Shown: in pieces, positions 1 through 64,000 of the stretch
Layout: every line of letters begins with the position of its first letter
How positions within the stretch are numbered: position 1 is the stretch's first letter
Virus record (IMG/VR): IMGVR_UViG_3300021560_000013
Location: 32,001-96,000 of that record
DNA from: a virus
Length of the DNA stretch: 64,000 bases
Strand: one strand, 5' to 3'
Notes under the pieces: model-generated
Told to the model about the DNA's origin: nothing
The model's database searches: none
The model's input: only the letters and a program-made list of their open reading frames with translations
Position numbers and translations under genes: made by a program

Positions 1-1
1 G

Positions 2-3000
2 TTCCAGGGGACGATCGCCGGGCTCGGGTCGGTGTTCCGCCACAACCTGCCGGGGATGATGACCGGGGTCGTGAACATCCTGAAGGCGCTCGGGAACATC
101 CTGAAGGAGATCGCCCCGACGCTCGACAAGACGGGCGGGCTGTTCGCGAAGCTGACCGGCAACTTCGAGCAGTGGACGCGGAGTAAGACGGGCAAGAGCC
201 GGATCCACGAGATGACCGAGGCGTTCAAGGAGTGGGGGCGGCTCCTCGGCCAGGTCGCCCGGCTGATCGGCGCGGTGATGGGCCAGGGCATCAAGCCGGG
301 CACGAGCGAGATCGGCAAGTGGGCGGACAAGATCGGCAAGCTCGCGGACTCGCTCCGGGGCGGCGGCAAGCAGAAGTCGATCGCGGACTTCTTCCAGAAG
401 GGGATCGACACGGCCAACAACCTGTGGCCGGTGCTGAAGAACCTCGCGACGGCGCTGATGGGGATCTACAACGTGTGGAAGCCGCTGGGCAGCGTCGTGC
501 AGACCGTCCTGAAGGCGTTCCCGCCGGGCGTCGTCGGCGCGCTGTCGCTCGCGTACGTCGGTCTGAAGGGCGGCATCGGCGCGGCCAAGGGGTTCAAGGG
601 CGTCGCGAGCTTCTTCGGCAAGGACCGCGACGGCTCCTCGGAGCGCAAGTCGCTGTACGTGATCGTCACCAACATGTTCAGGGGCGGCGGCAGCGGCGCT
701 GGCGGATCCAGCTGGCCGGGCGGCGGCAGCAAGTGGGAGAAGGACGCAATGAAGGCCGAGGAGCGCGCCGCCGGGAAGGGCGGGTTCTTCGGGCGCTTCT
801 TCCGGGGCAAGGGCGGCGTCCGAGGCAAGCTCGGCGGTCTGATCGGCTTTGGTGAGACGGCAGCCGAGGACACCCGCCTGGTGGGCGGGCTCGGCAAGGT
901 CTCCGGGTTCGGCGGCAGGTTCCTGGACCGGATCAAGGGTCACTTCGGGATCGGCGGGGCGAAGCTCGAAGAGGACGTGGGCAAGAGCTTCCTGTCCCGG
1001 ATATTCAGGGGCGGCGGCGTTCGCGGGTTCGGCGGGCTGACCGGCGGGCTGAGCGGCATGGCTGCGATGATGGCGCTGCCCGTCGCGGAGAAGTTCATCC
1101 CGAAGGCGCTGCGCGACAGCCCGGTCGGCAAGATCGGCGGCAGGCTGTTCGGCGGGTTCCTGCAGGGCGGCACGGCGGGTCTCGCGATCACCGGCGCGAA
1201 CATGCTGCTGCCGTCCTCGATCACGCAGTCCGGGATCGGGCGGACGGCCACGAGGATCGGGATGGGCGCGGCGACCGGCGCGACGTTCGGGAGCATGTTC
1301 GGCCCGCTCGGGACCGGCATCGGAGCGCTCGCTGGCGGCGGGCTCGCGGCAGCTGCGCCGCTGCTGAAGCACGTTCCGGTGCTCGGCGCGATCGCCGGGT
1401 TCTTCGGCGGCGGCGGCGGTCCGAGCGACGCGCAGAAGAAGTCCGAGGCGGGGATGCAGAGCTTCCAGAACCGGATCAAGGATCTGAAGGGCAACCTGGA
1501 CAAGCTCTCCCCCAAGCAGCTGATGGCGCTCAAGGACTGGGCGTTCAAGCTCGCGTCGGACCCGAACCTCAAGAAGTACAAGGACTGGCTCGTCTCGACC
1601 GGCGACCAGCTGCAGGATCCGAGCAAGGGGCTCAGGGGCGCGCTCGCGAAGGTCCAGCCCGCGTTCCAGGCGACCGCGTCCGTCGCTGGGCAGAGCCTCC
1701 AGGCGATCCAGTCCGTCGCCAAGAGCACCACCGCGCAGATCCAGGCGACGCTGCCTTCGGGCTCGGCGGCAGCGACGCTGGCGCTGTCCCAGAACTACCA
1801 GCAGGCCGCTGCCGACGTGCAAACGTCGATGCAGAACGGCGTCGTGGCGAACACGGCGGCTGGTATTGCGGCGGTGAACGGCTTGATGGCGAAGGCGTTC
1901 CAGCAACTCGGGTTCACTGGTCCGCAGTCGAAGAACCTCGCCGGGATGCTGGCGAAGGGTGGTTCCGCTGGGGCAGCCGCCCAGAACGTGCTGAACGTTG
2001 CACAGGCTGGCAAGGCTCAGGCAGCCACCGGCCAGGGCGGCGCGGCGGCGGGCGTCTCCACGAGCCAGTTCCTCTCGGCGGCAACCACGTCCTACGCGGC
2101 CCTGCCCGGCAAGCATGCGGCGGGCGGACGCCTGCCCGGCCCGGCGATGGGGGATCACATCCCGCTGTACGGCAAGGGCGGCGGGCTGCTCGGGATCGCG
2201 GACGGCGGCGAACTGGTCGTCAACAAGCACACCGAGAACCGCGTCAACGCGAAGCTCGCCGCGTTTGGCACCACGCTCGGACGCGAGGTCTCGAACGAGA
2301 CCAGGCCGCACAGCCGGGCGTTTTACCAGGGCGGTCGCATCCCGACGTTCCAGACGGGTGGCGTCACCGGCGAGGTGGACGCGTTCTTCAGCGCCGCCGG
2401 GTTCAACAAGATCGCGATCGCCGGGATCCTCGGCAACGCCATGCAGGAGTCCGGCCTGAACCCGAACACGGCGGGCGGCGGCATGTGGCAGCAGATCTCC
2501 AACTTCGGCCAGGGCACCGGCGGCTCGCTCCAGGCCCAGATGGTCAAGATGCTCTCGCAGATCGGCGGGCTCCGCGCCGCGCTGAACTCGGCGTCGAGCC
2601 CCGGCGCGGCGGCGACGATCTTCGAGCAGGGCTTCGAGAAGGCGGGCATCCCCGCGCTTGCGAACCGCATCAAGTACGCCAACGAGGCGTACTCCGGACA
2701 GCTGGGCGGCACGATCACCGGCGGCACCGGCGGGGCGGCAGCTGGTCTCGCGCCGATCTCGATCCCGGTCATCATCGCGCCGCAGGTCGGCGGCGCTGGG
2801 GCCACGCAGGCGCTCGGCCAGACGAACGTCAACGCGTACACGGGCGTGGCGAACGCGATCGTCCAGGCGGCGGGGGCGCAGATCAACGCCACTCGCGCAG
2901 CCACGATCACCGGTGGTGGCGGCGGCGCAGGCCCGTCGTTCGTCGCGGCGGGAGGCCCCACCCCGCCGCAGGTCCAGTACGCGCTGCAGGCCGCGAACGC

Positions 3001-3760
3001 GCTCGCTGACCGCCACCCGCCGTACGGCCACCAGGGCGCTGGCTGGGGGCTCGGTGCCTACGACTGCTCGTCGTACGTGAGCACGGTCATGGACGCGGCG
3101 GGGATCTGGCCGAAGTGGGCGTACTACACGGCGGCGCAGCCGATCAACCAGCACACCGATCCGGGGCCGGGCCAGTACATCACGATCGGCACCTGGGGCA
3201 CGTCCGGCCAGCAGGCCCACACGATGATGTCGATCATGGGGAACTATTTCGAGTCGGGTGGTGGAGATGGAGGCCCGCACCGTGACTCCGGGTGGTCGCA
3301 GAAGTTCGACCAGTACCGCCATCCGCACGGCTACGCCACTGGCGGTCTGCTCGGAAAGAACCGCGCGGGCTCGCGCCGCAACCTGTTCCTGAACAAGAAC
3401 CCAGGGCGCGGTCGGCCCGGCTACCAGCCGACGCAGGCCGAGGCCGCTGAGATCCAGCGCAACCAGGCGGCGATCAAGATGCAGTTCGCCAAGGAGCACG
3501 GCTACGGGCTCGGTGGCTACATCCCGTGGTTCGCCGGTGGCGGCGACTTCGTGGCGCGGCGTCCGACCGTGATCGGCGTGGGCGACCGGCCCGGCGGCGA
3601 GCGGGTCACCGTGTCACCGACCACCGGACCCGGCTCGCTCGGCGGTCACCCGCTGCACGTCGAGATCCACCACATCGAGGTGAACCGCGAGGGTGACATC
3701 CAGAAGATCGTGGACCGCGAGCTTCAGCTGCTCGCGGCGGGAATCGAGAACAGGCTCTGA
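2..3760 (+). CDS. Tape measure protein (5'-partial) with phage-tail-lysozyme and NlpC/P60-like domains
   Basis: Frame is open from the window edge. Long Gly/Ala-rich helical protein; AGILGNAMQESGLNP lysozyme motif (~2400-2690); YDCSSYVS...HTMM peptidase motif (~3050-3240); lies upstream of baseplate genes. Confidence 0.9.
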   Translation, partial: FQGTIAGLGSVFRHNLPGMMTGVVNILKALGNILKEIAPTLDKTGGLFAKLTGNFEQWTRSKTGKSRIHEMTEAFKEWGRLLGQVARLIGAVMGQGIKPGTSEIGKWADKIGKLADSLRGGGKQKSIADFFQKGIDTANNLWPVLKNLATALMGIYNVWKPLGSVVQTVLKAFPPGVVGALSLAYVGLKGGIGAAKGFKGVASFFGKDRDGSSERKSLYVIVTNMFRGGGSGAGGSSWPGGGSKWEKDAMKAEERAAGKGGFFGRFFRGKGGVRGKLGGLIGFGETAAEDTRLVGGLGKVSGFGGRFLDRIKGHFGIGGAKLEEDVGKSFLSRIFRGGGVRGFGGLTGGLSGMAAMMALPVAEKFIPKALRDSPVGKIGGRLFGGFLQGGTAGLAITGANMLLPSSITQSGIGRTATRIGMGAATGATFGSMFGPLGTGIGALAGGGLAAAAPLLKHVPVLGAIAGFFGGGGGPSDAQKKSEAGMQSFQNRIKDLKGNLDKLSPKQLMALKDWAFKLASDPNLKKYKDWLVSTGDQLQDPSKGLRGALAKVQPAFQATASVAGQSLQAIQSVAKSTTAQIQATLPSGSAAATLALSQNYQQAAADVQTSMQNGVVANTAAGIAAVNGLMAKAFQQLGFTGPQSKNLAGMLAKGGSAGAAAQNVLNVAQAGKAQAATGQGGAAAGVSTSQFLSAATTSYAALPGKHAAGGRLPGPAMGDHIPLYGKGGGLLGIADGGELVVNKHTENRVNAKLAAFGTTLGREVSNETRPHSRAFYQGGRIPTFQTGGVTGEVDAFFSAAGFNKIAIAGILGNAMQESGLNPNTAGGGMWQQISNFGQGTGGSLQAQMVKMLSQIGGLRAALNSASSPGAAATIFEQGFEKAGIPALANRIKYANEAYSGQLGGTITGGTGGAAAGLAPISIPVIIAPQVGGAGATQALGQTNVNAYTGVANAIVQAAGAQINATRAATITGGGGGAGPSFVAAGGPTPPQVQYALQAANALADRHPPYGHQGAGWGLGAYDCSSYVSTVMDAAGIWPKWAYYTAAQPINQHTDPGPGQYITIGTWGTSGQQAHTMMSIMGNYFESGGGDGGPHRDSGWSQKFDQYRHPHGYATGGLLGKNRAGSRRNLFLNKNPGRGRPGYQPTQAEAAEIQRNQAAIKMQFAKEHGYGLGGYIPWFAGGGDFVARRPTVIGVGDRPGGERVTVSPTTGPGSLGGHPLHVEIHHIEVNREGDIQKIVDRELQLLAAGIENRL

Positions 3761-4692
3761 TGGCGGACGGGCTGAAGATCACGCTGTCCGGTCTCGGTAA
3801 CGGGCTGACCGTGGACAAGAACGGTCGGGCGCTCCTGCCCAAGCCGTTCGTGTTCCAGTGCTCGCCGCTGGAGCAGTACGCGATCCAGTACCAGATGAAC
3901 ATGGGCATGTACGACACGATCGACAACGACCAGTTCATGCGCCGGGGCTCGCGCCAGCTGGACACCTGGTCGTTCGACACGCTTGCGATGTATCTAGGTG
4001 TCGATCCTCATCCGGACGGGGTCCTGCGCTCGGTGGACCAGATGAAGCTGGTCACCGACGGGCACTACCAGCCGTCGTGGGTGCCGCACCCGACGCGCGA
4101 GCCGTCCGGCACCCAGTACCACCGGCCCGAGTGGTACCGGGATCAGCTGGAGAAGCTGCTCGACGCGGGCTCGCCGTTCCAGTATGTCGCGGCGTTCATG
4201 CACTCGACCACGATCCACCGCACCCCGGCGGTGCTGACCGCGTTCCAGGAGATCCACAAGCACGGCGAGGGCGACGCGATCTACTTCGCCAGCGTGTCGT
4301 TCACCAAGTGGCGCGATCCGGGCGGCGAGTCGGACAAGCCGAAGGGCACGCACCATCTGCCGGGCCACGTCCGCTTCCGGCTCGTGCAGCCGAACAACCG
4401 CTACATCGCCTACGACCTGGCGAACAACCGCAACATCCCGACGAAGGCCCACCGGACCGGCACCACGCTGATGGACCTGTCCCGCTACTTCTACGGCGAC
4501 GCGTCGCACTGGCGCAAGATCGCCCAGGTCAACCACCTGAAGGGCGGCGGTGGCAACACGCCGATCTTCAAGCACTGGTACCCGCACCGGATCTCGCGCG
4601 GCAAGCCGAACGTGACCATGACCGTCCCGAAGCTCCCCAAGCCGCCGCCGACGACGCGCACCGCCCCGGCGAAGACGAGGAAGAAGAAGTGA
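3760..4692 (+). CDS. LysM-containing tail tube initiator (XkdP-like)
   Basis: GTTLMDLSRYFYGDASHWRKIAQVNHL is LysM-like; immediately follows the tape measure. Confidence 0.7.
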   Translation: MADGLKITLSGLGNGLTVDKNGRALLPKPFVFQCSPLEQYAIQYQMNMGMYDTIDNDQFMRRGSRQLDTWSFDTLAMYLGVDPHPDGVLRSVDQMKLVTDGHYQPSWVPHPTREPSGTQYHRPEWYRDQLEKLLDAGSPFQYVAAFMHSTTIHRTPAVLTAFQEIHKHGEGDAIYFASVSFTKWRDPGGESDKPKGTHHLPGHVRFRLVQPNNRYIAYDLANNRNIPTKAHRTGTTLMDLSRYFYGDASHWRKIAQVNHLKGGGGNTPIFKHWYPHRISRGKPNVTMTVPKLPKPPPTTRTAPAKTRKKK

Positions 4693-6233
4693 CCACGAAG
4701 ATCCCCGCCCGCCAGCGCCACGAGGAGATCAAGTTCGAGAACATGGTCATCAGCCAGGACGAGCAGACGATCTCGACGCCGGACATCTGGAAGACGCGGA
4801 TCCGGGTCGTGGCCCGCACCGCCGACGGCAACATCGACATCTCGGGCATGTGCGACGGGCTGTCCTGGTCAGACCAGTCATCGGACAGCCTCGCGAACAT
4901 CAACGTGCAGGCGGCGATGAGCGGCTCGATCACGCTGAAGAAGCCAGCGCTGCGCAACTACAGGAACCTGGCATCTGTGTTCTCGGCGCGAGTCGTGAAG
5001 GGCGTCGATCGCTGGGGCGCGCTCGGCGTGGTGATTGTCGCCCAGGTCGGGTACGGCAAGAAGTACACGAGCATCTGGGCGATGCGGGTCACGCCCGGCT
5101 ACGGCTCCAGCACCTCGGAGTCGATCTCGCTGGCGTCCGGCGACTGGACGCTGAACCTCACCGACGACCTGTGGACGATCGCCCAGACCGTGGCCGACTT
5201 CAAGTACACGAAGGGCAAGGTGATCCGCAAGAACGGGTGGCGCTGCGACCAGATTGCCCATGACGTGTGCCAGCGCTACCGCATCCCGGTGCGGACGCTG
5301 TCGCAGGGCACGACGTTTTTCGCGCTCGCCGCGTCCGACACGGCGCTGAAGTCGCCGGTGGACGTGATCACCGCCGCCTACAACGAGGAGACGAAGCGGA
5401 CCGGACGGACGTTCATCGTCCGCTGGGGCGCGCCGGACGCCAAGCACCCGTTCGGGGCGCTGGAGGTGATCCCGATGCGCCGCAACCGCAACCTGTACAG
5501 GCTGCGCCAGCAGCTGCTCGACGCGACACTGACGCGCTCCCAGCAGACCGGGTTCGCGACGATCATCCTGGCGCGCGGCCAGATCAAGCAGCGCAAGGGC
5601 AAGACCCGGAAGGTGACCGCCACCGTCCGCTCGGACCCCGCGATCCACCGCTTCGGCTTCGTGCGCAAGACGATCGACTTCGGCACGGTCAACTCCGAGA
5701 CGGAGCTTCGGATCATGGCGCAGCGCTCGCTTGCGCAGCGCCTGACGCCGATCCGCACCGCCGAGTTGAACCATCCCGGCATCGCGTCGATCCGCCGGGG
5801 CGACGCGGTCCACATCAACATCCCCGAGGAGGGCTACTCCGACGCGATCCTGACCGCGCTGCAGACGCCGTCGCAGAAGCACAAGCCGAAGTACCTGGTG
5901 GCCGCGCTGCAAGCCGCTGAGAAGGCGGACCCGTCGCTGTACGGGCTGCCGGACCCGACGGCAGCTGCGGCGGCAGCCAGCCAGAGCACGAGCACAACGC
6001 CAGCTGCGGACGCGAACACCCCGGCGATCACACCCGTCGCCAACCAGGGCATCGCGTTCGTGACCAGCGCGTCGCACTCGGTGTCGAGCGGCTCGTACAC
6101 GATGGACCTGTCCACGCAGTTCATCGACGTGCTCGACCCACGCGAGATCCGCGCCGAGGTGGACAAGACGATCCGCGACTGGAAGAAGGCCAACCCGCCG
6201 TCGTCGGCCAAGAAGAAGGCGAAGAAGAAGTAG
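4689..6233 (+). CDS. Baseplate hub protein (XkdQ/gpD-like)
   Basis: GTG start overlaps the upstream TGA; position after the LysM gene; SIRRGDAVHI and VTSASHSVSSGSYTMDL are hub-like motifs. Confidence 0.7.
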   Translation: MTTKIPARQRHEEIKFENMVISQDEQTISTPDIWKTRIRVVARTADGNIDISGMCDGLSWSDQSSDSLANINVQAAMSGSITLKKPALRNYRNLASVFSARVVKGVDRWGALGVVIVAQVGYGKKYTSIWAMRVTPGYGSSTSESISLASGDWTLNLTDDLWTIAQTVADFKYTKGKVIRKNGWRCDQIAHDVCQRYRIPVRTLSQGTTFFALAASDTALKSPVDVITAAYNEETKRTGRTFIVRWGAPDAKHPFGALEVIPMRRNRNLYRLRQQLLDATLTRSQQTGFATIILARGQIKQRKGKTRKVTATVRSDPAIHRFGFVRKTIDFGTVNSETELRIMAQRSLAQRLTPIRTAELNHPGIASIRRGDAVHINIPEEGYSDAILTALQTPSQKHKPKYLVAALQAAEKADPSLYGLPDPTAAAAAASQSTSTTPAADANTPAITPVANQGIAFVTSASHSVSSGSYTMDLSTQFIDVLDPREIRAEVDKTIRDWKKANPPSSAKKKAKKK

Positions 6234-6581
6234 ATGCTCGACCCGGAGCCCGCAGTCCTCGACGGTCGCCAGTGCTTCCTCGACGCCCAGGCCGCGTACG
6301 CCGGGCAGGTCGTGCCGCTCGGCTTCTTCACCTGCTCCTGGTACGGCACGGCGGTCCAGGACGAGCGCGGCAGCTTCGCGGTCGTGGACCCGAACATGGG
6401 GCTCGCGGACGCGGTCGGTGAGGTGGTCCAGATCGCCTACGAGCGCCGGACGGTGAACGTGTACGTGCTCGGCTCCCAGGCCGGGCTCGGGACCGACATC
6501 GGCGTCACCCGGCGCTCCTACATGGCGTTCGCGCTGCTCGCGGACGAGCCGATCACCGTGACGGTCGGAGCGGTCTCGTGA
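6234..6581 (+). CDS. Hypothetical tail/baseplate protein
   Basis: Abuts both neighbours; phage-like codon use. Confidence 0.6.
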   Translation: MLDPEPAVLDGRQCFLDAQAAYAGQVVPLGFFTCSWYGTAVQDERGSFAVVDPNMGLADAVGEVVQIAYERRTVNVYVLGSQAGLGTDIGVTRRSYMAFALLADEPITVTVGAVS

Positions 6582-7588
6582 GCGGACGCCTCGCGGTTCA
6601 GGACGCGCTCGACAAGCACGCCAAGCGCGTGGTCGATCGCCACCGCGCGGTGCGCCGGGGCACGGTCGTTGATCTGACGCCGCTGACGGTGGACGTGAAC
6701 GACTTCGATCACCCGCTGACCTACCAGGACGACTTCGAGATGTCGCAGTGGATGGTCGCCTACAACCAGGGCACGAAGCTCCGGGTGGGCGACACGGTCC
6801 TGCTGCACCAGGAGGAGCACGAGTGGGTCCTGGTCGATGTCATCTCTGACGCCACGGTCGGCAGCCTCGGGGCGGGCGCGGCGGCAGCTGCTGTCGCTGG
6901 TACCACCCAGGCGGGAGTGGTCGCAGCGCGAGCCTGGCGCTCGGCACCGTGGAACCCCGCATCGGGCTGGCAGATCATCCCCGTGGACACTTCCGAGTAC
7001 GACAGCGCCAGCAACCTGAACCTGGCGCAGAACGCCTTCGTCGTCACCGTCGCGGGCTACTACCAGGTCTCAGTCGGCGCGTGCGTGCAGAACTCCGCGT
7101 CGGCCTTCAACGCGCAGGTGGGGGTGACGGTCAACGGCAGCCTCACGCATGCGCTCGAAGGCGCGCCCAACGTCGCCGGGCAGTCGATGTACCCGACGAT
7201 GGCAGCCACAGACATCGTGCGCTGCGTCGCGGGAGACAGGATCCAGGGGTACTTCTGGGCGAGCGCTACGCCACCGGCGATGGCACAGGCGCAGTCGAAC
7301 TTCCTCGCGGTGGCGCTCATCACTGTCGGCGCGGGACCGCAGGGACCGCCCGGCCCGGTCGGCCCGCCCGGCACGCTCCCGCCGGGCTCGGGCGACCAGA
7401 ACTACGTGTTCACCCAGGTGAGCGGCGCGGTCACCTGGAGCATCGCGCACAACCTCGCGAAGTACCCGTCGGTGTCAATCGTGGACAGTGCCAACAACCT
7501 GCTGGTGGCCGACGTGCAGTACATCGACCTGAACAACCTGACCGTTTCCTTTGCCAACGCGACTGCGGGGAAGGCGTACATGAACTGA
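6578..7588 (+). CDS. Baseplate spike-like protein (XkdR-like N-terminus) with a C1q-like domain and a short collagen stretch
   Basis: RGTVVDLTPLTV...LRVGDTVLL N-terminus; VAGYYQVS...AGDRIQ jelly-roll motif; GPQGPPGPVGPPG. Confidence 0.6.
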   Translation: MSGRLAVQDALDKHAKRVVDRHRAVRRGTVVDLTPLTVDVNDFDHPLTYQDDFEMSQWMVAYNQGTKLRVGDTVLLHQEEHEWVLVDVISDATVGSLGAGAAAAAVAGTTQAGVVAARAWRSAPWNPASGWQIIPVDTSEYDSASNLNLAQNAFVVTVAGYYQVSVGACVQNSASAFNAQVGVTVNGSLTHALEGAPNVAGQSMYPTMAATDIVRCVAGDRIQGYFWASATPPAMAQAQSNFLAVALITVGAGPQGPPGPVGPPGTLPPGSGDQNYVFTQVSGAVTWSIAHNLAKYPSVSIVDSANNLLVADVQYIDLNNLTVSFANATAGKAYMN

Positions 7589-9435
7589 TGCCAAAGCTCG
7601 GCTCACATCTCGACTTCTCGCAGCTGGAAGCGCGCAACATGACGATCCAGAACTCGGCTGCGCCCAGCGCGCCGGTGAAGGGTCAGATCTACTACGACAC
7701 GGCGTCGAACACGCTGCTGTGGTGGAACGGCACCGCGTGGATCTCGGCGGTCGGCGGCATCTACGCGGACGCCACCGCGTCGAGCAAGGGCATCGTGCAG
7801 CTGGCCGGGGACCTGTCCGGATCAGCCGCCGCACCGGTCATCGCGACAGGCGCGATCACCTCCGCGAAGATCGCGGACGGCACGATCACCGACGTAGACG
7901 TGGCGGCGGCGAACAAGGACGGCGCGGTCGGCACGTACTCGATGCGCACCCTCGGGCTCGGCGCGGCGCAGGCGATGCCCGGCAACACGCGCCAGGACCA
8001 GATCGCCCTGCCGACCGCTCCGATGAACAACAACAGCCAGCGCTACACGGCGATAGCCGACCCGACCGCTGCGCAGGACGCTGCCACGAAGAACTACGTG
8101 GACACGCTCGGGTCCGCGAACCTCTCGTGGAAGCAGGAAGTCCGCGTGGTCGCTTACGGCGTGAACCTCACCCAGTCGGGCACGCAGACCGTGGACGGTG
8201 TCACGCTCGCCGTTGGGGACCGGGTGCTGTGCGTGGCGCAGACGACCGCCAACCAGAACGGCATCTGGATCGTGCAGTCGGGCGCGTGGACGCGAGCGCC
8301 GGACATGAACACCTGGACGCAGACGCTCGGCGCGATCGTCCCGACGAGCCAGCAGGGCACAAGCTGGTACGGGTCAATCTGGCGCTCGAACGCCTTCGAG
8401 GGTGGCACGATCGGCACCACGAACCTGTCGTTCACTGCCATCCCGAGCGCCATCGGCTTCGGCGGCACCACGCCCGGTTACGTGATGGCGGGCAACGCCA
8501 CGCTGGCGACCATTGGGTCATCGAGCCAGGCCCAAGGGGATGTCTACATCAACAACCACAAGGTCACCGGCCTGCTCGACCCGACTGTCTCCTCCGACGC
8601 GGCTACCAAGAACTACGTTGACAACGCGACGCAGGGACTGAACGCCAAGGCCGCTGTCGTGTGCGCCACGACCGCCAACATCACCCTGTCGGGTCTGCAG
8701 GCGATCGACGGCTACACGACGCTCGCGAACGACCGTGTGCTGGTGAAGAACCAGACGACGGCGAGCCAGAACGGCATCTACGTTGCAGCGTCCGGCGCGT
8801 GGACACGTTCGCTGGACAATGACACCTGGGCTGAGATGCCTGGCGCGTACGTGTGGGTCGAGGTGGGTACCGCGAACGCCGACTCGGGCTGGCTCTGCAC
8901 CAATGATCCGGGCGGCACGCTGAACACTACAAACGTGACCTGGGTGCAGTTCTCGGGCGCGGGCCAGATCACCGCCGGGACCGGCCTGACCAAGTCAGGG
9001 AACACGCTCACCGTGGCAGTGGACGGCGCGACGATCGGCTTCTCCGGGAACAACCTGACGATCCCAGCGGGCGGGGTAGGTGCCGCGCAGCTTGCCAGCG
9101 GCGCGGTCGTGCTGAGCGGTGCGGACGTGACCGGCACGCTTCCCATCGTCAACGGCGGCACAGGCCAGACCACTGCGAAGGCAGCGCGCGAGACAGGGCT
9201 CAGCGCAGCAGGCTTCTACACCAATAGCGCCACGCACGGCGCGGGCGCGACGATCACGATCCCGCAGGCGACGCATCTGCTGCGCGCGGCGCGCGACCTG
9301 CACGTCCAGGTGCTCGACGCCACCAGCGGCAACGTCGAGCTACCCGACATCGCGGTCGCCGCCAACGGGGACGTGACCGTCACCTATGCGGTGTCCGTCG
9401 CCGCCAACTCGAAGTACGTGACGGTGGTCGGCTGA
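7588..9435 (+). CDS. Tail fibre/structural protein with a duplicated DAATKNYVD / DRVL..QT..QNGI domain
   Basis: ATG overlaps the upstream stop; two internal repeats; ADATASSKGIVQL fibre motif. Confidence 0.75.
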   Translation: MPKLGSHLDFSQLEARNMTIQNSAAPSAPVKGQIYYDTASNTLLWWNGTAWISAVGGIYADATASSKGIVQLAGDLSGSAAAPVIATGAITSAKIADGTITDVDVAAANKDGAVGTYSMRTLGLGAAQAMPGNTRQDQIALPTAPMNNNSQRYTAIADPTAAQDAATKNYVDTLGSANLSWKQEVRVVAYGVNLTQSGTQTVDGVTLAVGDRVLCVAQTTANQNGIWIVQSGAWTRAPDMNTWTQTLGAIVPTSQQGTSWYGSIWRSNAFEGGTIGTTNLSFTAIPSAIGFGGTTPGYVMAGNATLATIGSSSQAQGDVYINNHKVTGLLDPTVSSDAATKNYVDNATQGLNAKAAVVCATTANITLSGLQAIDGYTTLANDRVLVKNQTTASQNGIYVAASGAWTRSLDNDTWAEMPGAYVWVEVGTANADSGWLCTNDPGGTLNTTNVTWVQFSGAGQITAGTGLTKSGNTLTVAVDGATIGFSGNNLTIPAGGVGAAQLASGAVVLSGADVTGTLPIVNGGTGQTTAKAARETGLSAAGFYTNSATHGAGATITIPQATHLLRAARDLHVQVLDATSGNVELPDIAVAANGDVTVTYAVSVAANSKYVTVVG

Positions 9436-12400
9436 TGTCGCCCGCGATCACCGGCACGCTTGTTCCGCCGGTCCTGCCGAGCGCTCCTTCCGCTCCGACG
9501 CAGGGCCAGATGTACTACGACTCGACCGCGAACATCCTGTACTTCTGGAACGGGACGCAGTGGGTCTCGACGCAGTCCACCACGGGCACGATCTACGACT
9601 CCGACCAGGTGGGCGTGGTCAAGTCGTGGAGCGGCCAAACCATCCCGACGAACTGGATGCTGGCCGATGGCCGCGCCCTGCTGCGGGCAAGCTACCCGGA
9701 CCTGTTCAACGCGCTCGTGATTACCGGCACCGGAACGGCCACGTCGGGGAACGCGACCGTGACGGGCGTGACCCCGAGTGTAATTACCGAGCTACAGCAG
9801 ATGGGAGCGGCCACGTCCGGGCTCGCGATCCCCGTGGACGGCACGTATGTTCCGGCTGGCGCGACGATCACCGCCTACCAGGTCTCGCCGCCGACGGTGA
9901 CGCTGAGTGCGAACGCGAACGGCTCCGGATCCACGACGTTCAACATCGCCCCCTGGGGGAACGGGGACGGGAGCACCACGTTCCGGATCCCGGACCTGCG
10001 CTCCCGGATGCTGATCGGCGCGAACTACCAGGGCGCTCCCGCGCTCGGCAGCGACGCGCAGATCACCGGGGGAGCCCAGGCGCTGGTCAGCCGCATCCTC
10101 GCGAGCACCGGCGGCGAGCAGTCACACCTGCTTGTGGCCGCTGAGGGTGCGCAGAACGGCAACGCCACGACCGTCGCCACGAACACCGGCTACGCCGACA
10201 CGAACCACTACCACATCTTCAACGTCAACTCGGGCAACCAGTCCGCGAACCACAACCACTACCTGTCGCTCAGCGGGAACAACGTGCCGGTCACCCAGTC
10301 CGGCGGTCAGGGCGCGGCGGTCCTGGGCGGCGGCTCCTACGTGAACGCCGAGACCCAGGGGCACGGGCACAACATCAACAGCAATACCGACTGGCAGTCC
10401 AATTCCTACAACAACTCGAACCACTACCACGCGCAGAACGCGCAGAGCATCAACGCGCGCAACGCCGACAACGCGCACAACAACCTCCCGCCCTGGTGCG
10501 CCATCGCCCTGATCATCAAGGTGGCCGGGACGCAGATCAACTCGGGCGGCGCGCTTCAGGGCGCGACCGGCGTGCGCGGCTCGAACTGGAGCATGTACGT
10601 CGGTGCGGGCACCCCGCCAGCGGGCACGTTCGCCTCGGAGCTTGACGGCGACTGGTGCTTCCGCCAGAGCGACGGCGAGGTGTTCAAGCGCGTCTCCGGA
10701 GCGTGGGTCGATCAGGGCTACGTGATGAAGCAGTCCGGCCTGCCGGTTGTCGCGAAGTCCCGGCGCGGCTCTGCGGTGAGCCTCGCCGTCGGGTGGAACA
10801 AGATCCCGATGGACACGCTCGTGTTCGCCAGCCCTGGAGCCAGCGGGGTGGTGGACACGGCGAACGGGCGCATGGTCATCCAGACGGCGGGCTACTACCA
10901 GGTCAGCGCTCAGCTGGGCGAGTTCCCCACCGGCGAGATCCTGATCGACATCGTCGTCAACGGCGGGCTTGACGTTGCCACGGGCTTTCGCGGCACTCGT
11001 ACGGGAGGCGGCTCACAGCAGAACGCCGTGGCATCGGGGGCGATGCAATTCGCCGTGAACGACACGATTGAGGTGTACCTGTACTGCGGTACTGCCCAGT
11101 CGCTGAGTTGCTTCAACGGCGGGGTGTCATGGCTGACGATCGCGTCGATCACGAGCGGGCCGGGACCGCAGGGCGCTCGGGGCTCGAACTGGTACACGTA
11201 CACGGGCGCGGGGACGCCTCCCGCCGGGACGTTCCTGAACGAGCTTGACCGGGACATGGCCGTCCGCACGTCCGACGGCGAGGTGTTCTGCCGCATCAGC
11301 GGAGCGTGGACCGATCAGGGCTGGGCGATGCAGATCGGCCAGGTGACGATGGACACCTGGCACCTGATCGGTGCGTCAGGTCAGCCCACGTTCGTGAGCG
11401 GCTGGACGAACTACGGCGGCGGCTACAACCCCGGCGGCTACCGGAAGTTCCCCGACGGCAAGGTCAAGTTGAAGGGCCTGATCAGCGCTTCGTCCGCCCA
11501 GTCCGCTGGCGCGGTGATATTCACGCTGCCAGCGGGCTATCGACCGCCAGCCCGCCAGCTGAAGGAGTGCGAGACGAGCGGGACGAATGGAGCCCGTATC
11601 GACATTCTCACCGACGGATCCGTCTCGCCGCAGGTGGCGCAGGGCGCGGGCGCTTGGGTCAGCCTCGATGACCTTGAGTTCGACACCGAGTCGGTCACGG
11701 TCATGTCCGCCGGGTCGCAAGGTCCGCGCGGCGCAGGCTGGTACTCCTACACCGGCTCGGGCACCCCGGCGTCCAACGCGATCCCGAACACGCAGAACGG
11801 CGACTTCTGCATCCGCGCGTCGGACGGCGAGGTGTTCCAGATGGTCAGCGGGGCGTGGGTTGATCAGGGCTACGCGATCAAGGGCTCGGGCGGCGGCGGT
11901 GGTGGTGGCGGCGCGGCTACGGCGGTGGCCTGCCGCATGTATCGCAATGCGGCATTGACGCTGGCGAGCGGGGCGACGTGGACGCGGATTCCGCTCGACA
12001 CGATCAGCTTCGACACGTCGAACATGGCGAGCGTCGCCAACGGGCGCATCCAGATCCCGCAGGGCGGCTACTACCAGGTGAACGCCGAGGTGCTGTTCAC
12101 CGTGAGCGGCACCGGCACATACACAAGCTGCGCGGTGGGGATCTACAAGAACGGCTCGCTCGTCATCGAGAACTACGCGATCCCCGCCATCCAGACGTAC
12201 GGCTCGGCTTCCGTCTCGGACATTCTCCAATGCAGCGCGGGCGACTACATCGAGCTATATGCGATCAACTCGCAGGGCACGGCCCTGTACACCAACACGG
12301 TCGTCAACGCCCTGTCGGTCTCGCAGGTCGCCTCGGCCAACCTGACGACCGCCCCGGTCACCCCGGCACGGGCGTACCGGGGTACCACGCTGACTCCTGC

Positions 12401-15400
12401 TGCTGGATGGAACAAGCTCACGGTTGACACGATCGGGACCGATCCGGGCGCGAACTTCACACTCGCAACTGGGCGCTACGTCTGTCCAGCCAGCGGCTGG
12501 TACCAGGTCAACGCACACGTCGAGTGGATCAACGCAACGTCGGGGCAGCTATACGGTGCTGGCGTCTACAAGAACGGCGCGAGCGTCGCCTTCAGTACGA
12601 CGCCGGGCACCGGCATCGAACTGGGCACTGGCACGAGTGACGTGATCCAGTGCAATGCGGGTGACTACCTCGAACTGTGGAGCTACAGCGGGAACGGCAC
12701 GATCGCCGTCGGCACGGCGGTAGCCAACACGTACCTGTCGGTCTCCCAGGTCGGGAACGTCTCTAGCGTCTCCGCGCCGACGAGCACGATGGCGGCGCGC
12801 GGGTACCGCAACGCCGCGCTCAGCCTCAGCACCGGGAGCAACAAGGTCCCGCTCGACACTGTCAGCTACGACACCAGCGGGCTGCTACAGACCGCCAATG
12901 GGCGGATCGTCTGTCCGGTCGCAGGGCTCTACCAGGTCAACGGGAGCGTCTACCCGAGCGTTGCGAACGCGACAATCGAGTGCCAGATCTGGAAGAACGG
13001 CGTGCAGGTGCTGTCAGGCAGCCAGGTGCAGGCGGTCGCAGCGGGCGGCTCGCTCGTCCAGGCGAACGACATCATCCAGTGCAACGCCGGTGACTACCTT
13101 GAGCTTTACGCGTACACGAGCGTCGCCGGGCCGCTGAGCGTCGGCACCCAGAACCTGAACTTCCTCTCGGTTGCGCTGATTTCCTCGCTGCCGGGGACGG
13201 CTGGGCCGGTCACGCCAGCGCGGGCGTACCGGAACGCGGCGTTCTCGGTTACCGCTTCAGGCATCACGAAGATCCCGCTGGACGCCGTCCAGTACGACCC
13301 CGGAGGGAACGTCAACACGGCGCAGGGGCGCTACAACGTACCGGCCACAGGCACGTACGCGATCAGTGCGCGCGTCATCATGCAGGCACCAGCCTCAAGC
13401 ACTGACATGACGGCTGAGCCGGTCATCCTCGTCAACGGCGCAACGCGGAGTTCTGGGGGCGGCGCGTCGCGCGTGGACAACAGCCAGTACGTGCGGATGA
13501 CCCACAGCGACATCCTCTCCCTGAACGCGGGGGACTACGTCGAACTGGGGGTGTACTCAAGCGCGGCGATCACCTACACCTGTTATGTCGGCCAGACGGG
13601 CGAGGCGAACTCGCTGTCGATCGCCCAGGTCGGGAACCTGTCGAGCGTCAGCGCTCCGACGAGCACGATGGCGGCGCGAGCTTATAGGAATGCCGCGCTC
13701 ACGCTGACCGCAGGTGCCACACAGAAGATCCCTCTCGACACCGCGAGCTTCGATACGTCGGGGATGGTCAGCACAGCCAATGGGCGGATCAACATCTCCC
13801 AGGCGGGCTACTACGATCTCCAAGCGTCAGCCGGAATATCTGGCGGCACTGCATCGGCAGATGGTCTATTCCAGGTGCAGATCTGGGTCAATGGGGCTGC
13901 TCGGGTCGAGGGCAATCGCAACACTCGGCTGGACCAGTTCGGTGCGGCGCTGAGTATGGCCTCCGACACGATGTCGTTGAACGCGGGGGATTATGTCGAG
14001 CTTTACTGCTATGCCACCAGCGCGTGGGCTGTGCAGGTAGGCGCGGTCCGCAACTACCTCTCACTCTCGCTGGTCTCCTCGCTCCCTGGGGCGGTCGGGC
14101 CGACGACCCCGGCGCGGATGCACAAGGCCGGGTTCACTTCCCCGGCAGCCAGCGCGCAGGTCATGCCGTTTGACGTTCTCGATTACGACCCCGGCGGGAA
14201 CATCAACCTCGCCACCTACCGGTACACCTGCCCGGCGACCGGCTACTACCAAGTGGACTGGACTCTCAACTCGGGGGTTGGGCCTGCGGGCACGAACATC
14301 ACCATGTACGCGTCGATCTACAAGAACGGCGCAGGCTACGGCACGATCAGCCGCGCCACCGAGACCAGCACTGACGGCTGGGCCTCTGTCGGCGGCTCGG
14401 ACCTGATCCCGTGCAACGCCGGGGACTACCTTCAGCTTTACTACTACACCTCGGGCGCGTGGAATAACACGAGCGCGCAGTTCGCCGTCGCCCAGGTCGG
14501 CAATCAGATGGCGATCCCCGCGAGCACCGTGTGCGCACGCGGGTATCGCAACGCTGCGTTCAGCCTCAGCGGCCCCGGCTGGACGAAGGTGCCGATCGAC
14601 ACCGCCGCCTTCGACACGAGCGGCGCGGTGCAGGCCGCGAATGGTCGGCTGGTCGCTCCCGTCGCGGGCTACTACCAGGTCCAGGCGGACGTGGCGCTGA
14701 ACGCCACGTCCTCCTTGACCTTCAGCCTGCTGATCTCGCTCTACAAGAACGGTGCCGAGGTGTCACGCGGCACCGAGTCGAATATCTCCATGAACGCGAC
14801 CAACGGGCGCGGGCAGAACGTCACCGACATCGTCTACTGCAACGCCGGTGACTACTTGGAGATGTACGTCTACAACAGCTACGGCTCACTTGCGCTGAGC
14901 GTCGGTAGCCCCTTGTACAACTACCTGTCGATGGCGCTGCTCACGCCGCTGTCGGGCACGGCGGGGCCGACGAGTGCCGCGAGGGCGTACCGCAACGCTG
15001 CGTACACGCTGCCAGCGAATGGCTGGCAGAAGATCCCGATCGACACGAAAGACTTCGATCCGGGCAACAACATCAGCACGTCAGCGAATCGCTACACGGC
15101 TCCCGCCACCGGCTACTACCAGGTGAACGGGGAGGTGGCGCTCGGTCCGACGACCGGGAACATCAGCGTGATGGTCCACTCGGCCATTTACGTCAACGGC
15201 ACCTACGTGCGCAGCGGCACGGTCGTATCCAACTCCGACAACAACGGCTACATGCGCGCGGGCGTGGCCGACATCCTCTCGCTGAACGCCGGGGACTACG
15301 TCGAGCTTTGGTGCTACTCGCTGACCGCGTACGCGCTGCTTGTCGGCCCGAGCTACAACTACCTCAGCGTCACGCAGGTCGGCAACTCGATGCAGTTCAA

Positions 15401-15869
15401 GTCGGCGGGCGGCGACCTGACCGGCAACTACCCGACCCCCCAGCTAGCCCCGCCGCGCGGACGAACCCAGATCGGCGGCATGAGCGGGCTGGCGAACACG
15501 ACATCACTGGCGATGACCTTTGTCGGCACCCCAACCACCGGGAACGGGATGACGGTGAGCGGCAACGGCTTCAAGGTGCCGACAAAGGGCTACTACCGGG
15601 TGCAGGCGGTCGAGACGATCGCGTCGCTCACGCCTGCTGCCACTAGTTACATCCAACTCGGTTTCACGGTCAACGGAGCGAATGTGCCGAACCCAGGAAC
15701 GTTCACCACCGGTCTCACTGCCGCCGCCACGGGCTACCCATCAGTCACGGCATTCGAGCAGCTTTCCCTGAACGCGGGCGACGTGGTCGGCGTGACCTTC
15801 TACAACGGCTCGGGTGCCGCGACGAGCGGGAACGCGGGCATCTTCACGATTGAGTACATCGGACAGTGA
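9435..15869 (+). CDS. Large tail fibre/receptor-binding protein: tail-collar domain plus about 10 C1q/TNF-like domains
   Basis: IPTNWMLADG...GDGSTTFRIPDLR collar motif; repeated ARxYRN...GYYQV...NAGDYxEL units. Confidence 0.85.
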   Translation: MSPAITGTLVPPVLPSAPSAPTQGQMYYDSTANILYFWNGTQWVSTQSTTGTIYDSDQVGVVKSWSGQTIPTNWMLADGRALLRASYPDLFNALVITGTGTATSGNATVTGVTPSVITELQQMGAATSGLAIPVDGTYVPAGATITAYQVSPPTVTLSANANGSGSTTFNIAPWGNGDGSTTFRIPDLRSRMLIGANYQGAPALGSDAQITGGAQALVSRILASTGGEQSHLLVAAEGAQNGNATTVATNTGYADTNHYHIFNVNSGNQSANHNHYLSLSGNNVPVTQSGGQGAAVLGGGSYVNAETQGHGHNINSNTDWQSNSYNNSNHYHAQNAQSINARNADNAHNNLPPWCAIALIIKVAGTQINSGGALQGATGVRGSNWSMYVGAGTPPAGTFASELDGDWCFRQSDGEVFKRVSGAWVDQGYVMKQSGLPVVAKSRRGSAVSLAVGWNKIPMDTLVFASPGASGVVDTANGRMVIQTAGYYQVSAQLGEFPTGEILIDIVVNGGLDVATGFRGTRTGGGSQQNAVASGAMQFAVNDTIEVYLYCGTAQSLSCFNGGVSWLTIASITSGPGPQGARGSNWYTYTGAGTPPAGTFLNELDRDMAVRTSDGEVFCRISGAWTDQGWAMQIGQVTMDTWHLIGASGQPTFVSGWTNYGGGYNPGGYRKFPDGKVKLKGLISASSAQSAGAVIFTLPAGYRPPARQLKECETSGTNGARIDILTDGSVSPQVAQGAGAWVSLDDLEFDTESVTVMSAGSQGPRGAGWYSYTGSGTPASNAIPNTQNGDFCIRASDGEVFQMVSGAWVDQGYAIKGSGGGGGGGGAATAVACRMYRNAALTLASGATWTRIPLDTISFDTSNMASVANGRIQIPQGGYYQVNAEVLFTVSGTGTYTSCAVGIYKNGSLVIENYAIPAIQTYGSASVSDILQCSAGDYIELYAINSQGTALYTNTVVNALSVSQVASANLTTAPVTPARAYRGTTLTPAAGWNKLTVDTIGTDPGANFTLATGRYVCPASGWYQVNAHVEWINATSGQLYGAGVYKNGASVAFSTTPGTGIELGTGTSDVIQCNAGDYLELWSYSGNGTIAVGTAVANTYLSVSQVGNVSSVSAPTSTMAARGYRNAALSLSTGSNKVPLDTVSYDTSGLLQTANGRIVCPVAGLYQVNGSVYPSVANATIECQIWKNGVQVLSGSQVQAVAAGGSLVQANDIIQCNAGDYLELYAYTSVAGPLSVGTQNLNFLSVALISSLPGTAGPVTPARAYRNAAFSVTASGITKIPLDAVQYDPGGNVNTAQGRYNVPATGTYAISARVIMQAPASSTDMTAEPVILVNGATRSSGGGASRVDNSQYVRMTHSDILSLNAGDYVELGVYSSAAITYTCYVGQTGEANSLSIAQVGNLSSVSAPTSTMAARAYRNAALTLTAGATQKIPLDTASFDTSGMVSTANGRINISQAGYYDLQASAGISGGTASADGLFQVQIWVNGAARVEGNRNTRLDQFGAALSMASDTMSLNAGDYVELYCYATSAWAVQVGAVRNYLSLSLVSSLPGAVGPTTPARMHKAGFTSPAASAQVMPFDVLDYDPGGNINLATYRYTCPATGYYQVDWTLNSGVGPAGTNITMYASIYKNGAGYGTISRATETSTDGWASVGGSDLIPCNAGDYLQLYYYTSGAWNNTSAQFAVAQVGNQMAIPASTVCARGYRNAAFSLSGPGWTKVPIDTAAFDTSGAVQAANGRLVAPVAGYYQVQADVALNATSSLTFSLLISLYKNGAEVSRGTESNISMNATNGRGQNVTDIVYCNAGDYLEMYVYNSYGSLALSVGSPLYNYLSMALLTPLSGTAGPTSAARAYRNAAYTLPANGWQKIPIDTKDFDPGNNISTSANRYTAPATGYYQVNGEVALGPTTGNISVMVHSAIYVNGTYVRSGTVVSNSDNNGYMRAGVADILSLNAGDYVELWCYSLTAYALLVGPSYNYLSVTQVGNSMQFKSAGGDLTGNYPTPQLAPPRGRTQIGGMSGLANTTSLAMTFVGTPTTGNGMTVSGNGFKVPTKGYYRVQAVETIASLTPAATSYIQLGFTVNGANVPNPGTFTTGLTAAATGYPSVTAFEQLSLNAGDVVGVTFYNGSGAATSGNAGIFTIEYIGQ
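11930..15390 (+). repeat. Eight tandem ~140-aa C1q-like domains in alternating A/B order
   Basis: Alternating DTS-type and DPG-type units with recurring linkers GNxSSVSAPTSTMAAR and SSLPGxxGPxTPAR; boundaries approximate. Confidence 0.8.
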
Positions 15870-16246
15870 TGCCGACTTACGCGATGGTCACGAAGCACGC
15901 GCCGCGACAGGTGGTCAGCCTGTTCGACAGCCCCCTCGCCGCCGACGACCCGTTCCTCGTCCCCTACGGCCTGGACCAGTGGCCGATCGACGTGACCAGC
16001 CTGAGCCCCCAGCCGCAGCCCGGCTGGTCCTACGACGGCGTGGCGTTCACTGAGCCGGGGCCGATGCGCAACCGGCGGCAGATCATGGCGAAGATGACCC
16101 AGATGCTTCAGCGCAACCAGGACTTCCTGGCGATCCAGACGCCGACGAACGCCCAGGTCGTCCAGGCGGTGCAGGCGCTGACGAGAGAGGTCACGATGCT
16201 GATCCGGATCGTGGCCGACCAGCTGGACACAACGGACGGAACATAG
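15869..16246 (+). CDS. Putative tail fibre assembly protein
   Basis: Follows the fibre gene; PQPGWSYDGVAF motif typical of fibre chaperones. Confidence 0.55.
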   Translation: MPTYAMVTKHAPRQVVSLFDSPLAADDPFLVPYGLDQWPIDVTSLSPQPQPGWSYDGVAFTEPGPMRNRRQIMAKMTQMLQRNQDFLAIQTPTNAQVVQAVQALTREVTMLIRIVADQLDTTDGT

Positions 16247-16254
16247 GAGGAGAG

Positions 16255-16557
16255 ATGGAGTTTCAGGCAACGTTCTCGTTCGAGGCCGACAGCCCGGAGG
16301 ACGCGCACGAGCAGATCAGCCAGTGGGTGGTTACGCCCGGCTCAATCCTGATGCACGTCACGCACAACCCGCCACGGGTGGTCCACCAGCCGTTCGTGGT
16401 CGAGTCCGGCGTGGTGGCCGAGCACATCCCCGCGTTCGAGGACTCCTCCGCGCCGCCGCTGCCGATCATGCCGCCCCCGCCCGAGGAGGTCTCGCCCTTC
16501 GCCGCACCGGCGGGCCATCCGATGCCTCCCGCCCCTCACACCCATAACGGAGGGTAG
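16255..16557 (+). CDS. Hypothetical protein, Pro-rich C-terminus
   Basis: Strong AGGAGG RBS; fills the gap. Confidence 0.6.
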   Translation: MEFQATFSFEADSPEDAHEQISQWVVTPGSILMHVTHNPPRVVHQPFVVESGVVAEHIPAFEDSSAPPLPIMPPPPEEVSPFAAPAGHPMPPAPHTHNGG

Positions 16558-16559
16558 GC

Positions 16560-17087
16560 GTGAGCACAACCGAGCCCAACGCGCTCGACTACGACCTGAT
16601 CCCGCCCGATCCGGGGCTGATCAACCCGGATCTCGCGCTCGACGCTGCGCTCGCGCCGGTCGAGACGGTGGACCCGGACGCGCCGATCCCGTTCGGGCGC
16701 AGCTGGCGGTTCGACTTCGAGGCCGGGCAGTTCGTCAAGGATGGGACCGCCCCGCAGGAGACCTACGAGCTTGACTCGCTGATTGTGTGGGTCGAGAAGA
16801 CCTGCCGGACCGCCCGGTACGCGCACCCGATCTACTCGGACGCCTACGGCGTGGACGGCGGGGAGATCATCGGCATGCAGGTGGACGACGAACTGCTTGC
16901 CGCCTACCAGGACGCGATCACCGAGGCTCTGCTCGTCCACGACCGGATCACCGCTGTGCAGGACTTCGGGTTCGACATGGATCCGTTTGACGAGGCGCTC
17001 TACGCCAGCTTTACGGTGATCCTGGACACCGCCCCGCCGTTCGAGGCCCAGCCCCTGGAGTTCTCCAACATGCCCGTCGCGACATGA
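16560..17087 (+). CDS. Baseplate wedge protein (XkdS/DUF2634-like)
   Basis: SWRFDFEAGQF...RYAHPIYSDAYG...ITEALLVHDRITAV motif; upstream of baseplate J. Confidence 0.75.
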   Translation: MSTTEPNALDYDLIPPDPGLINPDLALDAALAPVETVDPDAPIPFGRSWRFDFEAGQFVKDGTAPQETYELDSLIVWVEKTCRTARYAHPIYSDAYGVDGGEIIGMQVDDELLAAYQDAITEALLVHDRITAVQDFGFDMDPFDEALYASFTVILDTAPPFEAQPLEFSNMPVAT

Positions 17088-19198
17088 CCGACGTAGTCGA
17101 TCTCACCGAAGTCTTCTCCGAGACGCTCGCCCGCGTCCGAGCCCGCATGGACGCCGACGCGAACGCCGGGCTGACCCAGGACGACCCGGCGTGGATCGAC
17201 CTGCGTGAGGGCACGTTCTACTGGGACATGACCCAGCCTGCGGCGATGGAGTGCGCTCGGCTGTGGGACGCCATGACCGAGACCGTCGCCGCCGCGTTCC
17301 CGTCCACGGCGTGGGGCGACTACCTGGACGAGCACGGCACCACGTTCAGCCTCACGCGCACCCCGGCAGCACCGGCGACGGGCTACCTGTTGTTCATCGC
17401 GAGCGCGGCGACGCTGATCGCAGCGGGCGTCCAGGCGTCCACGTCGGCGTCATCCACGGGGGACGTGACGACGTTCGCCACGACCGCGTCCGGCACGACG
17501 AGCGCGCCGCTGGCGATCCCGTCGAGCGTGGCGGTGGGTGTTGCGCAGTCCGGCGGCTACCTGACCGCCGGAACGCGCTACTACCACGTCACGGCGGTCA
17601 ACCAGTACGGCGAGACGACGGGCTCGGCGGACCAGTCGGGTGTCACGACGAGCGCGGTGGGCGTGAACACGCTGACCTGGGCGGCGGTGCCGGGCGACTT
17701 CTCGAACCTTGTCGTCAACCCGAACTTCGAGTACGACACGACGGGCGCGGCACCGGCGGCATGGATCTCAGGCACCGGCGCGGGCGGTGCCGTCACGGTG
17801 TTCCAATGCCAGGGCGGCTGGGCGTCCGTCGGCACGAAGTCGGCGCGGCTGACCGGCACCGTGCCGCAGGCCGGTGGGCAGATCTCGGCCCAGTGTCCGG
17901 CTTCGGCCACGTCGCTCGCCGTCCAGCCCGGCGTGCCCTACACGCTGAGCATCGCCGCGAACGCCTTGACGCTCCCGTCGGGCGTGAACGCATACCCGCA
18001 GATCAACTGGTACACGTCGGCAGGCGTCTTCATCTCGGCCAACACGGGTACCGGCGCGAGCGGTCGCCTCACAGCGGCGGGGATCGGGCGCGTGACCGTC
18101 ACGGGCACCTCTCCGAGCAACGCCGCCTACGCCATCCCGCTCTTCGTGATCAACAACAGCAACGCGTCCGGCGGCACGCTCACGGTTGACGCCTACTTCG
18201 ACGCCGTCCTGTTCGCGCAGACCGGCGCGTTCACCGCCTACACCGACGGGGACCAGCCGAGCATGGCCTGGGCAGGCACGCCGGGCAACAGCGTCTCGAA
18301 CCCGACCGTCGGCCCGATCACCTACAACGTCTACACCACGCAGACGGCGAACTCGATGGGCGCGCTCCTCGCGAGCGTCACGACCACGAACTACACCGAC
18401 AACGGCACGGTCACGCCCAACGCGTCGCTCCAGGAGCCGCAGATCAACACCACCTCCGGGGTGCTGCTCGCCGCGCAGGCGGTCACGCCCGGCAGCGCCG
18501 GGAACGTCGGCGCTGGCGCGGTCGCCTCGCTCGATACGGTGATCCCCGCCGTGATGTCAGTCACGAACCCGAGCCCGATGCAGGGCGGCTCGGAGGAGGA
18601 GGCCGACGACGACTTCCGCGATCGCATCCTCGGGGAGTACGTCGGCACTTCGGGCGGCGGCAACAGCGTGGACTACAAGCGCTGGGCCGCGTCGCAGGGC
18701 ATCGAGCGCACCACGGTTGCGCCGGTCTGGAACGGGGCGGGCACGGTCCTGGTGATCGCGATGAACAACGACGGCTCGCCGGTCTCCAGCCAGACCGTGA
18801 CGAACCTTCAGGCGTTCCTCGACCCGTTCGCCGGTCAGGGCGCGGGCCAGGCTCCGATCGGCGCGACGGTCACGGTCACCACCTCGACGGTCCGGACGAT
18901 CACGATCAGCGCCGGGGTGAAGGGCGAGACCGGCTACACGCTCGACGGCACGGCGGGCACGATCGCGACACGGGCGGCGATCATGTCCGCGCTGACCGCC
19001 TACCTGACCAGCCTGCAGCCGGGCGACACGCTCGTCTACACGCACGCGCTCGCGACGTTCTTCGTCACCGGCGTCCACCAGGTCATCAACCTCCAGATCA
19101 ACGGCGGGTCGAGCGACATCACGCTCGGTGGACTGACGCCCCCGACGCCGACGCCCCAGATCGCGAGCCTCGGTGCGGTGACGCTGACCGACGCCTGA
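17084..19198 (+). CDS. Baseplate J-like protein with an inserted carbohydrate-binding-like domain
   Basis: DLREGTFYWD, TAWGDYLD, GGSEEEADDDFRDR, GGNSVDYKRWA, PVWNGAGTV motifs; insert starting NLVVNPNFE. Confidence 0.85.
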   Translation: MTDVVDLTEVFSETLARVRARMDADANAGLTQDDPAWIDLREGTFYWDMTQPAAMECARLWDAMTETVAAAFPSTAWGDYLDEHGTTFSLTRTPAAPATGYLLFIASAATLIAAGVQASTSASSTGDVTTFATTASGTTSAPLAIPSSVAVGVAQSGGYLTAGTRYYHVTAVNQYGETTGSADQSGVTTSAVGVNTLTWAAVPGDFSNLVVNPNFEYDTTGAAPAAWISGTGAGGAVTVFQCQGGWASVGTKSARLTGTVPQAGGQISAQCPASATSLAVQPGVPYTLSIAANALTLPSGVNAYPQINWYTSAGVFISANTGTGASGRLTAAGIGRVTVTGTSPSNAAYAIPLFVINNSNASGGTLTVDAYFDAVLFAQTGAFTAYTDGDQPSMAWAGTPGNSVSNPTVGPITYNVYTTQTANSMGALLASVTTTNYTDNGTVTPNASLQEPQINTTSGVLLAAQAVTPGSAGNVGAGAVASLDTVIPAVMSVTNPSPMQGGSEEEADDDFRDRILGEYVGTSGGGNSVDYKRWAASQGIERTTVAPVWNGAGTVLVIAMNNDGSPVSSQTVTNLQAFLDPFAGQGAGQAPIGATVTVTTSTVRTITISAGVKGETGYTLDGTAGTIATRAAIMSALTAYLTSLQPGDTLVYTHALATFFVTGVHQVINLQINGGSSDITLGGLTPPTPTPQIASLGAVTLTDA

Positions 19199-20457
19199 TG
19201 GCTGCCGTCAACCTCACCCCCAGCGCCGGTGCTGCCACCCAGGCGCTCGTGACGCTGTACGCGCCCGCGAAGGTGTTCTTCACCGCGAGCGCAGCTGCCG
19301 CCACGGCAGCGCTCGCCTCGCCGTCCACGCCGGTCACCGGCAACGGGCTGCCCCAGTCGATCGACCCGCTGGCGATCTTCTCCGACGTGAACACGCCCGA
19401 CTTGGAGCCGCCGGATCTGCTGTCCGAGGTGCCGCCCTTCGAGCAGAACTCCTACGAGATCCAGGCGGTGCTCGGCGTTGTCGCGAACGAGCTAGCGCGG
19501 ATCGAGGCGGCGCAGCAGGCGCTCGTGAACAACTTCTTCCCAGCGTCCGCCGACGCGCTGCTGCCGATCTTCGAGTCGCTGCTCGGCCTTCCGGTCGCCC
19601 CGCCGGGGCTCGACATCGGCACACGCCAGCAGATCGTGCTCGCGTACATGCAGCGGCTGAAGTCAGGCGGGCGCGGCCTGGACTGGATCAACGCGCTGAG
19701 CGCGCTGGCGGGCGTGAGCTTCACCTACCAGGAGCACCTCACCAACCCGATCACGAACCTCTGCACCAACGGCTCGTTCGAGCAGGACGTGGTCGGTGCC
19801 CTGCCCGCCGGGTGGAACACCGCCCCCGGCTACTGGATCAACACGGGCGCGACAGTCACCAAGCAGACGACAGGCGGCGGCTATGTCGGCGCGAGCGCGA
19901 TGCGGATCGTCACGCCCGGCGTCACCACACTGACCGGGGCGAAGTTTCCGATCAATGTGACCGCCGGTCAGCCGATGACGGTCAGCGCCGCGTTCAAGGG
20001 CGCTGCCGGGGGCGAGCAGATCCAGCTGGGCATCGGAGACGCGGTTGTCGGCTGGGCGTCAACCGCCGCCGTCACGCTGAGCACCGGCTGGCAGGTCTTG
20101 ACCACCACGCTCACGCCGACGGCCAGCGGCTCGACCTTCGTCGGGATCCGACAGAACCAGGCGAGCTACCCGGCGGTCACGTTCTACGTGGACGCCGTGA
20201 TGCTCGTCAACGGCTCCTCGGCCCCGGCCTACGCCGACGGCGATTCGCTCGGCTACCAGTGGTCCGGCGCGGCGGGGAACAGCACCAGCTTCCAGTCCTC
20301 GCCGCCCGCGAACACCGTCCTGGTCAAGATCCCGTCGGCGCTCGCCGGTGTCGGCTGGCCGTACATCCGCGACATCACCCCGGCTCACATCGCGATCCAG
20401 CAGGGCTACACCGACGGGTTCTTCGTCGGCATCACGAACATCGGGAGCAACCTATGA
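19198..20457 (+). CDS. Baseplate protein (YmfQ/XkdU-like) with an inserted carbohydrate-binding-like domain
   Basis: FESLLGL...RQQIV and C-terminal PAHI motifs; insert starting NLCTNGSFE. Confidence 0.7.
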   Translation: MAAVNLTPSAGAATQALVTLYAPAKVFFTASAAAATAALASPSTPVTGNGLPQSIDPLAIFSDVNTPDLEPPDLLSEVPPFEQNSYEIQAVLGVVANELARIEAAQQALVNNFFPASADALLPIFESLLGLPVAPPGLDIGTRQQIVLAYMQRLKSGGRGLDWINALSALAGVSFTYQEHLTNPITNLCTNGSFEQDVVGALPAGWNTAPGYWINTGATVTKQTTGGGYVGASAMRIVTPGVTTLTGAKFPINVTAGQPMTVSAAFKGAAGGEQIQLGIGDAVVGWASTAAVTLSTGWQVLTTTLTPTASGSTFVGIRQNQASYPAVTFYVDAVMLVNGSSAPAYADGDSLGYQWSGAAGNSTSFQSSPPANTVLVKIPSALAGVGWPYIRDITPAHIAIQQGYTDGFFVGITNIGSNL

Positions 20458-21587
20458 GCAAGCACCGCCAGCTGGTCTACGGCGCGCCCATTCCCCAGGA
20501 CTTCCTGGACGCGCTCCAGGAGTTCATCGGCATGGCCCACTCGGGCCTGCAGCTGTCCGTCGTCACGCCGGGCACCGCCAGCCAGCCCGCCAACCAGGTG
20601 CAGGTCGCTGCCGCGTCCGGCAACAGCCAGGTCGGCATCGCGATCAACGGACTGTGGCGCTACGTCGCCTCACCGCCCGCGCCGATCTCGATCTCGGGCG
20701 CGCCCGGCACCTACGACATCTTCGCCTGCACCGGCAACAACAGCTTCAGCGTCAACGCGACGCCACCGCCGCCCGAGCTTGACGCGACCGACTACACGTT
20801 CACACTCCAGGCGCTCCCCCAGGGCAGCACGCCGACGAGCCCGCCGAACTACCGCAAGATCGGGGAGTGCGTGTTCGACGGCACGCGGATCCTGTACCTG
20901 CGCCAGACGCTCGGCGGCGGCGACAGCTACCGCCAGTTCCAGGCGGGCGACCTGAAGCTGTCCGCCGTCGCGAGCCCGCCGCCGGGCTGGCTGCTGTGCG
21001 ACGGGACCGCGTACAGCCGGGCGACGTACGGCGTCCTCTACGCCGCCCTGGGAGGGTCAGCCTCGCCGCACGGCCAGGGAGACGGCTCGACTACCTTCAA
21101 CGTGCCGGACTACAAAGGCCGCGTTCCGATGGGCGTCGGCACCGCCGCCGGGGCAGCCGGGGCTACCAGCCACACGCTCGGAGCCAAGGGCGGCGAGGAG
21201 ACCCACGTACTGCAGAACGCCGAGATGCCCAGCCACAGCCACGGCGGCTTCGACGGCTACGCCTCGACCGACCACTACCACTACGGCGGCACCAGCAACG
21301 ACTCGCCCGACCATGCGCACAACCTGTCGCTCTCGGCCAACAACTCGCCCGTCACCCAGTCGGGCGGGCAGGGTTGCGCGACGATCGGCGGCGGGTCGAG
21401 CACCAGCGGCGCGACCGCCCGGCACTCGCACACGTTCACGACCTGGTGGCAGTCCCAGACGCGCAACAGCTACGACGGCTCGGTCTCCGACCCGAACCAC
21501 CGTCACGCGATCAGCGCCGACGGCGGCAGCGGCCCTCACAACACGCTGATGCCGTACACCACCTGCAACGTATTCATCAAGTTCTAG
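20454..21587 (+). CDS. Tail-collar domain fibre protein
   Basis: PPGWLLCDGTAYSRATY...GDGSTTFNVPD...GGEETHVL...EMPSHSH. Confidence 0.85.
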   Translation: MSKHRQLVYGAPIPQDFLDALQEFIGMAHSGLQLSVVTPGTASQPANQVQVAAASGNSQVGIAINGLWRYVASPPAPISISGAPGTYDIFACTGNNSFSVNATPPPPELDATDYTFTLQALPQGSTPTSPPNYRKIGECVFDGTRILYLRQTLGGGDSYRQFQAGDLKLSAVASPPPGWLLCDGTAYSRATYGVLYAALGGSASPHGQGDGSTTFNVPDYKGRVPMGVGTAAGAAGATSHTLGAKGGEETHVLQNAEMPSHSHGGFDGYASTDHYHYGGTSNDSPDHAHNLSLSANNSPVTQSGGQGCATIGGGSSTSGATARHSHTFTTWWQSQTRNSYDGSVSDPNHRHAISADGGSGPHNTLMPYTTCNVFIKF

Positions 21588-21630
21588 CTCACGACGTAAC
21601 ACATGCTGCGCGCTCGTGTATCCTGTGAGC

Positions 21631-21712
21631 ACACGAGGACCCCGAACGCAACTCTCCTCGGTCGGGATTGAAACGTCCGGGCCTCTGAAACGGCTCCTAC
21701 GGGAGCCGTTTC
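21631..21712 (+). ncRNA. Predicted small antisense RNA complementary to the phage CCCGACCGAGGAG RBS motif
   Basis: TATCCT -10 at 21619-21624; irregular stem presenting CTCTCCTCGGTCGGGA (21652-21667) at its apex; terminal 11-bp hairpin; no credible ORF. Confidence 0.6.
21687..21712. terminator. Hairpin terminator, probably bidirectional
   Basis: GAAACGGCTCC-TACG-GGAGCCGTTTC perfect 11-bp stem with a UNCG loop, between convergent gene blocks. Confidence 0.75.
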
Positions 21713-21761
21713 GCCTTCCAGGGCCAGGTACCGGGTGGGGGCTCGGAGGGGCGCAGCGGGC

Positions 21762-22073
21762 TCAGGCGGCGCTCTGGGGGGCCTTCTGGGGCCATAGCCC
21801 CGCCATCCGCTCGCGCGCCCCGGCGGTCGTCCAGATCGTCACACCGAATGACGGCGGCGAGCCGATCCGGCACTCGCCTTCGAGCGTCAGCCACTCCAGG
21901 CGCGGCCTGCCGTCCCGGTCCTCCAGGTCCATCGGGTCAAGGCACCGGCGGCGCGTCTCCGGATCGCTGGAGCGGTAGTCGCCCGTCCGGTGGATGTCGA
22001 ACGCCTCGACGGAGTGGAAGTGCCTGCCGCAGGCACTGCAATGGTTGGTGCAGGTGACGGTCTTAGCTGGCAA
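21762..22073 (-). CDS. Small zinc-binding phage protein (FDxHR type)
   Basis: HCSACGRHF...AFDIHR...C motif; TTG start overlaps the upstream gene. Confidence 0.65.
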   Translation of the reverse strand: MPAKTVTCTNHCSACGRHFHSVEAFDIHRTGDYRSSDPETRRRCLDPMDLEDRDGRPRLEWLTLEGECRIGSPPSFGVTIWTTAGARERMAGLWPQKAPQSAA

Positions 22074-22995
22074 CGGGCTCCTCGACCGCCTCGCCCTCGA
22101 TCGGGATCGAGCCCCCGTTGCGCAGCACGAAGTCCGTTACCTCCTGCAGGATCTCCGTCCGCTTCGCCAGGTCCGCCCCGGCGAGCTTCAGCCGCACCTT
22201 CTGGGGTAGGAATGATCCGGGCCGGACACGGTTCGCCTCAGCGAACGCCACCTGCAGCTGTCGGGCAAGCTCGTCGTCCGGCCCCCAGTCAGGCTCCTGG
22301 TCGATCGGCGCGCCCAGGTCGATGATCCCGCCGAGCTTCTCGTCGTAGCGTGCGCCCACCTCGTCCTCGGGGATCAGCCCGGTGATCGAGAACTGCTTGC
22401 GGAGCACCATCGACTCGGCGCACTTCAGGATCATCGCGTCCGGGTACTTGCCCCAGGACTTCTTCATGTTCGGGCGGTTGTACTGGGCGAACTTCGCCAG
22501 GAAGAACGTCGGCACGCGCACGCCCCGGTAGCACATCGCCCACGCGCCGACGATGTTGCCCTTCAGCCGCTCCTCGGCGGCGATCTCGTCGTAGGTGTGG
22601 ACGAACCCATCCTTGGTGCGGGCGATCTTGTCGGTGGCGTAGATCACGTCGCCGTTCATCCCGCCGAAGTCGTCGTAGCGGTTCGCGATCGCGAGCAGCC
22701 CGTCGCGCGAGACGATTGTCACCCACGTCGGCTCCTCGCCGTCGCGGCCCGGCATCTTCGCCAGGTACACCTGCCCGGCGAACGGGTCGAGCTTGTAGCG
22801 CCCCGTCAGTTCGAGGAACATCAGGAACGCGTTGTCGTCCGCGCCGCGAGCGACCGTCCGCTTCATCAGCGCCAGCTGCTCGTTGTCGAACGCGAACCGC
22901 GCCGGACGCGTCAGCGGCGTCGGCATCGCGCGGACGATCATGCCGGGGTTGTCGCCCGGCGGGGCCTCCGGGGGGGCTGTCTCGGTCTCAGCCAT
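22063..22995 (-). CDS. bet: Bet/RecT-family single-strand annealing protein
   Basis: LDPFAGQVY, VSRDGL, GAWA, WGKYPDAMILKCAES..LRKQF motifs; adjacent to a nuclease. Confidence 0.85.
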   Translation of the reverse strand: MAETETAPPEAPPGDNPGMIVRAMPTPLTRPARFAFDNEQLALMKRTVARGADDNAFLMFLELTGRYKLDPFAGQVYLAKMPGRDGEEPTWVTIVSRDGLLAIANRYDDFGGMNGDVIYATDKIARTKDGFVHTYDEIAAEERLKGNIVGAWAMCYRGVRVPTFFLAKFAQYNRPNMKKSWGKYPDAMILKCAESMVLRKQFSITGLIPEDEVGARYDEKLGGIIDLGAPIDQEPDWGPDDELARQLQVAFAEANRVRPGSFLPQKVRLKLAGADLAKRTEILQEVTDFVLRNGGSIPIEGEAVEEPVAS

Positions 22996-24208
22996 TGCCT
23001 GCCTTTCTCGCTTCCACCTGCGCCAGCGATGCCTCCAGCTGGCGCAGCAGTTCGTCGTCTACTTCCTCGGGCACGATCGGAGGCTTCGGGATGTGGATGT
23101 CGAACCGCGTCCCGATCTCCTCACGGTACAAGTCCTCGATCGACTCGCCCACCTGCAGGCCGCGCTCCAGCTGCTCCATCGTCGGGCGCGCCACCCGGCG
23201 CTGCACCCGATGGCCGTACACCCGGTTCGCCTTCGCGTCCTTCACCGGGATCGGACCGTGAACCGACGCCCACGCCTTCGCCGCCTCCTTGTTCTGCTTG
23301 ATCGCCTTCTCGGCCACCAGGATCTGAGCGACCACCTCCTCAGCCTCCTCCGCGTTGCGGATGCGGCCCCGACGGCGCGCCGTAGGGAAGATCGGGCACG
23401 CCGTCGGGCGGGGGCAGTGGCCGCAGTGGTTACCCGGCGAGGGATGCCAGGTCTCCTCCTCGACCGAGCGGTCGAAGCGTTCGATCAGCGCCGACATCGT
23501 CAACTCGATCTCGTCCAGCTGATCGCGATACAAGGTCGCCTGTCGTGGCTGGGAGTAGCGGGGGTAGAACTCGCGCAGCGTGATCGACGTGAGCGGCGCG
23601 TGGTTCTTGAAGCCGAGCAGCGCGTAGGCCCGCTGCTGGAAGAAGCCCGACTCGGAGATCTCCGAGGGCGGCGGCAGCCACCAGCCGGTCTTCCAGTCGA
23701 TCACGATCCCGTGCTCCAGGTTCTCGCCTTCCGCGAACAGCGCGTCCAGCTGGCCGGTGAACACCCGGTCCACCTGCCCGCCGTACGGGTTCGGGTAGCG
23801 CACGACCGTGTCCAGCCGCTGCTCGATGTCCACCAGCCCGGCGATGTTCCACTGCGTCTCGGAGGCGAACTTCTTCGTCATCCACAGCAGATCGTGGATC
23901 TCGGACATCGGCACGTTCACCATGTCCGCGATCGGCACGTCCGCCTGGCGCAGCGTCTCCAGCATGATCGCGAGCGCTACGTCCACCTCGATGCGCTCCT
24001 CGCCGTGCGCGGCCATCTCCCGCAGCATCTTCGCTGCCGCCCGGTGCCAGATGATCCCCCGGCCCGACGCCGCGTCCGAGAACGTCTTGCGGTACCGGCG
24101 CTCGAACAGGCTCATCAGCCCGCACTCGTCGTAGTCCGACAGGGTGCTTTGCCGGACCCTCGGGAACTCCTCCAGCGCCTTCGGATACGGCGTCGCTGCT
24201 ACCACCAC
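22988..24208 (-). CDS. PD-(D/E)XK (RecB-like) exonuclease
   Basis: GQLD...IDWKTG, QQRAY, C-terminal HCGHCP...CP; partner of Bet. Confidence 0.8.
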   Translation of the reverse strand: MVVAATPYPKALEEFPRVRQSTLSDYDECGLMSLFERRYRKTFSDAASGRGIIWHRAAAKMLREMAAHGEERIEVDVALAIMLETLRQADVPIADMVNVPMSEIHDLLWMTKKFASETQWNIAGLVDIEQRLDTVVRYPNPYGGQVDRVFTGQLDALFAEGENLEHGIVIDWKTGWWLPPPSEISESGFFQQRAYALLGFKNHAPLTSITLREFYPRYSQPRQATLYRDQLDEIELTMSALIERFDRSVEEETWHPSPGNHCGHCPRPTACPIFPTARRRGRIRNAEEAEEVVAQILVAEKAIKQNKEAAKAWASVHGPIPVKDAKANRVYGHRVQRRVARPTMEQLERGLQVGESIEDLYREEIGTRFDIHIPKPPIVPEEVDDELLRQLEASLAQVEARKAGNG

Positions 24209-24364
24209 GGGGGTGCCTCCTCGGTCGTTACAGGGAGGCTCGCACGTCGATCGGACGGAACCGCGATCCGTTTCCCGCAGGGTCCGCGACGGCGGTTAGT
24301 CTCCTCGAAGTGTCCCGACCGAAACCCTCCTCCAGCACTCCCGCGAAGCTGCCCCTCTGAGCCC

Positions 24365-24823
24365 GTGGGAGCCTCCGTAACGCCACGGGAGTGGTACCGG
24401 AGGGTGGTGGGCCACCCCCCCAAGCCGTGCGCCGTATGTCGCGGGAGAGTGCGCGTCCAGGGGCACCACATCATCACGCAGGTGAGGCTTGAGCGCGTCG
24501 AGCGCGAGCGCCACCTGGAGCCCGGCACCCTCGTCTGGGATCCACGGTGCGGCATCGCGATCTGCGAGCTATGCCACACCCGCCACACCAGCGCGTTCCG
24601 CCGGATCCCCCGCTCGAAGCTCACACCGGAGAACTGGGACTTCATCAACGAGCTAGGGCTCGACTGGTGGATCGCGCGCTACTACCCAGGAGAGAGAGAT
24701 GGCGAAGGCGCAGCAGAACAACGGCAGCACGCAGTCGATCGAGGACATGGCAGGCGACGAGACCGTCCTGGGCGCGGCGATCAACGGCACCTCGGAACAG
24801 CTGAGCTTCGATCTCGGGTCTGA
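24365..24823 (+). CDS. HNH-like zinc-binding protein
   Basis: CAVC...HHI...CELCH pattern; start uncertain; 3' end overlaps the next gene by ~125 nt. Confidence 0.55.
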   Translation: MGASVTPREWYRRVVGHPPKPCAVCRGRVRVQGHHIITQVRLERVERERHLEPGTLVWDPRCGIAICELCHTRHTSAFRRIPRSKLTPENWDFINELGLDWWIARYYPGERDGEGAAEQRQHAVDRGHGRRRDRPGRGDQRHLGTAELRSRV

Positions 24824-25034
24824 GTACAACCTGACCGACTCGACGCTGAAGCTCGCACAGATCCCGACCATGACCGTCAACGGTCAGTTCTCCGAGGGCG
24901 ACCGCGTGAAGGTGCTGCTGGAGATCGAGGTGGAGTACGTGAGCTTCCCGCCGATCAAGGACCGAGGGTTCCGCGTCGGCACCGAGCGACGGCACATCGG
25001 CCAGGTGATGTCCGCCGCGCCTGTAGACGACTAA
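24699..25034 (+). CDS. Hypothetical protein
   Basis: AGGAG RBS; typical codon use. Confidence 0.65.
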   Translation: MAKAQQNNGSTQSIEDMAGDETVLGAAINGTSEQLSFDLGSEYNLTDSTLKLAQIPTMTVNGQFSEGDRVKVLLEIEVEYVSFPPIKDRGFRVGTERRHIGQVMSAAPVDD

Positions 25035-25139
25035 GGCCGCTCTTAGCGGGAACTTTCGGATTGCGGGGCGGCGTGTCCGGCGCTAGGTTCACGGGTCTGC
25101 CGTCCCGACCGACGCTCGCGTCCAGAGCGGGGAGATGCC

Positions 25140-27044
25140 GTGCCTTCTGAAGCCGTCGAACGCGTGCTCGCGCGCCTATGGGCGCTGGACTGCAACGCAC
25201 GCGGCAACGAGACGACGGGCTGGACGGCGAAGTGCCCGGCGCACGACGACCGCAGCCCGAGCTTCAAGCTTGACCAGGCCGACGACGGCAGGGCGCTCGT
25301 CTACTGCCACACCGGCTGCACCATTGACCAGATCGCGTCCTCCATGTCGCTCGACGTGCGCGAACTGTTCGAGCCCGAGCCCGAGTCGATCGACAAGATC
25401 GTGGTCGAGCGCTACGACTACACCGACCAGCACGGCGTCATGCTGTTCCAGGTCGAGCGCCTGAGCCCGAAGGGGTTCCGCCAGCGCAAACCAGACGGGC
25501 GCGGCGACTGGTCGTACTCGCTCGGGTCAACGCGCCGAGTCCTGTACCGGCTACCGGCGGTGATCGAGGCGGTCAAGGCCGGGCAGCGGATCTACCTGGT
25601 CGAGGGCGAGAGGGACGTTCACACGCTGGAGAGCAAGGGCAAGGTCGCCACCACCATGCCCGGCGGCGCGGGCAAGTGGCGCAAGGAGTACACCGAGACG
25701 CTGCGTGGCGCACGCGAGGTGGCGATCATCCAGGACGTAGACGAGCTTGACCCGAAGACCGGCCACCGCCCCGGCCAGGAGCACGCCGAGATGGTGCGCC
25801 AGAAGCTAGAGGGTGTCGTCCAGGCGGTCAGGGTGTTCCAGCCCGCCGTCGGCAAGGACATCACCGATCACATCAAGGCTGGGATGGGAGTCGGCGCGAT
25901 CGTGCCCGCCGGGGAGTCGCGTCCGCATGCACGCCTGGAGATCAAGCCAGCCAGGGCGATCATGGAGGAGCCGGAACTGGGCGAGGAGGGGTTCCTGCTC
26001 GGGCCGTTGGTCTACAAGGGCCACCGGATCGTCGTCGGCGGCTGGACCGGCCACGGCAAGACCACCTTCACGATGCACATGGTGAGCGCCGCCGTCAACG
26101 GCAAGGAGTTCCTGCGGCCACTCTGGAAGGGCAGGAAGGACAGGGACAGGCCCGTGACGGCGCTCGTGATCGACGTGGAGCAGGGCACCAAGACGGTCAA
26201 GCGCGTGCTCCGCGAGACCGGCCTGGATCACTCCGACCGCGTCCAGTACCTGCGCGTGCCAGACGGGCTGGCGCTCGACTCCGACCCGGAGGCCATCGAG
26301 TTCCTTGAGAAGGCGTTCGCCAAGAACCACTTCGACATCGTGCTGGCCGATCCGCTGTACAAATTGCACCGGGGCGACCCGAACGACACCAAGGCTGCGA
26401 CCGAACTGATGCGCCGGTTTGACGACTGGCGCGAGCGCTACTCGTTCGCGCTGATCCTGCCGATGCACTGCCGCAAGCCGCAAGGCGACCGTGGCCCGAA
26501 GCTCTCCCCCCACGACCTGTTCGGCTCATCCGCATACCAGTGGGGTGCGGAGATGTTGCTCGGCGTCGAGCGCAAGTCGCAGACCAAGACGTGGATCCAC
26601 TGGTGGAAGGACCGCGAGGGCGAGGCTGCCGAGCAGGGCGCAATCGTCGGCTCGCACTGGGACATCGCCTTCGATCGGAAGACCGGCTTCGGGCGCTACG
26701 TTGAGAACCACCAGGAGCGACTGCCGATCGTCGCCCAGCCGAGCCCGAGATTCGATCTGGGCGACTTCTGCTACCAGCAGATCCGGGACACCGGCGCGGT
26801 CACTCGCGACGACATCAAGTCCCGCCTGCACGCGAAGGGCATCCGCTGGGCTGGTGGCATGCCCGCCATCGACAAGGCGCTGGAGAACCAGGGACACCGG
26901 GGCGTGATCTCCAACGGCGCGCACCTCAAGAAGGACCGCGTCTACCAGTTGCAACCCGAGCTTCTCACAGCAGAGAGCCCCGCCGAAGCGGGGCTCGATA
27001 CCTCATCGCCTACCAGAGCAAGTGAGGAAGGAGGCGCACTCTAG
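25140..27044 (+). CDS. Primase-helicase (Zn finger, TOPRIM, RecA-like AAA helicase)
   Basis: CPAHDDRSPS...CHTGC; LVEGERDV; Walker A GWTGHGKT; VLADP Walker B. Confidence 0.85.
   Translation: MPSEAVERVLARLWALDCNARGNETTGWTAKCPAHDDRSPSFKLDQADDGRALVYCHTGCTIDQIASSMSLDVRELFEPEPESIDKIVVERYDYTDQHGVMLFQVERLSPKGFRQRKPDGRGDWSYSLGSTRRVLYRLPAVIEAVKAGQRIYLVEGERDVHTLESKGKVATTMPGGAGKWRKEYTETLRGAREVAIIQDVDELDPKTGHRPGQEHAEMVRQKLEGVVQAVRVFQPAVGKDITDHIKAGMGVGAIVPAGESRPHARLEIKPARAIMEEPELGEEGFLLGPLVYKGHRIVVGGWTGHGKTTFTMHMVSAAVNGKEFLRPLWKGRKDRDRPVTALVIDVEQGTKTVKRVLRETGLDHSDRVQYLRVPDGLALDSDPEAIEFLEKAFAKNHFDIVLADPLYKLHRGDPNDTKAATELMRRFDDWRERYSFALILPMHCRKPQGDRGPKLSPHDLFGSSAYQWGAEMLLGVERKSQTKTWIHWWKDREGEAAEQGAIVGSHWDIAFDRKTGFGRYVENHQERLPIVAQPSPRFDLGDFCYQQIRDTGAVTRDDIKSRLHAKGIRWAGGMPAIDKALENQGHRGVISNGAHLKKDRVYQLQPELLTAESPAEAGLDTSSPTRASEEGGAL
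26975..26996. other. Perfect 9-bp hairpin inside the 3' end of the primase-helicase gene
   Basis: GAGCCCCGC-CGAA-GCGGGGCTC. Confidence 0.5.
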
Positions 27045-27425
27045 GGCGCGCTTCGGACAGATCCGCCCCACACCCCGACAGGGCGTCACCAAGGGGTACC
27101 ACGGTCGCTCCCCGATCTGGGAGCGGAGGCCGACTGGAAGCCGATGAAGCGCGGAGCTTGTAGCCCGGATCGGGGTGAAGTGCGTGGCGCGTGGAGGTGG
27201 AAAGAGTCCGAAACCGCATGCCGACGGCTCACCCTGCGGATGTTCGTGGCTCGGTCTTCTGTCCCTCCGGGGGCAGTAGGCCGTAGTCCTCCCCTGCCTT
27301 CAGGTCTTCCCAACGGATGTAGTTACCGATCGCGAAGTTGGAGCAGGTCGAGACAGGTCGAGGGTTGAGCCTCTCCTTACCTCAGAGATCGCCAGGGCGA
27401 GGCTCGGACCCTGGTCTTGTGTGGA

Positions 27426-27596
27426 CTATGGCTTACAGCGTTTGCAGGCTGGGTGACCGTCTCGGATGCACTCGGAGCGCCTGCGATCGACTACCGGGTT
27501 TTTGAGAACCACGCTCAGTAGCCACCTGCATTTGGGCCGGTGGTAGCGGGCCTCTGGGTTGTCGGTCTCGATCTTGACCATCGGGTCGTTGTCCAT
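27426..27596 (-). CDS. 56-aa Ada-type zinc-binding-like protein
   Basis: YHRPKC...GHPACKRCKP; AGGAGGT RBS. Confidence 0.6.
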   Translation of the reverse strand: MDNDPMVKIETDNPEARYHRPKCRWLLSVVLKNPVVDRRRSECIRDGHPACKRCKP

Positions 27597-27691
27597 GTTC
27601 ACCTCCTCTCGGGTCGGGATGGTTTGCCGTATACATCGGCAGATCAGGCGTTGGACTTGAGTGCCCTGGCTCGCGACTTGTGTTTGGGGCC

Positions 27692-27722
27692 TTGACACGG
27701 AGCACGCGATCTGTGTTAGAGT
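27692..27722 (+). promoter_or_regulatory. Sigma70-type promoter overlapping a degenerate palindrome
   Basis: TTGACA at 27692-27697; TGTGT-TAGAGT extended -10; spacer is long at 19 nt. Confidence 0.5.
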
Positions 27723-27796
27723 GCCCGGCTCAATCGCCGTGATGCTCACGCACAAGCGTCAGCGGACCGGCGTCTACCAAGGGTGGTGAGTGGCTT

Positions 27797-28510
27797 GTGA
27801 GTGCCACTGAGCAGGAACCTGCCGACCAGCAGGACGGCCAGAAGGATCTGTCGTTCAGCGAACGAGTCGCGCTCGACGTGCTGGCGATCTTCGCCGCCCG
27901 CGACATGATTGCTGACGGCGCGGTGGACATGTACGCCGTAGCCGACGAGATCCAGCCCACGATCTTCGACGCGAAGGTCAAGGTCGAGGGCGACCGTTCC
28001 AAGGTCGGAGTCACACCGTCTCACCTGATGGACAAGCACTTCCCCGAGGTGCCCAAGCGCGACAGCGTGGACAGCACCGACGCGGATCTCCTGGACTACA
28101 CCGACGCGGTCTACGCCAAGGTGAAGGACCAGGTGTTCCGAGTGTTGAACATCATGCCGGACGGCATCATCCAGTCCCGCCTCGCCTCCGCGCTGGGCGA
28201 AGGCTGGGTGCTGTGTCGCATGAAGGGCAAGCGCGGTGCCGAGGAGGTTGCGTACGTCTCTCGCAGCCGCAAGTGCATCGACGCGGACAACAACGGCCCG
28301 GCGTACCACCGGGTCCAGCTGGCTATCGCTCGCGCGTCGGCACTGACCGGCATGTCGATCGAGCGGGTGCCCGAGCACGGCACCTGGTTCCAGCGGCAGC
28401 ACAAGCGGTCGCTGAAGAACAGCCTCGAAGCCGGTGACAACGTGGTCATCGCGGCGCTCGACTCGGGGGACGAACCCGACGACGGCCCCGACGAGGACGA
28501 CGATGAGTAG
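27797..28510 (+). CDS. Hypothetical protein
   Basis: 237-aa ORF with phage codon use and an acidic tail. Confidence 0.7.
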   Translation: MSATEQEPADQQDGQKDLSFSERVALDVLAIFAARDMIADGAVDMYAVADEIQPTIFDAKVKVEGDRSKVGVTPSHLMDKHFPEVPKRDSVDSTDADLLDYTDAVYAKVKDQVFRVLNIMPDGIIQSRLASALGEGWVLCRMKGKRGAEEVAYVSRSRKCIDADNNGPAYHRVQLAIARASALTGMSIERVPEHGTWFQRQHKRSLKNSLEAGDNVVIAALDSGDEPDDGPDEDDDE

Positions 28511-28516
28511 TACCCA

Positions 28517-28538
28517 GGGAGCCCCTTCGGGGGCTCCC
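28517..28538 (+). terminator. UUCG hairpin (terminator or stabiliser)
   Basis: GGGAGCCCC-TTCG-GGGGCTCCC just after the stop at 28510. Confidence 0.55.
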
Positions 28539-28559
28539 GACCCTAACCCGGAGAAGCGG

Positions 28560-29213
28560 GTGACCTGGCAGCTTACCGAGGCCGGTGTTCACCCGTGGGA
28601 GGACGACGGCGTGATTGGCTGGGTGATCGTCCGGCTGAAGGCCGGGGCGACCGCGTACCAGATCCGCGCCGAGTCGGTGGACGGCGCGGAGGGCTGGCCC
28701 GAGCCCGGCGTGTACCTGGGCCAGAACGCTGCCGAGAAGGCGGTGGCTGTCGCCAAGGACCGCATCCGGCACGAGCGCGGCGCGCCGACGATCAAGGCCC
28801 AGGCGAAGAAGCCGAAGGCGACCGAGGGCGGCAAGCGGGTGCGCCAGCTGCACGAGGCCAAGCGCGCCGGGCAGCGCGACGCCGAGGATGAGGTGTTCAA
28901 GATGCAGGTGGCGCTCGCGGAGACGATCAGTTTCCTGGAGCGGTTCGACCTGCCGGATCTCACCTGGTCCGAGGACGTGCAGGAGCACCTGAACGACATC
29001 GTCCACGACCTGGAGCGCTGCCGGGGCTGGAACGAGCGGGCGGTGGACACGGTGTGGGCGATGATGGATGACGTGAGCCGCCAGCGGCGGATCCGCGATC
29101 TGCGCCGCCGCGCCGACGATCCAAGCTCGACCAGCTGGGAGCGCCGGAACGCTCGCGAGTTGTACGAGAAGCTGGAGCGGAAGTACCGCCAGCAGAAGAA
29201 CCTCGGTGCTTAG
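28560..29213 (+). CDS. Hypothetical coiled-coil protein
   Basis: GGAG RBS before GTG 28560; alternative ATG at 28503. Confidence 0.65.
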   Translation: MTWQLTEAGVHPWEDDGVIGWVIVRLKAGATAYQIRAESVDGAEGWPEPGVYLGQNAAEKAVAVAKDRIRHERGAPTIKAQAKKPKATEGGKRVRQLHEAKRAGQRDAEDEVFKMQVALAETISFLERFDLPDLTWSEDVQEHLNDIVHDLERCRGWNERAVDTVWAMMDDVSRQRRIRDLRRRADDPSSTSWERRNARELYEKLERKYRQQKNLGA

Positions 29214-29608
29214 GCGGCAGCGGCGGTGGCGGCAGCCTCGCGCTGCCGCTTACGCTCCGCTCGCTGCCACCGGCGGCGCTTGCGTCCTTCGACCTTCGCG
29301 CACAGCGGGCAGTGAGAGCCGCGCCGGAAGAACTTCGTGATTGCGGGCTGCTGCACCCCCAGCGACTCCCCGATCTCCCGGTCGCTGTAGCCCATGTCGC
29401 GAAGCTCGTGGACGGCGTGCCGGATCAGGTCGTCGTACGTGTCGCGCAACCCCCGGATCTGCTCCAGCGAATACGTGTCCTCGTACCCGTCGGTGAAGCG
29501 CTCTCCTAAGCTCTCGTACGTCCGGGTGATCATGCCCATGAGTTCGGACACTTCGTCGGTCGGGAACGGCCTTCGCTCATTCCTCCAGGAATGACTCGAA
29601 TCGCTCAT
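29210..29608 (-). CDS. Helix-turn-helix DNA-binding protein with C-terminal CxxC
   Basis: AVHELRDMGYSDREIGESLGVQQPAITKFF; own promoter and RBS motif. Confidence 0.7.
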   Translation of the reverse strand: MSDSSHSWRNERRPFPTDEVSELMGMITRTYESLGERFTDGYEDTYSLEQIRGLRDTYDDLIRHAVHELRDMGYSDREIGESLGVQQPAITKFFRRGSHCPLCAKVEGRKRRRWQRAERKRQREAAATAAAA

Positions 29609-29638
29609 TGGCTCTCTCCTTGGTCGGGGTCCACCTAG

Positions 29639-29661
29639 AGTATAGCGCACGATGTGAGCCA
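29639..29661 (-). promoter_or_regulatory. 19-bp palindrome fused to -10 box TATACT
   Basis: Minus strand TGGCTCACATCGTGCGCTA-TACT. Confidence 0.75.
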
Positions 29662-29666
29662 GCACA

Positions 29667-30281
29667 ATGCCGCCGAGCCGGTCCGTAACATCTCACGTCG
29701 TGCGCATCACCCGCCCCGATCGAGACCCTGACCTGGAGTTCCGCGTGGTCGGCCACAGCGCGCCCGGCGGCTCGAAGGACGTGGGCGTGATCTACCGCAA
29801 CGGGCCGAACGGCACGAAGGTGCCGGTCACCGACGCCAAGGGCAAGATCAAGACGTTCGTCCGCGACAAGTCCGGCCAGGCCGGGAAGGACTGGCGGACG
29901 ACCGTCGCGACCACGGGCCTGGCGGCGCTCGTCCAGGCGGGCCTTGAGCGGTTCGACGGGCCGCTGTACGTCGAGCTAACGATCATCCGCCCGCGCGGCC
30001 CCGGCCACTACGGTTCGGGCCGGAACGCGGGGCGGCTCCTCCCTTCCGCACCCGCGTTCCCAGCTGTCGCCCCGGACGTGACGAAGCTCACCCGCTCCAC
30101 CGAGGATGCCCTGAACTCGGTCGTCTGGAACGACGACTCGCGCAACGTCGCCCTGCTGACCGAGAAGGTCTACGCTGAGCCCGGCGAGCCCGAGGGCGCG
30201 GAAGTGAAGATTTGGACCCTGCCCGCGACTGTCGGCAGGGTCGAGGCGGATCCGGACCAGCTGGAGATGGCCGTCGCCTGA
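29667..30281 (+). CDS. rusA: RusA-like Holliday junction resolvase
   Basis: PDVTKLTRSTEDAL...WNDDSR...KVY; start could be GTG 29700. Confidence 0.8.
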   Translation: MPPSRSVTSHVVRITRPDRDPDLEFRVVGHSAPGGSKDVGVIYRNGPNGTKVPVTDAKGKIKTFVRDKSGQAGKDWRTTVATTGLAALVQAGLERFDGPLYVELTIIRPRGPGHYGSGRNAGRLLPSAPAFPAVAPDVTKLTRSTEDALNSVVWNDDSRNVALLTEKVYAEPGEPEGAEVKIWTLPATVGRVEADPDQLEMAVA

Positions 30282-30337
30282 AGCTCACGCCGAGGAGACG
30301 ACCGGCCCCAGGCTCACGCCGGGGCCGGTCACCCCGG

Positions 30338-30829
30338 TCAGTCGTCGCCGGTGAAGTCCGGGTTGTGGAACAGCACCTCGGGGTCGTCGCGCGAGCGCAG
30401 GAAGCGCGGCTCGCCGTTGGAGTCCGTCTCGTCAATGAGGTGATCCACCGCGTGCTCGACAGCGCACCAGACCGCGTACTGCCAGACCGCCTTCGCGATG
30501 TCCAGCGAGTCGCCGTTCAGGTACAGCGGGTTGCGGCGCATGAAGCTGCGCACGTAGCCGATCAGCGAGCCGTTCTCGATCCGGAACCGGAACTCCTGCG
30601 CGATCGCGTACGTGAGGATCTCGCCCTTCTCCTCGTCCGAGCGCTCCTCGCCCGGCTCAAGCTCCCGGTCGGCCCACTCGGCTATGTCTAGCTCCTCCGC
30701 GCGCTCCAGCGCCTTCGCGGTGCGCCGTTCGATCCGGGTCACGACGGCGCGCTCCAGCATCGCGAGGGCGTGGCGCTCGGGGCCACCGGACGGCGGGCGC
30801 TTGCGCGGCGGTTTGCGCTTACGTGGCAC
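30338..30829 (-). CDS. Hypothetical protein
   Basis: Overlaps the upstream gene; phage codon use. Confidence 0.6.
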   Translation of the reverse strand: MPRKRKPPRKRPPSGGPERHALAMLERAVVTRIERRTAKALERAEELDIAEWADRELEPGEERSDEEKGEILTYAIAQEFRFRIENGSLIGYVRSFMRRNPLYLNGDSLDIAKAVWQYAVWCAVEHAVDHLIDETDSNGEPRFLRSRDDPEVLFHNPDFTGDD

Positions 30830-31451
30830 GGCGCGCGGCGTCCTTCATCTGCCTGGACAGCGTCTCGATCGTCTCCTGCGGGACGGTCGGCTCGACCCCT
30901 TCGACGCCGAGGCCGGTCGGGATGCCGTCCTCCCAGGCGCGCTGGCGCGTGCCGATCGTGTAGCCCCGCTGGCGGTCGGCGGCGTGGTCGGTCGTGTCCA
31001 CCTCGTCCAGCACGTCGAAGCCACCGCCGAGACCGAGCGGCGAGCCCGCGTCCGGCGGGAGCACCCACAGGTGGTACTCGTTCGCGCCGTCCTTCAGGTT
31101 CCACTCGGGCGGGAAGATCTGGATCGCCTCACGGTCACGCCCGGCCACCTCGTTCTTGATCGCCTGGATGTGCCGCCAGTCATAGATCGCCGCGCGGTCG
31201 TTCCGCTTGTAGCTCAGGTGCATCGAGCCGTCCTCGAACTCCAGGCCGAACCCGTTGTAGAGCCGGTTGCCGAACGCGAACGCCCGCACGGCCCGCTGCG
31301 GGTTGCGGTACTGGTAGAAGTGCTCGCGCCCGTCGCTGCGGTGGTACACCTGCGACATCGCGGAGACGCCCGGCGGCGTCGAGTCCACGAGCCACATCGG
31401 ATTCCAGCTGGCCTTCGCCGGGTTGCCGCCCGGACGCTTGCGCTTAGCCAT
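30819..31451 (-). CDS. Conserved phage hypothetical protein
   Basis: HLSYKR.D...W..IQAIKNEVAG.DREA..IFPP...ANEYHLW is a recurrent phage motif. Confidence 0.7.
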   Translation of the reverse strand: MAKRKRPGGNPAKASWNPMWLVDSTPPGVSAMSQVYHRSDGREHFYQYRNPQRAVRAFAFGNRLYNGFGLEFEDGSMHLSYKRNDRAAIYDWRHIQAIKNEVAGRDREAIQIFPPEWNLKDGANEYHLWVLPPDAGSPLGLGGGFDVLDEVDTTDHAADRQRGYTIGTRQRAWEDGIPTGLGVEGVEPTVPQETIETLSRQMKDAARRAT

Positions 31452-31726
31452 CACGCCCACCCCGCCAGCACGTCCACCTGCTTGCGGCCCTGGCGGCTGC
31501 GCTCCATCGCCGCCTGGTGCTCGTCGCCGTCGGCGCGAGCCTGGTGGTAGAGGTAGGTCTCAAGCTCGGCGGTCAGCACGTTGCGCATGGCCGTCCGGTC
31601 CAGGCTGGTGGACAGCTGCGCGATCGTGACCGCGTGCAGCAGCGCGTCCACGCGCGCCTTGGACTTGGACGCCAGCAGCTTGAACGTGACCGGCTGCTCG
31701 CGCTTGATCTGCTCGCGGGAAGCCAT
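31451..31726 (-). CDS. Hypothetical protein
   Basis: Coupled to both neighbours. Confidence 0.6.
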   Translation of the reverse strand: MASREQIKREQPVTFKLLASKSKARVDALLHAVTIAQLSTSLDRTAMRNVLTAELETYLYHQARADGDEHQAAMERSRQGRKQVDVLAGWA

Positions 31727-31727
31727 C

Positions 31728-31979
31728 TCAGTAGTCGGGCGGGAAGATCCCGCGCATGTCGCGCTCGAACATCTCATCCTCGATCCGCTGCTCTTCCAGC
31801 TGGACCTGGCGCTCCGTCTCGGCGCGCTCCTCGGGGGTCGTCCAGAACCCGGCCAGGTAGCCACGGTCGTCGTAAAGCTCACCGCGATCGCCCTTGGTCA
31901 GGATCTCTCCGGTCTCACCGAGCCAGAGATCGAAGGTCTCTCCGATCCAGTTGCGCTCGGTCAGCGTCAGTCGGGTCAT
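31728..31979 (-). CDS. Hypothetical acidic protein
   Basis: Preceded by the CCCGACCGAGGAG RBS motif. Confidence 0.65.
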   Translation of the reverse strand: MTRLTLTERNWIGETFDLWLGETGEILTKGDRGELYDDRGYLAGFWTTPEERAETERQVQLEEQRIEDEMFERDMRGIFPPDY

Positions 31980-32009
31980 GCTCACTCCTCGGTCGGGGGT
32001 TGCACTACA

Positions 32010-32032
32010 AGCTTAGCACACGTCGTTAGCTT
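32010..32032 (-). promoter_or_regulatory. 19-bp palindrome fused to -10 box TAAGCT
   Basis: Minus strand AAGCTAACGACGTGTGCTA-AGCT. Confidence 0.7.
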
Positions 32033-32717
32033 CGCGCGTGCGCTGCTCCATCTGCTCGATGATTCGTCGCCCGGTCTCGTAGCAGCCGCCGCGCTGGCGG
32101 TTGCTGAGCGCGCCGTAGACGATCCACGGCCAGCGCTTCTGAAGCGCGTCCGCCAGCAGCCGGTTGAACGCGGTGCCGTGGACGCCGACGCGCCGCCCGC
32201 GCTTGTCGCGGTCGAGAGGGCCGTCGGCCATGTGCGCCGCCTCGTGGTAGATCAGCCACAGTCCCTCCTCGTAGCTGGCCTTGCCGAACGTGAACCACAC
32301 GTCGAAGCCGCCGAGGATCGCGCGGCCCGTGTGATGGCCCTTGTCGCCCCGGCGGATCTTGATGTTGATGTCGGAGATCGTCGGCTTGTGCCCGTAGGCC
32401 CAGCCGTTGAAGTAGCCCATCGCCGTCAGCGCCGTGCGTAGCTCGGTCTTCACGTCCAGGTCACGCTCGACGCCGTTCGCGTCCTTCAGCGTGACCAGCC
32501 AGCGCGCCCGCTCCGCGTCCGCCTTCCGGCGGGCCTTGGTGGCGGACCTGGCGGCAGCCTCTTCGCGGCGGCGCTCCAGGCTCGGAGCCGTCCGCTGGAC
32601 CAGCCTGCCGGTCTTCGCGCTACAGCGCAGGCAGTAGCGCCGGACATCGTCCATGCGCGGGCGCTGCGGCCCGTTGACGCCGCCGCCGCAGCTGGGGCAC
32701 ACCCATCGGACCGCCAT
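32013..32717 (-). CDS. SprT-like zinc metalloprotease with an N-terminal Zn ribbon
   Basis: CPSC...CLRC; HEAAH...HGTAF. Confidence 0.65.
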   Translation of the reverse strand: MAVRWVCPSCGGGVNGPQRPRMDDVRRYCLRCSAKTGRLVQRTAPSLERRREEAAARSATKARRKADAERARWLVTLKDANGVERDLDVKTELRTALTAMGYFNGWAYGHKPTISDINIKIRRGDKGHHTGRAILGGFDVWFTFGKASYEEGLWLIYHEAAHMADGPLDRDKRGRRVGVHGTAFNRLLADALQKRWPWIVYGALSNRQRGGCYETGRRIIEQMEQRTREANDVC

Positions 32718-32914
32718 CAGAACAGCCTCGGGGTCCGGCGTGTGCCGAGATGCCAGCCGTCGCACACCGTGCAGTGGTACGGGAAGCAGTTGTGCCCGTA
32801 GCGCTCGATGTGCATGCGCGCGTCGTGCTCGGAGGCGAACCGGCGCTTGGGCGAGCCGTCCGCTCGGAAGTGCTCGCCCACGATCCGCTCCTTGCCACGC
32901 TTGCGGCTAGGCAA
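32717..32914 (-). CDS. Small zinc-finger protein
   Basis: PYHCTVCDGWHL. Confidence 0.6.
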   Translation of the reverse strand: MPSRKRGKERIVGEHFRADGSPKRRFASEHDARMHIERYGHNCFPYHCTVCDGWHLGTRRTPRLF

Positions 32915-33158
32915 GGCCGCGCTCCTTCAGCGCGAGCAGGTCGTCCAGCCCGCGCAGTGCTTCGCGCTTGTGCGACTCGCCGGTGCAGGCGTCGCCCACG
33001 AACGCGCCGCAGTGGCGGCAGCCGGACGTGAGCCCGGTCTCGATCCCGCGCGCCCACCGAGCACCGTCCTCGCGGGCCTGCGCCTGGGCGTCAGGGTCCG
33101 CGAGGAACCGAGCGTTCTCGGCGGCGATGGCGCGATCGACTTCTCGCTCCAGGCTCAT
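32907..33158 (-). CDS. Hypothetical protein with CxxC
   Basis: ATGA overlap with the upstream gene. Confidence 0.55.
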   Translation of the reverse strand: MSLEREVDRAIAAENARFLADPDAQAQAREDGARWARGIETGLTSGCRHCGAFVGDACTGESHKREALRGLDDLLALKERGLA

Positions 33159-33814
33159 GTCATCCAGCTTTCGCTGTAGGCGGTCACGCCCGCTTCGCGG
33201 AGGACCGCAGCGACGGCCTGCGCTGCCGCTTCCCAGCGGGTCAGCGACTGCGAGCCGCGCTCGCCGCAGATGCTGTGGGGGTAGAGATTGACCCCGCCCC
33301 GGTAGCTGTCGGCTCGGCCCATGCCTTCCTTGACCAGGAAGCGCGCGAACCGCGATCCGCCCGGCTTGATGTTGACCCAGGCCGTGCCGCACACGCCCTC
33401 GGGGACGTTGTAGACCGGCTCGTTCGGATCCGCCCCGCCGTCATCGCCGCCCATCCGGGAGGCCATCATGTTCTTCGGCGTGTACACCACCATCGGCGCG
33501 GGGATCGCCTCACGGTATGCCGTCTCGCCAGCCTCAGCTGCTCGCGCGATGAGAGCCTTCATCTCAGGCTTGCTCATCTTGATCGAGCCGCCGCCGCCGC
33601 TCACGCGCCTGACGCACGTCGTGCAGATCTCATAGTCCCGCATGCCTTCTGCGGACTTGCGCTCGATCCGCCCGCGCTGCCAGCTGCCACGCCGGTCACC
33701 CTTCACCTCGGCAACGTCCTTACCGCATATCGTGCGGCTAGACTCTGCGTCGGCTGCGTAGTGCCAGCGTGGTTGGCGATAGGCACCCGGATTGTTCTTC
33801 CGGATGACTTCCAT
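33155..33814 (-). CDS. Conserved phage hypothetical protein
   Basis: GVCGTAWVNIKP...QSL.R.EA.A.A.A.VL motif; RBS motif upstream. Confidence 0.7.
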   Translation of the reverse strand: MEVIRKNNPGAYRQPRWHYAADAESSRTICGKDVAEVKGDRRGSWQRGRIERKSAEGMRDYEICTTCVRRVSGGGGSIKMSKPEMKALIARAAEAGETAYREAIPAPMVVYTPKNMMASRMGGDDGGADPNEPVYNVPEGVCGTAWVNIKPGGSRFARFLVKEGMGRADSYRGGVNLYPHSICGERGSQSLTRWEAAAQAVAAVLREAGVTAYSESWMT

Positions 33815-33866
33815 CTCGTTCGTACCTCCTCGGTCGGGGAAGGCGGGGGGATCACCCCGCACACTG

Positions 33867-33889
33867 ATGATAGCATACATCGAGTGCTA
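33867..33889. promoter_or_regulatory. Palindrome serving divergent promoters
   Basis: TAGCATACATCGAGTGCTA; minus -10 TATCAT; plus-strand TAGCAT lies 7 nt before GTG 33884. Confidence 0.65.
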
Positions 33890-34225
33890 AGGCCACTGCC
33901 GGATCACCGGTCTAAGACTGGGCGAGATCGCTTCTGGCCGCGTGTGACGATCGGGGAGCCGGACGAATGCTGGCCGTGGCAAGGACCGCCGGACAGTCAA
34001 GGCTACGGGCAGGTCAGCGCGGACCGTCGCCCGAGGCGTACGCACCTGCTCGCCTATGAGCTTGCGATCGGGCCGATCCCCGAGGGCAAGGTGATCCACC
34101 ACGCATGTGAGAACCGGCTCTGCTGCAACCCGGCACACCTCGAACCGAAGACGGCTCCAGATCATGCTCGCGACCACGCCGATGCGAGGGCGCACTACGA
34201 ACTTCTGCCGTGGTACGGCCCGTAG
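33884..34225 (+). CDS. HNH endonuclease
   Basis: RFW..V...ECWPWQG...GYG...H.LAYE...HHACENRLCCNPAHL. Confidence 0.8.
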   Translation: MLRPLPDHRSKTGRDRFWPRVTIGEPDECWPWQGPPDSQGYGQVSADRRPRRTHLLAYELAIGPIPEGKVIHHACENRLCCNPAHLEPKTAPDHARDHADARAHYELLPWYGP

Positions 34226-34227
34226 TC

Positions 34228-34250
34228 TCGCGCACGACGTGTGCTAAGCT
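34228..34250 (+). promoter_or_regulatory. Palindrome + -10 TAAGCT
   Basis: TCGCGCACGACGTGTGCTA-AGCT. Confidence 0.7.
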
Positions 34251-34284
34251 GGCTGCCGATCAATCCAAGACCGAGGAGGTCACG

Positions 34285-34575
34285 ATGACAACAGCAGCCC
34301 CGGTGCGGGCACCGGAACGCGACTGGACGAAGCATCGGTACGAGCTTGTCCCGATCGTGGACAACCAGCACCGGTACCCGCACATCATCGTGGGCGATTA
34401 CGTCCACACGAGCACCGGAGAGCATCGCGCGATCCTGCTCGCGGAAGCCCTGATGGGCGACCACGCGCAGATCGAGCGCATGCACGTCTACCACAGCCAC
34501 CCGTCGCCGGGTCCGATGCGCCGCTACGTCGGGCGCGTCCTCCGGGGCGAGTCGGTCATCCGGCGTCCGCTCTAG
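34285..34575 (+). CDS. Hypothetical protein
   Basis: GACCGAGGAGG RBS. Confidence 0.65.
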   Translation: MTTAAPVRAPERDWTKHRYELVPIVDNQHRYPHIIVGDYVHTSTGEHRAILLAEALMGDHAQIERMHVYHSHPSPGPMRRYVGRVLRGESVIRRPL

Positions 34576-34595
34576 CACGCGTCGTGTGCTAAACT
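34573..34595 (+). promoter_or_regulatory. Palindrome + -10 TAAACT
   Basis: TAGCACGCGTCGTGTGCTA-AACT; TAG is the upstream stop codon. Confidence 0.75.
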
Positions 34596-34626
34596 GGTCG
34601 GCGTATCCCCGACCGAAGGAGACGCG

Positions 34627-34815
34627 ATGCACACTGGCTATGACGACCTGGTGTGGGTACCGAGCGGCCACAACGACGGCTACTCGTACGCCACGGTCGT
34701 GCTTGGCAGGAACGACACAGCCTGGAACCCGGCGAGCACGAAGCACGTCATCTACGGCCCGGCCAAGGTGACCTACGAGCGGAGCCCGGCCAGCATCACC
34801 GGCTACGTCGAATGA
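34627..34815 (+). CDS. Hypothetical protein
   Basis: RBS motif variant upstream. Confidence 0.6.
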   Translation: MHTGYDDLVWVPSGHNDGYSYATVVLGRNDTAWNPASTKHVIYGPAKVTYERSPASITGYVE

Positions 34816-35141
34816 CCACCCGCAAGGCGGCGCGCAGGAGGCGCGCCGCCAAGCCACGCCCGGCCAAGAACCCGCGCGAGGAGGAGCGCGACGCCAAGAA
34901 GCAGGAGCGCCAGCTAGAGCGCGCTCGCGCGGCGGCTGCCGACAAGCGCGAGACCGAGGCCCGCACGAAGCTCGGCAACATCATCCGCGAGGAGATGCAG
35001 CTGCCCCGCTGGAAGCACTGCAAGTGCGGGATCACGCTGCGCACCACCCGCGCCGAGATCGACGCGATGGGTGCGGGCTGCACTGCCGGGCGCTGGGTTT
35101 GCCCGACCCTTGACGCGATCAGGCGCAAGCTCGAACGCTAA
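34812..35141 (+). CDS. Basic Cys-containing hypothetical protein
   Basis: ATGA coupling. Confidence 0.6.
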   Translation: MTTRKAARRRRAAKPRPAKNPREEERDAKKQERQLERARAAAADKRETEARTKLGNIIREEMQLPRWKHCKCGITLRTTRAEIDAMGAGCTAGRWVCPTLDAIRRKLER

Positions 35142-35161
35142 CGCGCGTCGTGTGCTACCCT
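35139..35161 (+). promoter_or_regulatory. Palindrome + -10 TACCCT
   Basis: TAACGCGCGTCGTGTGCTA-CCCT. Confidence 0.65.
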
Positions 35162-35235
35162 GGGAGGAATCATGGAAGCACACGACACGAGACGGGAGGC
35201 GGATCGCGGCTGCCACCCCGACAGAGGGGTGAGAG

Positions 35236-35493
35236 ATGGCTAGGGACAACGGGGCGGTCGCAGGACCGCCCAAGCCGCGATCGCGCAAGCCGCTGGACAT
35301 CGTCGGCACCGCTGAGGTGGCGACGATCCTGGGCGTCGAGCGTCCGCGCATCGGACGGTGGATCAAACGCGGCGTCATGCCGCCGACGGTGGCGAACCTG
35401 CAGGCCACGCCAGTCTGGGACAGGCGGGACATCGAGCGGATGATCCCGTGGGTCGAAGAGAACCGCCGTAACCGGGAAGCGGTAGCGAGCTAG
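35236..35493 (+). CDS. AlpA/excisionase-like winged HTH protein
   Basis: IVGTAEVATILGVERPRIGRWIKRG.MP...PVW....IE. Confidence 0.7.
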   Translation: MARDNGAVAGPPKPRSRKPLDIVGTAEVATILGVERPRIGRWIKRGVMPPTVANLQATPVWDRRDIERMIPWVEENRRNREAVAS

Positions 35494-35496
35494 CGC

Positions 35497-35724
35497 GTGG
35501 CGAACACCGCCGCCGAACGCGCGAGGGCTGCGCGCGAGGCCGCGCTGGAGCGCATCCAGCGGCAGGTGGAGGAAGGGCGACTGGTCATCCGCCAGATGAC
35601 GCCCGAGGAGCGCGAGCACTGGGGACCGCCGCCACCGAAGGAGAAGAAGCGCAAGACCCCGAGCTACCGGCCATCGCTGGCGAAGCCGCACTACCACCCT
35701 GATGCCGTCCGGGAGGACGCGTAG
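35497..35724 (+). CDS. Hypothetical protein
   Basis: Contiguous small ORF. Confidence 0.55.
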   Translation: MANTAAERARAAREAALERIQRQVEEGRLVIRQMTPEEREHWGPPPPKEKKRKTPSYRPSLAKPHYHPDAVREDA

Positions 35725-35758
35725 TCTCCTTGGAGTAACCCGACCCGAGGAGGCGTAC

Positions 35759-36049
35759 ATGGCGACAGCCAACGCGAAGGTGTCTCAGGCAACCGACTAC
35801 ATCGTGCTGGTCCGCCGGGAAGTAAGAGATCCGGAGTCGGACGAGATGGTCGTCGCCTGGGTCGAGTCCGGCCACGCGTCCGCCACGGCGCGCGACAGCG
35901 CAGTCAAGGAAGTGGCGGGCGACCGCGAGGGCGTCTGGCGTCCCGTGCCGATCCGCAACTGGCAGAAGCCGATCCGGACTCGCACCGAGACGACCAGTCG
36001 CACGGTGGCCGAGGAGGTGGAGGACGAGCCCGCCGGACCCGCCATCTGA
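35759..36049 (+). CDS. Hypothetical protein
   Basis: CCCGACCCGAGGAGG RBS. Confidence 0.65.
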   Translation: MATANAKVSQATDYIVLVRREVRDPESDEMVVAWVESGHASATARDSAVKEVAGDREGVWRPVPIRNWQKPIRTRTETTSRTVAEEVEDEPAGPAI

Positions 36050-36350
36050 TCCGCCGCAGGAGGAGCAGCAGCAGCCCAAGCCGTACGACCCGAAGGAGGG
36101 CGTCGAGGACTGGGGCGGCTACGACGACCTGGCGCTGGACCAGTACAAGGCGACCGGCTTCTACCTCTCCCGGCGCAGGCTGGGAGCGACCAAGGCGCAG
36201 GCGGCGGCGATGGCGTGCGAGGTGTTCGGCCACGACGCGCCGCGCGGCCTGTGCCGCCGGTGCGGGCTCGGCGTAGATCTCACGCAGGACGCGAAGGACA
36301 AGAAGCGCGTGGCTGAGCGCGACGCGTTTCTCGCTTCCCGGCACGGCTGA
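36024..36350 (+). CDS. Coding-like frame without a canonical start (possible ACG start or frameshifted extension)
   Basis: Reads SPPDPPSDPPQEEQQQPKPYDPKEGVEDWGG...CRRC...RHG; AGGAGG lies 6 nt upstream of ACG. Confidence 0.45.
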   Translation, partial: TSPPDPPSDPPQEEQQQPKPYDPKEGVEDWGGYDDLALDQYKATGFYLSRRRLGATKAQAAAMACEVFGHDAPRGLCRRCGLGVDLTQDAKDKKRVAERDAFLASRHG

Positions 36351-36371
36351 GAGCGCCGGTACGCTGTCCCC

Positions 36372-36950
36372 GTGGACGAGGACGGGGCTCGGTCGATCGA
36401 AGAGATGCACGAGCGCCAGGAGCGCAAGCGCGGGCGCAAGCCGGGCATGACCGAGGCCGAGCGCGAGGAGCGCAACCAGGAGTTGATCCGAGACCGGCTG
36501 CGCGGCCAATCGTGGACGTACCTGTCCGAGAAGTACGGCATCCAGGCGCGCGTCTGCATGAAGATCTACAAGGAGTGGCGCGACGAGAACGCGCCGACCT
36601 ACCAGGGCCGTGACCCGATCGCGATCGTCCACTCGATGCTCGACCGGCTGGAGGCGTGGGTGGAGCAGCTGGCCGAGATCGCGGACGAGGCCGAGGGCAA
36701 CGTCAGGATCTCCGCGATCAACGCGCAGCTGAACGCGCTGACCCGCACCGCCGAACTGATGCAGGCGACGGGCCTGCTGCCGCACGACCTGGGCACGCTG
36801 CGCCTGGAGCTTGACGTGCAGGCGCTCGGCGTCCGGCTTGTCACAGTTCTGACAGAACAGGGCGCAACGCCCGAGATGAAGCGCGCGATCCTCAACGCGC
36901 TCCGACCTGATGAAGTGCCGCAGCCCGCACTGTCCAACGGGAGCGGCTGA
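36372..36950 (+). CDS. Putative terminase small subunit (HTH)
   Basis: RLRGQSWTYLSEKYGI HTH followed by helices; upstream of TerL; TACGCT 6 nt before GTG (leaderless). Confidence 0.6.
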   Translation: MDEDGARSIEEMHERQERKRGRKPGMTEAEREERNQELIRDRLRGQSWTYLSEKYGIQARVCMKIYKEWRDENAPTYQGRDPIAIVHSMLDRLEAWVEQLAEIADEAEGNVRISAINAQLNALTRTAELMQATGLLPHDLGTLRLELDVQALGVRLVTVLTEQGATPEMKRAILNALRPDEVPQPALSNGSG

Positions 36951-37152
36951 GGACTCCCGCTTCTGCGCGTACCACCGTGACCTGTTCGCGGACATCGCGC
37001 AGGAGATTGACGACGGCAAGGAGTTGCGCCGCCGGACGCCCGAGCGCCGACGCCCGAGCGCGCACAGAGGCTGCGATCACCCCGGCTGCCCCGAGCCCGC
37101 CCTGCCGCGCGAGCCCTACTGCGAGGCCCACCTGAGGATGCTGACCCAGTGA
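36910..37152 (+). CDS. Small Cys/His-rich zinc-finger protein
   Basis: Two C-x4-C...C-x2-H units. Confidence 0.55.
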   Translation: MKCRSPHCPTGAAEDSRFCAYHRDLFADIAQEIDDGKELRRRTPERRRPSAHRGCDHPGCPEPALPREPYCEAHLRMLTQ

Positions 37153-38903
37153 CGCTCAAGCTCGATCCGCGCAGCAGCTTCGGCATGACCGTCACCGACG
37201 CGTTCCTGGACGCGCTCGAATCGGACATCGCCGCGCACGAGCAGCGCCGGGCGAGCTTCCTGCAGTGGGCGCTCAAGGTGCCCGAGACGCGCGGGCCGCT
37301 GAACTTCGAGCGCTGGCCGTTCCAGCGCGAGCTATACGAACAAGGGTTCGATGACCGCGAGGTCGTCGTTATGAAGGCCACCCAGCTGGGGATCTCCGCA
37401 TGGCTCGTCCGGTGGGCGCTGTGCTGGGCCGACATGCACGCCGCCCGCGTCCTTTACATCTTCCCCCGCGAGCGCCAGCTGCTCGACTTCTCCGACGGCA
37501 GGATCAAGCCGCTGATCCTGGGCGAGTACCTGCGCACGCGCGTGCCGCCCGCGAGCGTGATGAACAAGACACTCAAGTCCGTCGGGCTCGGGATCATCTA
37601 CTTCCGAGGCTCCGAGGCCGAGGCCGGGCTGGAGTCGATCGACGCGGACGCGCTCGCCCTGGACGAGCACGACCTGCTGGTGCAGGCGCACATCCCCATC
37701 GCGGAGCGCCGCGTCGGCGGGCAGGACTCGCTGGGCCTGATCCGCCGGATCGGGTTCCCGACGATCTCCGACCACGGGATCCACAAGGAGTTCAAGAAGA
37801 CCGACCAGCGCCAGTGGACCGTGAAGTGCGAGCACTGCAACGAGTGGCAGGCGCTGACGTGGGCCGAGAACATCGACCTGGAACGCGAGATCCGGATCTG
37901 CCGGGCGTGCCGGGCACCGCTGGACGTGACCCGAGGCGAGTGGGTGGCGAGCTACCCGGACCGGCGGGTGCGCGGCTACCACGTCACGAAGCTGATGCTG
38001 CCCGAGCCGATCATCGTGCCGAAGCTGATCGAGGCGTCGCGCGAGATGGTCACCTACAAGCGCCAGATCTTCTTCAACCGGGACCTGGGCGAGCCGTGGG
38101 AGGCCGAGGGCGCGCGGCTGACCCCGGCGATGATCGCCGCCGCCCAGCGCGGCTACACGCAGCAGACCGGCTACGACGGCGTCAAGCCGGTGATCATGGG
38201 GATCGACGTGGCGAGCGTTCGCGCGCTGAACGTGTGGATCACCGAGCGCACGAGCGACACGACAGGCCGGGTGCTGTACCTGGGGCTGGTGGACAGCTTC
38301 GATGAGCTTGCCAAACTGATGGACCGTTACCGAGTGGTGATGGCGGGGATCGACCACCTCCCCGAGAACCGCCTCGCGCAGGCGTTCGCGAATCGCTTCG
38401 CCGGGCGCGTGTTCATCATCAACTACGGGACCGACACTCAGCGCGACGTTCTCCAGGTGGACGATGGTCAGCGTCGCGCGAGTGTCCGCCGGACCGAGGC
38501 GATCGACGCGGCGCAGGAGCGCATCCGGGCGCAGCGCGAGTATCTGCCGCAGGATCTCCCGAGCGACTTCGTGGAGCAGATGTGCTCGAACGTGCGCTCC
38601 GTCGAGCAGGACGACGTGGGGAAGGTGAAGGTGCTCTACCGGGCCGACGGGCCGGACGACTGGATGCAGGCGCTCACGTACGCGGTCGTGGCCGAGGAGT
38701 GCTGGTGGATCCGCCAGCAGGTGGATCACGAGGAGGTGTTCTCGATCGACCAGATGGAGCAGCTGGGGTTCGAGCGCTCGACGCTGCGCGACCCCGAGTC
38801 GATGGACTACTCACCCGGTCGCAGCGACGGCGAGTACGCGATCACCAACGGGCATGTCAACGGCGACGGCTATAGCGACGAAGAGGGCTACGACTGGGGA
38901 TAG
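37149..38903 (+). CDS. terL: Terminase large subunit, lambda gpA type
   Basis: MKATQLGIS Walker A variant; LDEHD; CEHC...CRAC; LGEPW; MGIDV nuclease motif. Confidence 0.9.
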   Translation: MTLKLDPRSSFGMTVTDAFLDALESDIAAHEQRRASFLQWALKVPETRGPLNFERWPFQRELYEQGFDDREVVVMKATQLGISAWLVRWALCWADMHAARVLYIFPRERQLLDFSDGRIKPLILGEYLRTRVPPASVMNKTLKSVGLGIIYFRGSEAEAGLESIDADALALDEHDLLVQAHIPIAERRVGGQDSLGLIRRIGFPTISDHGIHKEFKKTDQRQWTVKCEHCNEWQALTWAENIDLEREIRICRACRAPLDVTRGEWVASYPDRRVRGYHVTKLMLPEPIIVPKLIEASREMVTYKRQIFFNRDLGEPWEAEGARLTPAMIAAAQRGYTQQTGYDGVKPVIMGIDVASVRALNVWITERTSDTTGRVLYLGLVDSFDELAKLMDRYRVVMAGIDHLPENRLAQAFANRFAGRVFIINYGTDTQRDVLQVDDGQRRASVRRTEAIDAAQERIRAQREYLPQDLPSDFVEQMCSNVRSVEQDDVGKVKVLYRADGPDDWMQALTYAVVAEECWWIRQQVDHEEVFSIDQMEQLGFERSTLRDPESMDYSPGRSDGEYAITNGHVNGDGYSDEEGYDWG

Positions 38904-39705
38904 CGTCCAGGCGCGGGCGTACGTAATCCCGGTAGGCGTGCAGGTTGAGCCGACTGCCGCCCAGACCGACCCCGCCGCGCCCGCGCCAGTACAGGTCCGC
39001 GAAGCGGGCGTCGTCCCGCTCGCATGACACCTCGATCTTCTGGTCGGACCGGCGCAGCAGCGAGACGTGGCAGAGCGGCATCCCGGCAGTGAGGATGTGC
39101 CTGCCGTCGCCCTGTAGCCGGTAGCGGAACACCGGGTTGAATTGGTGGTAGATGTCGGTGTGGATCAGGCCGGGGATCGCGACCACGGGAGCGTCCACCG
39201 CGTAGGGCACCGGGTCCACTCGCAGCGAGTAGCCGGGCGGCGTCTCGACCACCCACATGCATTCGAGCTTGAACGCCATCTCATCCTCGTCCGGGTAACG
39301 GGGCATTCCCTCGCGCTGGTCCAGCGGGTGAACGGAGACCATCGGCAGTCCGGGCGGCGCGGCGAAGTCGCGCACCCTGCCGCCGTCCTCGTACACCACA
39401 ACGTCTTCCCACAGCGGCATGATCCAGCCGGTCGTGAGGCGATCGAGGACCGCCGGGCAGCGGCGCATAGTGCTCGGCAGCACGCCGAACGGCCTGCCGA
39501 TGCCCTCGTTCGTCTCGTGGGGCATCTCCTTCCACCAGTCCGGGATGGCCTTGTGTGCAGGCACGAGCGGGTAGGTCTCGGCCATGCCCGGCGTAACGGT
39601 GTAGAACTTCACCTCAGGCGCACGTCGTCGTAAGCGCATATCTGGTGGCAGCCTAGTGGATCTGACCGACGGGATGAACGAGGGCAGCTGAGCCGGTTCG
39701 GTCAT
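38857..39705 (-). CDS. Hypothetical protein of a widespread phage family (possibly dUTPase-like fold)
   Basis: IPDWW..MP...TMRRCPAV.D....GW..PLW.D...W.VETPPGYSL...PG..TD...AG.PL; start may be ATG 39639. Confidence 0.6.
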   Translation of the reverse strand: MTEPAQLPSFIPSVRSTRLPPDMRLRRRAPEVKFYTVTPGMAETYPLVPAHKAIPDWWKEMPHETNEGIGRPFGVLPSTMRRCPAVLDRLTTGWIMPLWEDVVVYEDGGRVRDFAAPPGLPMVSVHPLDQREGMPRYPDEDEMAFKLECMWVVETPPGYSLRVDPVPYAVDAPVVAIPGLIHTDIYHQFNPVFRYRLQGDGRHILTAGMPLCHVSLLRRSDQKIEVSCERDDARFADLYWRGRGGVGLGGSRLNLHAYRDYVRPRLDAIPSRSPLRRYSRRR

Positions 39706-39746
39706 TCCACAAGGAATGGGTAAACCTTACGCACGCGCCCTTCCCA

Positions 39747-39769
39747 TAGCGCACGTCATGTGCTATCCT
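39747..39769 (+). promoter_or_regulatory. Palindrome + -10 TATCCT
   Basis: TAGCGCACGTCATGTGCTA-TCCT, followed by a hairpin leader and the RBS motif. Confidence 0.75.
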
Positions 39770-39821
39770 CTAGGTGGAGGGTGGGAGGCTCCCGCCCTTG
39801 ACTCCCGACCGAGGAGACACC

Positions 39822-40064
39822 ATGCAGGCCACCACGCTGTATCTCGCGAATGGTCTCGTCAGGACCGTGAAGGGCCGCGCCGAGGATGTCGGCGCTGCGC
39901 TCAAGCGGCGGAAGCTGGGCGATGATGACCGGCTCCGTCAGTTCACCGACCTGAACGGCGAGACCGTCACCGTCAACGCCGACGCCGTGGCGCTCACCGA
40001 GGCCGCGAACGTCGCCGCGAAGGGGACCTTCGGCTTCAGCCGGGTCCTGGAGGAGGCAGCATGA
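39822..40064 (+). CDS. Hypothetical protein
   Basis: RBS motif upstream. Confidence 0.65.
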   Translation: MQATTLYLANGLVRTVKGRAEDVGAALKRRKLGDDDRLRQFTDLNGETVTVNADAVALTEAANVAAKGTFGFSRVLEEAA

Positions 40065-40174
40065 TCAAGGCGATCCGAGCAGAGATCCGCTACCGCGTCC
40101 AGCTGTTCTGGGCGGCGGTGGACATCGCATTCGAGTTCGTCGCGATGGAGTGGGCGGCGATCGCCGTCCGCTGA
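40061..40174 (+). CDS. 37-aa hypothetical peptide
   Basis: GGAGG RBS; ATGA overlap. Confidence 0.45.
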   Translation: MIKAIRAEIRYRVQLFWAAVDIAFEFVAMEWAAIAVR

Positions 40175-40184
40175 AAGGAGAGAG

Positions 40185-40313
40185 ATGACCGCAGCGATCC
40201 TCACCACCCTCACCGGCGCGGGCTGGGCGCTCTACGCCTGGCTGCGCGGCAAGACCGGCACGCTTGAGCGCGAGGAGCTTCTCGTGGCGCTGATGATCGG
40301 GCGCGTCCGGTGA
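40185..40313 (+). CDS. 42-aa putative membrane peptide
   Basis: AAGGAG RBS; hydrophobic N-terminus. Confidence 0.5.
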   Translation: MTAAILTTLTGAGWALYAWLRGKTGTLEREELLVALMIGRVR

Positions 40314-40507
40314 GCGCCCCGCCGGTCCGGCACGTCGCCACGATCTTCGGCGGCAAGATCCACTACGCATTCAACGACGCGGGCATCACGTTCTGTGGTG
40401 CCCGCGTCGGCATCTTCGATGTCCACCATCCCGACCTGGAGGTGGACTGCCGCAACTGCATCAAGGTCTTCGAGCACCGGCGCAAGCTCGCGCAGGCGCA
40501 CGCGTGA
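40310..40507 (+). CDS. Small zinc-binding hypothetical protein
   Basis: H...CG...CRNC. Confidence 0.55.
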   Translation: MSAPPVRHVATIFGGKIHYAFNDAGITFCGARVGIFDVHHPDLEVDCRNCIKVFEHRRKLAQAHA

Positions 40508-40707
40508 TCCGCCCGACGATCCACCGAGGCCGACGGCTGATGCTCGACGGGGCCACCGTCGGCTGGCTGGTCAAGCGCGATGGCATCTGGCGCGCATACC
40601 TGGTGCCCCGCCGGGGAATGCAGATCGTGATTGTGGCCGAGGGTCACACGCGCGAGGAGGCGACCGAAGCGGTCTGCCTACTCGCGGAAGCTCACGACTT
40701 GTGCTAA
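40504..40707 (+). CDS. Hypothetical protein
   Basis: GTGA coupling. Confidence 0.5.
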   Translation: MIRPTIHRGRRLMLDGATVGWLVKRDGIWRAYLVPRRGMQIVIVAEGHTREEATEAVCLLAEAHDLC

Positions 40708-40710
40708 GCT
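40688..40710 (+). promoter_or_regulatory. Palindrome + -10 TAAGCT
   Basis: AAGCTCACGACTTGTGCTA-AGCT. Confidence 0.7.
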
Positions 40711-40755
40711 CTAGGTGCAGCCAATCGGCTGCGACACACCGACCGAGGAGAAGAC

Positions 40756-41034
40756 GTGGAGTCGTACACCGCCTGGGACCTGATCGGGTTCGACGGCACA
40801 ACCGAGGTGATCGACCGCCTGCTGGGCGGCAATCCCCGGTACGCCGAGCCCGACTACGAGCCGATCCCGGCTCGGGTCCGGGTGGTCGGAGGGCGGACGC
40901 TGTACGAGGCGGTCACCAACAACGGTGGCTGCAAGGTCCGCTTGAACCGGCTGGTGGACAACACCGGGCAGGTCAACCCGACGAGCCGCTACGTCGATCC
41001 CGACACACCATTGGAGGTGGTGAGAGATGGCTAA
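40756..41034 (+). CDS. Hypothetical protein
   Basis: RBS motif upstream. Confidence 0.6.
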   Translation: MESYTAWDLIGFDGTTEVIDRLLGGNPRYAEPDYEPIPARVRVVGGRTLYEAVTNNGGCKVRLNRLVDNTGQVNPTSRYVDPDTPLEVVRDG

Positions 41035-41320
41035 CCGAGCAGTGTTCCGACTCGAACCGGCTGGCCTGATGGACCGAACCGACGGACGCGTGATGAAGCA
41101 CGCGGGCGCGGAGGTTCACAAGATCCAGCCGCACGGCTGCCCGCCGAACGGCACGATGGGCATGGTCTACGTGCAGGTGGCCGACAGCGGCGAGTTCATC
41201 GGGCTCGTCTCGAAGCACTCGCTGGTCAAGACCGGCAAGACCGCTCCGGTGCGCGATCGCGCCGCCGAGGCGCGCGAGGAGCGCTCACGGCAGCTGCGCT
41301 CAAGGATCCGGGTGGTCTGA
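41027..41320 (+). CDS. Hypothetical protein
   Basis: GGAGGT RBS; coupled. Confidence 0.6.
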   Translation: MANRAVFRLEPAGLMDRTDGRVMKHAGAEVHKIQPHGCPPNGTMGMVYVQVADSGEFIGLVSKHSLVKTGKTAPVRDRAAEAREERSRQLRSRIRVV

Positions 41321-41568
41321 TGCCGACGCCTGAGCTAAACGACCTGGGCCAGCCGCACGAGCGGTGCAAGCGCTGGAACCACGGCGGTCCCTGCTGGGGC
41401 GCGCTGCGGTTCGAGCTACCCGAGATGCCCGACGAGAAGCGCGAGCGCCACGTCTCGGCGGTCTACTCCGTCCTGCGCCGATCCGGCCTGGTCGTGACCG
41501 GCGCGCGTCGCGCCGAGTACTGGGCGCTGGCCGAGGAGCTACTCGCAGCTGCCGACACCGGGATATGA
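41320..41568 (+). CDS. Hypothetical protein
   Basis: TGATG coupling. Confidence 0.5.
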   Translation: MPTPELNDLGQPHERCKRWNHGGPCWGALRFELPEMPDEKRERHVSAVYSVLRRSGLVVTGARRAEYWALAEELLAAADTGI

Positions 41569-42188
41569 CCCGCTGGGCCTACGAGCACGACGAGCTAGTC
41601 CGGATCGCCACCGAGGTGCTGGACCCGCTTGACCAGTGGGCGTTCAAGTGCCACGAGGCTTCACTGAAGCTGGTGAAGTCCGGGCGCTTCGGCACCTGCC
41701 GGGTGGCGCGCGGCTGGGGCGAGGGCGTGACCGGCCAGCACAGCTGGGTGGTGCTCGGGGACGACTGCTACGACGACCGTGCCACGATCATCGACCCGAC
41801 GCTCTGGAGCTACGACGAGAGCGTCAAGGGCGTCTGGGTCGGCAGCTACAAGCACGGCAAGCACGAGCCGCACGGCAAGGGCTCGATCTGGAACTGGGGC
41901 CGACCGAACTCGGCCACCGGTCCGGCGATCGAGCTAACGCCGCGTAAGCCGTTCTCGCGCTCGGCTCAAGGCTTCCTGGACATCCTGGGGCCGCTGGACA
42001 AGGAGGGCTGGATCCACCTGGCGCACGCGCCGGTGGAGGGCTGGCCCGCCGCCGAGATCATCGACGCGCTGTGCGAGACGCCGCACCCCACGATCAAGGG
42101 CCAGACGTTCGAGGCGTACATCCCGATCGACATCGTGGGGATGCTCACCGACCGGCGGGCCGACCTGTACCTGTCCGACCCCACGTAG
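41565..42188 (+). CDS. Hypothetical protein with a possible Cys-His-Asp (transglutaminase/papain-like) triad
   Basis: KCHEAS...QHSWV...IIDPT. Confidence 0.55.
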   Translation: MTRWAYEHDELVRIATEVLDPLDQWAFKCHEASLKLVKSGRFGTCRVARGWGEGVTGQHSWVVLGDDCYDDRATIIDPTLWSYDESVKGVWVGSYKHGKHEPHGKGSIWNWGRPNSATGPAIELTPRKPFSRSAQGFLDILGPLDKEGWIHLAHAPVEGWPAAEIIDALCETPHPTIKGQTFEAYIPIDIVGMLTDRRADLYLSDPT

Positions 42189-42208
42189 CGCACGACGTGT
42201 GCTACACT
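42186..42208 (+). promoter_or_regulatory. Palindrome + -10 TACACT
   Basis: TAGCGCACGACGTGTGCTA-CACT (closest to consensus). Confidence 0.8.
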
Positions 42209-42341
42209 CAATGAGGAGGGGGCGCTGGCAAGGACCAGAGCCTCCCGGAGCGACGCCGGACCGCGTGAAGCGACCGGACCCTCCGGAGAGCCGAGGCACC
42301 GTCCCAGGCCCCCTTCCTTCAACCCCGACCGAGGAGATCAC

Positions 42342-42512
42342 ATGCAGTTCGAGATCAACGACGCTCAGGCGCAGGCACTGATCGACGTGCTACGCGACCA
42401 CGCTGACGGCGAGCCGGTCCTGTTCACCAAGCAGGGCAACGGCACCCTGACCGTCGCGTTCAACCTGGCGACGATCGACATCGACACGGCGGGGATCGCG
42501 GAGGAGAACTGA
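42342..42512 (+). CDS. 56-aa hypothetical protein
   Basis: RBS motif upstream; not in the ORF track (<60 aa). Confidence 0.6.
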   Translation: MQFEINDAQAQALIDVLRDHADGEPVLFTKQGNGTLTVAFNLATIDIDTAGIAEEN

Positions 42513-42866
42513 GTGTTCGCCTACGAGACCGAGCCGTACGCGCGCTTCGCTGACGAAGGCCAGCCTCTCTTCTTCCGGCGGCGCTACGGGGGCAGCCCCG
42601 AGCCGCCGCAGGAGATCGGCGGCATGATGTTCGTGTCGCTCGCCCCCGCCGAGGCGATCTGGATCTACGGCTACTCGACGCAGTCCCGCTACGCCGAGGA
42701 CCGCGCGCTAGACCCCGGCGTCTGGGCTACCCGCCGGGCGTTCTGGGGCTGGCACTACAGCGTCATGGAGCCGCGCGGTGAGCCGGGCTACATCGCCCTG
42801 GCCGACGTGACCGAAGAGATCACCCGCGAGGAGTTCGAGGCAGCAGCCGAACGCGGCTGGTCGTAG
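42513..42866 (+). CDS. Hypothetical protein
   Basis: GGAGGAG RBS. Confidence 0.6.
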   Translation: MFAYETEPYARFADEGQPLFFRRRYGGSPEPPQEIGGMMFVSLAPAEAIWIYGYSTQSRYAEDRALDPGVWATRRAFWGWHYSVMEPRGEPGYIALADVTEEITREEFEAAAERGWS

Positions 42867-42886
42867 CGCACGATGTGTGCTACACT
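42864..42886 (+). promoter_or_regulatory. Palindrome + -10 TACACT
   Basis: TAGCGCACGATGTGTGCTA-CACT. Confidence 0.8.
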
Positions 42887-42933
42887 CTAGGTGGAGGGAA
42901 TGAGCCCTCCGCTCCCGACCGAGGAGGACGACA

Positions 42934-43284
42934 GTGACGACCGAGGCACGACACATCCTCGACCCAGAGGGTGCCGACGCCGCGACGATGAATAGCTGGA
43001 GTGACCGTCACCCGGCCACCATCGTCAAGCGCACGGCCAAGACGATCTGGGTCCAGGAGGACCGCGTCGTGAACATGAGCAGCGAAGAGACCCGCGAGAG
43101 CGGTCTCGCCTTCGCTCAGGGTCACGGTGACGTGACTGTGTTCACCCGCGACTACGACGCGCCGATCCGCGAGTACCGGCTCCGCAAGAACGGGCGCTGG
43201 ATGGCGAAGGGCGCGCCGATGAACAGCCGGGGCTCCAGCCTGAGCATCGGGCGGCGCTCCTACTACTACGACCCACACTTCTGA
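42934..43284 (+). CDS. Conserved phage hypothetical protein
   Basis: WSDRHP.T...RKNGRW...G.R.YYYDPHF; RBS motif. Confidence 0.7.
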   Translation: MTTEARHILDPEGADAATMNSWSDRHPATIVKRTAKTIWVQEDRVVNMSSEETRESGLAFAQGHGDVTVFTRDYDAPIREYRLRKNGRWMAKGAPMNSRGSSLSIGRRSYYYDPHF

Positions 43285-43297
43285 GGAGGTGACGAGG

Positions 43298-43540
43298 ATG
43301 GCAAGACGACAGATCATGGACGGCACTGGCTGTGTCGAAGGTCTGGAGACGTACGTCAACCGGATCACCGGCGAGCCGGGCCGGATCAAGGTGGCCGTCG
43401 AGGGCGGCGAGATCGTGGCAGTGCTCTGCTGCTGGTTCGCGGCCTGCGAGAACGAGGCCATCAGCACGGAGGCACATCCGATCCTCGGCCAGGTGCCGAT
43501 CTGCGACCGGTGCGCCGAGAAGGTCGAGGCGATGACATGA
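43298..43540 (+). CDS. Cys-rich hypothetical protein
   Basis: CWFAACENEA...HPILGQVPICDRC. Confidence 0.6.
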   Translation: MARRQIMDGTGCVEGLETYVNRITGEPGRIKVAVEGGEIVAVLCCWFAACENEAISTEAHPILGQVPICDRCAEKVEAMT

Positions 43541-43803
43541 GCGCCGAGACCAGGACTCCGGAGCGAGTCGCTGAGCACGCCCAGGAAGCGTTCTGGGCGG
43601 CGGTGGCCGAGAGCTACCCGGAGGTGACGACCGGCGACTTCCCGCCCGGCGATGACTTCCCGCTCGCGCTCGCGATGGAGCGCGCGATCGAAGCGTGGCT
43701 GATGTGGAACTGGCCCGAGGGCTCGAACCCGCCGGGTTGGAAGTGCCCGCGCTGCGGCGACGACAGGCGCGGCTGCGACCGCGACGAATGTCGAAGCATG
43801 TGA
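43537..43803 (+). CDS. Hypothetical protein
   Basis: AFW..VA..YPE.TTGDF.P motif. Confidence 0.6.
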   Translation: MSAETRTPERVAEHAQEAFWAAVAESYPEVTTGDFPPGDDFPLALAMERAIEAWLMWNWPEGSNPPGWKCPRCGDDRRGCDRDECRSM

Positions 43804-43807
43804 CCAG

Positions 43808-43984
43808 ATGATCTCGTTCAGTACCGCGACCGACGAGGAGCTTGTGGCGATGCGTGAGGCGATTGACGCGCTCACGCTCGCCCAGCCTGCGGCGATCCAC
43901 GACGACCCCGCCTGGTGCGAGATCGTCCACGCGGTGATGGGCGAGGTTTACGCCAGGCAAGTCTGGCGGCAGATAGCAGCATGA
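43808..43984 (+). CDS. 58-aa hypothetical protein
   Basis: Fills the gap; weak RBS. Confidence 0.4.
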   Translation: MISFSTATDEELVAMREAIDALTLAQPAAIHDDPAWCEIVHAVMGEVYARQVWRQIAA

Positions 43985-44004
43985 ACACCGACCGAGGAGA
44001 CACG

Positions 44005-44400
44005 ATGGACGAACCACGCATCACGATGAAGGACCGCAGCATCGTTGCGGACTACCTGATCAACACCGACAACGAGGGCCGCAACGGCGCGGAGCGACGG
44101 CACTACGCCGCCGTCACCGTCGGCTACACGAAGGGCGGCATGAACTACTTCTCCGGGAAGTCGAACGCGCGGGGCTACTACGCGTCGATCAACCGGGAGA
44201 CCGAGTCGAGCGACGGGATCTTCACGTCGCGCAGCTTCACGCTGTTCGCTGGGCTCGGGCTCATGCGCTCAGAGCCGGTGGGCCGGTTCTCGCAGAAGGG
44301 CCTGAACGCCTTCTTCGAGGAAGTGATGGAGGCGATGCCCGCGCTGCGCACCGACGAGCGTGTGGCGGCGTACTTCGAGCCTGCGGAGGTGCCCGCATGA
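44005..44400 (+). CDS. Hypothetical protein
   Basis: RBS motif; Y.KGG.NYFSG....RGYY. Confidence 0.65.
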   Translation: MDEPRITMKDRSIVADYLINTDNEGRNGAERRHYAAVTVGYTKGGMNYFSGKSNARGYYASINRETESSDGIFTSRSFTLFAGLGLMRSEPVGRFSQKGLNAFFEEVMEAMPALRTDERVAAYFEPAEVPA

Positions 44401-44636
44401 CTCGCACGATGAAGCTGGCCCTGGAGGCCCTGATCGACGTGCAGCGCCGGGAGTCCTTCCGGCCCGAGGTGGCCGACCAGATCCCGGATGAGACGGTGCT
44501 CGGCGTCATGGTCGCCCGGTACCTGGGGGACGGCGCGGCGGTGCTGGAGGTGTGCGTCGGTGCGCTGACGGACCTGAACTACCACGAGGACGCCGAGCGC
44601 GTCCGCGAGATCCTAGAGCGAGTCACCACGTACTAG
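44397..44636 (+). CDS. Hypothetical protein
   Basis: GGAGG RBS; ATGA overlap. Confidence 0.6.
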   Translation: MTRTMKLALEALIDVQRRESFRPEVADQIPDETVLGVMVARYLGDGAAVLEVCVGALTDLNYHEDAERVREILERVTTY

Positions 44637-44666
44637 CTCACGATGTGAGCACCGACGTGATACAAT
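44634..44666 (+). promoter_or_regulatory. Palindrome with a -10 box (TACAAT) displaced about one helical turn
   Basis: TAGCTCACGATGTGAGCAC, then TGA-TACAAT at 44661-44666. Confidence 0.65.
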
Positions 44667-44716
44667 GAAGGTGCGGGGGGAACACCCCCGCACTCCACCC
44701 GACCGAGGAGACACTG

Positions 44717-45040
44717 ATGGAAACAGCCGAGACGTTCCGCCCCTGCGACGTGCAGCAGATGATCGCGCAGATCGGGCGGATGAACATCATGGCGATCAGC
44801 GGCGGCAGGATCGAGCGCCGCGAGACCGGCATCACCCTGCCGGTCGGCGCTGGCTACAGCGTCACGATCGACCTGGACTGGGACGACACCTACGTCGTCA
44901 GCCGCGTCTTCAAGCGCGGAGCCAAGCGCTGGATCAAGGGCACCCGGCGCAACATCTACTACGACGAGGTGGGCGAAGTGGCCTACAAGGCGTCGTGCTT
45001 CCGCAACGGACCGAGCTACTGGGATGAGTCAGCGGTCTGA
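44717..45040 (+). CDS. Conserved phage hypothetical protein
   Basis: QIG...MAISG...V.I.LD..DTY.V...IY.D motif; RBS motif. Confidence 0.7.
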   Translation: METAETFRPCDVQQMIAQIGRMNIMAISGGRIERRETGITLPVGAGYSVTIDLDWDDTYVVSRVFKRGAKRWIKGTRRNIYYDEVGEVAYKASCFRNGPSYWDESAV

Positions 45041-45190
45041 CATCAAGGCCGAGCAGTTTGGTGCCGATAGGGGCATCACCAAGACTGCGGACGGGGCCGG
45101 GGTGAGCCTGGGGGCGAGGCTCACCCCGCCGCAGATACCTACCGGCGAGCGTACGCGCTCGTCTACATCACGAGAGAGAGGAGAGGGCCG

Positions 45191-45835
45191 ATGGCCCGAG
45201 TGACCTACGTCAAGGCGGCGAAGGGCCGCAAGGACGGACGACCGCGCCGGTGCAGCCGGTGCGGCAACGAGATCAAGCCGGGGGAGTCGTACTCCTGGTT
45301 CGCGAACCGGATTGGCCGGTCGAGCATCCGCAAGGACTTCTGCTCGAACTGCCGGATCCGCGAGTCGGACAAGACCACGAGCCCGCACATGCAGACGATC
45401 TACGCCGGGCAGGAGGCCGCTGAGGACACGCTCGGCCAGGCCGACCTGACCCTGGCCGACATCGCGGAGGCCGTGCGCGGCTACGCCGAGGCCCTGAAGG
45501 AGGCCAGCGAGAGCTACGGCGAGAGCGCCGACAACATGGAGGACGGCTTCGGCCACGAGACCGAGATGTCCGCCGCGATCCGCGAGAAGGCCGAGTCGTG
45601 CGAGAGCACGGCGGACACGGTCGAGTCGGCAGCCGACGACATCGAGTCGATGGACGATCCGGATGCCGACGCCGCCGAGTTCCAGGACGACTACGAGGGC
45701 GACTGGGACGACGAGAAGGACGAGGCTGTGGACACCGAGGAGTGGGAGCAGCACGTCGAGGCTAAGCGCGAGGAGCGCCGCGAAGCCGCCATCGACGCCG
45801 CCAACGAAGCGCTCGGGGAGTGGCCGGACCTATGA
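45191..45835 (+). CDS. Zn-ribbon plus very acidic helical protein
   Basis: CSRC..EIKPGE.Y...CSNC; D/E-rich C-terminus. Confidence 0.7.
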   Translation: MARVTYVKAAKGRKDGRPRRCSRCGNEIKPGESYSWFANRIGRSSIRKDFCSNCRIRESDKTTSPHMQTIYAGQEAAEDTLGQADLTLADIAEAVRGYAEALKEASESYGESADNMEDGFGHETEMSAAIREKAESCESTADTVESAADDIESMDDPDADAAEFQDDYEGDWDDEKDEAVDTEEWEQHVEAKREERREAAIDAANEALGEWPDL

Positions 45836-46410
45836 CCAGAGGAGCACAGAGCACCCTCGCCAACGAGGAGTTGACCGAGGCCGTCGTGGAGTACGTGCAG
45901 ACGGCGGCGAAGGCGGCGCTGGCTGGCGAGAGGGTCGCGGGCATCCGCGAGGATGGCTACGTCGAGGCGTACGCCATCGGTGCCAACCTGATCGACCGGG
46001 GCATCCTTACGCACGAGCACCTGCAATCGTCTTCTTCCTCCTGGAAGGACGACGCGCGCAAGTCGATCGACGGCAAGGTCAAGCGCCTGCTCGACGCCGA
46101 AGCCGCCAAGCCGGACGCGCGGATTCTGCGCTTCTCCTCTCGGACGGACGAAGCGCCGTTCAAGCTCGACGGGTACTCGCGCAACTATTACGGCCAGAGC
46201 GTCCTGTACGGCACGCCCGAGTTGGTCGAGGCCGGACGGCAGGCATTCGAGGCCCGGATCGCGCGGGAGCACGCCGAGACCGAGGCGATGGACGCCATGC
46301 TCGCGCGAGCGGCAGCGGCGAACTGGCCCGAGCCGGACAAGCACACCCGGCTGAGCGTGACCTACAGCGCCGACGCGCTGTTCGAGATCCTGGAGCGCAT
46401 GGGCGCTTAG
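45832..46410 (+). CDS. Hypothetical protein
   Basis: ATGA coupling. Confidence 0.65.
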   Translation: MTRGAQSTLANEELTEAVVEYVQTAAKAALAGERVAGIREDGYVEAYAIGANLIDRGILTHEHLQSSSSSWKDDARKSIDGKVKRLLDAEAAKPDARILRFSSRTDEAPFKLDGYSRNYYGQSVLYGTPELVEAGRQAFEARIAREHAETEAMDAMLARAAAANWPEPDKHTRLSVTYSADALFEILERMGA

Positions 46411-46430
46411 CGCACGACGCGTGCTACGCT
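46408..46430 (+). promoter_or_regulatory. Palindrome + -10 TACGCT
   Basis: TAGCGCACGACGCGTGCTA-CGCT. Confidence 0.7.
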
Positions 46431-46440
46431 GAGGAGGCAC

Positions 46441-46635
46441 ATGAAGCACTTTCCGATCCAACCGATCCGGCGCATAGCGGTCACCCGTGAGGAAGCCGCC
46501 GACATGCGCGAGGCGCACGCCGAGGGCTGGCACACGCTGCCCGAGGGCCTGCCGCGCGACGGCTGCCCTGACTGCATGGGGCGACCGCTGCGCACCTACC
46601 CGACCGCCGCGAGCCTGGAGCGACGCAATGCGTGA
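46441..46635 (+). CDS. Small hypothetical protein (H...H...CxxC)
   Basis: GAGGAGG RBS. Confidence 0.55.
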   Translation: MKHFPIQPIRRIAVTREEAADMREAHAEGWHTLPEGLPRDGCPDCMGRPLRTYPTAASLERRNA

Positions 46636-46834
46636 GCACATCCTCCAGAGCCACATCGGCACCGACGGGAACGAGTACGGCTCGCACGCCTGGTGCGGGC
46701 TGCTCGTGCGCGGGCGGCGACCGAATATCAGCCCGGACGACTACCAGGACCGCGTCGCCAAGAACGTGACCGGCAACGTCTGCCGCAACTGCATCTCGGC
46801 CCTGGAGAAGGGCGTACCGAGGGTGGCGCACTGA
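46628..46834 (+). CDS. Small zinc-binding hypothetical protein
   Basis: H...WCG...CRNC. Confidence 0.5.
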   Translation: MREHILQSHIGTDGNEYGSHAWCGLLVRGRRPNISPDDYQDRVAKNVTGNVCRNCISALEKGVPRVAH

Positions 46835-47853
46835 TGGCGAAGATCGCTTACGAGGACAAGAGGTTCAGCGCCGGGTCGCTTGAGACGATCGCCCAGGCGA
46901 ACGAGATCCTGGAGGAGTACGAGAAGCTGGGCTACGACCTGACGCTGCGGCAGTTGTACTACCAGTTCGTCGCCAGGGACCTGATCCCGAACACTGAGCG
47001 CAGCTACAAGCGGCTCGGCTCGATCGTCAACGACGCGCGCATGGCCGGGTACATCGACTGGGACCTGCTGGTGGATCGCACCCGCAACGTCCGCTCAGTC
47101 CCGCACTGGGACGACCCGGCGGACATCATCGAGGCGACCGCCCGGAGCTTCAAGGTGGATCGCTGGGACAAGCAGAACGACTACGTGGAGGTGTGGATCG
47201 AGAAGGACGCGCTCGTCGGCGTGATCGCCGGAATCTCGACCCGGCTCGACGTGCCGTACTTCGCCTGCCGGGGCTACAACAGCCAGAGCGAGCAGTGGCG
47301 CGCCGCGCAGCGGCTGCTCCAGCGGGTGATCGACGGCAAGAACGTCACGATCATCCACCTGGGCGACCACGACCCGTCGGGGATTGACATGACCCGCGAC
47401 AACGACGACCGGCTGAAGCTGTTCGTCCGCCAGGACTACCTGCGCCACAAGGTCGGGGAGCTTGAGCACTGGGACACGCTCAGCGACGCGAACCAGGACG
47501 CGACACTGCGCCAGTGGCTGCGCGAGATGCCCACCGTCGAGGTGCGCCGGATCGCGCTGAACATGGACCAGATCAACCAGTACAACCCGCCGCCGAACCC
47601 GGCGAAGATGTCCGACAGCCGGGCGCACGGGTACGTCGAGGAGTACGGCTACGAGTCCTGGGAGCTTGACGCGCTCCCGCCGGACGTGCTGGAGAACCTG
47701 GTCCGCGACAACGTGGAGAGCCTGATCGACGTGCCCGCGTGGGACGCCGAGGAGCAGCGCGAGCACGACGGCCAGCGGTTGCTGCGGCTCGCGAGCGAAC
47801 GCTGGGACGAGATCGTGGAGAGCCTGAACGGAGACAACCCCGAGGAGGACTGA
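46834..47853 (+). CDS. Topoisomerase VI-A/Spo11-like TOPRIM protein
   Basis: TLRQLYY (winged helix with Tyr); VWIEKDAL; RGY; LGDHDPSG; WELDAL. Confidence 0.7.
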   Translation: MAKIAYEDKRFSAGSLETIAQANEILEEYEKLGYDLTLRQLYYQFVARDLIPNTERSYKRLGSIVNDARMAGYIDWDLLVDRTRNVRSVPHWDDPADIIEATARSFKVDRWDKQNDYVEVWIEKDALVGVIAGISTRLDVPYFACRGYNSQSEQWRAAQRLLQRVIDGKNVTIIHLGDHDPSGIDMTRDNDDRLKLFVRQDYLRHKVGELEHWDTLSDANQDATLRQWLREMPTVEVRRIALNMDQINQYNPPPNPAKMSDSRAHGYVEEYGYESWELDALPPDVLENLVRDNVESLIDVPAWDAEEQREHDGQRLLRLASERWDEIVESLNGDNPEED

Positions 47854-48326
47854 TGTCCGGCTTCACCCTGAACAGCGTCACGCTGTCCGGCACCCTGACG
47901 CGCGATCCAGACGTGCGCACCACGCCCGGCGGCACCGAGGTGTGCAAGCTGCGGATCGCGGTCAACGGGCGCAAGAAGAACAACTCGACCGGCGAGTGGG
48001 AGGACGTGCCGAACTTCTTCAACGTCACCCTGTTCGGCGGGCTCGGCGCATGGCTCGGGAACAACATCAAGAAGGGCCAGGACATCGCCGTGCTGGGCGA
48101 GCTTCGCTGGCACGAGTGGACGACCGACGACGGCGGCAAGCGCGAGGCCGTCGAGGTGATCGCCAACTCGATCATGCCGCGCGGCAAGAGCAACGGCGGC
48201 GGCAGCAGTAGCAGTTCGAGCTACGACGACTCCGACATCCCCGCCGACACGTCCGGCCTGCCGCCGGTGGGAGCCACCGCCAGCACTGCCGTGAACCCGG
48301 CAGACGATGACGACATCCCGTTCTGA
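47853..48326 (+). CDS. ssb: Single-stranded DNA-binding protein
   Basis: LNSVTLSGTLTRDP.VR.T..G; C-terminal DDDDIPF. Confidence 0.95.
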   Translation: MSGFTLNSVTLSGTLTRDPDVRTTPGGTEVCKLRIAVNGRKKNNSTGEWEDVPNFFNVTLFGGLGAWLGNNIKKGQDIAVLGELRWHEWTTDDGGKREAVEVIANSIMPRGKSNGGGSSSSSSYDDSDIPADTSGLPPVGATASTAVNPADDDDIPF

Positions 48327-48558
48327 GGAACCGCTGGGCGAGGTGCTCGCTCGCGTCCGCGACGAGCGCAGCACCTACGCCTACGGCGACTCGGGCGAGG
48401 CACAGGCCGACGGCCAGTACCTGGCGGACGCGGTCGAGGAGTTGATCGCCGCGCTGTGGGACGTGCGCGTCTACCAGGCGGGCGACGCGCAGCGCCAGCA
48501 GGACGTGGCCCGAGGCGTGTTCCAGCGCCATCCTGACTGGACGCCGGGCGACTGGTAG
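48307..48558 (+). CDS. Hypothetical protein
   Basis: Overlaps the ssb end; start uncertain. Confidence 0.5.
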   Translation: MTTSRSEEPLGEVLARVRDERSTYAYGDSGEAQADGQYLADAVEELIAALWDVRVYQAGDAQRQQDVARGVFQRHPDWTPGDW

Positions 48559-48742
48559 GACGGGCAGGGCCTGGGGCTCGGAGGGCCGCAGGCGGGCCGG
48601 GAGGAGCCCACAGAGCCCGTTTGAGGGACTAGGCCCGGCGGCGCTTACGCTCGCAGCGTGGGCGCAGTGCCGATCCTTCTGAGGAGGGCTGTCCTGGCGG
48701 CAGTAAGGTGCGTCGTATGGGCGATCCTGGAGTCAGCGCCGC

Positions 48743-49114
48743 GTGAGCCGCTTCGACAGGATTGTCGTCCCGCGCCCTGTCCAGCCACCGTGCCCCGCCG
48801 CGTCGCTCGTGGCCGAGGCCGAGGGCGGCACCGGCTGCGTCTGCAGGATCACGGCGAACCTGATAGCCAGCCAACAGAACCCTTCGACCCTCGCGAAGTA
48901 CTGCTTCTCCTCGGAGGGGTACCAGACCTGCCCGACGTGGCGCGCCGACCGCGACGAGTACCACCGCAGCAGGACGATCCGGGACCTGCTGACCAGGAAG
49001 GGCGACAGGGTGGCCGGTCACCCGGAGGACCGGGAGCGCAACCAGGGACTGGCGCTGGCGATCGAGGCCCAGGAGCGCGACGCATGGCAGTCGCAGCGAG
49101 ACCGCGAGAGCTAA
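48743..49114 (+). CDS. Cys-containing hypothetical protein
   Basis: Phage codon use; upstream of the portal. Confidence 0.55.
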   Translation: MSRFDRIVVPRPVQPPCPAASLVAEAEGGTGCVCRITANLIASQQNPSTLAKYCFSSEGYQTCPTWRADRDEYHRSRTIRDLLTRKGDRVAGHPEDRERNQGLALAIEAQERDAWQSQRDRES

Positions 49115-49278
49115 CCGCCGGTGAGTACCTGACGGATGGCAGCAAGGCGCTCCTGTACGTGCTCGAAGTGGATCCGCGCGGACGCGCGATGGTCGAGGAC
49201 GTGAGGACGCTGGAGGTGTACCGGATCAAGGTGACGGCGCTCGACGGCTGGCGGGTGGTGACTCCGGATGGCGCGTGA
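49084..49278 (+). CDS. Hypothetical protein
   Basis: AGGAG RBS; overlaps the portal start. Confidence 0.5.
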   Translation: MAVAARPRELTAGEYLTDGSKALLYVLEVDPRGRAMVEDVRTLEVYRIKVTALDGWRVVTPDGA

Positions 49279-51316
49279 CAACAGCGGCCTGATCGGGCGC
49301 GCCCGAGAGATCCTGGAGGAGCGCACCGGCAAGACGATCATCGACCAGGAGCACCTGAGCCTGCTGGAGGCCAGCGATGTCGAGCGCCGGGCGATGCAGA
49401 AGGAACTGGACCTGCTCGGCTGGTACGTGCTCGACTACATCGGCGGGCAGCCGCAGGAGGTGAAGGCGACCGAGCGCCGCAAGATGGCGGCGCAGGCGCG
49501 CATGGTCTGGGTGCAGGATCCGGTGGCCGGGGCGAACGTCGATCTCAGCTGCCAGTTCATCTTCGGACGTGGCGTCCCCAAACCGAAGGCGGCGGACGAC
49601 AAGGTCCAGGAAGTCATTGACGAGGCGTGGGACGACCCGGACAACAAGGCGACGCTGACCACGTTCCCGGCGCAGACGGCGCTCTGCACCGACCTGGTGC
49701 TCCAGTCGAACCTGTTCATCCTGTTCTTCGAGGGCGACGACGGCAAGGTCAAGCTCGGGATCCTCGACCACGACTCGGTGGAGGACGTGGTCCGCGACTC
49801 GAACAACCGGCTGCGCGTCCTGTACTACGTCGCGCGCCGCCGCGAGTACGGCTGGGACTACGTCATGGACCGGCCCGACATCAAGGCCCAGATGGCGCAG
49901 CAGGACCCGCGCAAGCCGCGCGTCATGTACTACCAGGCGCTCGCGGCGACCGACCCGGAGACCGGCGAGCTTGACTCCCAGGACGACGCCTGCCCGCCCG
50001 AGAAGCTGGGCGAGGGGCTCGTCTACCACATCGCGATCAACCGGGGCTCGGAGCAGATCTTCGGCATCCCGGCGATGCGCCGGATCGTGAAGTGGATGGC
50101 CGCGCTGAACGACTTCATGGCGGCGCGCGTGGACCTGACGCAGGCAGCTGCCGCGTTCATCATGCGCCGGACGGTGCAGGGCTCGCCGCAGCAGGTGGCG
50201 GCGATCGCGGCGAAGGCGATCTCGCGCCGGTCGGGCCTGGCGGCGACATCGGTGGACGACCCGACGATGGGCACCGTGCAGGCCGGGCCGAGGCCGGGCT
50301 CGATCCTGAACGAGAACCAGGGCGTCAAGACCGAGCCGTTCGCCGTGTCAACGCAGGCGGCGCAGGCGGCGCAGGACGCGCAGATGATCCGCTCGCAGAT
50401 CTCCTCCGCGACGTGGCCGCAGCACTACCTCGGGGACCAGAGCAACGCGAACCTGGCGACGGCCACCGCGCTGGAGCTTCCAGTAGTCAAGAAAGTAGAG
50501 GCGTACCAGGAACTGTTCGAGGGCCTGTTCCGCACGTTCATCGACCGGGCGATCCAGAACGCCGTGGACAACGGCACGCTGCCGACCGAACTGACCGATG
50601 AGGAGCGCGCCAAGCTCAAGGCGAAGAAGCCCGAGAACCAGACGCCGGGCTCGCCGCCGCCGGACGCGCCCGGCGCGCCGCTGCAGTCCGAGCCGCCCGC
50701 GTCGATGACAGACGTGCCGTCGCAGAACGGCTCGACGCAGCTGAGCGCAGGCTACGAGGGTCAGACCGAGGACGAGGAGGACACCGAGCGCGACCTGAGC
50801 TACGAGTTCGCGATGCCGTCGCCACTCAAGCGCCAGATGGCCGACCTGATCAACTCGATCGCGAACCTGGCGCGCACGTTCGACCCGAACAACACCAACC
50901 TCGAACTGAGCCGGACGCTGCTCGCTGTCGCGCTCGGCCAGGGCCTGGAGCTTGCCGATCCCGCAGCTGCCGTCGATCGGATCCTGCCCGAGGGCTACGT
51001 CGATCCGATGCTGGCCGCGCAGATGGGCGGCGGTGGCGGTGGATCGCCCGGCCAGGTCCCACCGCCGCCGCCGCTGATCCCGACCGGCGACACCGGCCCG
51101 AACATGTTCGGCCCCGGCGGACCGCCGCCCGGCGCAGGACCCGAGCCGAACCAGAACCCGTACGGCGCGCAGGGCTGGAGCAGCAACTACCAGGACAACC
51201 AGGGCCAGCCGATGTACCAGTCGCGCGACGAGGAGCTAGACGCGATCTGGGAGCAGGAGCTTGCCGAGGTGGTCGAGGGGTTCCTGACCGCAGCCGCCCA
51301 GAACGGGCGCGGCTAA
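49268..51316 (+). CDS. Portal protein
   Basis: Size; position before MuF; AR.VW..DPVA...FIFGRGV, FGIP, P.HYLGD..N.N.ATA motifs; Pro/Gly-rich tail. Confidence 0.8.
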   Translation: MARDNSGLIGRAREILEERTGKTIIDQEHLSLLEASDVERRAMQKELDLLGWYVLDYIGGQPQEVKATERRKMAAQARMVWVQDPVAGANVDLSCQFIFGRGVPKPKAADDKVQEVIDEAWDDPDNKATLTTFPAQTALCTDLVLQSNLFILFFEGDDGKVKLGILDHDSVEDVVRDSNNRLRVLYYVARRREYGWDYVMDRPDIKAQMAQQDPRKPRVMYYQALAATDPETGELDSQDDACPPEKLGEGLVYHIAINRGSEQIFGIPAMRRIVKWMAALNDFMAARVDLTQAAAAFIMRRTVQGSPQQVAAIAAKAISRRSGLAATSVDDPTMGTVQAGPRPGSILNENQGVKTEPFAVSTQAAQAAQDAQMIRSQISSATWPQHYLGDQSNANLATATALELPVVKKVEAYQELFEGLFRTFIDRAIQNAVDNGTLPTELTDEERAKLKAKKPENQTPGSPPPDAPGAPLQSEPPASMTDVPSQNGSTQLSAGYEGQTEDEEDTERDLSYEFAMPSPLKRQMADLINSIANLARTFDPNNTNLELSRTLLAVALGQGLELADPAAAVDRILPEGYVDPMLAAQMGGGGGGSPGQVPPPPPLIPTGDTGPNMFGPGGPPPGAGPEPNQNPYGAQGWSSNYQDNQGQPMYQSRDEELDAIWEQELAEVVEGFLTAAAQNGRG

Positions 51317-51364
51317 AGCTTCACCGCCAGCTGTCGATCACTCGTGTAAGAGCGTGGAGCAGCT

Positions 51365-51430
51365 AAGCGCGTAACGTGCGCTTGGCAAAGCACACGACGC
51401 GTGCTACTATCTAGCGCAAGACACGCGCTA
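51365..51430 (+). promoter_or_regulatory. Three tandem 19-bp palindromes around -10 TACTAT
   Basis: 51365-51383 AAGCGCGTAACGTGCGCTT; 51388-51406 AAGCACACGACGCGTGCTA; 51412-51430 TAGCGCAAGACACGCGCTA. Confidence 0.65.
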
Positions 51431-51465
51431 GGGGAGTGCGTGCTAACTAACACGAAAGGGGCAAG

Positions 51466-53253
51466 ATGCTACGACGCATCATGCTGGCGGTAGGGGCTAC
51501 TCTGCTCGCGATCGCCATCACAGTGCCGCTGGTCGCCTCCGGGCAGACCGGCACACCGTGGGTCAAGACTCACGGGAAGGGACGCGTAGTCAGCGTCAAG
51601 CGCAACCCGAAGCAGTGCGGGGAGCGGGGAGGCTGGCAGTTCAATCTCAGCGTGAAGCCGTGGAAGCTGATCGCGTGCAACGGAGCAAGGGGGCTGACCG
51701 GCGCTGCCGGTCCACAGGGTGCCAACGGTGCCGCTGGGGCTACTGGGGCCACCGGAGCTACTGGAAGCGCTGGAGCTACTGGTGCTCAGGGTCCGCGTGG
51801 GCTCACGGGGCTCCAGGGGATCCAGGGCCTCACGGGCGCGACCGGCCCGGCGGGTGCAAACGGCACTAACGGGACCAACGGCCCGAAGGGCGACACTGGC
51901 GCGAAGGGCGACCAGGGGCCGCAGGGTGTGCCGGGCGATCCCGGACAGCCTGGGTTCTCGGCCTACCAGCTGTGGCTGGCGGGGCCTGACGGCATCCTCC
52001 ACACCAGCGACGACAACGTCGGCTCGGTGGCGGACTTCATGCTGTCGCTAGTCGGGGACCGGGGACCGCAGGGTCCGGCTGGGCCGAATGGGCCGCAGGG
52101 TCCGCAAGGCAATCCCGGCGCTGCCGGTCAGAAGGGTGACACCGGACCGCAGGGTCCGAACGGACCGCAGGGTCCGACCGGGAACCCCGGCCACGATGGC
52201 GCTACTGGTCCTCAGGGGCCGAAGGGCGATCAGGGTCAGAAGGGGGACCAGGGCCTCACCGGCCAGAACGGTCCCCAGGGTCCGCAGGGTAACCCCGGTG
52301 CCGCTGGTCAGAAAGGTGACACTGGTGACCAGGGTCCGAAGGGTGACCAGGGCTCGAAGGGCGATCCTGGCGTGAAGGGCGACAAGGGCGATCCGGGCAC
52401 GAACGGTGCCAATGGTGCCGACGGCGCGAACGGCGTCGCGGGTGCCAACGGCAAGGACGGTCAGTCCGCGTTCGAGATCTGGGTCGCGCTCGGCGCTCCC
52501 GGCTACACCGGGACGGACGCCCCGAACCACGGCGACTTCATCGCCACGCTGAAGGGCGAGAAGGGTGACAAGGGTGCCACGGGTGACCAGGGCGCGAAGG
52601 GCGACCAGGGTGCCAACGGTGCCAAGGGCGACACCGGCGCTCAGGGTCCGGCGGGCTCGAACGGCGTCAACGGCCTCGACGGCAACAACGGGTCCAAGGG
52701 CCTGTCGGCCTGGGAGCTTTACCAGTCTCAGGGTGGCGTGCTCGACCTGGACAGCTGGCTGGCGTCGCTGCACGGCTCCAACGGCGCGAAGGGTGACACC
52801 GGCGCGCAGGGTCCGCAGGGCAACCCCGGCCACGACGGTGTGGACGGCAAGGACGGCGCTCCGGGTCAGACCGGCGCGACCGGCCAGCAGGGTGCTCCGG
52901 GTCAGCAGGGCAAGCAGGGTGACACCGGCGCGACCGGTGCCGACGGCGCTCAGGGACCGCAAGGCCCCAAGGGCGACCAGGGCGACCCCGGCGCGCAGGG
53001 TCCGAAGGGCGACAACGGTCCCCAGGGACCGCAGGGCAACCCTGGTGCCGCTGGTCAGAAGGGCGACACGGGTGCCACCGGCCCGCAGGGTCCGGCTGGT
53101 CCGCAAGGGCAGCCCGGCCACGACGCGGTGACCGCTTCGACGGTCGTCTGCATCGTCACCAACGGCGGGGGGAACAATCCCAAGCTCGCCATCGGTGCGA
53201 CCGCGTGTGCCGGACAGGCCACGATCACCCTGGCGGCTCCCGCCGGGTCGTAA
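51466..53253 (+). CDS. Secreted collagen-like protein (moron)
   Basis: Signal-peptide-like N-terminus; long Gly-X-Y tracts broken by three SA(Y/F/W)(Q/E)(L/I)(W/Y) motifs. Confidence 0.85.
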   Translation: MLRRIMLAVGATLLAIAITVPLVASGQTGTPWVKTHGKGRVVSVKRNPKQCGERGGWQFNLSVKPWKLIACNGARGLTGAAGPQGANGAAGATGATGATGSAGATGAQGPRGLTGLQGIQGLTGATGPAGANGTNGTNGPKGDTGAKGDQGPQGVPGDPGQPGFSAYQLWLAGPDGILHTSDDNVGSVADFMLSLVGDRGPQGPAGPNGPQGPQGNPGAAGQKGDTGPQGPNGPQGPTGNPGHDGATGPQGPKGDQGQKGDQGLTGQNGPQGPQGNPGAAGQKGDTGDQGPKGDQGSKGDPGVKGDKGDPGTNGANGADGANGVAGANGKDGQSAFEIWVALGAPGYTGTDAPNHGDFIATLKGEKGDKGATGDQGAKGDQGANGAKGDTGAQGPAGSNGVNGLDGNNGSKGLSAWELYQSQGGVLDLDSWLASLHGSNGAKGDTGAQGPQGNPGHDGVDGKDGAPGQTGATGQQGAPGQQGKQGDTGATGADGAQGPQGPKGDQGDPGAQGPKGDNGPQGPQGNPGAAGQKGDTGATGPQGPAGPQGQPGHDAVTASTVVCIVTNGGGNNPKLAIGATACAGQATITLAAPAGS

Positions 53254-53305
53254 CAAGCTCCGACAGGAGGGCTCCAGGGATGGGGCCAAGGAACAACGGG
53301 ACCGC

Positions 53306-53333
53306 GAGCCCCCGGCCATCAGGCCGGGGGCTC
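53306..53333 (+). terminator. Hairpin terminator after the collagen gene
   Basis: GAGCCCCCGGCC-ATCA-GGCCGGGGGCTC 12-bp stem. Confidence 0.65.
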
Positions 53334-53374
53334 CCGCTTGTGAGGGTACGGACGATCGCCCGTAGGCTTCAGAC

Positions 53375-56365
53375 GTGGCGGTCCAGCCCGCTGATCAGCA
53401 GCCCCAGCCGGTCCATCCGGATGTCCAGCGGCTGATCGACGCCGCGCAGATCGGCGCGACGATCCAGGCGGGCGTTGCCGTGTCGAAGGCGGCGGTGACA
53501 GCCGGGCCAATCGCGGTGACCGTGCTGCCACGCGCCGCAGCGGAGATCGTAGGTGCGCCGGTCGAACTGGCGGCGCACGCCGTCAAGTGGGCGGTCATCC
53601 TCCGCGTCCTGCGCCGCCTGTTCCGGCGGCATCACATGGAGACCGCCAGCTGGCTGGAGACGCAGCTGCGCAAGCAGTTCCCCGACCTGGATCCGGCGGT
53701 GATCCGGCAGGCCGTCGAGCAGGAGTTGAAGTTCGAGCGCGCGTTCCAGGCGAAGGCGCTCAAGCGCGCCGAGGCGGACTTCCACGCGGCGGGCCAGCTG
53801 CCGACACCCGAGGCGCAGGCGACGCGCGTCCAGCAGATCCTGAACCGCGAGAAGCACTACAGCCAGCTGCGCGAGCAGGCGCTGCTCGACCGGGCGATGC
53901 GCTTCTGCCACAACGCGACGGTCAAGGCGATCTCGCCGGACGGCGCGAAGTGGGTGCTCGGCCAGCGCAAGACGCACACGCCGGGCTGCGTCGCGATGGC
54001 GGGCAAGAACTGGCCGTGGCCGGTGCTCGACGTGATCAACCCGCCGGTCCACACCGGGTGCGGCTGCGAGCTTCGACCGCTCAGGCCGGGCGACACCGTC
54101 CCGCCAGTCGGCACGGCGATGAACCTGGCCCGCCAGGCGATGGCCCTGGAGGAGGCTGTAAGGGCCGCTGCGCCCGGCGAGATCGAAGCCTGGCTCCAGG
54201 GTCAGGTGGTGCGCCCCGTGGTCGCCAGGGCGCTCCAGCGGCTCCAGGAGGGCACGTACGAGGAGGCGCTCCACCCGCGTGGCCGTGGCGGCAAGTGGAT
54301 CGGCAAGCTGCTCAGCAGCCCCGGCTTCACGCAGCGCCGCCAGGCGCACGAGGTCCACGACGCGTTCCGGCGCGGTGAGGACGTGAGCGTGAGCAAGGTG
54401 GTCGATTCGCGCGCCGAGGCGACCAAGCAGTTCAAGACCGACTTCCTGGCAGCGATGCGCGAGGCCCGGCCCGGCTACGGCACCGGCAAGGTCCAGATCG
54501 CGGAAGGCTCGGTCGATGATCCCGAACTGATCAAGCGCGTCCAGCAGGCCGCTGAGTGGTTCCCGAAGGAATGGATAGACAGGGCCGGACCGCTCCGCGT
54601 GGTCGAGTCCAAGAGCCCCGGCGTCTACGCGCTGCGCGCCGAGGTGGCGAAGGACCACATCTCGACCATCGCGCTCCGCAAGGACTCGTGGGAGAAGAAC
54701 ATCGTCCACGAGATGATGCACTGGCTAGAGGAGAAGAACCCCGAGGTTCACAAGGCGGCGCAGGAGTTCCTCGACCGCCGCACCGAGGGCCAGGAGATCG
54801 AGCCGCTGATCAACGGCGCGCCGCACGAGGAGGTGAAGGAGGGCGGCTTCGTTGACCCGTACATGGGCAAGATCTACAACCACCCGTCCACCGAAGTGCT
54901 GACGATGGCGATGGAGGGGCTGGTCGCAGGGGCGATCCGCGTCGAGGACGACCCGGACCACTTCGCGATGCTGCTGAGCACGCTGACCGGCCAGAAGGTC
55001 GAGCCGTCCGAAGTCGGCACGTTCGGCCAGGGCTTCGACCTGAGCGGACTGAAGACGGCCAAGGCCAAGACGGCGGCGACAGCTGCCGCCCGCGCGATCG
55101 AGACGGCGACCGGCGTCGTTCACCCGGTGAAGTTCACTCACCTGGATCCGGACGATCCGGCGACGGCGCGCTCGCTCCCGAGCGGGCACATCGCGGTGGA
55201 CGAGAGCACCAGCCCGCACTTCCAGATCTCCGCGATCGTCCACGAGTACGCGCACAACATGGACCGGTCGGTGCTCGGCTCCGAGGACGACTGGTTCACC
55301 CAGCACGCGGACGAGTCCGGCCCGCTCTACAAGGCGCTGATGGCGTCGCCCACCGTCCAGAAGATCAAGAACGACGAGGTGGAGATCCTGAAGGGCGACC
55401 CGCGCACGACGGCGCAGCTGCTCCAGGCCCGCGAACTGTTCGCCCGAGCGTTCGAGCAGTACGTCGCGATGCGCGGCGGCAACGAGCGGCTGCGCGAGAA
55501 CCTGCGCAAGCTCCAGGGCGACCGGCTGCTCAGCTTCCAGCAGTGGCAGGACGACGAGTTCAAGCCGATCGCCGCCGAGATGGACAAGATCGTGCGCCAG
55601 CAGCACGCCGTCCAGGAGAGCAAGTGGACCGAGTGGCTCCACCCGCGTGGACGCGGCGGTCAGTGGGTCGATGCGATCCAGCACGTCAGCAAGGAGATCG
55701 AGCAGCCCGAGGCGCACGAGGGCTTCACCGGCGAGGACTTCGCCAGGGGGCTGGACGGCTTCACGCACGGCGACCTGACGGCGATGCGCATGAACCGCAC
55801 CGACACGCAGAACCTGTTCGGGGAGGTCTGGCTGAACGTGTTCCACAAGGGCCGGGGCGAGCCCGTCGGCATGGCGCGCGTCACGATCAAGCCGCCGACC
55901 AACCAGGGCGTCCGCTCGATCGAGTTCAACAACATCGTGCTCAAGGAGGCCGAGCAGAACCAGGGGTTCGGCAAGGCGTTCACCGATCACCTGTTCAAGG
56001 TGGCGCGCGAGGGCGGCGTGGACAAGATGGAGATCGAGGCGGTGTCCGTCGGCGGCTACGCGTGGGCCAGGCGAGGGTTCGTGTGGACCGGCGACAAGGG
56101 CGCGCAGCAGCGCGCGATCCTGGCCGACGCGAAGGAGAAGGGCCGCTACCAGGCGATCCAGGAGCACGTTCGGCAGAAGCTCCTGGAGGAGCTTGACCGC
56201 AAGATCGCTGCCGGTGAGTTCACCAGCGAGGCCGAGCTTGCCGCGTTCGGCCACGGCGAGTACTGGAAGGACGAGGACGGCAACCGCACCTGGCTGGGCA
56301 AGGAGTTGATGATGGGCTCGCACTGGGAGGGCGACCGCCCGATCACCGTCACCACTAGCGCATGA
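53375..56365 (+). CDS. MuF-like head morphogenesis protein fused to two zincin metallopeptidase domains and a GNAT domain
   Basis: HTPGC..MAG...PPVHTGCGC; HEMMH...EVLTM; HEYAH...ELFARAFEQY; QNQGFGK...VGGYAWARRGF. Confidence 0.8.
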   Translation: MAVQPADQQPQPVHPDVQRLIDAAQIGATIQAGVAVSKAAVTAGPIAVTVLPRAAAEIVGAPVELAAHAVKWAVILRVLRRLFRRHHMETASWLETQLRKQFPDLDPAVIRQAVEQELKFERAFQAKALKRAEADFHAAGQLPTPEAQATRVQQILNREKHYSQLREQALLDRAMRFCHNATVKAISPDGAKWVLGQRKTHTPGCVAMAGKNWPWPVLDVINPPVHTGCGCELRPLRPGDTVPPVGTAMNLARQAMALEEAVRAAAPGEIEAWLQGQVVRPVVARALQRLQEGTYEEALHPRGRGGKWIGKLLSSPGFTQRRQAHEVHDAFRRGEDVSVSKVVDSRAEATKQFKTDFLAAMREARPGYGTGKVQIAEGSVDDPELIKRVQQAAEWFPKEWIDRAGPLRVVESKSPGVYALRAEVAKDHISTIALRKDSWEKNIVHEMMHWLEEKNPEVHKAAQEFLDRRTEGQEIEPLINGAPHEEVKEGGFVDPYMGKIYNHPSTEVLTMAMEGLVAGAIRVEDDPDHFAMLLSTLTGQKVEPSEVGTFGQGFDLSGLKTAKAKTAATAAARAIETATGVVHPVKFTHLDPDDPATARSLPSGHIAVDESTSPHFQISAIVHEYAHNMDRSVLGSEDDWFTQHADESGPLYKALMASPTVQKIKNDEVEILKGDPRTTAQLLQARELFARAFEQYVAMRGGNERLRENLRKLQGDRLLSFQQWQDDEFKPIAAEMDKIVRQQHAVQESKWTEWLHPRGRGGQWVDAIQHVSKEIEQPEAHEGFTGEDFARGLDGFTHGDLTAMRMNRTDTQNLFGEVWLNVFHKGRGEPVGMARVTIKPPTNQGVRSIEFNNIVLKEAEQNQGFGKAFTDHLFKVAREGGVDKMEIEAVSVGGYAWARRGFVWTGDKGAQQRAILADAKEKGRYQAIQEHVRQKLLEELDRKIAAGEFTSEAELAAFGHGEYWKDEDGNRTWLGKELMMGSHWEGDRPITVTTSA

Positions 56366-56378
56366 TGTGCGCTACACT
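56356..56378 (+). promoter_or_regulatory. Palindrome + -10 TACACT
   Basis: TAGCGCATGATGTGCGCTA-CACT. Confidence 0.7.
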
Positions 56379-56389
56379 GTAGTCAGACT

Positions 56390-59300
56390 ATGGATTGGGC
56401 GACAGCAGCAGCAACCGTGAGCGACAGGGCAAACCTGTCCGAGCCACCCGACGCGCCCGGCGATGACTGGGACTTCTGGGACGAGGTGCAGAAGCTCGTT
56501 GACCCCGAGCTTCAGGAGGCATACGCAGCAGAGCTTCACCCGCGCGATCGCGCCGGGCGCTGGATGGAGAAGCTGGGGCTGAACCGCCTGCACGAGGTGG
56601 GCGGCGCACCGCGCGACGACCTGCTCGGCAAGATCCCGAAGGACATCGACTACATGGCCGTCGAGTCACCCGAGGAGATCCAGCGCAAGGTCGAGGCAGC
56701 TGGAGGCAAGGCCGAGCCGCTGATGGTCCGAGACCGGCTCGTGGGCGTTCGCGCGACGCACCCGGATCTGCCGCCCGGCGGCGTCGAGATCGTGCCGCCG
56801 CGCGTCGAGCAGTCCACCGGCGAGGGCCGACACGACTTCGCGATCGTGCCTCATCCCGGCCTGGGCACCGGCGCGAGCCCGGAGCACATGATCTCCGACG
56901 ACGCGCAGCGCCGGGACTTCACCGTCAACGCGATGTACCACGACACGGCGACCGGCGAGACGGTCGATCCGACCGGCCACGGCGTCGAGGACGCGCGCAC
57001 GCGCACGCTGCGCATGGTCCACGACCAGAGCTTCCAGGAGGACCCGCTGCGGATGCTGCGCGGCGCACGGTTCGCCTCACAGCACAACCTGACGCCGGAC
57101 CCGGCGACGTTCGCCGCGATGCAGCGCGACTCCGGAGGCATGACCGCGCTCACGCAGAAGGGTGTGAGCGGCACCGTCCAGGACGAGATGCGCAAGCTCC
57201 TGATGGGCGACAACCCCGGCAAGGGCCTGCGACTCATGCGCGACACCGGCATGCTGCAGCAGCTGCTGCCCGAGCTTGCGCCGATGGTCGGGTTCGACCA
57301 GCGCTCCGTCTACCACGAGCACACCGTGGATGAGCACACGTTCGAGGTGGTTGACGAGTTGGCGAAGGCGGGCGCGAGCTACGAGGCACGGCTCGCGGCG
57401 CTGTTCCACGACTCGGGCAAGCCAGCGACCGCGAACCTCAAGCCGGACGGCCACTTCCGCTTCCACTCGCACCCCGAGCACGGCGATCACCAGGACGTGG
57501 GAGCGCAGATCGCGCACGACACGCTGAGGCGGCTGAACTACCCGAAGGACACGCTCGACCACGTCACCGGCCTGGTGCGCGAGCACATGCTCACCGCCGT
57601 CACCAAGCCGACGCCGGTCAAGGCCAGGCGGCTCCGAGCCCGCTTCTCGGACAAGTTCCTGACCGACCTGCTCGACCACAAGGCCGCTGACATGGAGGGC
57701 CACGGCGACATGGTGGCGAAGGACCGCGAGGGGATCGGCAAGCTCCGCGCGCTGCTGGCCGAGAACGCCGACGCGCCGCGCTCGCTGAAGGATCTGAACG
57801 TCAACGGGCACGACCTGATGGCCGAGGGAATCGCGGAGGGTCCGGTGATCGGCCAGACGCTCAACCAGCTACTACGCGAGGTCGTGGACAACCCGGACCT
57901 GAACCGGCGCGAGTGGCTGCTGAACCGGGCTGCGAAGCTGGCGGCGCTGAGCACCCAGGAGTGGGCCGCACTGGAGGAAGCGAACATCTACGAGGAGGCG
58001 CTCCACCCGCGCGATCGACTGGGCAAGTGGATGTCCAAGGAGTTCGGTGAGCAGCTGGCCCGGCCCGGCAACAAGCGCAGCGGGAAGAAGCCGACGCCGT
58101 ACAGGCCCGCGCAATGGACCGACACCGGCCAGGACTTCCAGACGATGGCGCACGAGGCCGCGCAGCTGGTTCACCCCGAGGGGACGCCCGAGGAGCACGC
58201 CGAGATCGCCAGGGCCGTGACTGCCGACAGGCCACCGCCGAGGGGCGTGAGCAAGGAGGCGAAGAAGGCGGCGAAGAAGCTGCGCGACAAGAGCGCGCCC
58301 GAGGGCCGCTGGGGCCAGTACATCTACCGGCTGCACGGCATCGCCGCCGCCGCTCACGCCGACCAGACCGACCGGAGCGGCAAGCCGTACATCCAGCACG
58401 TCGAGGCGGTGGCTGACTCCGTCTCGGATGAGGCCAAGCCGGTGGCGCTGTTCCACGACGCGCTGGAGGACGCCGAGCTAACGCCCGAGGTGCTGAAGGC
58501 GGCGCTGACCGAGCCGCACGTAATGACCCCCGAGCAGGCGCAGACGATCGTTGACGCGATCGGGCTGCTGACCCACGACGACGCGGAGTCCTACGGCGAG
58601 TACATCGACCGGCTCGCGAACGCGCCGGGCAAGGCGGGCGAGCTTGCACGCGAGGTGAAGCGCGCCGACCTGCAGCACAACCTGGGCCGCATGACCCCGG
58701 AGATCGTCCGCGACGCGCCGCAGCTGCAGGAGCGCTACGGGAAGGCGCTGCGGACGCTCGCGCCCGAGCGCACGCCGATCTCGCAGCGCGGCGCGCCGCT
58801 GAACGTGAACAACCTGGACGAGGCGACGGTGCTGGCCCGGCTGCGCAAGCTGTACGAGGCGAGTGAGCAGGCGGGCACGGCTGAGATCGAGAAGCACTGG
58901 TACCAGCAGGCGCACGACGAGATCGCCGCGCTGGCCGAAGAGCACGACGTTGACCCGCATGTGCTCGCCGCGATGGTGGCCGCGACATCGCCGCAGCTGA
59001 CCTGGCGTCACGAGTTCAAGGACGGGCGTGTCAAGTACCCGAACCTCGAACTGGCGGTCAACGCGATCAGGCTCGCGCGCCGCTACCCGGACGAGCCCGC
59101 GCCGAAGCTGGTGGACCGGCTGGTCGAGGCGTCCACGAAGCGCACGCCCGAGGAGCGCAAGGCCGGACCGAGCGAGCTTGGTGGGCTGGGCGAGTCGATC
59201 CTCAAGGCGATCCGGATCTACCGGGGCGAGGATCCCGAGCGGGTCCTCGGCGCGCCCAAGACGCGCTCGTTCGCGAACAACCTGACCTACCCGGACCAGG

Positions 59301-59560
59301 CGACGACGGTCACGATGGACGAGCACATGGCCCGCGCGGTGATCGGCCAGGTCAGCAAGGAGGGCTACGGCGGCGGCGCAGGCGTGTTCAACGAGACCGC
59401 CGAGGGGTCGGGCTACACCTGGAGCGCCAACATGGTCAAGCGGCTGGCCGAGGAGAAGGGCGTCCTCCCGCATCAGGCGCAGGCGATCGTCTGGGTGGCG
59501 CAGAAGGCGCTCGCGGACGCCGCCGAGGCCGAGGCCAAAGCCGCCAAGGCGAAGGGCTAA
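56390..59560 (+). CDS. Polyvalent protein: CCA-adding/poly(A)-polymerase-family nucleotidyltransferase with HD domain, SpoT/Mesh1-like HD hydrolase, and a C-terminal helical (glycosylase-like) domain
   Basis: VGGAPRD.LLG..PKDID, RRDFTVNAM, EDPLRMLRGARF, HT...FHDSGK; AHADQTDRSGKPYIQH...FHDALED...VKRADLQHN; WY..A...ATSPQ...PKT.SF..N...VTMDEHM...QAQA..W. Confidence 0.85.
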   Translation: MDWATAAATVSDRANLSEPPDAPGDDWDFWDEVQKLVDPELQEAYAAELHPRDRAGRWMEKLGLNRLHEVGGAPRDDLLGKIPKDIDYMAVESPEEIQRKVEAAGGKAEPLMVRDRLVGVRATHPDLPPGGVEIVPPRVEQSTGEGRHDFAIVPHPGLGTGASPEHMISDDAQRRDFTVNAMYHDTATGETVDPTGHGVEDARTRTLRMVHDQSFQEDPLRMLRGARFASQHNLTPDPATFAAMQRDSGGMTALTQKGVSGTVQDEMRKLLMGDNPGKGLRLMRDTGMLQQLLPELAPMVGFDQRSVYHEHTVDEHTFEVVDELAKAGASYEARLAALFHDSGKPATANLKPDGHFRFHSHPEHGDHQDVGAQIAHDTLRRLNYPKDTLDHVTGLVREHMLTAVTKPTPVKARRLRARFSDKFLTDLLDHKAADMEGHGDMVAKDREGIGKLRALLAENADAPRSLKDLNVNGHDLMAEGIAEGPVIGQTLNQLLREVVDNPDLNRREWLLNRAAKLAALSTQEWAALEEANIYEEALHPRDRLGKWMSKEFGEQLARPGNKRSGKKPTPYRPAQWTDTGQDFQTMAHEAAQLVHPEGTPEEHAEIARAVTADRPPPRGVSKEAKKAAKKLRDKSAPEGRWGQYIYRLHGIAAAAHADQTDRSGKPYIQHVEAVADSVSDEAKPVALFHDALEDAELTPEVLKAALTEPHVMTPEQAQTIVDAIGLLTHDDAESYGEYIDRLANAPGKAGELAREVKRADLQHNLGRMTPEIVRDAPQLQERYGKALRTLAPERTPISQRGAPLNVNNLDEATVLARLRKLYEASEQAGTAEIEKHWYQQAHDEIAALAEEHDVDPHVLAAMVAATSPQLTWRHEFKDGRVKYPNLELAVNAIRLARRYPDEPAPKLVDRLVEASTKRTPEERKAGPSELGGLGESILKAIRIYRGEDPERVLGAPKTRSFANNLTYPDQATTVTMDEHMARAVIGQVSKEGYGGGAGVFNETAEGSGYTWSANMVKRLAEEKGVLPHQAQAIVWVAQKALADAAEAEAKAAKAKG

Positions 59561-59580
59561 CTCACGATGTGCGCTATAAT
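59558..59580 (+). promoter_or_regulatory. Palindrome + consensus -10 TATAAT (leaderless)
   Basis: TAACTCACGATGTGCGCTA-TAAT, 7 nt before ATG 59588. Confidence 0.8.
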
Positions 59581-59587
59581 GAAGGGT

Positions 59588-61432
59588 ATGGATCCAGTTG
59601 CCCCCATCACCCCGGACGACCCGGTGAGCATCGACACCTTCGAGGCCGTGATGGCCGCGATGGACGACCTGATCGGTGGCGACGGCACGCTCGCGGAGGC
59701 GTTCAACCCGAACCAGCCGCGCTTCCCGAAGGGCCACGCGAAGGCGGGCCAGTGGCGACCCAAGCTCGTGACCGGCGCAGGCGGGCTCGCGCCCGGCCAC
59801 CTCGATCGCGACATCCGGAAGATCAACGACCTGATCGAGCAGGGGACCGGCGGCGGCACCGTCGTGAACGTGTCACCCGGCAGCCTGGACGTGATCGGCC
59901 AGCAGGTCGAGAAGGTGGCGCTGAAGTACTCGGCGCGCAAGGTCTACGAGAAGCGTCTGGAGGACATCCGCGCCGAGCGCACGGCGATCCAGGACGCCAA
60001 GTGGGACGCGTACGAGAAGGCGTGGCGCGCCGCGCCGCCGTTCGAGGAGCGCGACCCGCTGGAGCCCGAGGACTTCATCGACCCGAAGGACGCCGCCCGG
60101 CTGAAGGAGATCGCGGAGGAGGAGATCAAGCTCGTCAAGCAGCGTGACTTCGCTGACCGCGACGCGATGCTCGGCGTGCTCCAGAAGATCCGCCCGATGG
60201 GCGGCAAGCTGAACGTCGCGCCGTGGACCGAGAACAAGATCGAGGCGCGCACCGACAACGAGATCGAGAAGGCGTACCGCGAGCAGGAGCTAGCGCGAGG
60301 AGCGGGCGCGAAGGTGCTGATGCAGCGCGACCTGGAGGCCAACCTCAAGCAGGTGCTGAAGCTGATCCCCAAGGCGTGGCTGGACGACACCAACAGCAAG
60401 GGCACCGTCAACTTCCTGTTCTCCGACACCCGCGCGTACGCCGACACGCGCGAGGAGACGCCGCCCGGCCAGTGGGACGAGTGGAAGGGTGCGCGCAAGG
60501 CGCTCGACACGCTGGCGGGCGAGGGCTACAAGCTGCTGGGCCGCGACAAGAAGGTGAGCACGTTCCTGATGCTCGAAGCGCCGAACGGCGACGTGGTGGC
60601 GCTGCGCTCCGACGGCTCGATCCCGAAGGGCGTCGGTGAGTTCTCCGACACCGCGCTGGTGCTCAGCAAGGAGGGCACATGGACGCTGCCCGGCTTCACC
60701 GAGCACGCGACGGCCAAGGACGCGAAGAAGTTCGTGACGCCGATGAAGACGCTCCCGCCCGAGCCGACGATCCCGTCCCCGTCGAGCGCGATGGGCCAGA
60801 ACTGGGATCCGTACGAGCGCATGCGCACCGCCGTCGCCAAGCGCGAGCAGGAGGGCTGGAAGTTCGTCGGCATGCGCGGCAAGTGGGCGACGCTGCGCAA
60901 GGGCGACGAGGAGATCTCGCTGAACTGGGCGGGCGACCCGCTGACCAAGCAGGTCGGCCAGGGCGGCAAGGACCGGGGTCTCGACCCGCTGAACCCGTAC
61001 GTGGTGATCCCAGCGCCGCCGGTGCCGAGCCAGACGAACACGACGATCAAGATCGACCCGAGGCCCGGCGACAAGGACACGCTGCTGCACGAGCTATGCC
61101 ACCGCATGGAGGTGGTCTACGGCGAGCAGAACAACGCGGGCTACCACCCGCTGTCGATGGCGATGCACAGCTTCTTCAACAGCCGCACCAAGGGCGAGGA
61201 GACGCAGAAGCTCCGGGACCTGTACCCCGGCTACGCCTACGAGGGCCACGAGATCTCCAAGCCGGACAAGTTCATCGACGGCTACTGCGGCAAGATCTAC
61301 AAGGGCGAGAGCACGGAGCTACTGACGATGGGCCTGCAGTACCTGTTCTTCCCCCGCTTCGGCTCAAACCGTGACGTGAACAAGGATCCGGCGTACCGGC
61401 GGCTGATCCTCGGAGTGATGGCGACGCTATGA
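59588..61432 (+). CDS. Protein with a C-terminal zincin metallopeptidase, paralogous to the first MuF peptidase module
   Basis: HELCHRME...RT.GE...F.D.Y.GKIY...TELLTMG matches HEMMHWLE...RT.GQ...F.D.Y.GKIY...TEVLTMA. Confidence 0.75.
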   Translation: MDPVAPITPDDPVSIDTFEAVMAAMDDLIGGDGTLAEAFNPNQPRFPKGHAKAGQWRPKLVTGAGGLAPGHLDRDIRKINDLIEQGTGGGTVVNVSPGSLDVIGQQVEKVALKYSARKVYEKRLEDIRAERTAIQDAKWDAYEKAWRAAPPFEERDPLEPEDFIDPKDAARLKEIAEEEIKLVKQRDFADRDAMLGVLQKIRPMGGKLNVAPWTENKIEARTDNEIEKAYREQELARGAGAKVLMQRDLEANLKQVLKLIPKAWLDDTNSKGTVNFLFSDTRAYADTREETPPGQWDEWKGARKALDTLAGEGYKLLGRDKKVSTFLMLEAPNGDVVALRSDGSIPKGVGEFSDTALVLSKEGTWTLPGFTEHATAKDAKKFVTPMKTLPPEPTIPSPSSAMGQNWDPYERMRTAVAKREQEGWKFVGMRGKWATLRKGDEEISLNWAGDPLTKQVGQGGKDRGLDPLNPYVVIPAPPVPSQTNTTIKIDPRPGDKDTLLHELCHRMEVVYGEQNNAGYHPLSMAMHSFFNSRTKGEETQKLRDLYPGYAYEGHEISKPDKFIDGYCGKIYKGESTELLTMGLQYLFFPRFGSNRDVNKDPAYRRLILGVMATL

Positions 61433-61701
61433 GCGCGAGCTTCACCTACACCGGCACCCTGGACGGCCACGACGTGACCGGCCAGGTCAAGGACGGCAGG
61501 ATCCTGGGCAACCCGTTCGTCGCGATCCGCGTCAAGGCTCTGGTGGACGACGGCACGAACATCGGGCTCGGACCGTGGGCCGGACCGGCGACGCTGGACG
61601 ACGAGATCCTTGCCAGGGCGACCGTCGCGGCGGTGATCGACAAGCCGAGCTTCGACCCGCCGGTCGAGACCGAGCCGCTGCCCGAGGGCGTCGTCTCCTA
61701 A
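61429..61701 (+). CDS. Small protein coupled to the peptidase gene
   Basis: ATGA overlap. Confidence 0.65.
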   Translation: MSASFTYTGTLDGHDVTGQVKDGRILGNPFVAIRVKALVDDGTNIGLGPWAGPATLDDEILARATVAAVIDKPSFDPPVETEPLPEGVVS

Positions 61702-61744
61702 CTCGAATCCTGAGCCAGCCGGGCGCGCCCTTAGAGTCCGGGGC

Positions 61745-62062
61745 ATGCAACAGATCGTCCAGCGGGTCTGGAAGGAACCGGCAGTCGCGATCGGCCTGGT
61801 GACCAGCATCGCGCTCGCCATCATCGTCGTGATCTCCGGTGACTCATGGAACGTGTCCACCATCACCGGCGTCATAGCGCCGTTCGCGTCAGCGCTCGGC
61901 ATCCGCACGCAGGTGAAGCCCGTCGGCAGGCCCGACGAGGCGACGCCGCCGCCGGTAACGCTCACGCCAGCGCCAACGCCAGAATCTGCGCCTACGCCAG
62001 AAGAGCCGCCGCCAGCTGACCATGACGAGAGTGTGATCACTCCCGGCGACCCGACGAAGTGA
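61745..62062 (+). CDS. Putative holin (2 TM segments)
   Basis: KEPAVAIGLV...; R.QVKP motif as in actinophage holins; precedes the lysins. Confidence 0.65.
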   Translation: MQQIVQRVWKEPAVAIGLVTSIALAIIVVISGDSWNVSTITGVIAPFASALGIRTQVKPVGRPDEATPPPVTLTPAPTPESAPTPEEPPPADHDESVITPGDPTK

Positions 62063-62575
62063 TGGCTCAGAACGGGCGGCTACCCGACTCGGACCTGGCC
62101 CCGATCGCCGCCGGACGGCTGCGCAAGGACGCAGCTGCAGCCTGGAACAGCATGAACGTCGAGGCCCGCAAGCGCGGGTGCGAGCTAGTGCCGACCGGCT
62201 CGAAGTCGTCCTACCGAACCTACGAGCAGCAGGTGGAGCTTTGGAGGCTCTACAAGGCCGGGCGCGGCAACCTCGCCGCCACGCCCGGCACCTTAGGCCA
62301 GCAACCACGGCTGGGGGATCGCCGTCGATGTCGCGACGCAGGAGATGCGAGCGATGATCGACCGCATCGGCGCGCAGTGGGGATTCGAGAAGCGCACGAG
62401 CGACGCGCCCGGAGAGTGGTGGCATCTGCGCTGGCGCGAGGGCTCGTGGAAGGGCACCGACCCCGGCCCGCACGGCGCGCCGCCAGCGCCAGCGCCCGTA
62501 CCGGTGGGAAGTGACCGCGCGACCGGCATGCGCTACTACGAGTCGAACATGGCTCCGAAGGGATTTCACTCATGA
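62062..62575 (+). pseudogene. M15-family peptidase endolysin interrupted by a 7-bp insertion
   Basis: SYRTYEQQ...AATPGT in frame 0; SNHGWGIAVD...EWWH in the +1 frame; removing 62293-62299 restores PGTSNHG and a 168-aa protein. Confidence 0.85.
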
Positions 62576-63108
62576 ACCTCGGCAAGGCGGGCGCTGACCT
62601 GATCACAGAGTTCGAGGGCTTCCGCTCGCGGCCATACCGGGACGCGGTCGGCGTGTGGACGATCGGGTACGGATCAACGGCAGGTGTAGGCCCGAACACC
62701 CCGCCGATGACCGAGCAGCAGGCGCGTGACCGCCTGATGCGCGAGGTGGACGCCCAGTACGGCAGAGCGATCAACGCTCTCGGCGTGCCGTTGACCCAGA
62801 ACCAGTTCGACGCGCTGACCAGCTTCGTCTACAACGTCGGCGTCGGCGGCGTCGCCCCGAGTACCGGCGTGGGCCAGGCGCTCCGGGCGCGCAACTACCA
62901 GCGGGCGGCGGACGAGCTACTGAAGTGGGACAAGGCCGGGGGTCGCACGCTCGCCGGGCTGACCAGGCGTCGCCAGGCGGAACGCAAGCTGTTCCTGGCC
63001 GCTGACAAGCCTCAGCCCAAGCCGAAGCCTGCAGCGCCGGTCGGCAGCGATCGAGCGACAGGCATGCGCTGGTTCGGAGAGATGCACCCGGCAGGGTTCA
63101 ACGCATAG
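62572..63108 (+). CDS. GH24 lysozyme (endolysin)
   Basis: FEG.R..PY.D..GVWTIGYG; QNQFDAL.SF.YNVG; GL.RRR..E. Confidence 0.92.
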   Translation: MNLGKAGADLITEFEGFRSRPYRDAVGVWTIGYGSTAGVGPNTPPMTEQQARDRLMREVDAQYGRAINALGVPLTQNQFDALTSFVYNVGVGGVAPSTGVGQALRARNYQRAADELLKWDKAGGRTLAGLTRRRQAERKLFLAADKPQPKPKPAAPVGSDRATGMRWFGEMHPAGFNA

Positions 63109-63117
63109 GAGAGAGAC

Positions 63118-63399
63118 ATGGCAAGAGGAGTCGTGGCATACAACGCCGACGGTCGGATCGACTACCACTCGCTCGACCAGAACGGCGATCCGTGGGCGCG
63201 CTACATGGGCAAGGACGGCAAGTGGTCCAACTGGCGCAAGTTCGGGCGCGGCGGCGCGCAACCGTTCGTGGAGATCGACATCGGCAGACACCCGGACGGT
63301 AGGCTGGAGACGTTCGCCAGGACGGCGGGCAACGTCACCTACCACAACTGGCAGGACGGACCGAACGGCCAGTGGCAAGCGAACTACAGGCAGTTCTGA
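63118..63399 (+). CDS. Small protein with two PLL/fucose-lectin-like beta-propeller blades
   Basis: NADGRID...GKWSNW and HPDGRLETFAR...YHNWQ...GQW; strong RBS; no signal peptide. Confidence 0.6.
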   Translation: MARGVVAYNADGRIDYHSLDQNGDPWARYMGKDGKWSNWRKFGRGGAQPFVEIDIGRHPDGRLETFARTAGNVTYHNWQDGPNGQWQANYRQF

Positions 63400-63400
63400 G

Positions 63401-63649
63401 ATGTCAATCAACGTAGGCAACGCCACCCCCGCGAAGCTCGTCCCGGCATCCACCGAGGACCAGGGCCTGATCAACGTGAAGAACACCGGCGCGAACCCGG
63501 TCATGCTCTCCAAGACATCGAGCGCCACGTTCGCCACCGGCTCCTACTCGCTGGCAGCCGCCACCGGCATCCAGGTCAGCCTGAACCCCGGCGAGGAGCT
63601 ATACGGGATCTGCTCCTCCGGTCTCACCTCGACCGTGGACGTGATCTAA
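63401..63649 (+). CDS. Small beta-rich hypothetical (possibly virion) protein
   Basis: Abuts the upstream gene. Confidence 0.6.
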   Translation: MSINVGNATPAKLVPASTEDQGLINVKNTGANPVMLSKTSSATFATGSYSLAAATGIQVSLNPGEELYGICSSGLTSTVDVI

Positions 63650-63658
63650 GCTGCGCCG

Positions 63659-63688
63659 GATCCGGGAGGCCGCAAAGCCTCCCGGATC
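63659..63688 (+). terminator. 12-bp hairpin
   Basis: GATCCGGGAGGC-CGCAAA-GCCTCCCGGATC. Confidence 0.55.
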
Positions 63689-63713
63689 AAGCCCCACGAC
63701 GAGAGGAGCACCG

Positions 63714-63935
63714 ATGGCCGTCACCGACCCCAGCCCCCTGGACCCCGCCGAGCCCGCGTCCGTCCCAGCCGACGTGCCACCGACGCCCGACCCGCCGACC
63801 GGACCGCCCGAGCACGTCGATCCGCCGCACAGCGAGCCGACGCCAGCGCCCGAGCCGACAGCGCCCGCAGGCGAGCCCGCAGCTGCGCCGACGGACCCGC
63901 CACCCGAGCCGACGCCGGACAACGCCGGGGACTGA
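63714..63935 (+). CDS. Pro/Asp/Glu-rich low-complexity protein
   Basis: GAGGAG RBS. Confidence 0.55.
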   Translation: MAVTDPSPLDPAEPASVPADVPPTPDPPTGPPEHVDPPHSEPTPAPEPTAPAGEPAAAPTDPPPEPTPDNAGD

Positions 63936-63958
63936 ACTTCCCGCACGTAGCGAACATC

Positions 63959-63977
63959 TAGCGCGCGTCGTGCGCTG
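63959..63977 (+). promoter_or_regulatory. Further copy of the 19-bp palindrome
   Basis: TAGCGCGCGTCGTGCGCTG. Confidence 0.55.
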
Positions 63978-64000
63978 CGCCTGCTAGGGTCGGCACCGCC

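Follow-up and report, generated by a model that had tools for sequence, protein, structure and literature searches.

An invariant hairpin loop complementary to a repeated start-codon motif suggests a candidate antisense RNA in an uncultured 110-kb phage

A hairpin located between the tail operon and the convergent Exo/RecT operon of a 110-kb phage, known from metagenomes and uncultured, presents at its apex the complement of a short asymmetric repeat (SAS) that precedes the start codons of many non-structural genes in the same genome. The window analyzed here is a stretch of 64,000 nt from that genome. Judged from sequence, predicted folding and comparison with relatives, it is on balance likely that the hairpin belongs to an anti-SAS RNA of ~80 nt that acts in trans, or to the 3'UTR of the tail operon, and that this RNA represses translation by pairing with SAS leaders.

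The SAS contains a Shine-Dalgarno (SD) core, GGAG, and its start-linked position is also seen in relatives and in a sister clade. The exact 12-mer CCGACCGAGGAG occurs 18 times in the 110-kb genome, with 17 of these copies lying 4-11 nt upstream of an ATG or GTG, in the orientation of the gene, and always in front of non-structural genes. Adding ~8 variants found genome-wide brings the set to ~25 SAS-bearing genes, which comprise small genes of unknown function and the exonuclease operon. No SAS, whether exact or with one mismatch, precedes the starts of the capsid-to-tail module, terminase, portal or lysis genes annotated here. A search of the window for the 16-mer TCCCGACCGAGGAGAG with up to three mismatches returned 11 matches where 2.1 were expected, a number reached by none of 100 shuffled sequences. 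The 11-mer core, with at most one mismatch, precedes a start codon in gene orientation at 11 places in the window (Table 1); the 14 window genes claimed in the original prediction were thus a slight overcount, while the strong match that it had singled out at 39803 was recovered.

The eighteenth exact copy (21654-21665) is inverted and has no gene. It alone among the exact copies lacks a start codon at 3-12 nt, in agreement with the earlier claim that the copy in this gap alone precedes no credible gene. Read on the minus strand, this orphan copy matches the SAS perfectly and is followed by a TTG after 2 nt and by a GTG after 19 nt, the latter opening a 191-aa antisense open reading frame (ORF). 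It could be read as the relic of a lost gene start, or as the real ribosome-binding site (RBS) of a small or antisense minus-strand ORF, but either is very improbable. A start codon at 3-12 nt is found in 0 of 15 members (the window phage and the 14 relatives described below), and the sequence downstream of the orphan copy differs from group to group and forms the 3' arm of a covarying stem. The short frames that follow the copy (16-20 aa) have a GC3 of ~60%, compared with ~90% in real genes, and relatives do not conserve any of them. Nor does the 191-aa ORF, which is antisense to the tail-fiber gene and overlaps it, pass the GC3 filter. A relic, moreover, would not be expected to show 100% conservation amid diverging flanks. 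A coding role for the minus-strand copy was rejected for its missing start codon, low GC3 and lack of conservation.

The orphan copy is part of a compact module downstream of the tail-fiber gene, which closes the virion tail operon and has its stop codon at 21587. The -10-like box, the stem, the anti-SAS and the UACG terminator hairpin all lie where the original prediction had placed them. The stem arm GAGGACCCCGAACG (21635-21648) pairs with CGTCCGGGCCTC (21674-21685), and the anti-SAS between them folds as a mini-hairpin, UCCU-CGGUC-GGGA, with an apical loop at 21659-21663. Folding of 21625-21716, which had been proposed as a check, was better than that of shuffled sequence (z = -3.1). The terminator hairpin is GC-rich, is followed by UUUC(C/U)..., and shows compensatory pairs in an RNAalifold consensus; an E. 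coli-type terminator scan made no call at 21687-21712, where the T tract is too short by E. coli rules. Neither the sequence nor the folds contain a terminator-like hairpin between the tail-fiber stop codon and 21687. The hairpin element is co-oriented with the tail-fiber gene and shares its terminator, a layout like that of small RNAs (sRNAs) derived from 3'UTRs. On the other side, the leftward operon encodes proteins with the Pfam domains PDDEXK_1, RecT and Phage_zn_bind_3, and its synteny is kept in relatives. A search of 21400-21900 with Rfam covariance models found no family at E up to 1.

Table 1. Features of the candidate anti-SAS module, its flanking genes and the SAS copies in the window
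Feature	Position	Strand	Remarks
Tail-fiber gene, Collar domain	19812..21587	+	Pfam Collar and PHROG tail-fiber matches; tblastn to minor tail proteins
-10-like box TATCCT, TAnnCT class	21619..21624	+	predicted transcription start near 21630-21633
Hairpin with anti-SAS apex	21635..21685	+	outer stem GAGG/CCUC; inner stem CCCG-A-ACG / CGU-C-CGGG; from folds
Anti-SAS 16-mer CTCTCCTCGGTCGGGA	21652..21667	+	reverse complement of TCCCGACCGAGGAGAG; core 21654-21665 complements CCGACCGAGGAG
Terminator hairpin GAAACGGCUCC-UACG-GGAGCCGUUUC	21687..21712	+	common to the convergent tail and Exo/RecT operons
Leftward convergent operon	21762..24208	-	exonuclease 22988-24208, RecT 22063-22995, zinc-finger protein 21762-22073
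SAS CGACCGAGGAG, 1 mismatch	24217..24227	-	8 nt before exonuclease start codon
SAS CGACCAAGGAG, 1 mismatch	29616..29626	-	before 132-aa gene
SAS	31985..31995	-	before 83-aa gene
SAS	33826..33836	-	before 219-aa gene
SAS AGACCGAGGAG, 1 mismatch	34268..34278	+	before 96-aa gene
SAS	39806..39816	+	before 80-aa gene; extended 16-mer 39803-39818, 15/16 bases matched; predicted net binding -13.6 kcal/mol
SAS	40740..40750	+	before 92-aa gene
SAS	42326..42336	+	before 56-aa gene; predicted net binding -31.8 kcal/mol
SAS	42916..42926	+	before 116-aa gene
SAS	43989..43999	+	before 131-aa gene; predicted net binding -14.8 kcal/mol
SAS	44700..44710	+	before 107-aa gene

The module was compared with 14 related phage contigs, in which box, stem, loop and terminator are kept at the same place. 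Flanking proteins in these contigs are 40-79% identical overall to those of the window phage (RecT 68-79%, tail fiber 40-54%). The original prediction had made retention of the antisense copy by relatives a condition of the model, and the copy is present in 14 of the 14 that have the region. The loop 15-mer CTCCTCGGTCGGGAT is identical in all 15 members, while the stems that present it are wholly different between groups of relatives. MAFFT misaligned these stems across groups and RNAalifold missed the helix, so covariation was counted within two well-aligned subgroups, A4 and A2. In A4, substitutions hit both partners in four pairs and never a single partner, a score reached by 0 of 500 shuffles, and sliding the stem partners against each other abolished the signal; the A2 stem adds four further pairs changed on both sides. 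Duplexes formed by swapping arms gave -25.2 kcal/mol for cognate and -18.6 kcal/mol for non-cognate arms, although GC-rich sequence makes this comparison noisy. Realignment with the covariance model R1 worked for close groups only, and the model did not find the element of the sister clade. Megablast against phages returned no cultured relatives, and the tail-fiber protein used alone found no related loci.

Putative signals for transcription are conserved alongside the hairpin. The -10-like box is TATCCT, TATGCT or TAAGCT in 15 of 15 members, 0-10 nt upstream of the stem, and the TAnnCT class to which it belongs also appears in ~13 promoter-like boxes of SAS leaders in the same genome. In relatives the box is followed by CTAAGC, as is one SAS-leader promoter. 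In the terminator tail, the plus strand is richer in T in 12 of the 15 members, equal in three and poorer in none. For the suggested promoter of the RNA's own, the sequences offer a conserved -10-like box before the hairpin and a terminator after it, but there is no -35 element at the box, and a scan with the E. coli-type, sigma-70 consensus made no promoter call.

Pairing between the loop and the SAS leaders, over which complementarity spans 12-16 nt, is supported by predicted net binding energies, which were -14 to -32 kcal/mol for four exact-SAS leaders and -4 to -8 kcal/mol for five leaders without SAS. The leader of the exonuclease gene, whose SAS has one mismatch, is a poor predicted partner (-2.7 kcal/mol). 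In a duplex scan of the whole genome, SAS sites dominated the top matches over a high GC-rich background. The seed that the original prediction saw presented by the loop is partly hidden. CGGUC is the only part unpaired at a probability >0.8; the anti-SD sequence UCCU is itself paired with GGGA in a weak 4-bp stem, and opening the anti-SAS 16-mer costs ~6 kcal/mol.

Interpretation of the strand is more challenging. When the stems were folded alone, the opposite, sense-SAS strand gave the more stable fold in 12 of the 15 members and had 31 G-U pairs, compared to 12 on the anti-SAS strand, and the fold of the whole region gave z = -3.8 for the minus strand and -2.7 for the plus strand. The original one-RNA, many-sites interpretation is partly supported overall, and the wobble counts in the window clade run against it, favoring the strand opposite to the one it requires. 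These data would fit a functional minus strand. In that case a sense-SAS hairpin at the Exo/RecT operon's 3' end would serve as a sponge or decoy, or would bind with high affinity whichever factor recognizes the SAS (a protein, an RNA or the 30S subunit), and no antisense action would be involved; the minus-strand loop does display the SAS single-stranded, as in the leaders. Part of the excess of minus-strand G-U pairs may, however, come from the G-richness of that strand, and in the group C stems (L005, L007) three required G-U pairs exist on the plus strand only. The minus-strand hairpin would also lie downstream of the terminator of the Exo/RecT operon, with no terminator of its own beyond, and the conserved TAnnCT box would be left without a role. 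A functional minus strand is considered unlikely given these points and the arrangement of the sister clade.

The sister clade consists of three genomes of 112-135 kb. Exact copies of their SAS, CCGACCAAGGAG, number 13-19 in each genome and, a single copy aside, precede start codons. On the coding strand, the orphan copy has the sequence (A/G)(C/U)CCUUGGUCGG(G/A), and it carries a base change matching that in the SAS, indicating that the loop changes jointly with the motif: CGGUC is the partner of GACCG in the window clade, and UUGGUC the partner of GACCAA in the sister clade. Covariation of loop and motif, which the original prediction had proposed to look for, is thus observed, and rests on one substitution and hence one evolutionary event. 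The anti-SAS again sits within a 4-bp mini-hairpin, with UUGGUC as the apical loop, and its complementarity ends inside the SD core, which is GGGU or GGAC rather than GGAG. The order of elements is the same, with a -10-like box (TANNNT in all three members), a structure with z ~ -4 and a terminator. Two features of this clade argue against a functional minus strand: the T-rich tail of the terminator is on the anti-SAS strand only, and the neighboring genes all run in the direction of the module, leaving no minus-strand genes nearby. A fourth sister-clade record, G002 (85% complete), has no orphan copy among the sites read, and a 14-mer scan for the sister-clade loop gave mostly chance matches and no new members.

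The covariation data alone do not distinguish RNA from DNA, since Watson-Crick compensatory changes are strand-symmetric and would also fit a DNA cruciform. The element could then act in cis, as a structure of the terminator region that protects the 3' end or serves as a second hairpin, or as the DNA site of a SAS-binding protein, without any pairing in trans. Consistent with this, the hairpin always adjoins the terminator hairpin, and DNA-binding proteins were considered for the extended SAS repeats of Cluster K phages by the authors who described them (PMC3203893). Nevertheless, a stabilizer or terminator would need neither an invariant 15-nt loop equal to the SAS complement nor a joint change of loop and motif between clades. 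A T tract is missing from both strands of the anti-SAS hairpin, which is therefore not itself a terminator. Finally, the strict orientation and position of SAS copies relative to start codons points to recognition at the RNA level. An action in cis or as DNA is for these reasons quite unlikely.

In the anti-SAS RNA model, an sRNA gene on the plus strand would extend from ~21631 to 21712-21716, ending at the terminator common to both operons, and transcription would start at the module's TAnnCT -10 box, or the RNA would form the 3' end of the tail-fiber mRNA, or both routes would be used. Pairing would begin at the exposed apex, between CGGUC and the GACCG of the SAS, and the duplex could then grow to as much as 16 nt, over the GGAG core, hiding the RBS of the ~25 SAS-bearing non-structural genes; the SAS-anti-SAS duplex may also be a substrate for a double-strand RNase. 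Virion genes, which have no SAS, would be spared. Given that the sRNA would be transcribed with the late tail operon, or at its end, early and accessory genes would probably be turned off in the late phase of infection. Nothing was found in support of the other role originally suggested, that of a lysogeny switch.

The proposed mechanism has parallels with several known regulators. S. aureus RNAIII and RsaE and the actinobacterial 6C sRNA use C/U-rich loops to mask the SD of many mRNAs, and the predicted phage RNA would share with them an anti-SD loop seed, multiple targets, and the layout of promoter (here a putative one), stem-loop and terminator. One important difference is that the targets of those RNAs have only a G-rich RBS in common and pair imperfectly, whereas the phage targets carry an identical 12-16-nt address, which seems to have been incorporated into genes of the phage itself, and the phage also encodes the regulator. 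Among phage small RNAs, c4 of P1/P7, CI of P4, sar of P22 and OOP of lambda have loops that pair with RBS or leader sites in developmental decisions. Each of these has one or two targets, located within the same transcript or one that overlaps it, and belongs to the control of immunity or lysogeny; in the window phage, ~25 sites are dispersed over 110 kb, and the predicted RNA is linked to the virion operon. In T4, the endoribonuclease RegB and the repressor RegA bring about global early-gene shut-off via a common feature of translation initiation (GGAG). Both are proteins and use no extended sequence address, unlike the candidate RNA.

The closest parallel is in the Cluster K mycobacteriophages. 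Pope et al. described SAS and extended SAS (ESAS) repeats in 2011, including one reversed copy without a gene (PMC3203893), and SAS function was still termed unknown in papers from 2024-2025 (PMC11373665, PMC12699233). The original statement that no such system had been described must therefore be qualified: repeats with a reversed copy were known, but no RNA explanation was given for them. The two systems share asymmetric repeats that contain an SD core and lie a few nt upstream of starts, that are conserved beyond what pairing with 16S rRNA needs, and that are confined to non-structural genes; in both, some SAS follow a promoter or inverted-repeat module, and a single reversed copy has no gene. 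In Adephagia, a conserved hairpin between gp92 and gp93 carries the reversed SAS (58682-58694 of its record) at its apical loop, and RNA-seq places the start of late transcription in that gap (PMC11373665). The surrounding stretch (58,560-58,760) includes an invariant TAGACT box. The CrimD and Validus hairpins have G-U pairs that favor the anti-SAS strand. The loop is the exact anti-SAS in subcluster K1 only, while the hairpin itself is kept outside K1: Keshu and Marshawn have loops unrelated to the anti-SAS, and the Amohnition loop is CCCTCCTTCCCC despite a standard SAS, GGGATAGGAGCCC, so covariation of loop and SAS was not found within Cluster K. The Cluster K GGGATAGGAGCCC and the CCGACCGAGGAG of the window phage are unrelated, and phage type and host also differ. 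Only the GGAG core is common to the two motifs, and the motif of the window phage is thus an analogue of the Cluster K SAS rather than a member by descent.

A broader proposal, which we hold tentatively and regard as rather doubtful, is that the SAS is in general the address of a dedicated, late-linked anti-SAS RNA in each SAS phage, which would pair loop to loop with its targets and silence the early or accessory regulon as a whole. Such a timing device would be general, and would have evolved separately in Cluster K1 and in the ~110-kb myovirus-like phages of actinobacteria. If correct, it would give a concrete and testable answer to the question of what SAS are for, open since 2011, and would represent a new design for timing, in which identical built-in sites form a regulon governed by one small RNA. 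With their C:G and U:A variants, the two clades would provide a natural orthogonal pair that could be used in compensatory tests and in synthetic translational switches. Cluster K phages serve mycobacterial genetics and phage therapy, and the parallel with them can be checked in existing RNA-seq data.

The start-associated sequence (SAS), a motif covering the Shine-Dalgarno before phage gene starts, occurs as the 12-mer CCGACCGAGGAG 18 times in this phage record (110,271 bases, G+C 68%), for which we found no cultured close relative. Seventeen copies lie 4-11 nt upstream of an ATG or GTG, in gene orientation, and about 25 gene starts carry the motif when variants are counted in. Within the window, which covers bases 32001-96000 of this IMG/VR record, an extended 16-mer form of the motif matches 11 times when three mismatches are allowed, against 2.1 expected by chance. 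The genes concerned are small genes of unknown function and the exonuclease operon; the capsid-to-tail module has none, and no SAS precedes the terminase, portal or lysis genes. Many copies belong to a longer leader that resembles the promoter-bearing “extended SAS” of Cluster K mycobacteriophages. In it, a TAnnCT −10 box overlaps a palindrome (AGCGCACG-N3-CGTGTGC) and is followed by CTAGGTGG and, directly before the SAS, by a short hairpin (GGAGGG...CCCTCC). The leader palindromes are likewise present in relatives L007 and L026 and in sister-clade genome G002. At two gene starts, the SAS has one inserted A (CCGACCGAAGGAG); these variants rank high in a duplex scan and are overlooked by mismatch-only searches. 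In several relatives (L002-L005), the exonuclease SAS is preceded, at a distance of about 60 nt, by a second conserved leader motif, GGTACTTCGATTCNGATGACGTCCGA.

The 18th copy is inverted and lies at the convergent junction between the tail module and the exonuclease/RecT/zinc-finger operon. The original prediction placed an RNA antisense to the shared ribosome binding motif in this gap, and each feature it listed was found in place. Could this copy instead mark a gene start? It does not: start codons are missing at usable distances, the downstream frames span 16-20 codons and are low in GC3, and a 191-aa antisense ORF is rejected by the GC3 filter. In relatives, the sequence following the motif is divergent and serves as the 3′ arm of a stem.

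Features of the junction, the SAS leaders and the compared loci (window positions unless stated)
Feature	Position	Strand	Remark
Tail module end	21587	+	baseplate J protein, Mu gp48-like protein, tail fibre with Collar domain
Gap copy of CCGACCGAGGAG	21654-21665	−	18th copy
Exonuclease/RecT/zinc-finger operon end	21762	−	convergent with tail module
Longer SAS leaders, window	39745-39805; 42860-42915		examples
Longer SAS leader, window	31996-32060	−	example
Longer SAS leaders, genome	3850-3910; 13120-13180		examples
Inserted-A SAS variants	genome 6151-6190; window 34591-34630		two gene starts
RNase E-like gene	36351-36950	+	199 aa
GGTACTTCGATTCNGATGACGTCCGA motif	L002 4720-4760		example
Sister-clade gene end and module, G003	L080 9190-9385		putative YkuD-like motif in the gene end
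Adephagia reversed-SAS region	L039 9560-9760 = record 58559-58759		homologues L040-L047
Adephagia reversed SAS	record 58682-58694		gp92-gp93 gap

Fourteen relatives were gathered: seven IMG/VR contigs via RecT, six by a 16-mer scan and one by a profile search. With the window this makes 15 members, and all share one module order on the tail-fibre strand: the end of the fibre-side genes, a box (TATCCT, TATGCT or TAAGCT), a two-part stem beginning 0-10 nt later, a loop containing CTCCTCGGTCGGGAT, and a last hairpin, GAAACGGCC...GGCCGTTTC. None of the 15 differs in the loop 15-mer, whereas identity across the same relatives falls to 68-79% for RecT and 40-54% for the tail fibre. The stems fall into seven sequence groups with almost nothing in common, and all of them pair. 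Counted within the two cleanly aligning subgroups, eight pairs show changes on both sides, and subgroup A4 has no one-sided change; nothing comparable came from shuffled or slid controls. Covariation was also seen in the terminator hairpin. The conserved block runs from the −10-like box to just past the terminator, and its boundaries hold even where the left neighbour differs (L006, L007, L026). One RecT homologue (71% identical) is annotated at NCBI as belonging to an Acidimicrobiaceae metagenome-assembled genome, a label that hints at the host lineage of the phage group.

A RecT profile that took in distant homologues reached a sister clade of four 105-135-kb phages (identity to the window's proteins over the aligned segments: RecT 35-43%, baseplate J 39-55%). 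Their SAS, CCGACCAAGGAG, differs from that of the window clade by a single base; each genome contains 13-19 exact copies, of which only one does not precede a start codon. In three of the four genomes, an orphan copy is found 130-380 nt before RecT, with the coding-strand sequence GTCCTTGGTCGGAC or ACCCTTGGTCGGGT; it was absent among the sites read in G002. This copy is the complement of CCGACCAAGG, with the clade-specific base, although complementarity stops within the Shine-Dalgarno core. By sequence comparison, loop and SAS change together between the clades, in one substitution event only. The sister-clade element follows a TANNNT box (TACTCT, TAGCCT or TAAGAT) and has an RNA fold with z of about −4. 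After it comes a strong terminator whose tail is T-rich on the coding (anti-SAS) strand only. In G003, the gene before the module ends in a lookalike of the L,D-transpeptidase (YkuD-like) catalytic motif, so that here the module may lie behind a gene for lysis or the cell wall instead of the tail fibre.

Which strand acts has to be weighed. The order of box, hairpin and terminator favors the plus (anti-SAS) strand, as do the membership of the box in the TAnnCT class of the genome's leader promoters, the CTAAGC after the box in relatives, and the orientation of the element in the sister clade, where tail genes, element, RecT and Exo are all co-directional. The terminator tail is T-richer on the plus strand in 12 of 15 members, equal in three and poorer in none. 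Moreover, transcription past the fibre stop codon would meet no terminator before the element, which late transcripts would therefore have to include. On the other hand, when GAAA is substituted for the loop, 12 of 15 members give the better fold on the minus strand, and G-U pairs number 31 there and 12 on the plus strand; group C (L005, L007) relies on three G-U pairs found on the plus strand only. Scans with sigma-70 consensus models called no promoter or terminator, which also counts against the plus strand. Actinobacterial promoters often consist of TANNNT alone, and actinobacterial terminators often have short U tracts. We prefer the plus strand, though this is not proven, giving greater weight to the architecture and the sister clade.

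In predicted folds, the anti-SAS forms a mini-hairpin in both clades: UCCU-CGGUC-GGGA in the window, and four base pairs with apical loop UUGGUC in the sister clade. In both, the exposed bases are the complement of GACC(G/AA) at the SAS centre, suggesting that pairing would start from the loop. Opening the 16-mer is predicted to cost about 6 kcal/mol. Predicted net binding of an 86-nt RNA is −14 to −32 kcal/mol on four exact-SAS leaders and −4 to −8 kcal/mol on five non-SAS leaders. For the exonuclease leader, which carries an SAS with one mismatch, only poor binding is predicted (−2.7 kcal/mol).

Pope et al. coined the term SAS for Cluster K mycobacteriophages; the motif here is of that kind but unrelated in sequence (PMC3203893). 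Each K1 phage has one reversed, gene-less SAS, whose function was left open as “RNA or protein” (PMC3203893). In Adephagia (JF704105), we found that it occupies the apical loop of the hairpin GTCGACCAG...CTGGTCGAC (inner stem GCGCG/CGCGC), downstream of an invariant TAGACT box and a first, terminator-like hairpin. RNA-seq places the beginning of late transcription in the same gp92-gp93 gap (PMC11373665). The region with its hairpin is kept in 177 Cluster K records, and G-U pairs in CrimD and Validus favor the anti-SAS strand. However, the loop differs among subclusters: Amohnition has CCCTCCTTCCCC, yet its 17 SAS copies have the standard sequence, and the loops of Keshu and Marshawn are unrelated. 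Because an exact anti-SAS loop occurs in K1 only, the parallel is suggestive, not general; the two systems are analogues, not homologues.

No Rfam family matches the element, and we found no literature on an anti-SAS RNA. The element would work like a trans-acting anti-Shine-Dalgarno sRNA; what sets it apart is that it belongs to a phage and has a built-in regulon whose addresses are identical. Directly before the large terminase gene, a 199-aa protein is encoded that hits the PHROG family phrog_645 (E 9e-7), whose annotation is RNase E; a phage RNase could bear on an RNA-mediated decay of early messages. We judge it slightly more probable than its converse that a plus-strand RNA pairs with SAS leaders. 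That pairing represses these leaders late in infection is held with less confidence, because we infer the transcription, the strand and the direction of the effect. The anti-SAS element makes the SAS question directly testable by experiment.

What the first reader, a model, noticed from the sequence alone, without database searches (positions are those of the whole stretch)
53375..61432. Head-cargo polyproteins: modules introduced by an (L/V)xE cleavage-like site plus an HPR-x3-G-x-W tag
Seen five times in three adjacent genes: LQE-GTYEEALHPRGRGGKW (54242), VQE-SKWTEWLHPRGRGGQW (55610), LQE-AYAAELHPRDRAGRW (56510), LEE-ANIYEEALHPRDRLGKW (57971), and the variant LAE-AFNPNQPRFPKGHAKAGQW (59690). 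Each tag sits at a domain boundary, before peptidases, GNAT, the CCA enzyme, the HD hydrolase and a peptidase. The two non-MuF proteins begin with ~40-aa acidic leaders ending at the site. A 23-nt DNA identity links two tags (54257-54279 and 57989-58011). Established: T4 prohead protease cuts after (I/L)xE and removes targeting leaders from internal proteins; MuF fusions and polyvalent proteins are proposed to be injected with DNA. Inference: a modular packaging, processing and ejection code. Cargo is loaded in the prohead and cut to expose a common N-terminal tag, and the tag DNA could also allow effector swapping.
Basis: partly seen in the sequence, partly recalled or inferred. Interest (0 to 1): 0.82.

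Follow-up and report, generated by a model that had tools for sequence, protein, structure and literature searches.

The report
Cut-site-plus-tag junctions in phage cargo proteins
Three large multi-enzyme proteins next to the portal gene of an uncultured 110-kb soil-type phage are divided into modules by a repeated junction: a probable cut site for the phage's own T4-like head protease, followed by a widespread short peptide tag that I found in no paper or Pfam family; cutting and packaging were not observed.

Summary
HPRxRxGxW occurs four times in 2,673 residues (3.5e-5 expected). Each copy follows [LV]xE-[GSA]. A diverged fifth copy heads the third protein.

A profile of the tag finds 324 protein families among 1.84 billion representatives. 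Most are large proteins with 2-15 copies. Homology blocks between these proteins start and end at the tags. Tags sit near N-termini (64/150) and almost never near C-termini (4/150). They head PG-binding, Zeta-toxin, GNAT, CCA, HicA, NUDIX and ART modules.

The upstream [LIVM]xE[AGS] site is lineage-specific. It precedes 86% of tags in this MuF-like lineage and 36% elsewhere. This phage's protease-scaffold lies outside the window and has the T4 gp21 fold (Z 9.6). It is also the protein richest in the same site; the portal is enriched too, and the capsid protein's N-terminal extension carries two copies.

The most likely reading is that MuF- or leader-borne cargo is loaded into proheads and cut after Glu into tag-headed enzymes. 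Cleavage, packaging and the tag's partner remain inferred.

The idea that tag DNA drives effector swapping is not supported.

This scan found the same tag earlier in this genome and in at least eight others. No paper or Pfam family I searched describes it.

The parts
49268..51316 (+). Portal protein; marks the head-gene neighbourhood of the cargo genes
   Evidence: phrog_10963 portal, E 1.7e-29. Six [LIVM]xE[AGS] sites against 2.4 expected.
53375..56365 (+). P0001, 996 aa: MuF-like domain, then two HExxH peptidase-like modules, then GNAT
   Evidence: Translation. GNAT PF00583, phrog_33618 and phrog_4529. MuF-like fold hits in BFVD.
53375..54241 (+). MuF-like head-morphogenesis domain (aa 1-289)
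   Evidence: AF2 fold is confident over residues 63-265. BFVD hits are almost all MuF-like or minor capsid proteins. PPxHxxCxC is conserved in 18 homologues. Homology to relatives ends at aa 308-316.
54242..54310 (+). Junction 1: LQE | GTYEEALHPRGRGGKWIGKL
   Evidence: AF2 pLDDT is below 50 across residues 290-332.
55610..55678 (+). Junction 2: VQE | SKWTEWLHPRGRGGQWVDAI, heading the GNAT module
   Evidence: In many of the proteins that share the GNAT module, homology to it starts at aa 745/746.
56390..59560 (+). P0002, 1056 aa: leader, CCA-adding enzyme with HD, HD_4-like hydrolase, DUF7178
   Evidence: Pfam PolyA_pol, PolyA_pol_RNAbd, HD, tRNA_NucTran2_2 and DUF7178; phrog_2244 and phrog_990.
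56390..56518 (+). Acidic leader of P0002 (aa 1-43, net charge about -10)
   Evidence: A homologous leader heads a different module in L010.
56510..56575 (+). Junction 3: LQE | AYAAELHPRDRAGRWMEKL, heading the CCA module
   Evidence: In most of about a dozen other proteins, the CCA-module homology starts at aa 33-55, beside a tag of the other protein.
57971..58042 (+). Junction 4: LEE | ANIYEEALHPRDRLGKWMSKE, heading the HD_4/DUF7178 part
   Evidence: HSPs to P0184 and P0127 start at aa 528.
59567..61432 (+). P0003, 621 aa: leader, variant tag, unknown region, C-terminal HExxH peptidase-like domain
   Evidence: Translation. phrog_33618 and phrog_19443 match aa 492-599.
59690..59767 (+). Junction 5 (variant): LAE | AFNPNQPRFPKGHAKAGQWRPKL
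   Evidence: The same variant is present in L008 and at an internal junction of P0156 after VEE.

Best explanation
P0001-P0003 are phage polyvalent (multi-effector) head-cargo proteins built from shuffled modules.

Each tagged module begins with a conserved peptide of about 20 residues: [WFY]-[DE]-E-x-L-H-P-R-[GD]-R-x-G-[RK]-[WF]-[IV]-x-K-L-G. The peptide is predicted to be unstructured on its own.

In this phage lineage the tag is preceded, 6-11 residues upstream, by [LV]xE followed by A, G or S. I infer that this is a cut site for the phage's own gp21-fold prohead protease, which is fused to the scaffold and encoded at genome 21768-23261, outside the window.

Inferred sequence of events:
1. 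P0001 enters the prohead through its MuF-like domain, near the portal. P0002 and P0003 enter through their leader and/or tag.
2. The protease digests the scaffold, trims the capsid protein and cuts the cargo after Glu. This gives separate enzymes whose new N-termini carry the tag: two zincin-like modules, GNAT, the CCA-adding enzyme, and the HD hydrolase with DUF7178.
3. The retained tag most likely acts as a docking or retention handle inside the capsid, so that every module stays in the head and leaves with the DNA.

Shown here: the motif and its statistics, its spread, its position at the head of modules, the protease fold, and the enrichment of the site in head proteins.

Inferred: the cleavage, the packaging, the ejection, and what the tag binds.
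For: Motif and spread:
- Four copies against 3.5e-5 expected.
- The tag profile hits 324 representative proteins at E<=1e-3, with 2-15 copies each.

Tags head modules:
- Homology blocks start and end at tags: 31% of starts fall within -25..+15 residues of a tag, against 9% at random.
- The first tag lies within 60 aa of the N-terminus in 64 of 150 proteins; the last tag lies within 60 aa of the C-terminus in 4 of 150.
- The CCA, GNAT and P0003 modules recur at varied positions in other proteins, mostly beginning at a tag.

Cut site:
- [LIVM]xE[AGS] peaks with E at position -8, 36 times over background.
- Its use per protein is bimodal. It precedes 86% of tags in this MuF lineage and 36% elsewhere.

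Protease:
- P0004 residues 10-207 match T4 gp21 (5jbl_A) at Z 9.6, rmsd 3.8, 144 of 165 residues aligned. This is the only match with Z of 8 or more.
- H103, S172 and E194/D203 are invariant.
- Studied gp21-type proteases cut after Glu and remove targeting propeptides (PMC5694885, PMC7411985).

Site enrichment in head proteins:
- P0004 has 14 sites against 3.0 expected (z 6.3), the highest in the proteome. P0001 and the portal come next.
- The N-terminal L-R-E|A and C-terminal LLQE|AG sites of P0004 are conserved.
- The capsid protein has LLE|A and LEE|A before its Pfam domain begins.

Context:
- The MuF-like fold, and gene order portal, collagen-like gene, MuF-like gene.
- The tag is nearly confined to phage DNA: 1 of 401 Actinomycetota genomes.
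Against: There are no proteomic or expression data, so presence in virions and cleavage are untested.

About half of all tags lack an upstream xE site. Some tags sit 3-20 residues from the start codon, where cutting would separate nothing.

The xE element could simply be part of a helical tag.

LxE[AGS] also occurs inside folded modules of P0001 and P0002.

The Pfam Phage_Mu_F model does not hit P0001, and the Foldseek E-values for the MuF fold are weak.

Embedded HExxH peptidases offer another way to process the proteins.

Phage N4 virion RNA polymerase shows that a polyvalent protein can be packaged uncut (PMC5512222).
Confidence: 0.55

Rival explanations
1. The proteins are packaged and delivered uncut, or are not packaged at all. 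The junction is a structural header of each module, for example a helix followed by a basic loop that binds DNA or guides passage through the tail. The LxE is then part of that peptide and not a scissile site.
For: Tags occur 3-20 residues from start codons, where cleavage would separate nothing. About half of tags have no xE site. Phage N4 virion RNA polymerase is packaged unprocessed (PMC5512222). The tag core carries about +1.9 net charge.
Against: The spacing between xE and HPR varies from 6 to 11 residues. xE use is bimodal by lineage. The same site is most enriched in the gp21-fold protease-scaffold, is enriched in the portal, and occurs in the capsid N-terminal extension. Leaders that end exactly at the site head different modules.
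Confidence: 0.2
2. The tag is the recognition element for the zincin-like metallopeptidases embedded in these same proteins. These release the modules by autoprocessing, before packaging or after injection, independently of the prohead protease.
For: HExxH occurs 81 times against 11.6 expected in tag proteins, in 54 of 152 proteins. P0001 has two such modules and P0003 has one. Iyer et al. predict autoprocessing by such peptidases (PMC5512222).
Against: Only 15 of 34 related loci have HExxH in a tag-bearing ORF. Complete MuF polyproteins with tags (L007, L024) have none. GodonK gp67 has a tag and no HExxH. This reading does not explain the lineage-specific Glu site or its enrichment in the scaffold, the portal and the capsid N-terminal extension.
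Confidence: 0.15
3. The tag matters mainly at the DNA level, as a conserved stretch of homology that lets recombination swap effector cassettes.
For: There is a 23-nt exact identity between two tags. Module boundaries coincide with tags.
Against: Tag DNAs average 58% identity over 66 nt. The median in-register exact run is 8 nt, and runs of 20 nt or more occur in 0.8% of pairs. The 23-mer encodes an identical peptide in strongly biased codons. Conservation follows the residues (H, P, R, G, W) while synonymous codons vary.
Confidence: 0.05

Closest known systems
Polyvalent proteins of phages and conjugative elements (Iyer, Burroughs, Anand, de Souza, Aravind 2017, PMC5512222)
   Same: Large phage proteins that string together unrelated effector domains (zincin-like peptidase, GNAT, nucleotidyltransferase, Zeta toxin, ART, NUDIX). 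They are encoded near head genes, predicted to travel with the DNA, and possibly processed.
   Different: In my term searches of that paper the word 'linker' did not occur, and no passage described a shared peptide that heads each module or a prohead-protease site before it. It proposes embedded peptidases as the processing agents.
T4 internal proteins and Alt: capsid targeting sequence plus gp21 processing; phiKZ and SPN3US ejection proteins (PMC7411985, PMC5694885)
   Same: A gp21-fold protease that cuts after Glu in an x-X-E motif, N-terminal propeptides on cargo, a scaffold with many cut sites, and cargo ejected with the DNA.
   Different: In T4 the targeting peptide lies before the cut and is discarded. 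Here the conserved peptide lies after the cut and would stay on the mature protein. It also recurs inside polyproteins and across phages with unrelated head genes (GodonK).
MuF polymorphic toxins of temperate phages (Jamet et al. 2017, PMC5576092; Zhang et al. 2012, PMC3482391)
   Same: An N-terminal MuF-type head domain carrying variable C-terminal modules.
   Different: Those proteins have one toxin and an immunity gene, in prophages. Here there are several enzyme modules, no immunity gene was looked for, and a repeated junction tag is present. My term searches found no such motif in either paper.

Membership tests
Polyvalent proteins (Iyer et al. 2017) | Two or more biochemically unrelated effector domains in one polypeptide | tested here: met
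   P0001 has HExxH modules plus GNAT. P0002 has a CCA enzyme with HD, an HD_4-like domain and DUF7178.
Polyvalent proteins (Iyer et al. 2017) | Encoded by a phage or conjugative element, near packaging or head genes | tested here: met
   The genome is a 110-kb phage record with TerL, portal, capsid and sheath genes. The cargo genes follow the portal.
Polyvalent proteins (Iyer et al. 2017) | Zincin-like metallopeptidase as a frequent hub domain | tested here: inconclusive
   HExxH motifs and PHROG 'minor head protein' hits are present. Pfam LPD1 reaches only E 0.016. No PDB sequence match was found.
MuF / SPP1 gp7 head-morphogenesis domain (Pfam PF04233) | Match to the Pfam Phage_Mu_F model | tested here: not met
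   No hit at E<=0.1, and none is recorded for 13 homologues.
MuF / SPP1 gp7 head-morphogenesis domain (Pfam PF04233) | MuF-like fold and position beside the portal gene | tested here: inconclusive
   The BFVD top 50 are almost all MuF-like, head-morphogenesis or minor capsid proteins, but E-values run only from 2e-3 to 0.1. One collagen-like gene lies between the portal and P0001. The PPxHxxCxC motif is conserved; that this motif is a MuF hallmark rests on my memory.
T4-type cargo processing (gp21 protease plus targeting propeptide) | A prohead protease with the gp21/assemblin fold in the genome | tested here: met
   P0004 residues 10-207 against 5jbl_A: Z 9.6, rmsd 3.8, 144 residues aligned. 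Invariant His, Ser and acidic residues are present.
T4-type cargo processing (gp21 protease plus targeting propeptide) | Cleavage after Glu of an x-X-E motif in cargo, scaffold and capsid protein | not testable with these tools
   The motif is present and enriched in these proteins. No proteomic data exist.
T4-type cargo processing (gp21 protease plus targeting propeptide) | The targeting peptide lies N-terminal to the cut and is removed | tested here: inconclusive
   Leaders exist on P0002 and P0003 and are portable. However, the conserved element lies after the site, and many tags have no leader.

The most novel reading that the evidence does not exclude
The 20-residue tag is a portable address label that loads, or retains, any protein in the capsids of phages with unrelated head genes. 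Each lineage then places its own protease's cut site just before it. That would amount to a general, reprogrammable cargo-loading code for phage heads.
Probability: 0.35. Interest if true: 0.85.

Novelty: new variant of a known kind. Interest (0 to 1): 0.77.

Why it matters
Phage polyvalent proteins and T4 internal proteins are known, but how diverse effectors are addressed to capsids outside T4 is an open question.

The shared header peptide recurs in hundreds of protein families and sits at module boundaries. That gives a concrete sequence to test for packaging, retention or ejection.

It also gives a way to predict which phage enzymes are delivered with the DNA. In this phage these include a tRNA CCA-adding enzyme, an HD hydrolase and an acetyltransferase, all plausible counter-defence tools.

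If the tag is sufficient for loading, it could also serve to load chosen proteins into actinophage particles.

Tried and rejected
- DNA similarity to cultured phages: none for the 8-kb region, and none for the portal protein by tblastn.
- tblastn with short tags: found only Gordonia phages GodonK and Phendrix. A second tag found nothing, and plasmids gave nothing. Short queries are insensitive, so these blanks are weak evidence.
- Pfam and NCBIfam: no family covers the tag, even at E<=10.
- Literature: searches for the motif strings found no paper. Iyer 2017, Zhang 2012 and Jamet 2017 showed no such tag in my term searches.
- PDB sequence searches of P0001 and P0003: nothing useful.
- Close-relative scan with P0003 in viral contigs: no locus.
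As a result I could not see the genomic context of the most distant tag proteins, such as the 7,334-aa and 5,313-aa proteins on a 409-kb contig. I also could not test the link between cut-site type and protease clade.
- Bacterial loci with N-terminal tags (Nostocoides, Actinomyces): Pfam gave no clear phage or conjugation context beyond a weak FtsK/SpoIIIE hit.
- Recombination-cassette reading: rejected on DNA identity.
- AT-hook reading of PRGRG: set aside, because 41% of tags have Asp at that Gly.
Full report
**Setting.** The window is bases 32001-96000 of a 110,271-bp virus record. The record is high in G+C. It carries a large terminase and a portal, an HK97-type capsid protein and a tail sheath, and a lysis cassette just after the region of interest. 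Relatives in IMG/VR are 107-126 kb, and some have terminal repeats. No cultured phage matches the region or the portal. Gene order here is portal (49268-51316), a collagen-repeat protein (51466-53253), then the three genes of the finding: P0001, P0002 and P0003.

All five sites are in frame at the stated places.
- HPRxRxGxW occurs four times in 2,673 residues against 3.5e-5 expected. Only 3 of 20,000 composition shuffles gave a single copy.
- Each copy is preceded by [LV]xE and then G, S or A.
- The fifth, divergent site (LAE-AFNPNQPRFPKGHAKAGQW) is conserved in a relative. It also occurs at an internal junction of an unrelated 2,227-aa polyprotein, after VEE. It is therefore a module-specific variant of the same junction.
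- The genome has four more copies outside the window, at 4.5-12 kb. They stand before a HicA toxin domain, before peptidoglycan-binding repeats, and elsewhere.

**Domains.**
- P0001 has an N-terminal domain of about 290 residues, two HExxH peptidase-like modules and a GNAT domain.
- P0002 has a CCA-adding enzyme with HD, an HD_4-like hydrolase and DUF7178.
- P0003 ends in an HExxH module.
- The tags lie between these hits. Not every boundary has a tag. The boundary between the two HExxH modules has none. The HD/DUF7178 boundary has none either, although an LDE|A site lies there.

**The N-terminal domain of P0001.** It is not recognised by Pfam Phage_Mu_F. Its AlphaFold model is confident over residues 63-265. 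In BFVD the model retrieves almost only MuF-like, head-morphogenesis and minor capsid proteins, at weak E-values. A PPxHxxCxC motif is conserved in 18 homologues. I call the domain MuF-like by fold, without claiming family membership.

**How widespread the tag is.** A 32-column profile of 15 tags found 324 proteins at E<=1e-3 among 1.84 billion cluster representatives. Most are 600-7,300 residues long and have 2-15 matched stretches. In the best 149 proteins there are 396 strict cores. The logo is [WFY]-[DE]-E-x-L-H-P-R-[GD]-R-x-G-[RK]-[WF]-[IV]-x-K-L-G.

**Tags head modules.**
- Local alignments between different tag proteins start at -20..0 residues from the tag's His and end at 0..+20 residues from it, far above a random control.
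- Spacing between tags is domain-sized, with a median of 288 residues.
- Tags lead modules and do not trail them. The first tag is within 60 residues of the N-terminus in 64 of 150 proteins. The last tag is within 60 residues of the C-terminus in only 4.
- The window's own modules show this directly. The CCA module recurs in about a dozen other proteins at varied positions. Its homology mostly begins at query residues 33-55 (LQE at 41, the tag's His at 50), beside a tag of the other protein. Homology to the GNAT module begins in many proteins at residue 745/746 (VQE starts at 746). The MuF-like homology ends at residues 308-316, where the tag ends.
- Among relatives whose MuF-like domains are 50-62% identical, the sequence after the tag differs completely. 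The same modules are fused in one phage and split into separate genes with their own leaders in another.

**What the tags head.** A Pfam census of 63 tag proteins lists PG_binding_1, Zeta_toxin, GNAT, PolyA_pol/CCA, HicA, HD, DUF7178, NUDIX, PHP and ADP-ribosyltransferase. This is the repertoire of polyvalent proteins.

**Where the tag occurs.** It is nearly confined to phage DNA. Three confirmed loci were found in 185,579 species genomes. One of 401 sampled Actinomycetota genomes has a match, and that one is the genome the sample was centred on. Gordonia phage GodonK has head genes that show no similarity to this phage's. It carries the tag at residues 22-41 of a 1,479-aa protein encoded right after its portal gene.

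**The cut-site half of the junction.**
- [LIVM]xE[AGS] lies 6-13 residues upstream of 46% of tags. The peak has E at position -8, 36 times over background.
- Its use per protein is bimodal: 23 of 62 multi-tag proteins have none and 11 have it at every tag. It precedes 86% of tags in proteins with this MuF-like domain and 36% in the others.
- The site is therefore a lineage feature, while the tag is general.

**The protease.** The gene before the cement and capsid genes (genome 21768-23261, P0004) has no Pfam or PHROG match. Its model has pLDDT 81.
- T4 gp21 protease is the top Foldseek hit.
- By VIA-align it is the only match with Z of 8 or more: 5jbl_A, Z 9.6, rmsd 3.8, 144 of 165 residues, model residues 10-207.
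- His103, Ser172 and Glu194/Asp203 are invariant in 60 homologues. This fits the His-Ser-acid triad reported for gp21-type enzymes (PMC5694885).
- The rest of P0004 is a long helical, scaffold-like region.
- The studied gp21-type proteases (T4, phiKZ, 201phi2-1, SPN3US) all cut after Glu in an x-X-E motif, digest the scaffold at many sites, and remove targeting propeptides from ejection proteins (PMC5694885, PMC7411985).

**Site enrichment in this phage.**
- [LIVM]xE[AGS] is most enriched over composition shuffles in P0004 itself: 14 sites against 3.0 expected, z 6.3. P0001 (9 against 4.0) and the portal (6 against 2.4) come next.
- The N-terminal L-R-E|A site of P0004 is kept in 60 of 60 homologues, and its C-terminal LLQE|AG in 48 of 60.
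- The capsid protein carries LLE|A and LEE|A in the 30 residues before its Pfam domain starts. A homologue at 58% identity keeps LEE at the same place.

**What is shown and what is inferred.** The motif, its spread, its position at the head of modules, the protease fold and the distribution of sites are shown. Cutting at these sites, the presence of the proteins in virions, and delivery into the host are inferred.

**The tag's own role is open.**
- AlphaFold gives it pLDDT below 50, as expected for a short peptide that folds on a partner.
- It is the only feature shared by unrelated cargo.
- It can sit at the very N-terminus without a leader.
- I favour a docking or retention handle inside the capsid. 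Recruitment of the protease, DNA binding and a role in ejection are not excluded.

**Leaders.** They fall into at least two classes. One is acidic and ends at xE, as in P0002 and P0003. The other is basic and rich in Pro and Gln, has no xE, and precedes peptidoglycan-binding modules. The P0002 leader family heads different modules in relatives.

**Rivals.**
- Embedded zincin peptidases could do the processing, since HExxH is seven-fold enriched. Yet many tag-bearing ORFs and loci lack HExxH.
- The proteins could stay uncut, as phage N4 virion RNA polymerase does (PMC5512222).
- The suggestion that tag DNA mediates swapping fails. Tag DNAs average 58% identity and rarely share 20 exact bases. 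The 23-nt identity encodes an identical octapeptide in strongly biased codons.

**Novelty.** No Pfam family covers the tag and no paper in the library holds the motif strings. My term searches of the main comparative papers found no mention of it. Earlier follow-ups of this scan reported the same tag in this genome and in at least eight other genomes, with different upstream site types. My result on the bimodal, lineage-bound use of xE agrees with that. I did not test those other sites.

Noticed in passing
genome 21768-23261 (outside the window; L005:1768-3261): Protease-scaffold fusion P0004. It has no Pfam or PHROG match, but its N-terminal 200 residues fold like T4 gp21. It has 14 [LIVM]xE[AGS] sites, and the terminal ones are conserved.
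   Followed up: yes
window 51466-53253: A 595-aa collagen-repeat protein lies between the portal and the MuF-like gene, with a matching gap in relatives such as L008. This is an unusual place for a 'tail fiber'-type protein; it may be a head fibre.
   Followed up: no
window 58814-58825 (P0002 aa 809-812): An LDE|A site without a tag lies at the boundary between the HD_4-like domain and DUF7178. These two parts are separated by an insertion in P0127, so they may be separate modules with a tag-less cut site between them.
   Followed up: partly
L001:10050-10210, L001:11668-12140 (genome 10-12 kb): A second recurrent peptide, F-x-RARARE-x-x-LR-x-x-L-x-E, precedes several tags here and in P0134, P0136, P0137 and P0142. 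It may be a conserved pre-tag helix.
   Followed up: no
L001:4445-4828: A 127-aa protein consisting of a tag (LHPRTRTGEF) followed by a HicA mRNA-interferase toxin domain. Three of the 63 surveyed tag proteins also carry HicA.
   Followed up: partly
L043 (Actinomyces MAG contig) and L042 (Nostocoides jenkinsii chromosome): Proteins of 290-410 aa begin directly with a tag-like M..(D/E)E.QHPRG.DGKWV.KP. Three paralogues lie within 10 kb in L043, near a weak FtsK/SpoIIIE hit. This hints that the tag may also be used by non-phage mobile elements.
   Followed up: partly
L027, L038, L039 at the MuF/first-module junction; P0219 aa 298: A second tag flavour, [WF]-x-x-PKG-[TH]-x-x-x-G-x-[FW]-x-P-[KR], replaces HPR in more distant relatives. 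It resembles the variant in P0003.
   Followed up: partly
P0159 and P0171 (one 409,570-bp NCBI contig): Two giant proteins of 7,334 and 5,313 residues, each with about 15 tags of the form DWDE-x-K-HPRGEHGKF and no upstream xE. Their context could not be fetched.
   Followed up: no
window 46693-47853: A 386-aa protein matches PHROG 'DNA topoisomerase' (E 1.7e-113). It lies between the terminase and portal regions.
   Followed up: no

Follow-up and report, generated by a model that had tools for sequence, protein, structure and literature searches.

ORF B, a gene in the head-morphogenesis block of this phage, encodes a 1056-residue protein that we assign, from its domains, gene neighbours and relatives, to the phage-type polyvalent (multi-effector) proteins. 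It is predicted to combine three parts: a CCA/A-adding type of class II tRNA nucleotidyltransferase that is complete and keeps its HD phosphoesterase domain intact, a small alarmone hydrolase (SAH), and DUF7178, a domain that distantly resembles HhH-GPD glycosylases. CCA enzymes and alarmone hydrolases have been described from phages before, as have polyvalent proteins; what is new is their combination. Whether such a protein is packaged in the virion, injected and directed against host alarmones and tRNA ends is, in our judgement, an evenly balanced question. The window analysed here is a stretch of 64,000 nucleotides from a 110,271-bp contig of an uncultured phage (estimated to be 89% complete), and its head block contains the following genes.

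49268..51316, plus strand: portal protein, the anchor of the head block (phrog_10963 portal, E 2e-29)
53375..56365, plus strand: ORF A, with a MuF-like N-terminus, a tag, a module with two HExxH motifs, a second tag and a GNAT module (PHROG minor-head-protein matches, Pfam GNAT)
56390..59560, plus strand: ORF B (P0001), the polyvalent protein, a single ORF with an ATG start
59567..61432, plus strand: ORF C, a third large head-block protein, with a degenerate tag and an HExxH motif (PHROG minor-head-protein matches at residues 502-594)

The order portal, MuF-like ORF A, ORF B, ORF C confirms the initial annotation in placing the gene in the head module. It is syntenic in three phages of 122-125 kb, and in related phages the portal is 77-81% identical and the downstream gene order is unchanged. 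ORF A contains a PPVHTGCGC motif and its HExxH motifs lie at residues 445 and 623, while ORF C has HELCH at residue 508 and a tag-like LAEAF...PR...G..AGQW near residues 42-63. ORF B is a real gene that is conserved in relatives: its codon composition (GC3 0.92, GC2 0.44) agrees with what the remaining genuine genes show in this genome of 68% GC, and its architecture is kept in about 12 metagenomic relatives at 59-77% identity.

The polyvalent-protein concept was introduced by Iyer, Burroughs, Anand, de Souza and Aravind in 2017 (PMC5512222). ORF B has at least two unrelated effector domains, virion packaging genes as neighbours and shuffled domains in its relatives, just as the proteins described there carry several unrelated effectors per polypeptide, lie beside portal and MuF genes and show heavy domain shuffling. 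The partners common to both sets are MuF, GNAT, 2H, ADP-ribosyltransferase, InPase, RadC and zincin-like HExxH modules. On the other hand, the main text of that study includes no CCA-adding enzyme, no HD/SpoT-type hydrolase (RelA/SpoT synthetases only) and no glycosylase-like domain, and it does not describe the junction found in ORF A and ORF B. Both the polyvalent class and the junction tags had been missed in the initial annotation.

ORF B is laid out as a 45-residue leader followed by module 1 and module 2, each module being opened by a junction.

56390..56524, plus strand: conserved N-terminal leader, residues 1-45, starting MDWATAAA (conservation in relatives)
56507..56566, plus strand: junction 1, LQEA-YAAE-LHPRDRAGRW, residues 40-59 (motif)
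56585..57289, plus strand: class II nucleotidyltransferase head and neck, residues 66-300 (Pfam PolyA_pol, PolyA_pol_RNAbd)
57299..57622, plus strand: HD phosphohydrolase domain of the CCA enzyme, residues 304-411 (Pfam HD)
57779..57925, plus strand: tRNA_NucTran2_2 tail domain, residues 464-512 (Pfam 31.8 bits, cut-off 27)
57965..58033, plus strand: junction 2, LEEA-NIYEEA-LHPRDRLGKW, residues 526-548 (motif)
58310..58759, plus strand: SAH-like HD domain, residues 641-790 (7smg match by sequence and predicted fold)
58817..59524, plus strand: DUF7178, HhH-GPD-glycosylase-like domain, residues 810-1045 (Pfam E 3e-21, structure model)

The junctions follow the consensus LxE-x-[YFW]-x-E-x-LHPR-x-R-x-G-x-W, which occurs four times in the window, in ORF A (residues 300 and 756) and ORF B (residues 50 and 539) and in no other ORF. 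Relatives exchange modules exactly at these points, the inserts being a 2H phosphoesterase, GNAT, cytidylate kinase or HicA. P0031, a single protein of 2123 residues, merges ORF A-like and ORF B-like modules and carries a 2H phosphoesterase module verified by Pfam; P0015 has a cytidylate kinase module, and one relative joins the CCA module to a HicA RNase toxin domain. The junction 1 motif precedes the CCA module in nearly all homologues with an intact N-terminus, and a junction flanks it even in distant homologues with other partners (GNAT, HicA, cytidylate kinase). In the split relatives P0016 and P0020, one protein ends and the next starts at junction 2. ORF A is conserved in relatives over residues 1-309 and 745-995 only, and its conservation therefore breaks at its tags. 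The leader is common to all relatives that start at the same position, including P0014, P0018 and P0020, all of which lack the CCA module, and it may serve to target the protein to the capsid or the portal. In phage T4, the internal proteins and Alt have capsid-targeting sequences that are removed at (L/I)xE by the prohead protease. The ORF B tags are similar in that enzymes, which in T4 travel in the head, are preceded by an LxE-type site in a short peptide at the N-terminus or at a junction. Unlike in T4, the putative signal recurs within polyproteins, each copy leading into a conserved HPR...G.W tag, and no T4-like protease was found.

The packaging of ORF B as head cargo is suggested by its portal and MuF neighbours, the leader, the tags, the module swapping and the fusions of DUF7178 to portal and MuF. 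An alternative that we regard as unlikely is that ORF B is an ordinary late protein that stays in the cytoplasm, where the fusion would only co-express a maturation enzyme for phage tRNAs without an encoded CCA and a housekeeping-type alarmone hydrolase that sustains the metabolism of the infected cell; its location among the head genes would be incidental. The complete relatives have one or two tRNA genes each, ending G-CC-TTT with the CCA incompletely encoded, so that a conventional role in phage-tRNA maturation is possible for the ORF B family. Moreover, only about 89% of the genome is estimated to be present in this contig, tRNA-rich phages commonly encode a solo CCA enzyme, and solo HD genes of the SAH-like kind are found in 261 phage records. 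The packaged reading is also weakened by the failure to find a recognisable prohead protease, and by the solo DUF7178 genes of mycobacteriophages, which lie in the early right arm and not in the virion block. However, tRNA genes are absent from the ORF B genome, the syntenic slot included: the window is free of tRNA genes, as the initial annotation had stated, neither tRNA nor tmRNA genes were found in the whole contig, and the slot occupied by a tRNA in the relatives is present without one. One or two additional tRNAs, besides, could be served by the CCA enzyme that every bacterium already possesses. The cytoplasmic alternative also has to contend with the leader, tags and module swapping that ORF B has in common with the MuF-containing ORF A, with the merger of both in P0031, and with the repeated fusion of DUF7178 to portal and MuF elsewhere. 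The fusion partners of DUF7178 include the portal, MuF together with Tad3 and topoisomerase IB, ADP-ribosyltransferases, and RadC with InPase. No RelA/SpoT synthetase was found in this phage or in three relatives, which argues that the hydrolase does not confer self-immunity. Given a contig with neither a tRNA gene nor such a synthetase, the ORF B enzymes most likely act on host molecules.

The initial annotation had read the protein as a complete class II nucleotidyltransferase with its HD domain, a separate SpoT/Mesh1-like HD domain and a last helical domain resembling HhH glycosylases. Our analyses bear out the first two assignments, by Pfam, PHROGs and invariant motifs in one case and by sequence and fold matches in the other, and support the third by a structure model.

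The second HD domain is matched by the PHROGs metal-dependent phosphohydrolase profile (residues 651-770, E 3e-25), while Pfam HD_4 stays below its gathering score (residues 652-705, 12.8 bits against 27.2). By phmmer it matches the (p)ppApp hydrolase 7smg best (E 1e-9), with hydrolase domains of Rel/SpoT proteins next. The predicted structure (pLDDT 87.6) also finds 7smg first with Foldseek (E 3e-6, TM 0.78-0.80), and then MESH1, the Pseudomonas aeruginosa SAH, RelH and Rel/SpoT. The conserved motifs are AHxxQxD..GxPYIxH (AHADQ here), LFHDALED and KRADLQHN, in keeping with the H-x-x-Q, HD, ED and distal D/N of SAHs. This domain is thus a predicted SAH, with the fold and catalytic motifs of B. 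caccae 7smg, PaSpo of phage SSU5, MESH1 and the MuF-Apk2 immunity proteins. Whereas known SAHs are solo proteins of about 140-180 residues, the ORF B hydrolase is a domain of a larger protein, with a helical N-terminal extension of 90 residues and a fused DUF7178, and no cognate synthetase toxin was found in the ORF B phage.

The nearest phage relatives of the hydrolase are also encoded directly after portal and MuF: they are solo HD proteins in pneumococcal prophages. [quoted passage not shown] This layout, together with the identity of the best sequence and structure match as a (p)ppApp hydrolase, would suit a role in inter-phage conflict, in which the hydrolase clears the (pp)pApp that competitor bacteria or the MuF-Apk2-type toxins of resident prophages produce, and the CCA module merely travels along without a related function. 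We find this quite improbable. SAHs of this family are often promiscuous; PaSpo also clears tRNA-PP (10.1101/2024.07.05.602228), and its reported activity includes taking off the modification that toxSAS places on tRNA (10.1101/2024.07.05.602228; PMC9712102). That CCA, 2H and cytidylate kinase modules so steadily accompany the hydrolase in relatives suggests a common RNA-end theme, and a role in inter-phage conflict overlaps with host-directed alarmone and tRNA-end cleaning more than it excludes it.

In module 1, the Pfam PolyA_pol head matches residues 70-208 (59.4 bits against a cut-off of 23), PolyA_pol_RNAbd residues 263-298 and HD residues 313-411 (30.7 bits against 22); NCBIfam HDIG reaches 27.4 on the HD domain, against a cut-off of 27.6. 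PHROGs assigns tRNA nucleotidyltransferase over residues 70-492 (E 3e-56). The Pol-beta head, motif A, the third carboxylate and motifs B, C and D that define class II are all present. The motifs GGAPRD...DID, VEIVPPR, RRDFTxN, DPTGxG..D and EDPLRMLR are invariant in relatives, as are G71-G72...R75-D76, D85/D87, E133, R174-R175-D176, D193...D201 and E217-D218...R221 in eight of them. C-terminal to the neck lies an H...HD...D signature in which H316, H340-D341, H359, H361 and H399 are invariant. The module shares class II motifs A-E, the neck, the intact HD domain and the tRNA-binding tail with bacterial multifunctional Cca (E. coli NF008137, actinobacterial TIGR02692). Unlike Cca, it lies between junction tags inside a putative cargo protein, on a phage contig without a tRNA gene. 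Identity to any cellular enzyme is only 30-35%. The best NCBIfam model is tRNA_CCA_actino (TIGR02692), and its 155.8 bits are far below the equivalog cut-off of 438.8, as are the 129.4 bits of NF008137 below 451; module 1 is therefore a divergent member and no more than a possible orthologue of the housekeeping Cca. Since the best solved relative is moreover the A-adding enzyme of A. aeolicus (3wfo, aligned over residues 161-507), CCA, A-only and poly(A) addition cannot be told apart as putative activities at the sequence level. The closest full-length cellular relatives (over residues 71-515) come from Firmicutes, Chloroflexota, Verrucomicrobiota and CPR bacteria, in which, to our knowledge, PcnB-type polymerases are not found.

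These relationships bear on the least probable alternative, in which ORF B is injected for host takeover, the nucleotidyltransferase tailing host RNAs in a poly(A)-like manner or blocking tRNA ends to speed host RNA decay, the hydrolase shutting down the stringent response and the glycosylase-like domain attacking host DNA. Motifs cannot separate class II poly(A) polymerases from CCA enzymes, the pcnB model scores 89.6 bits, E. coli PAP (3aqk) matches with E 2e-13, a HicA toxin is coupled to the CCA module in one relative and host-modifying enzymes are frequent in polyvalent proteins (PMC5512222), but the CCA models outscore pcnB, the cellular relatives are those just named, the tRNA-binding tail and the HD repair domain are both retained, and the 2H and cytidylate kinase partners fit end healing and CTP supply.

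DUF7178 (PF23802) is recognised by Pfam at residues 814-1038 with 76.5 bits against a cut-off of 27. Its model (pLDDT 89.3, pTM 0.86) was compared with 48,161 chains by VIA-align, and all of the top 22 rows belong to the HhH-GPD superfamily, ranging from the Tm1821 Ogg (Z 10.8) to AlkA (Z 5.1), with unrelated folds below and a match that spans about 180 residues. Foldseek, which the initial annotation had suggested for this domain, places AGOG and Qng1 on top with weak E-values. The predicted fold is thus shared, at Z of up to 10.8, with the HhH-GPD glycosylases EndoIII, Ogg, AGOG, MutY and AlkA and with the queuosine hydrolase Qng1/DUF2419. The superfamily is marked by a two-lobed helical fold in which a helix-hairpin-helix leads into a Gly/Pro-rich loop and an Asp. 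K957, F961 and D977 are invariant in 51 diverse members. An invariant Lys starts the second hairpin helix and an Asp-x-His follows about 20 residues on; hhalign against an EndoIII/MutY/AlkA alignment gives a single aligned segment of weak significance (E 0.095, low probability) that puts K957, D977 and H979 on the EndoIII Lys, Asp and His, of which the Lys and Asp are catalytic. DUF7178 has no Fe-S cluster and no significant sequence-profile link to the HhH-GPD families, and hmmsearch against PDB sequences returned no match. The family is almost exclusively viral, with 1277 clusters at E<=1e-3 in a search of all representatives, and the solo homologues in mycobacteriophages were annotated 'glycosylase' by their depositors.

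Based on these results, injected tRNA 3'-end repair and alarmone removal by ORF B is plausible. The protein would enter the prohead alongside the MuF-like ORF A, might be cleaved at its LxE sites, and would leave the head with the DNA on ejection, which would make its enzymes active before any phage gene expression. The hydrolase would then remove (pp)pApp, (p)ppGpp and/or the 3'-pyrophosphate added to tRNA by toxSAS. Host tRNAs with damaged CCA ends would have these cleaned and rebuilt by the HD domain together with the nucleotidyltransferase. Phage CCA enzymes have already been proposed as RNA-repair factors (PMC7824862), and the 2H and cytidylate kinase partners in relatives fit an RNA-3'-end and nucleotide theme. 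The glycosylase-like domain may have a separate target, DNA or a nucleotide. Of the co-delivered tRNA-end kit proposed by the initial annotation, co-delivery thus gains support from the head-block context and the modular architecture, whereas the glycosylase-like domain has no evident part in such a kit. In its widest form, the proposal is tentative and on balance doubtful: tailed phages would carry a ready-made, capsid-borne kit of a CCA/A-adding enzyme, an SAH and a phosphoesterase of the HD type (2H in relatives), junction-tagged for cutting and packaging, which is injected and neutralises toxSAS (CapRel, FaRel2), MenT/AbiE and HEPN tRNases before the first phage gene is expressed, and DUF7178 would be a large new virus-borne HhH-GPD glycosylase family with a new substrate.

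To conclude, the ORF B family offers a natural and testable putative CCA-adding cassette that moves between cargo proteins, and its junction tags, as module borders, make these giant proteins easy to dissect and express in pieces. DUF7178 gains a testable identity as an HhH-GPD-like enzyme with a candidate catalytic Lys and Asp, in a mostly viral family of more than 1200 clusters. The 2H domains of polyvalent proteins have been argued not to serve RNA repair (PMC5512222); their pairing with the CCA module brings that function back into consideration, in a form open to direct test. The known counters to tRNA-targeting defences, such as phage tRNAs, the T4 Pnk/Rnl repair pair and solo alarmone hydrolases, are expressed after infection. 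A pre-packaged repair kit, if true, would act at time zero and represent a different strategy.

Our analyses revealed that ORF B is a single, complete gene lying in the head module, as the initial annotation had proposed. It is one ORF that occupies exactly 56390-59560 on the + strand and encodes 1056 aa from an ATG start. Spurious ORFs are abundant in this genome, which has a GC content of 68%; ORF B shows a GC3 of 0.92 and a GC2 of 0.44, the codon signature of the genome's real genes, and it is conserved in metagenomic phages. A megablast search with the gene gave no match among 50,697 phage records, where tblastn found only partial matches to solo CCA or solo HD proteins. A scan of 185,579 species genomes likewise recovered no fused form and yielded only cellular CCA enzymes. 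The head block around ORF B is arranged as follows:

37149, large terminase
49268-51316, portal
51466-53253, collagen-like insert between the portal and ORF A
53375-56365, ORF A, a MuF-like multi-module protein
56390-59560, + strand, ORF B
59567-61432, ORF C, a third large head-block protein
3' of ORF C, an M15-like peptidase and then a GH24 lysozyme

Further around the contig come the genes for capsid, decoration, sheath and tail proteins. Three IMG/VR phages of 122-125 kb also have the portal followed by ORF A, ORF B and ORF C. The collagen-repeat ORF looks like an insertion specific to the present genome: it has no counterpart at the same position in three related phages, in which ORF A directly follows the portal. 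The N-terminus of ORF A is MuF-like, with a PPVHTGCGC motif and PHROG minor-head matches, and the protein also carries a GNAT module and, within a module exchanged among relatives, HExxH motifs at aa 445 and aa 623. ORF C has an HExxH motif as well (HELCH at aa 508). These HExxH regions are the source of PHROG "minor head protein" matches, and may be zincin-like peptidase domains of the kind to which the processing of polyvalent proteins is ascribed. The analysis recognised no prohead protease; a 497-aa ORF immediately 5' of the genes for the decoration and major capsid proteins (L021:4768-6258, contig 21768-23261), with no Pfam or PHROG match, could by its position be a scaffold or a prohead protease.

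The domain architecture of ORF B was resolved as follows:

aa 70-208, PolyA_pol head (Pfam)
aa 263-298, PolyA_pol_RNAbd (Pfam)
aa 313-411, HD (Pfam)
aa 464-512, tRNA_NucTran2_2 (Pfam)
aa 652-705, HD_4 (Pfam, sub-threshold)
aa 814-1038, DUF7178 (Pfam)
aa 70-492, "tRNA nucleotidyltransferase" (PHROGs, E 3e-56)
aa 651-770, "metal-dependent phosphohydrolase" (PHROGs, E 3e-25)

The class II nucleotidyltransferase with its own HD domain, described from the sequence alone, was thus recovered by Pfam and PHROGs. In NCBIfam, the actinobacterial CCA model scored 155.8 bits and the E. coli-type CCA model 129.4, both above pcnB at 89.6, with all of these scores far below the equivalog cut-offs. The class II signatures GGAPRD...DID, VEIVPPR, RRDFTxN, DPTGxG..D and EDPLRMLR are invariant in eight relatives, as are the histidines and the aspartate of the HD domain. 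Among solved structures, the closest relative is the A-adding enzyme of Aquifex, and the alignment to it extends through the HD-like and tail regions. The nearest cellular proteins are full-length CCA-type enzymes with 30-35% identity from Firmicutes, Chloroflexota, Verrucomicrobiota and CPR bacteria; since these matches are spread over many phyla, they do not indicate the host. The predicted activity is more likely CCA or A addition, with CCA, A-only and poly(A) enzymes being inseparable by sequence. Phage CCA enzymes were earlier proposed as RNA-repair factors from comparative genomics (PMC7824862), and our literature search found no experimental paper presenting one as a counter-defence.

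The absence of tRNA genes from the window, noted in the initial annotation, extends to the whole 110,271-bp contig, rated 89% complete: neither ARAGORN nor the Rfam tRNA model detected any, and loosened ARAGORN thresholds returned only noise. The complete relatives have one or two tRNA genes (tRNA-Glu-CUC and others) in which CCA is incompletely encoded. In the related complete phages G001 and G002, tRNA-Glu(CUC) is accompanied by one or two unusual tRNA-like genes whose anticodon regions are long:

L102:3441-3514, tRNA or tRNA-like gene
L103:2773-2847, tRNA or tRNA-like gene
L103:3435-3518, tRNA or tRNA-like gene

The tRNA-Glu gene of the relatives ends in G-CC-TTT, and therefore does not encode the terminal A of CCA. 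Across the family, the enzyme may thus have some share in maturing phage tRNAs, and ORF B could be read as a maturation enzyme that is not packaged. The slot of these tRNA genes is syntenic with contig 3.6-5.5 kb, a region that is present in the contig and tRNA-free, so that the transferase of this phage would most likely act on host RNA alone. We consider the unpackaged maturation enzyme unlikely.

The second HD domain proved to be separate and SpoT/Mesh1-like, in agreement with its first description. In phmmer searches its best match was the 149-aa (p)ppApp hydrolase 7smg (E 1e-9), followed by Rel/SpoT hydrolase domains. The structure predicted by AlphaFold for aa 539-807 (pLDDT 87.6) matched 7smg with a TM score of 0.78-0.80; the next matches were MESH1, the P. 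aeruginosa small alarmone hydrolase (SAH), RelH and SpoT, with all else within noise. Its conserved motifs comprise H-x-x-Q, HD, ED and the distal D/N. The nearest phage relatives of this domain are solo HD proteins encoded directly after portal and MuF genes in pneumococcal prophages, the same layout as that described for MuF-Apk2 toxins and the immunity proteins that hydrolyse their pppApp (PMC12226406). Searches of this phage and three relatives gave no RelA/SpoT synthetase domain, and ORF A and ORF C likewise showed none; self-immunity to a toxSAS or Apk toxin of the phage's own was rejected on this ground. Another possibility would be an anti-(pp)pApp role in inter-phage conflict, with which the 7smg match is compatible. 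This reading, which partly overlaps with that of an injected kit acting on alarmones and tRNA, seems improbable. PaSpo, an alarmone hydrolase of phage SSU5, reportedly neutralises toxSAS enzymes by stripping the modification from tRNA (10.1101/2024.07.05.602228; PMC9712102).

The last domain, initially described as HhH-glycosylase-like, was correctly assigned at the fold level. The proposed Foldseek check gave a weak lead, with AGOG and the queuosine hydrolase Qng1 first and nothing at E<=0.001, and the fold was resolved by VIA-align. With a DUF7178 model built from 51 diverse members (pLDDT 89.3, pTM 0.86), the all-against-representatives search placed HhH-GPD enzymes in all 22 top rows, and unrelated folds only below. 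The Z scores were 10.8 for Tm1821 Ogg, 8.9 for AGOG, 8.5 and 7.7 for EndoIII and 8.0 for Qng1, followed by MagIII, MutY, OGG1 and AlkA. K957, F961 and D977 are invariant. In the model, a short hairpin leads into a helix that begins with K957, and the following helix, about 20 residues on, is capped by D977, a predicted placement that is the HhH-GPD arrangement. When DUF7178 was compared by hhalign with an EndoIII/MutY/AlkA alignment built from bacterial genomes, a single weak segment (E 0.095) placed K957, D977 and H979 on the Lys, Asp and His of EndoIII. When PDB sequences were searched with the DUF7178 profile by hmmsearch, nothing beyond a chance match emerged, and the ESM Atlas returned solely DUF7178 clusters. 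Solo homologues in 35 mycobacteriophages carry the depositor label "glycosylase" or "N-glycosylase"; DUF7178 is nowhere mentioned in the papers found.

DUF7178 comprises 1277 representative clusters, and occurs both as a solo form of about 200 aa and within giant proteins, fused to portal, to MuF with Tad3 and topoisomerase IB, to ADP-ribosyltransferases, or to RadC with InPase. The DUF7178-family protein P0048 (1145 aa) combines MuF, the Thoeris inhibitor Tad3, DUF7178 and the catalytic core of a topoisomerase IB, so that a domain with a known anti-defence role shares this kind of cargo protein with DUF7178. The solo mycobacteriophage genes (hits H81-H108; for example, Mycobacterium phage Scout 47390-47896) are encoded on the reverse strand close to the right end of the genome, within the early region, which suggests that DUF7178 is needed early in infection even if unpackaged.

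The modules are joined by a recurrent junction tag, [LV]xE-x-[YFW]-x-E-x-LHPR-[GD]-R-x-G-x-W, of which the 64-kb window holds four copies, all within two proteins: ORF A (aa 300 and 756) and ORF B (aa 50 and 539). A degenerate tag at aa 42-63 of ORF C (LAEAF..QPR....G..AGQW) suggests that this protein belongs to the same cargo set. Because the conservation of ORF A in relatives is limited to aa 1-309 and 745-995, its middle module is swapped precisely at the tags. All ORF B relatives that begin at the leader position share the 45-aa leader, whatever comes after; the CCA module may be missing, the protein may be split at junction 2, or an extra module may follow the leader. This extra module of roughly 170 aa, located before the CCA module in some relatives, has two H-x-S/T motifs as in 2H phosphoesterases. 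As Pfam gave nothing even at E<=10, its identity as a 2H phosphoesterase remains a guess. In distant homologues, the tag is kept before the CCA module and the partner is GNAT, HicA or cytidylate kinase; such tagged pairings, with a cytidylate kinase, a GNAT or a HicA toxin domain, were found in the proteins P0015, P0021 and P0023 of other phages. A cytidylate kinase partner would fit a local CTP supply for CCA synthesis. In the metagenomic relative P0031 (2123 aa, four junction tags), cargo of the ORF A and ORF B types is naturally fused: its single chain comprises a MuF-like N-terminus as in ORF A, a 2H phosphoesterase verified by Pfam, HExxH, GNAT, an alarmone hydrolase with an insertion of roughly 150 aa, and DUF7178. 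This pattern of fusion and shuffling is that of phage-type polyvalent proteins, for which carriage in the head and delivery into the cell together with the DNA have been proposed (PMC5512222). In its main text, that paper is silent on CCA enzymes, HD hydrolases and glycosylase-like domains.

From the architecture, conserved active-site motifs, junctions, module exchange, head-block context and the absence from the phage of genes for tRNAs or a RelA/SpoT synthetase, we infer an injected kit. The ORF B protein would be loaded into the prohead, cleaved at LxE and ejected into the host, where the hydrolase would remove alarmones and/or the 3'-pyrophosphate on tRNA, the transferase would restore the 3' ends of host tRNAs, and the glycosylase-like domain would ride along as a passenger. 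We believe in this reading about as much as we doubt it. Host takeover through RNA tailing, which the pcnB match would allow and the higher CCA scores do not favor, is improbable.

To conclude, polyvalent proteins, phage CCA enzymes and phage alarmone hydrolases are already known as kinds, as is the "glycosylase" annotation of DUF7178 in actinobacteriophages. Our work adds the CCA enzyme as a tagged, mobile cassette of proteins that would serve as head cargo, and its linkage to an alarmone hydrolase as well as, among relatives, to 2H and cytidylate kinase domains. It also provides fold-level evidence, from a predicted structure, for DUF7178 as a widespread HhH-GPD-like domain of such putative cargo.
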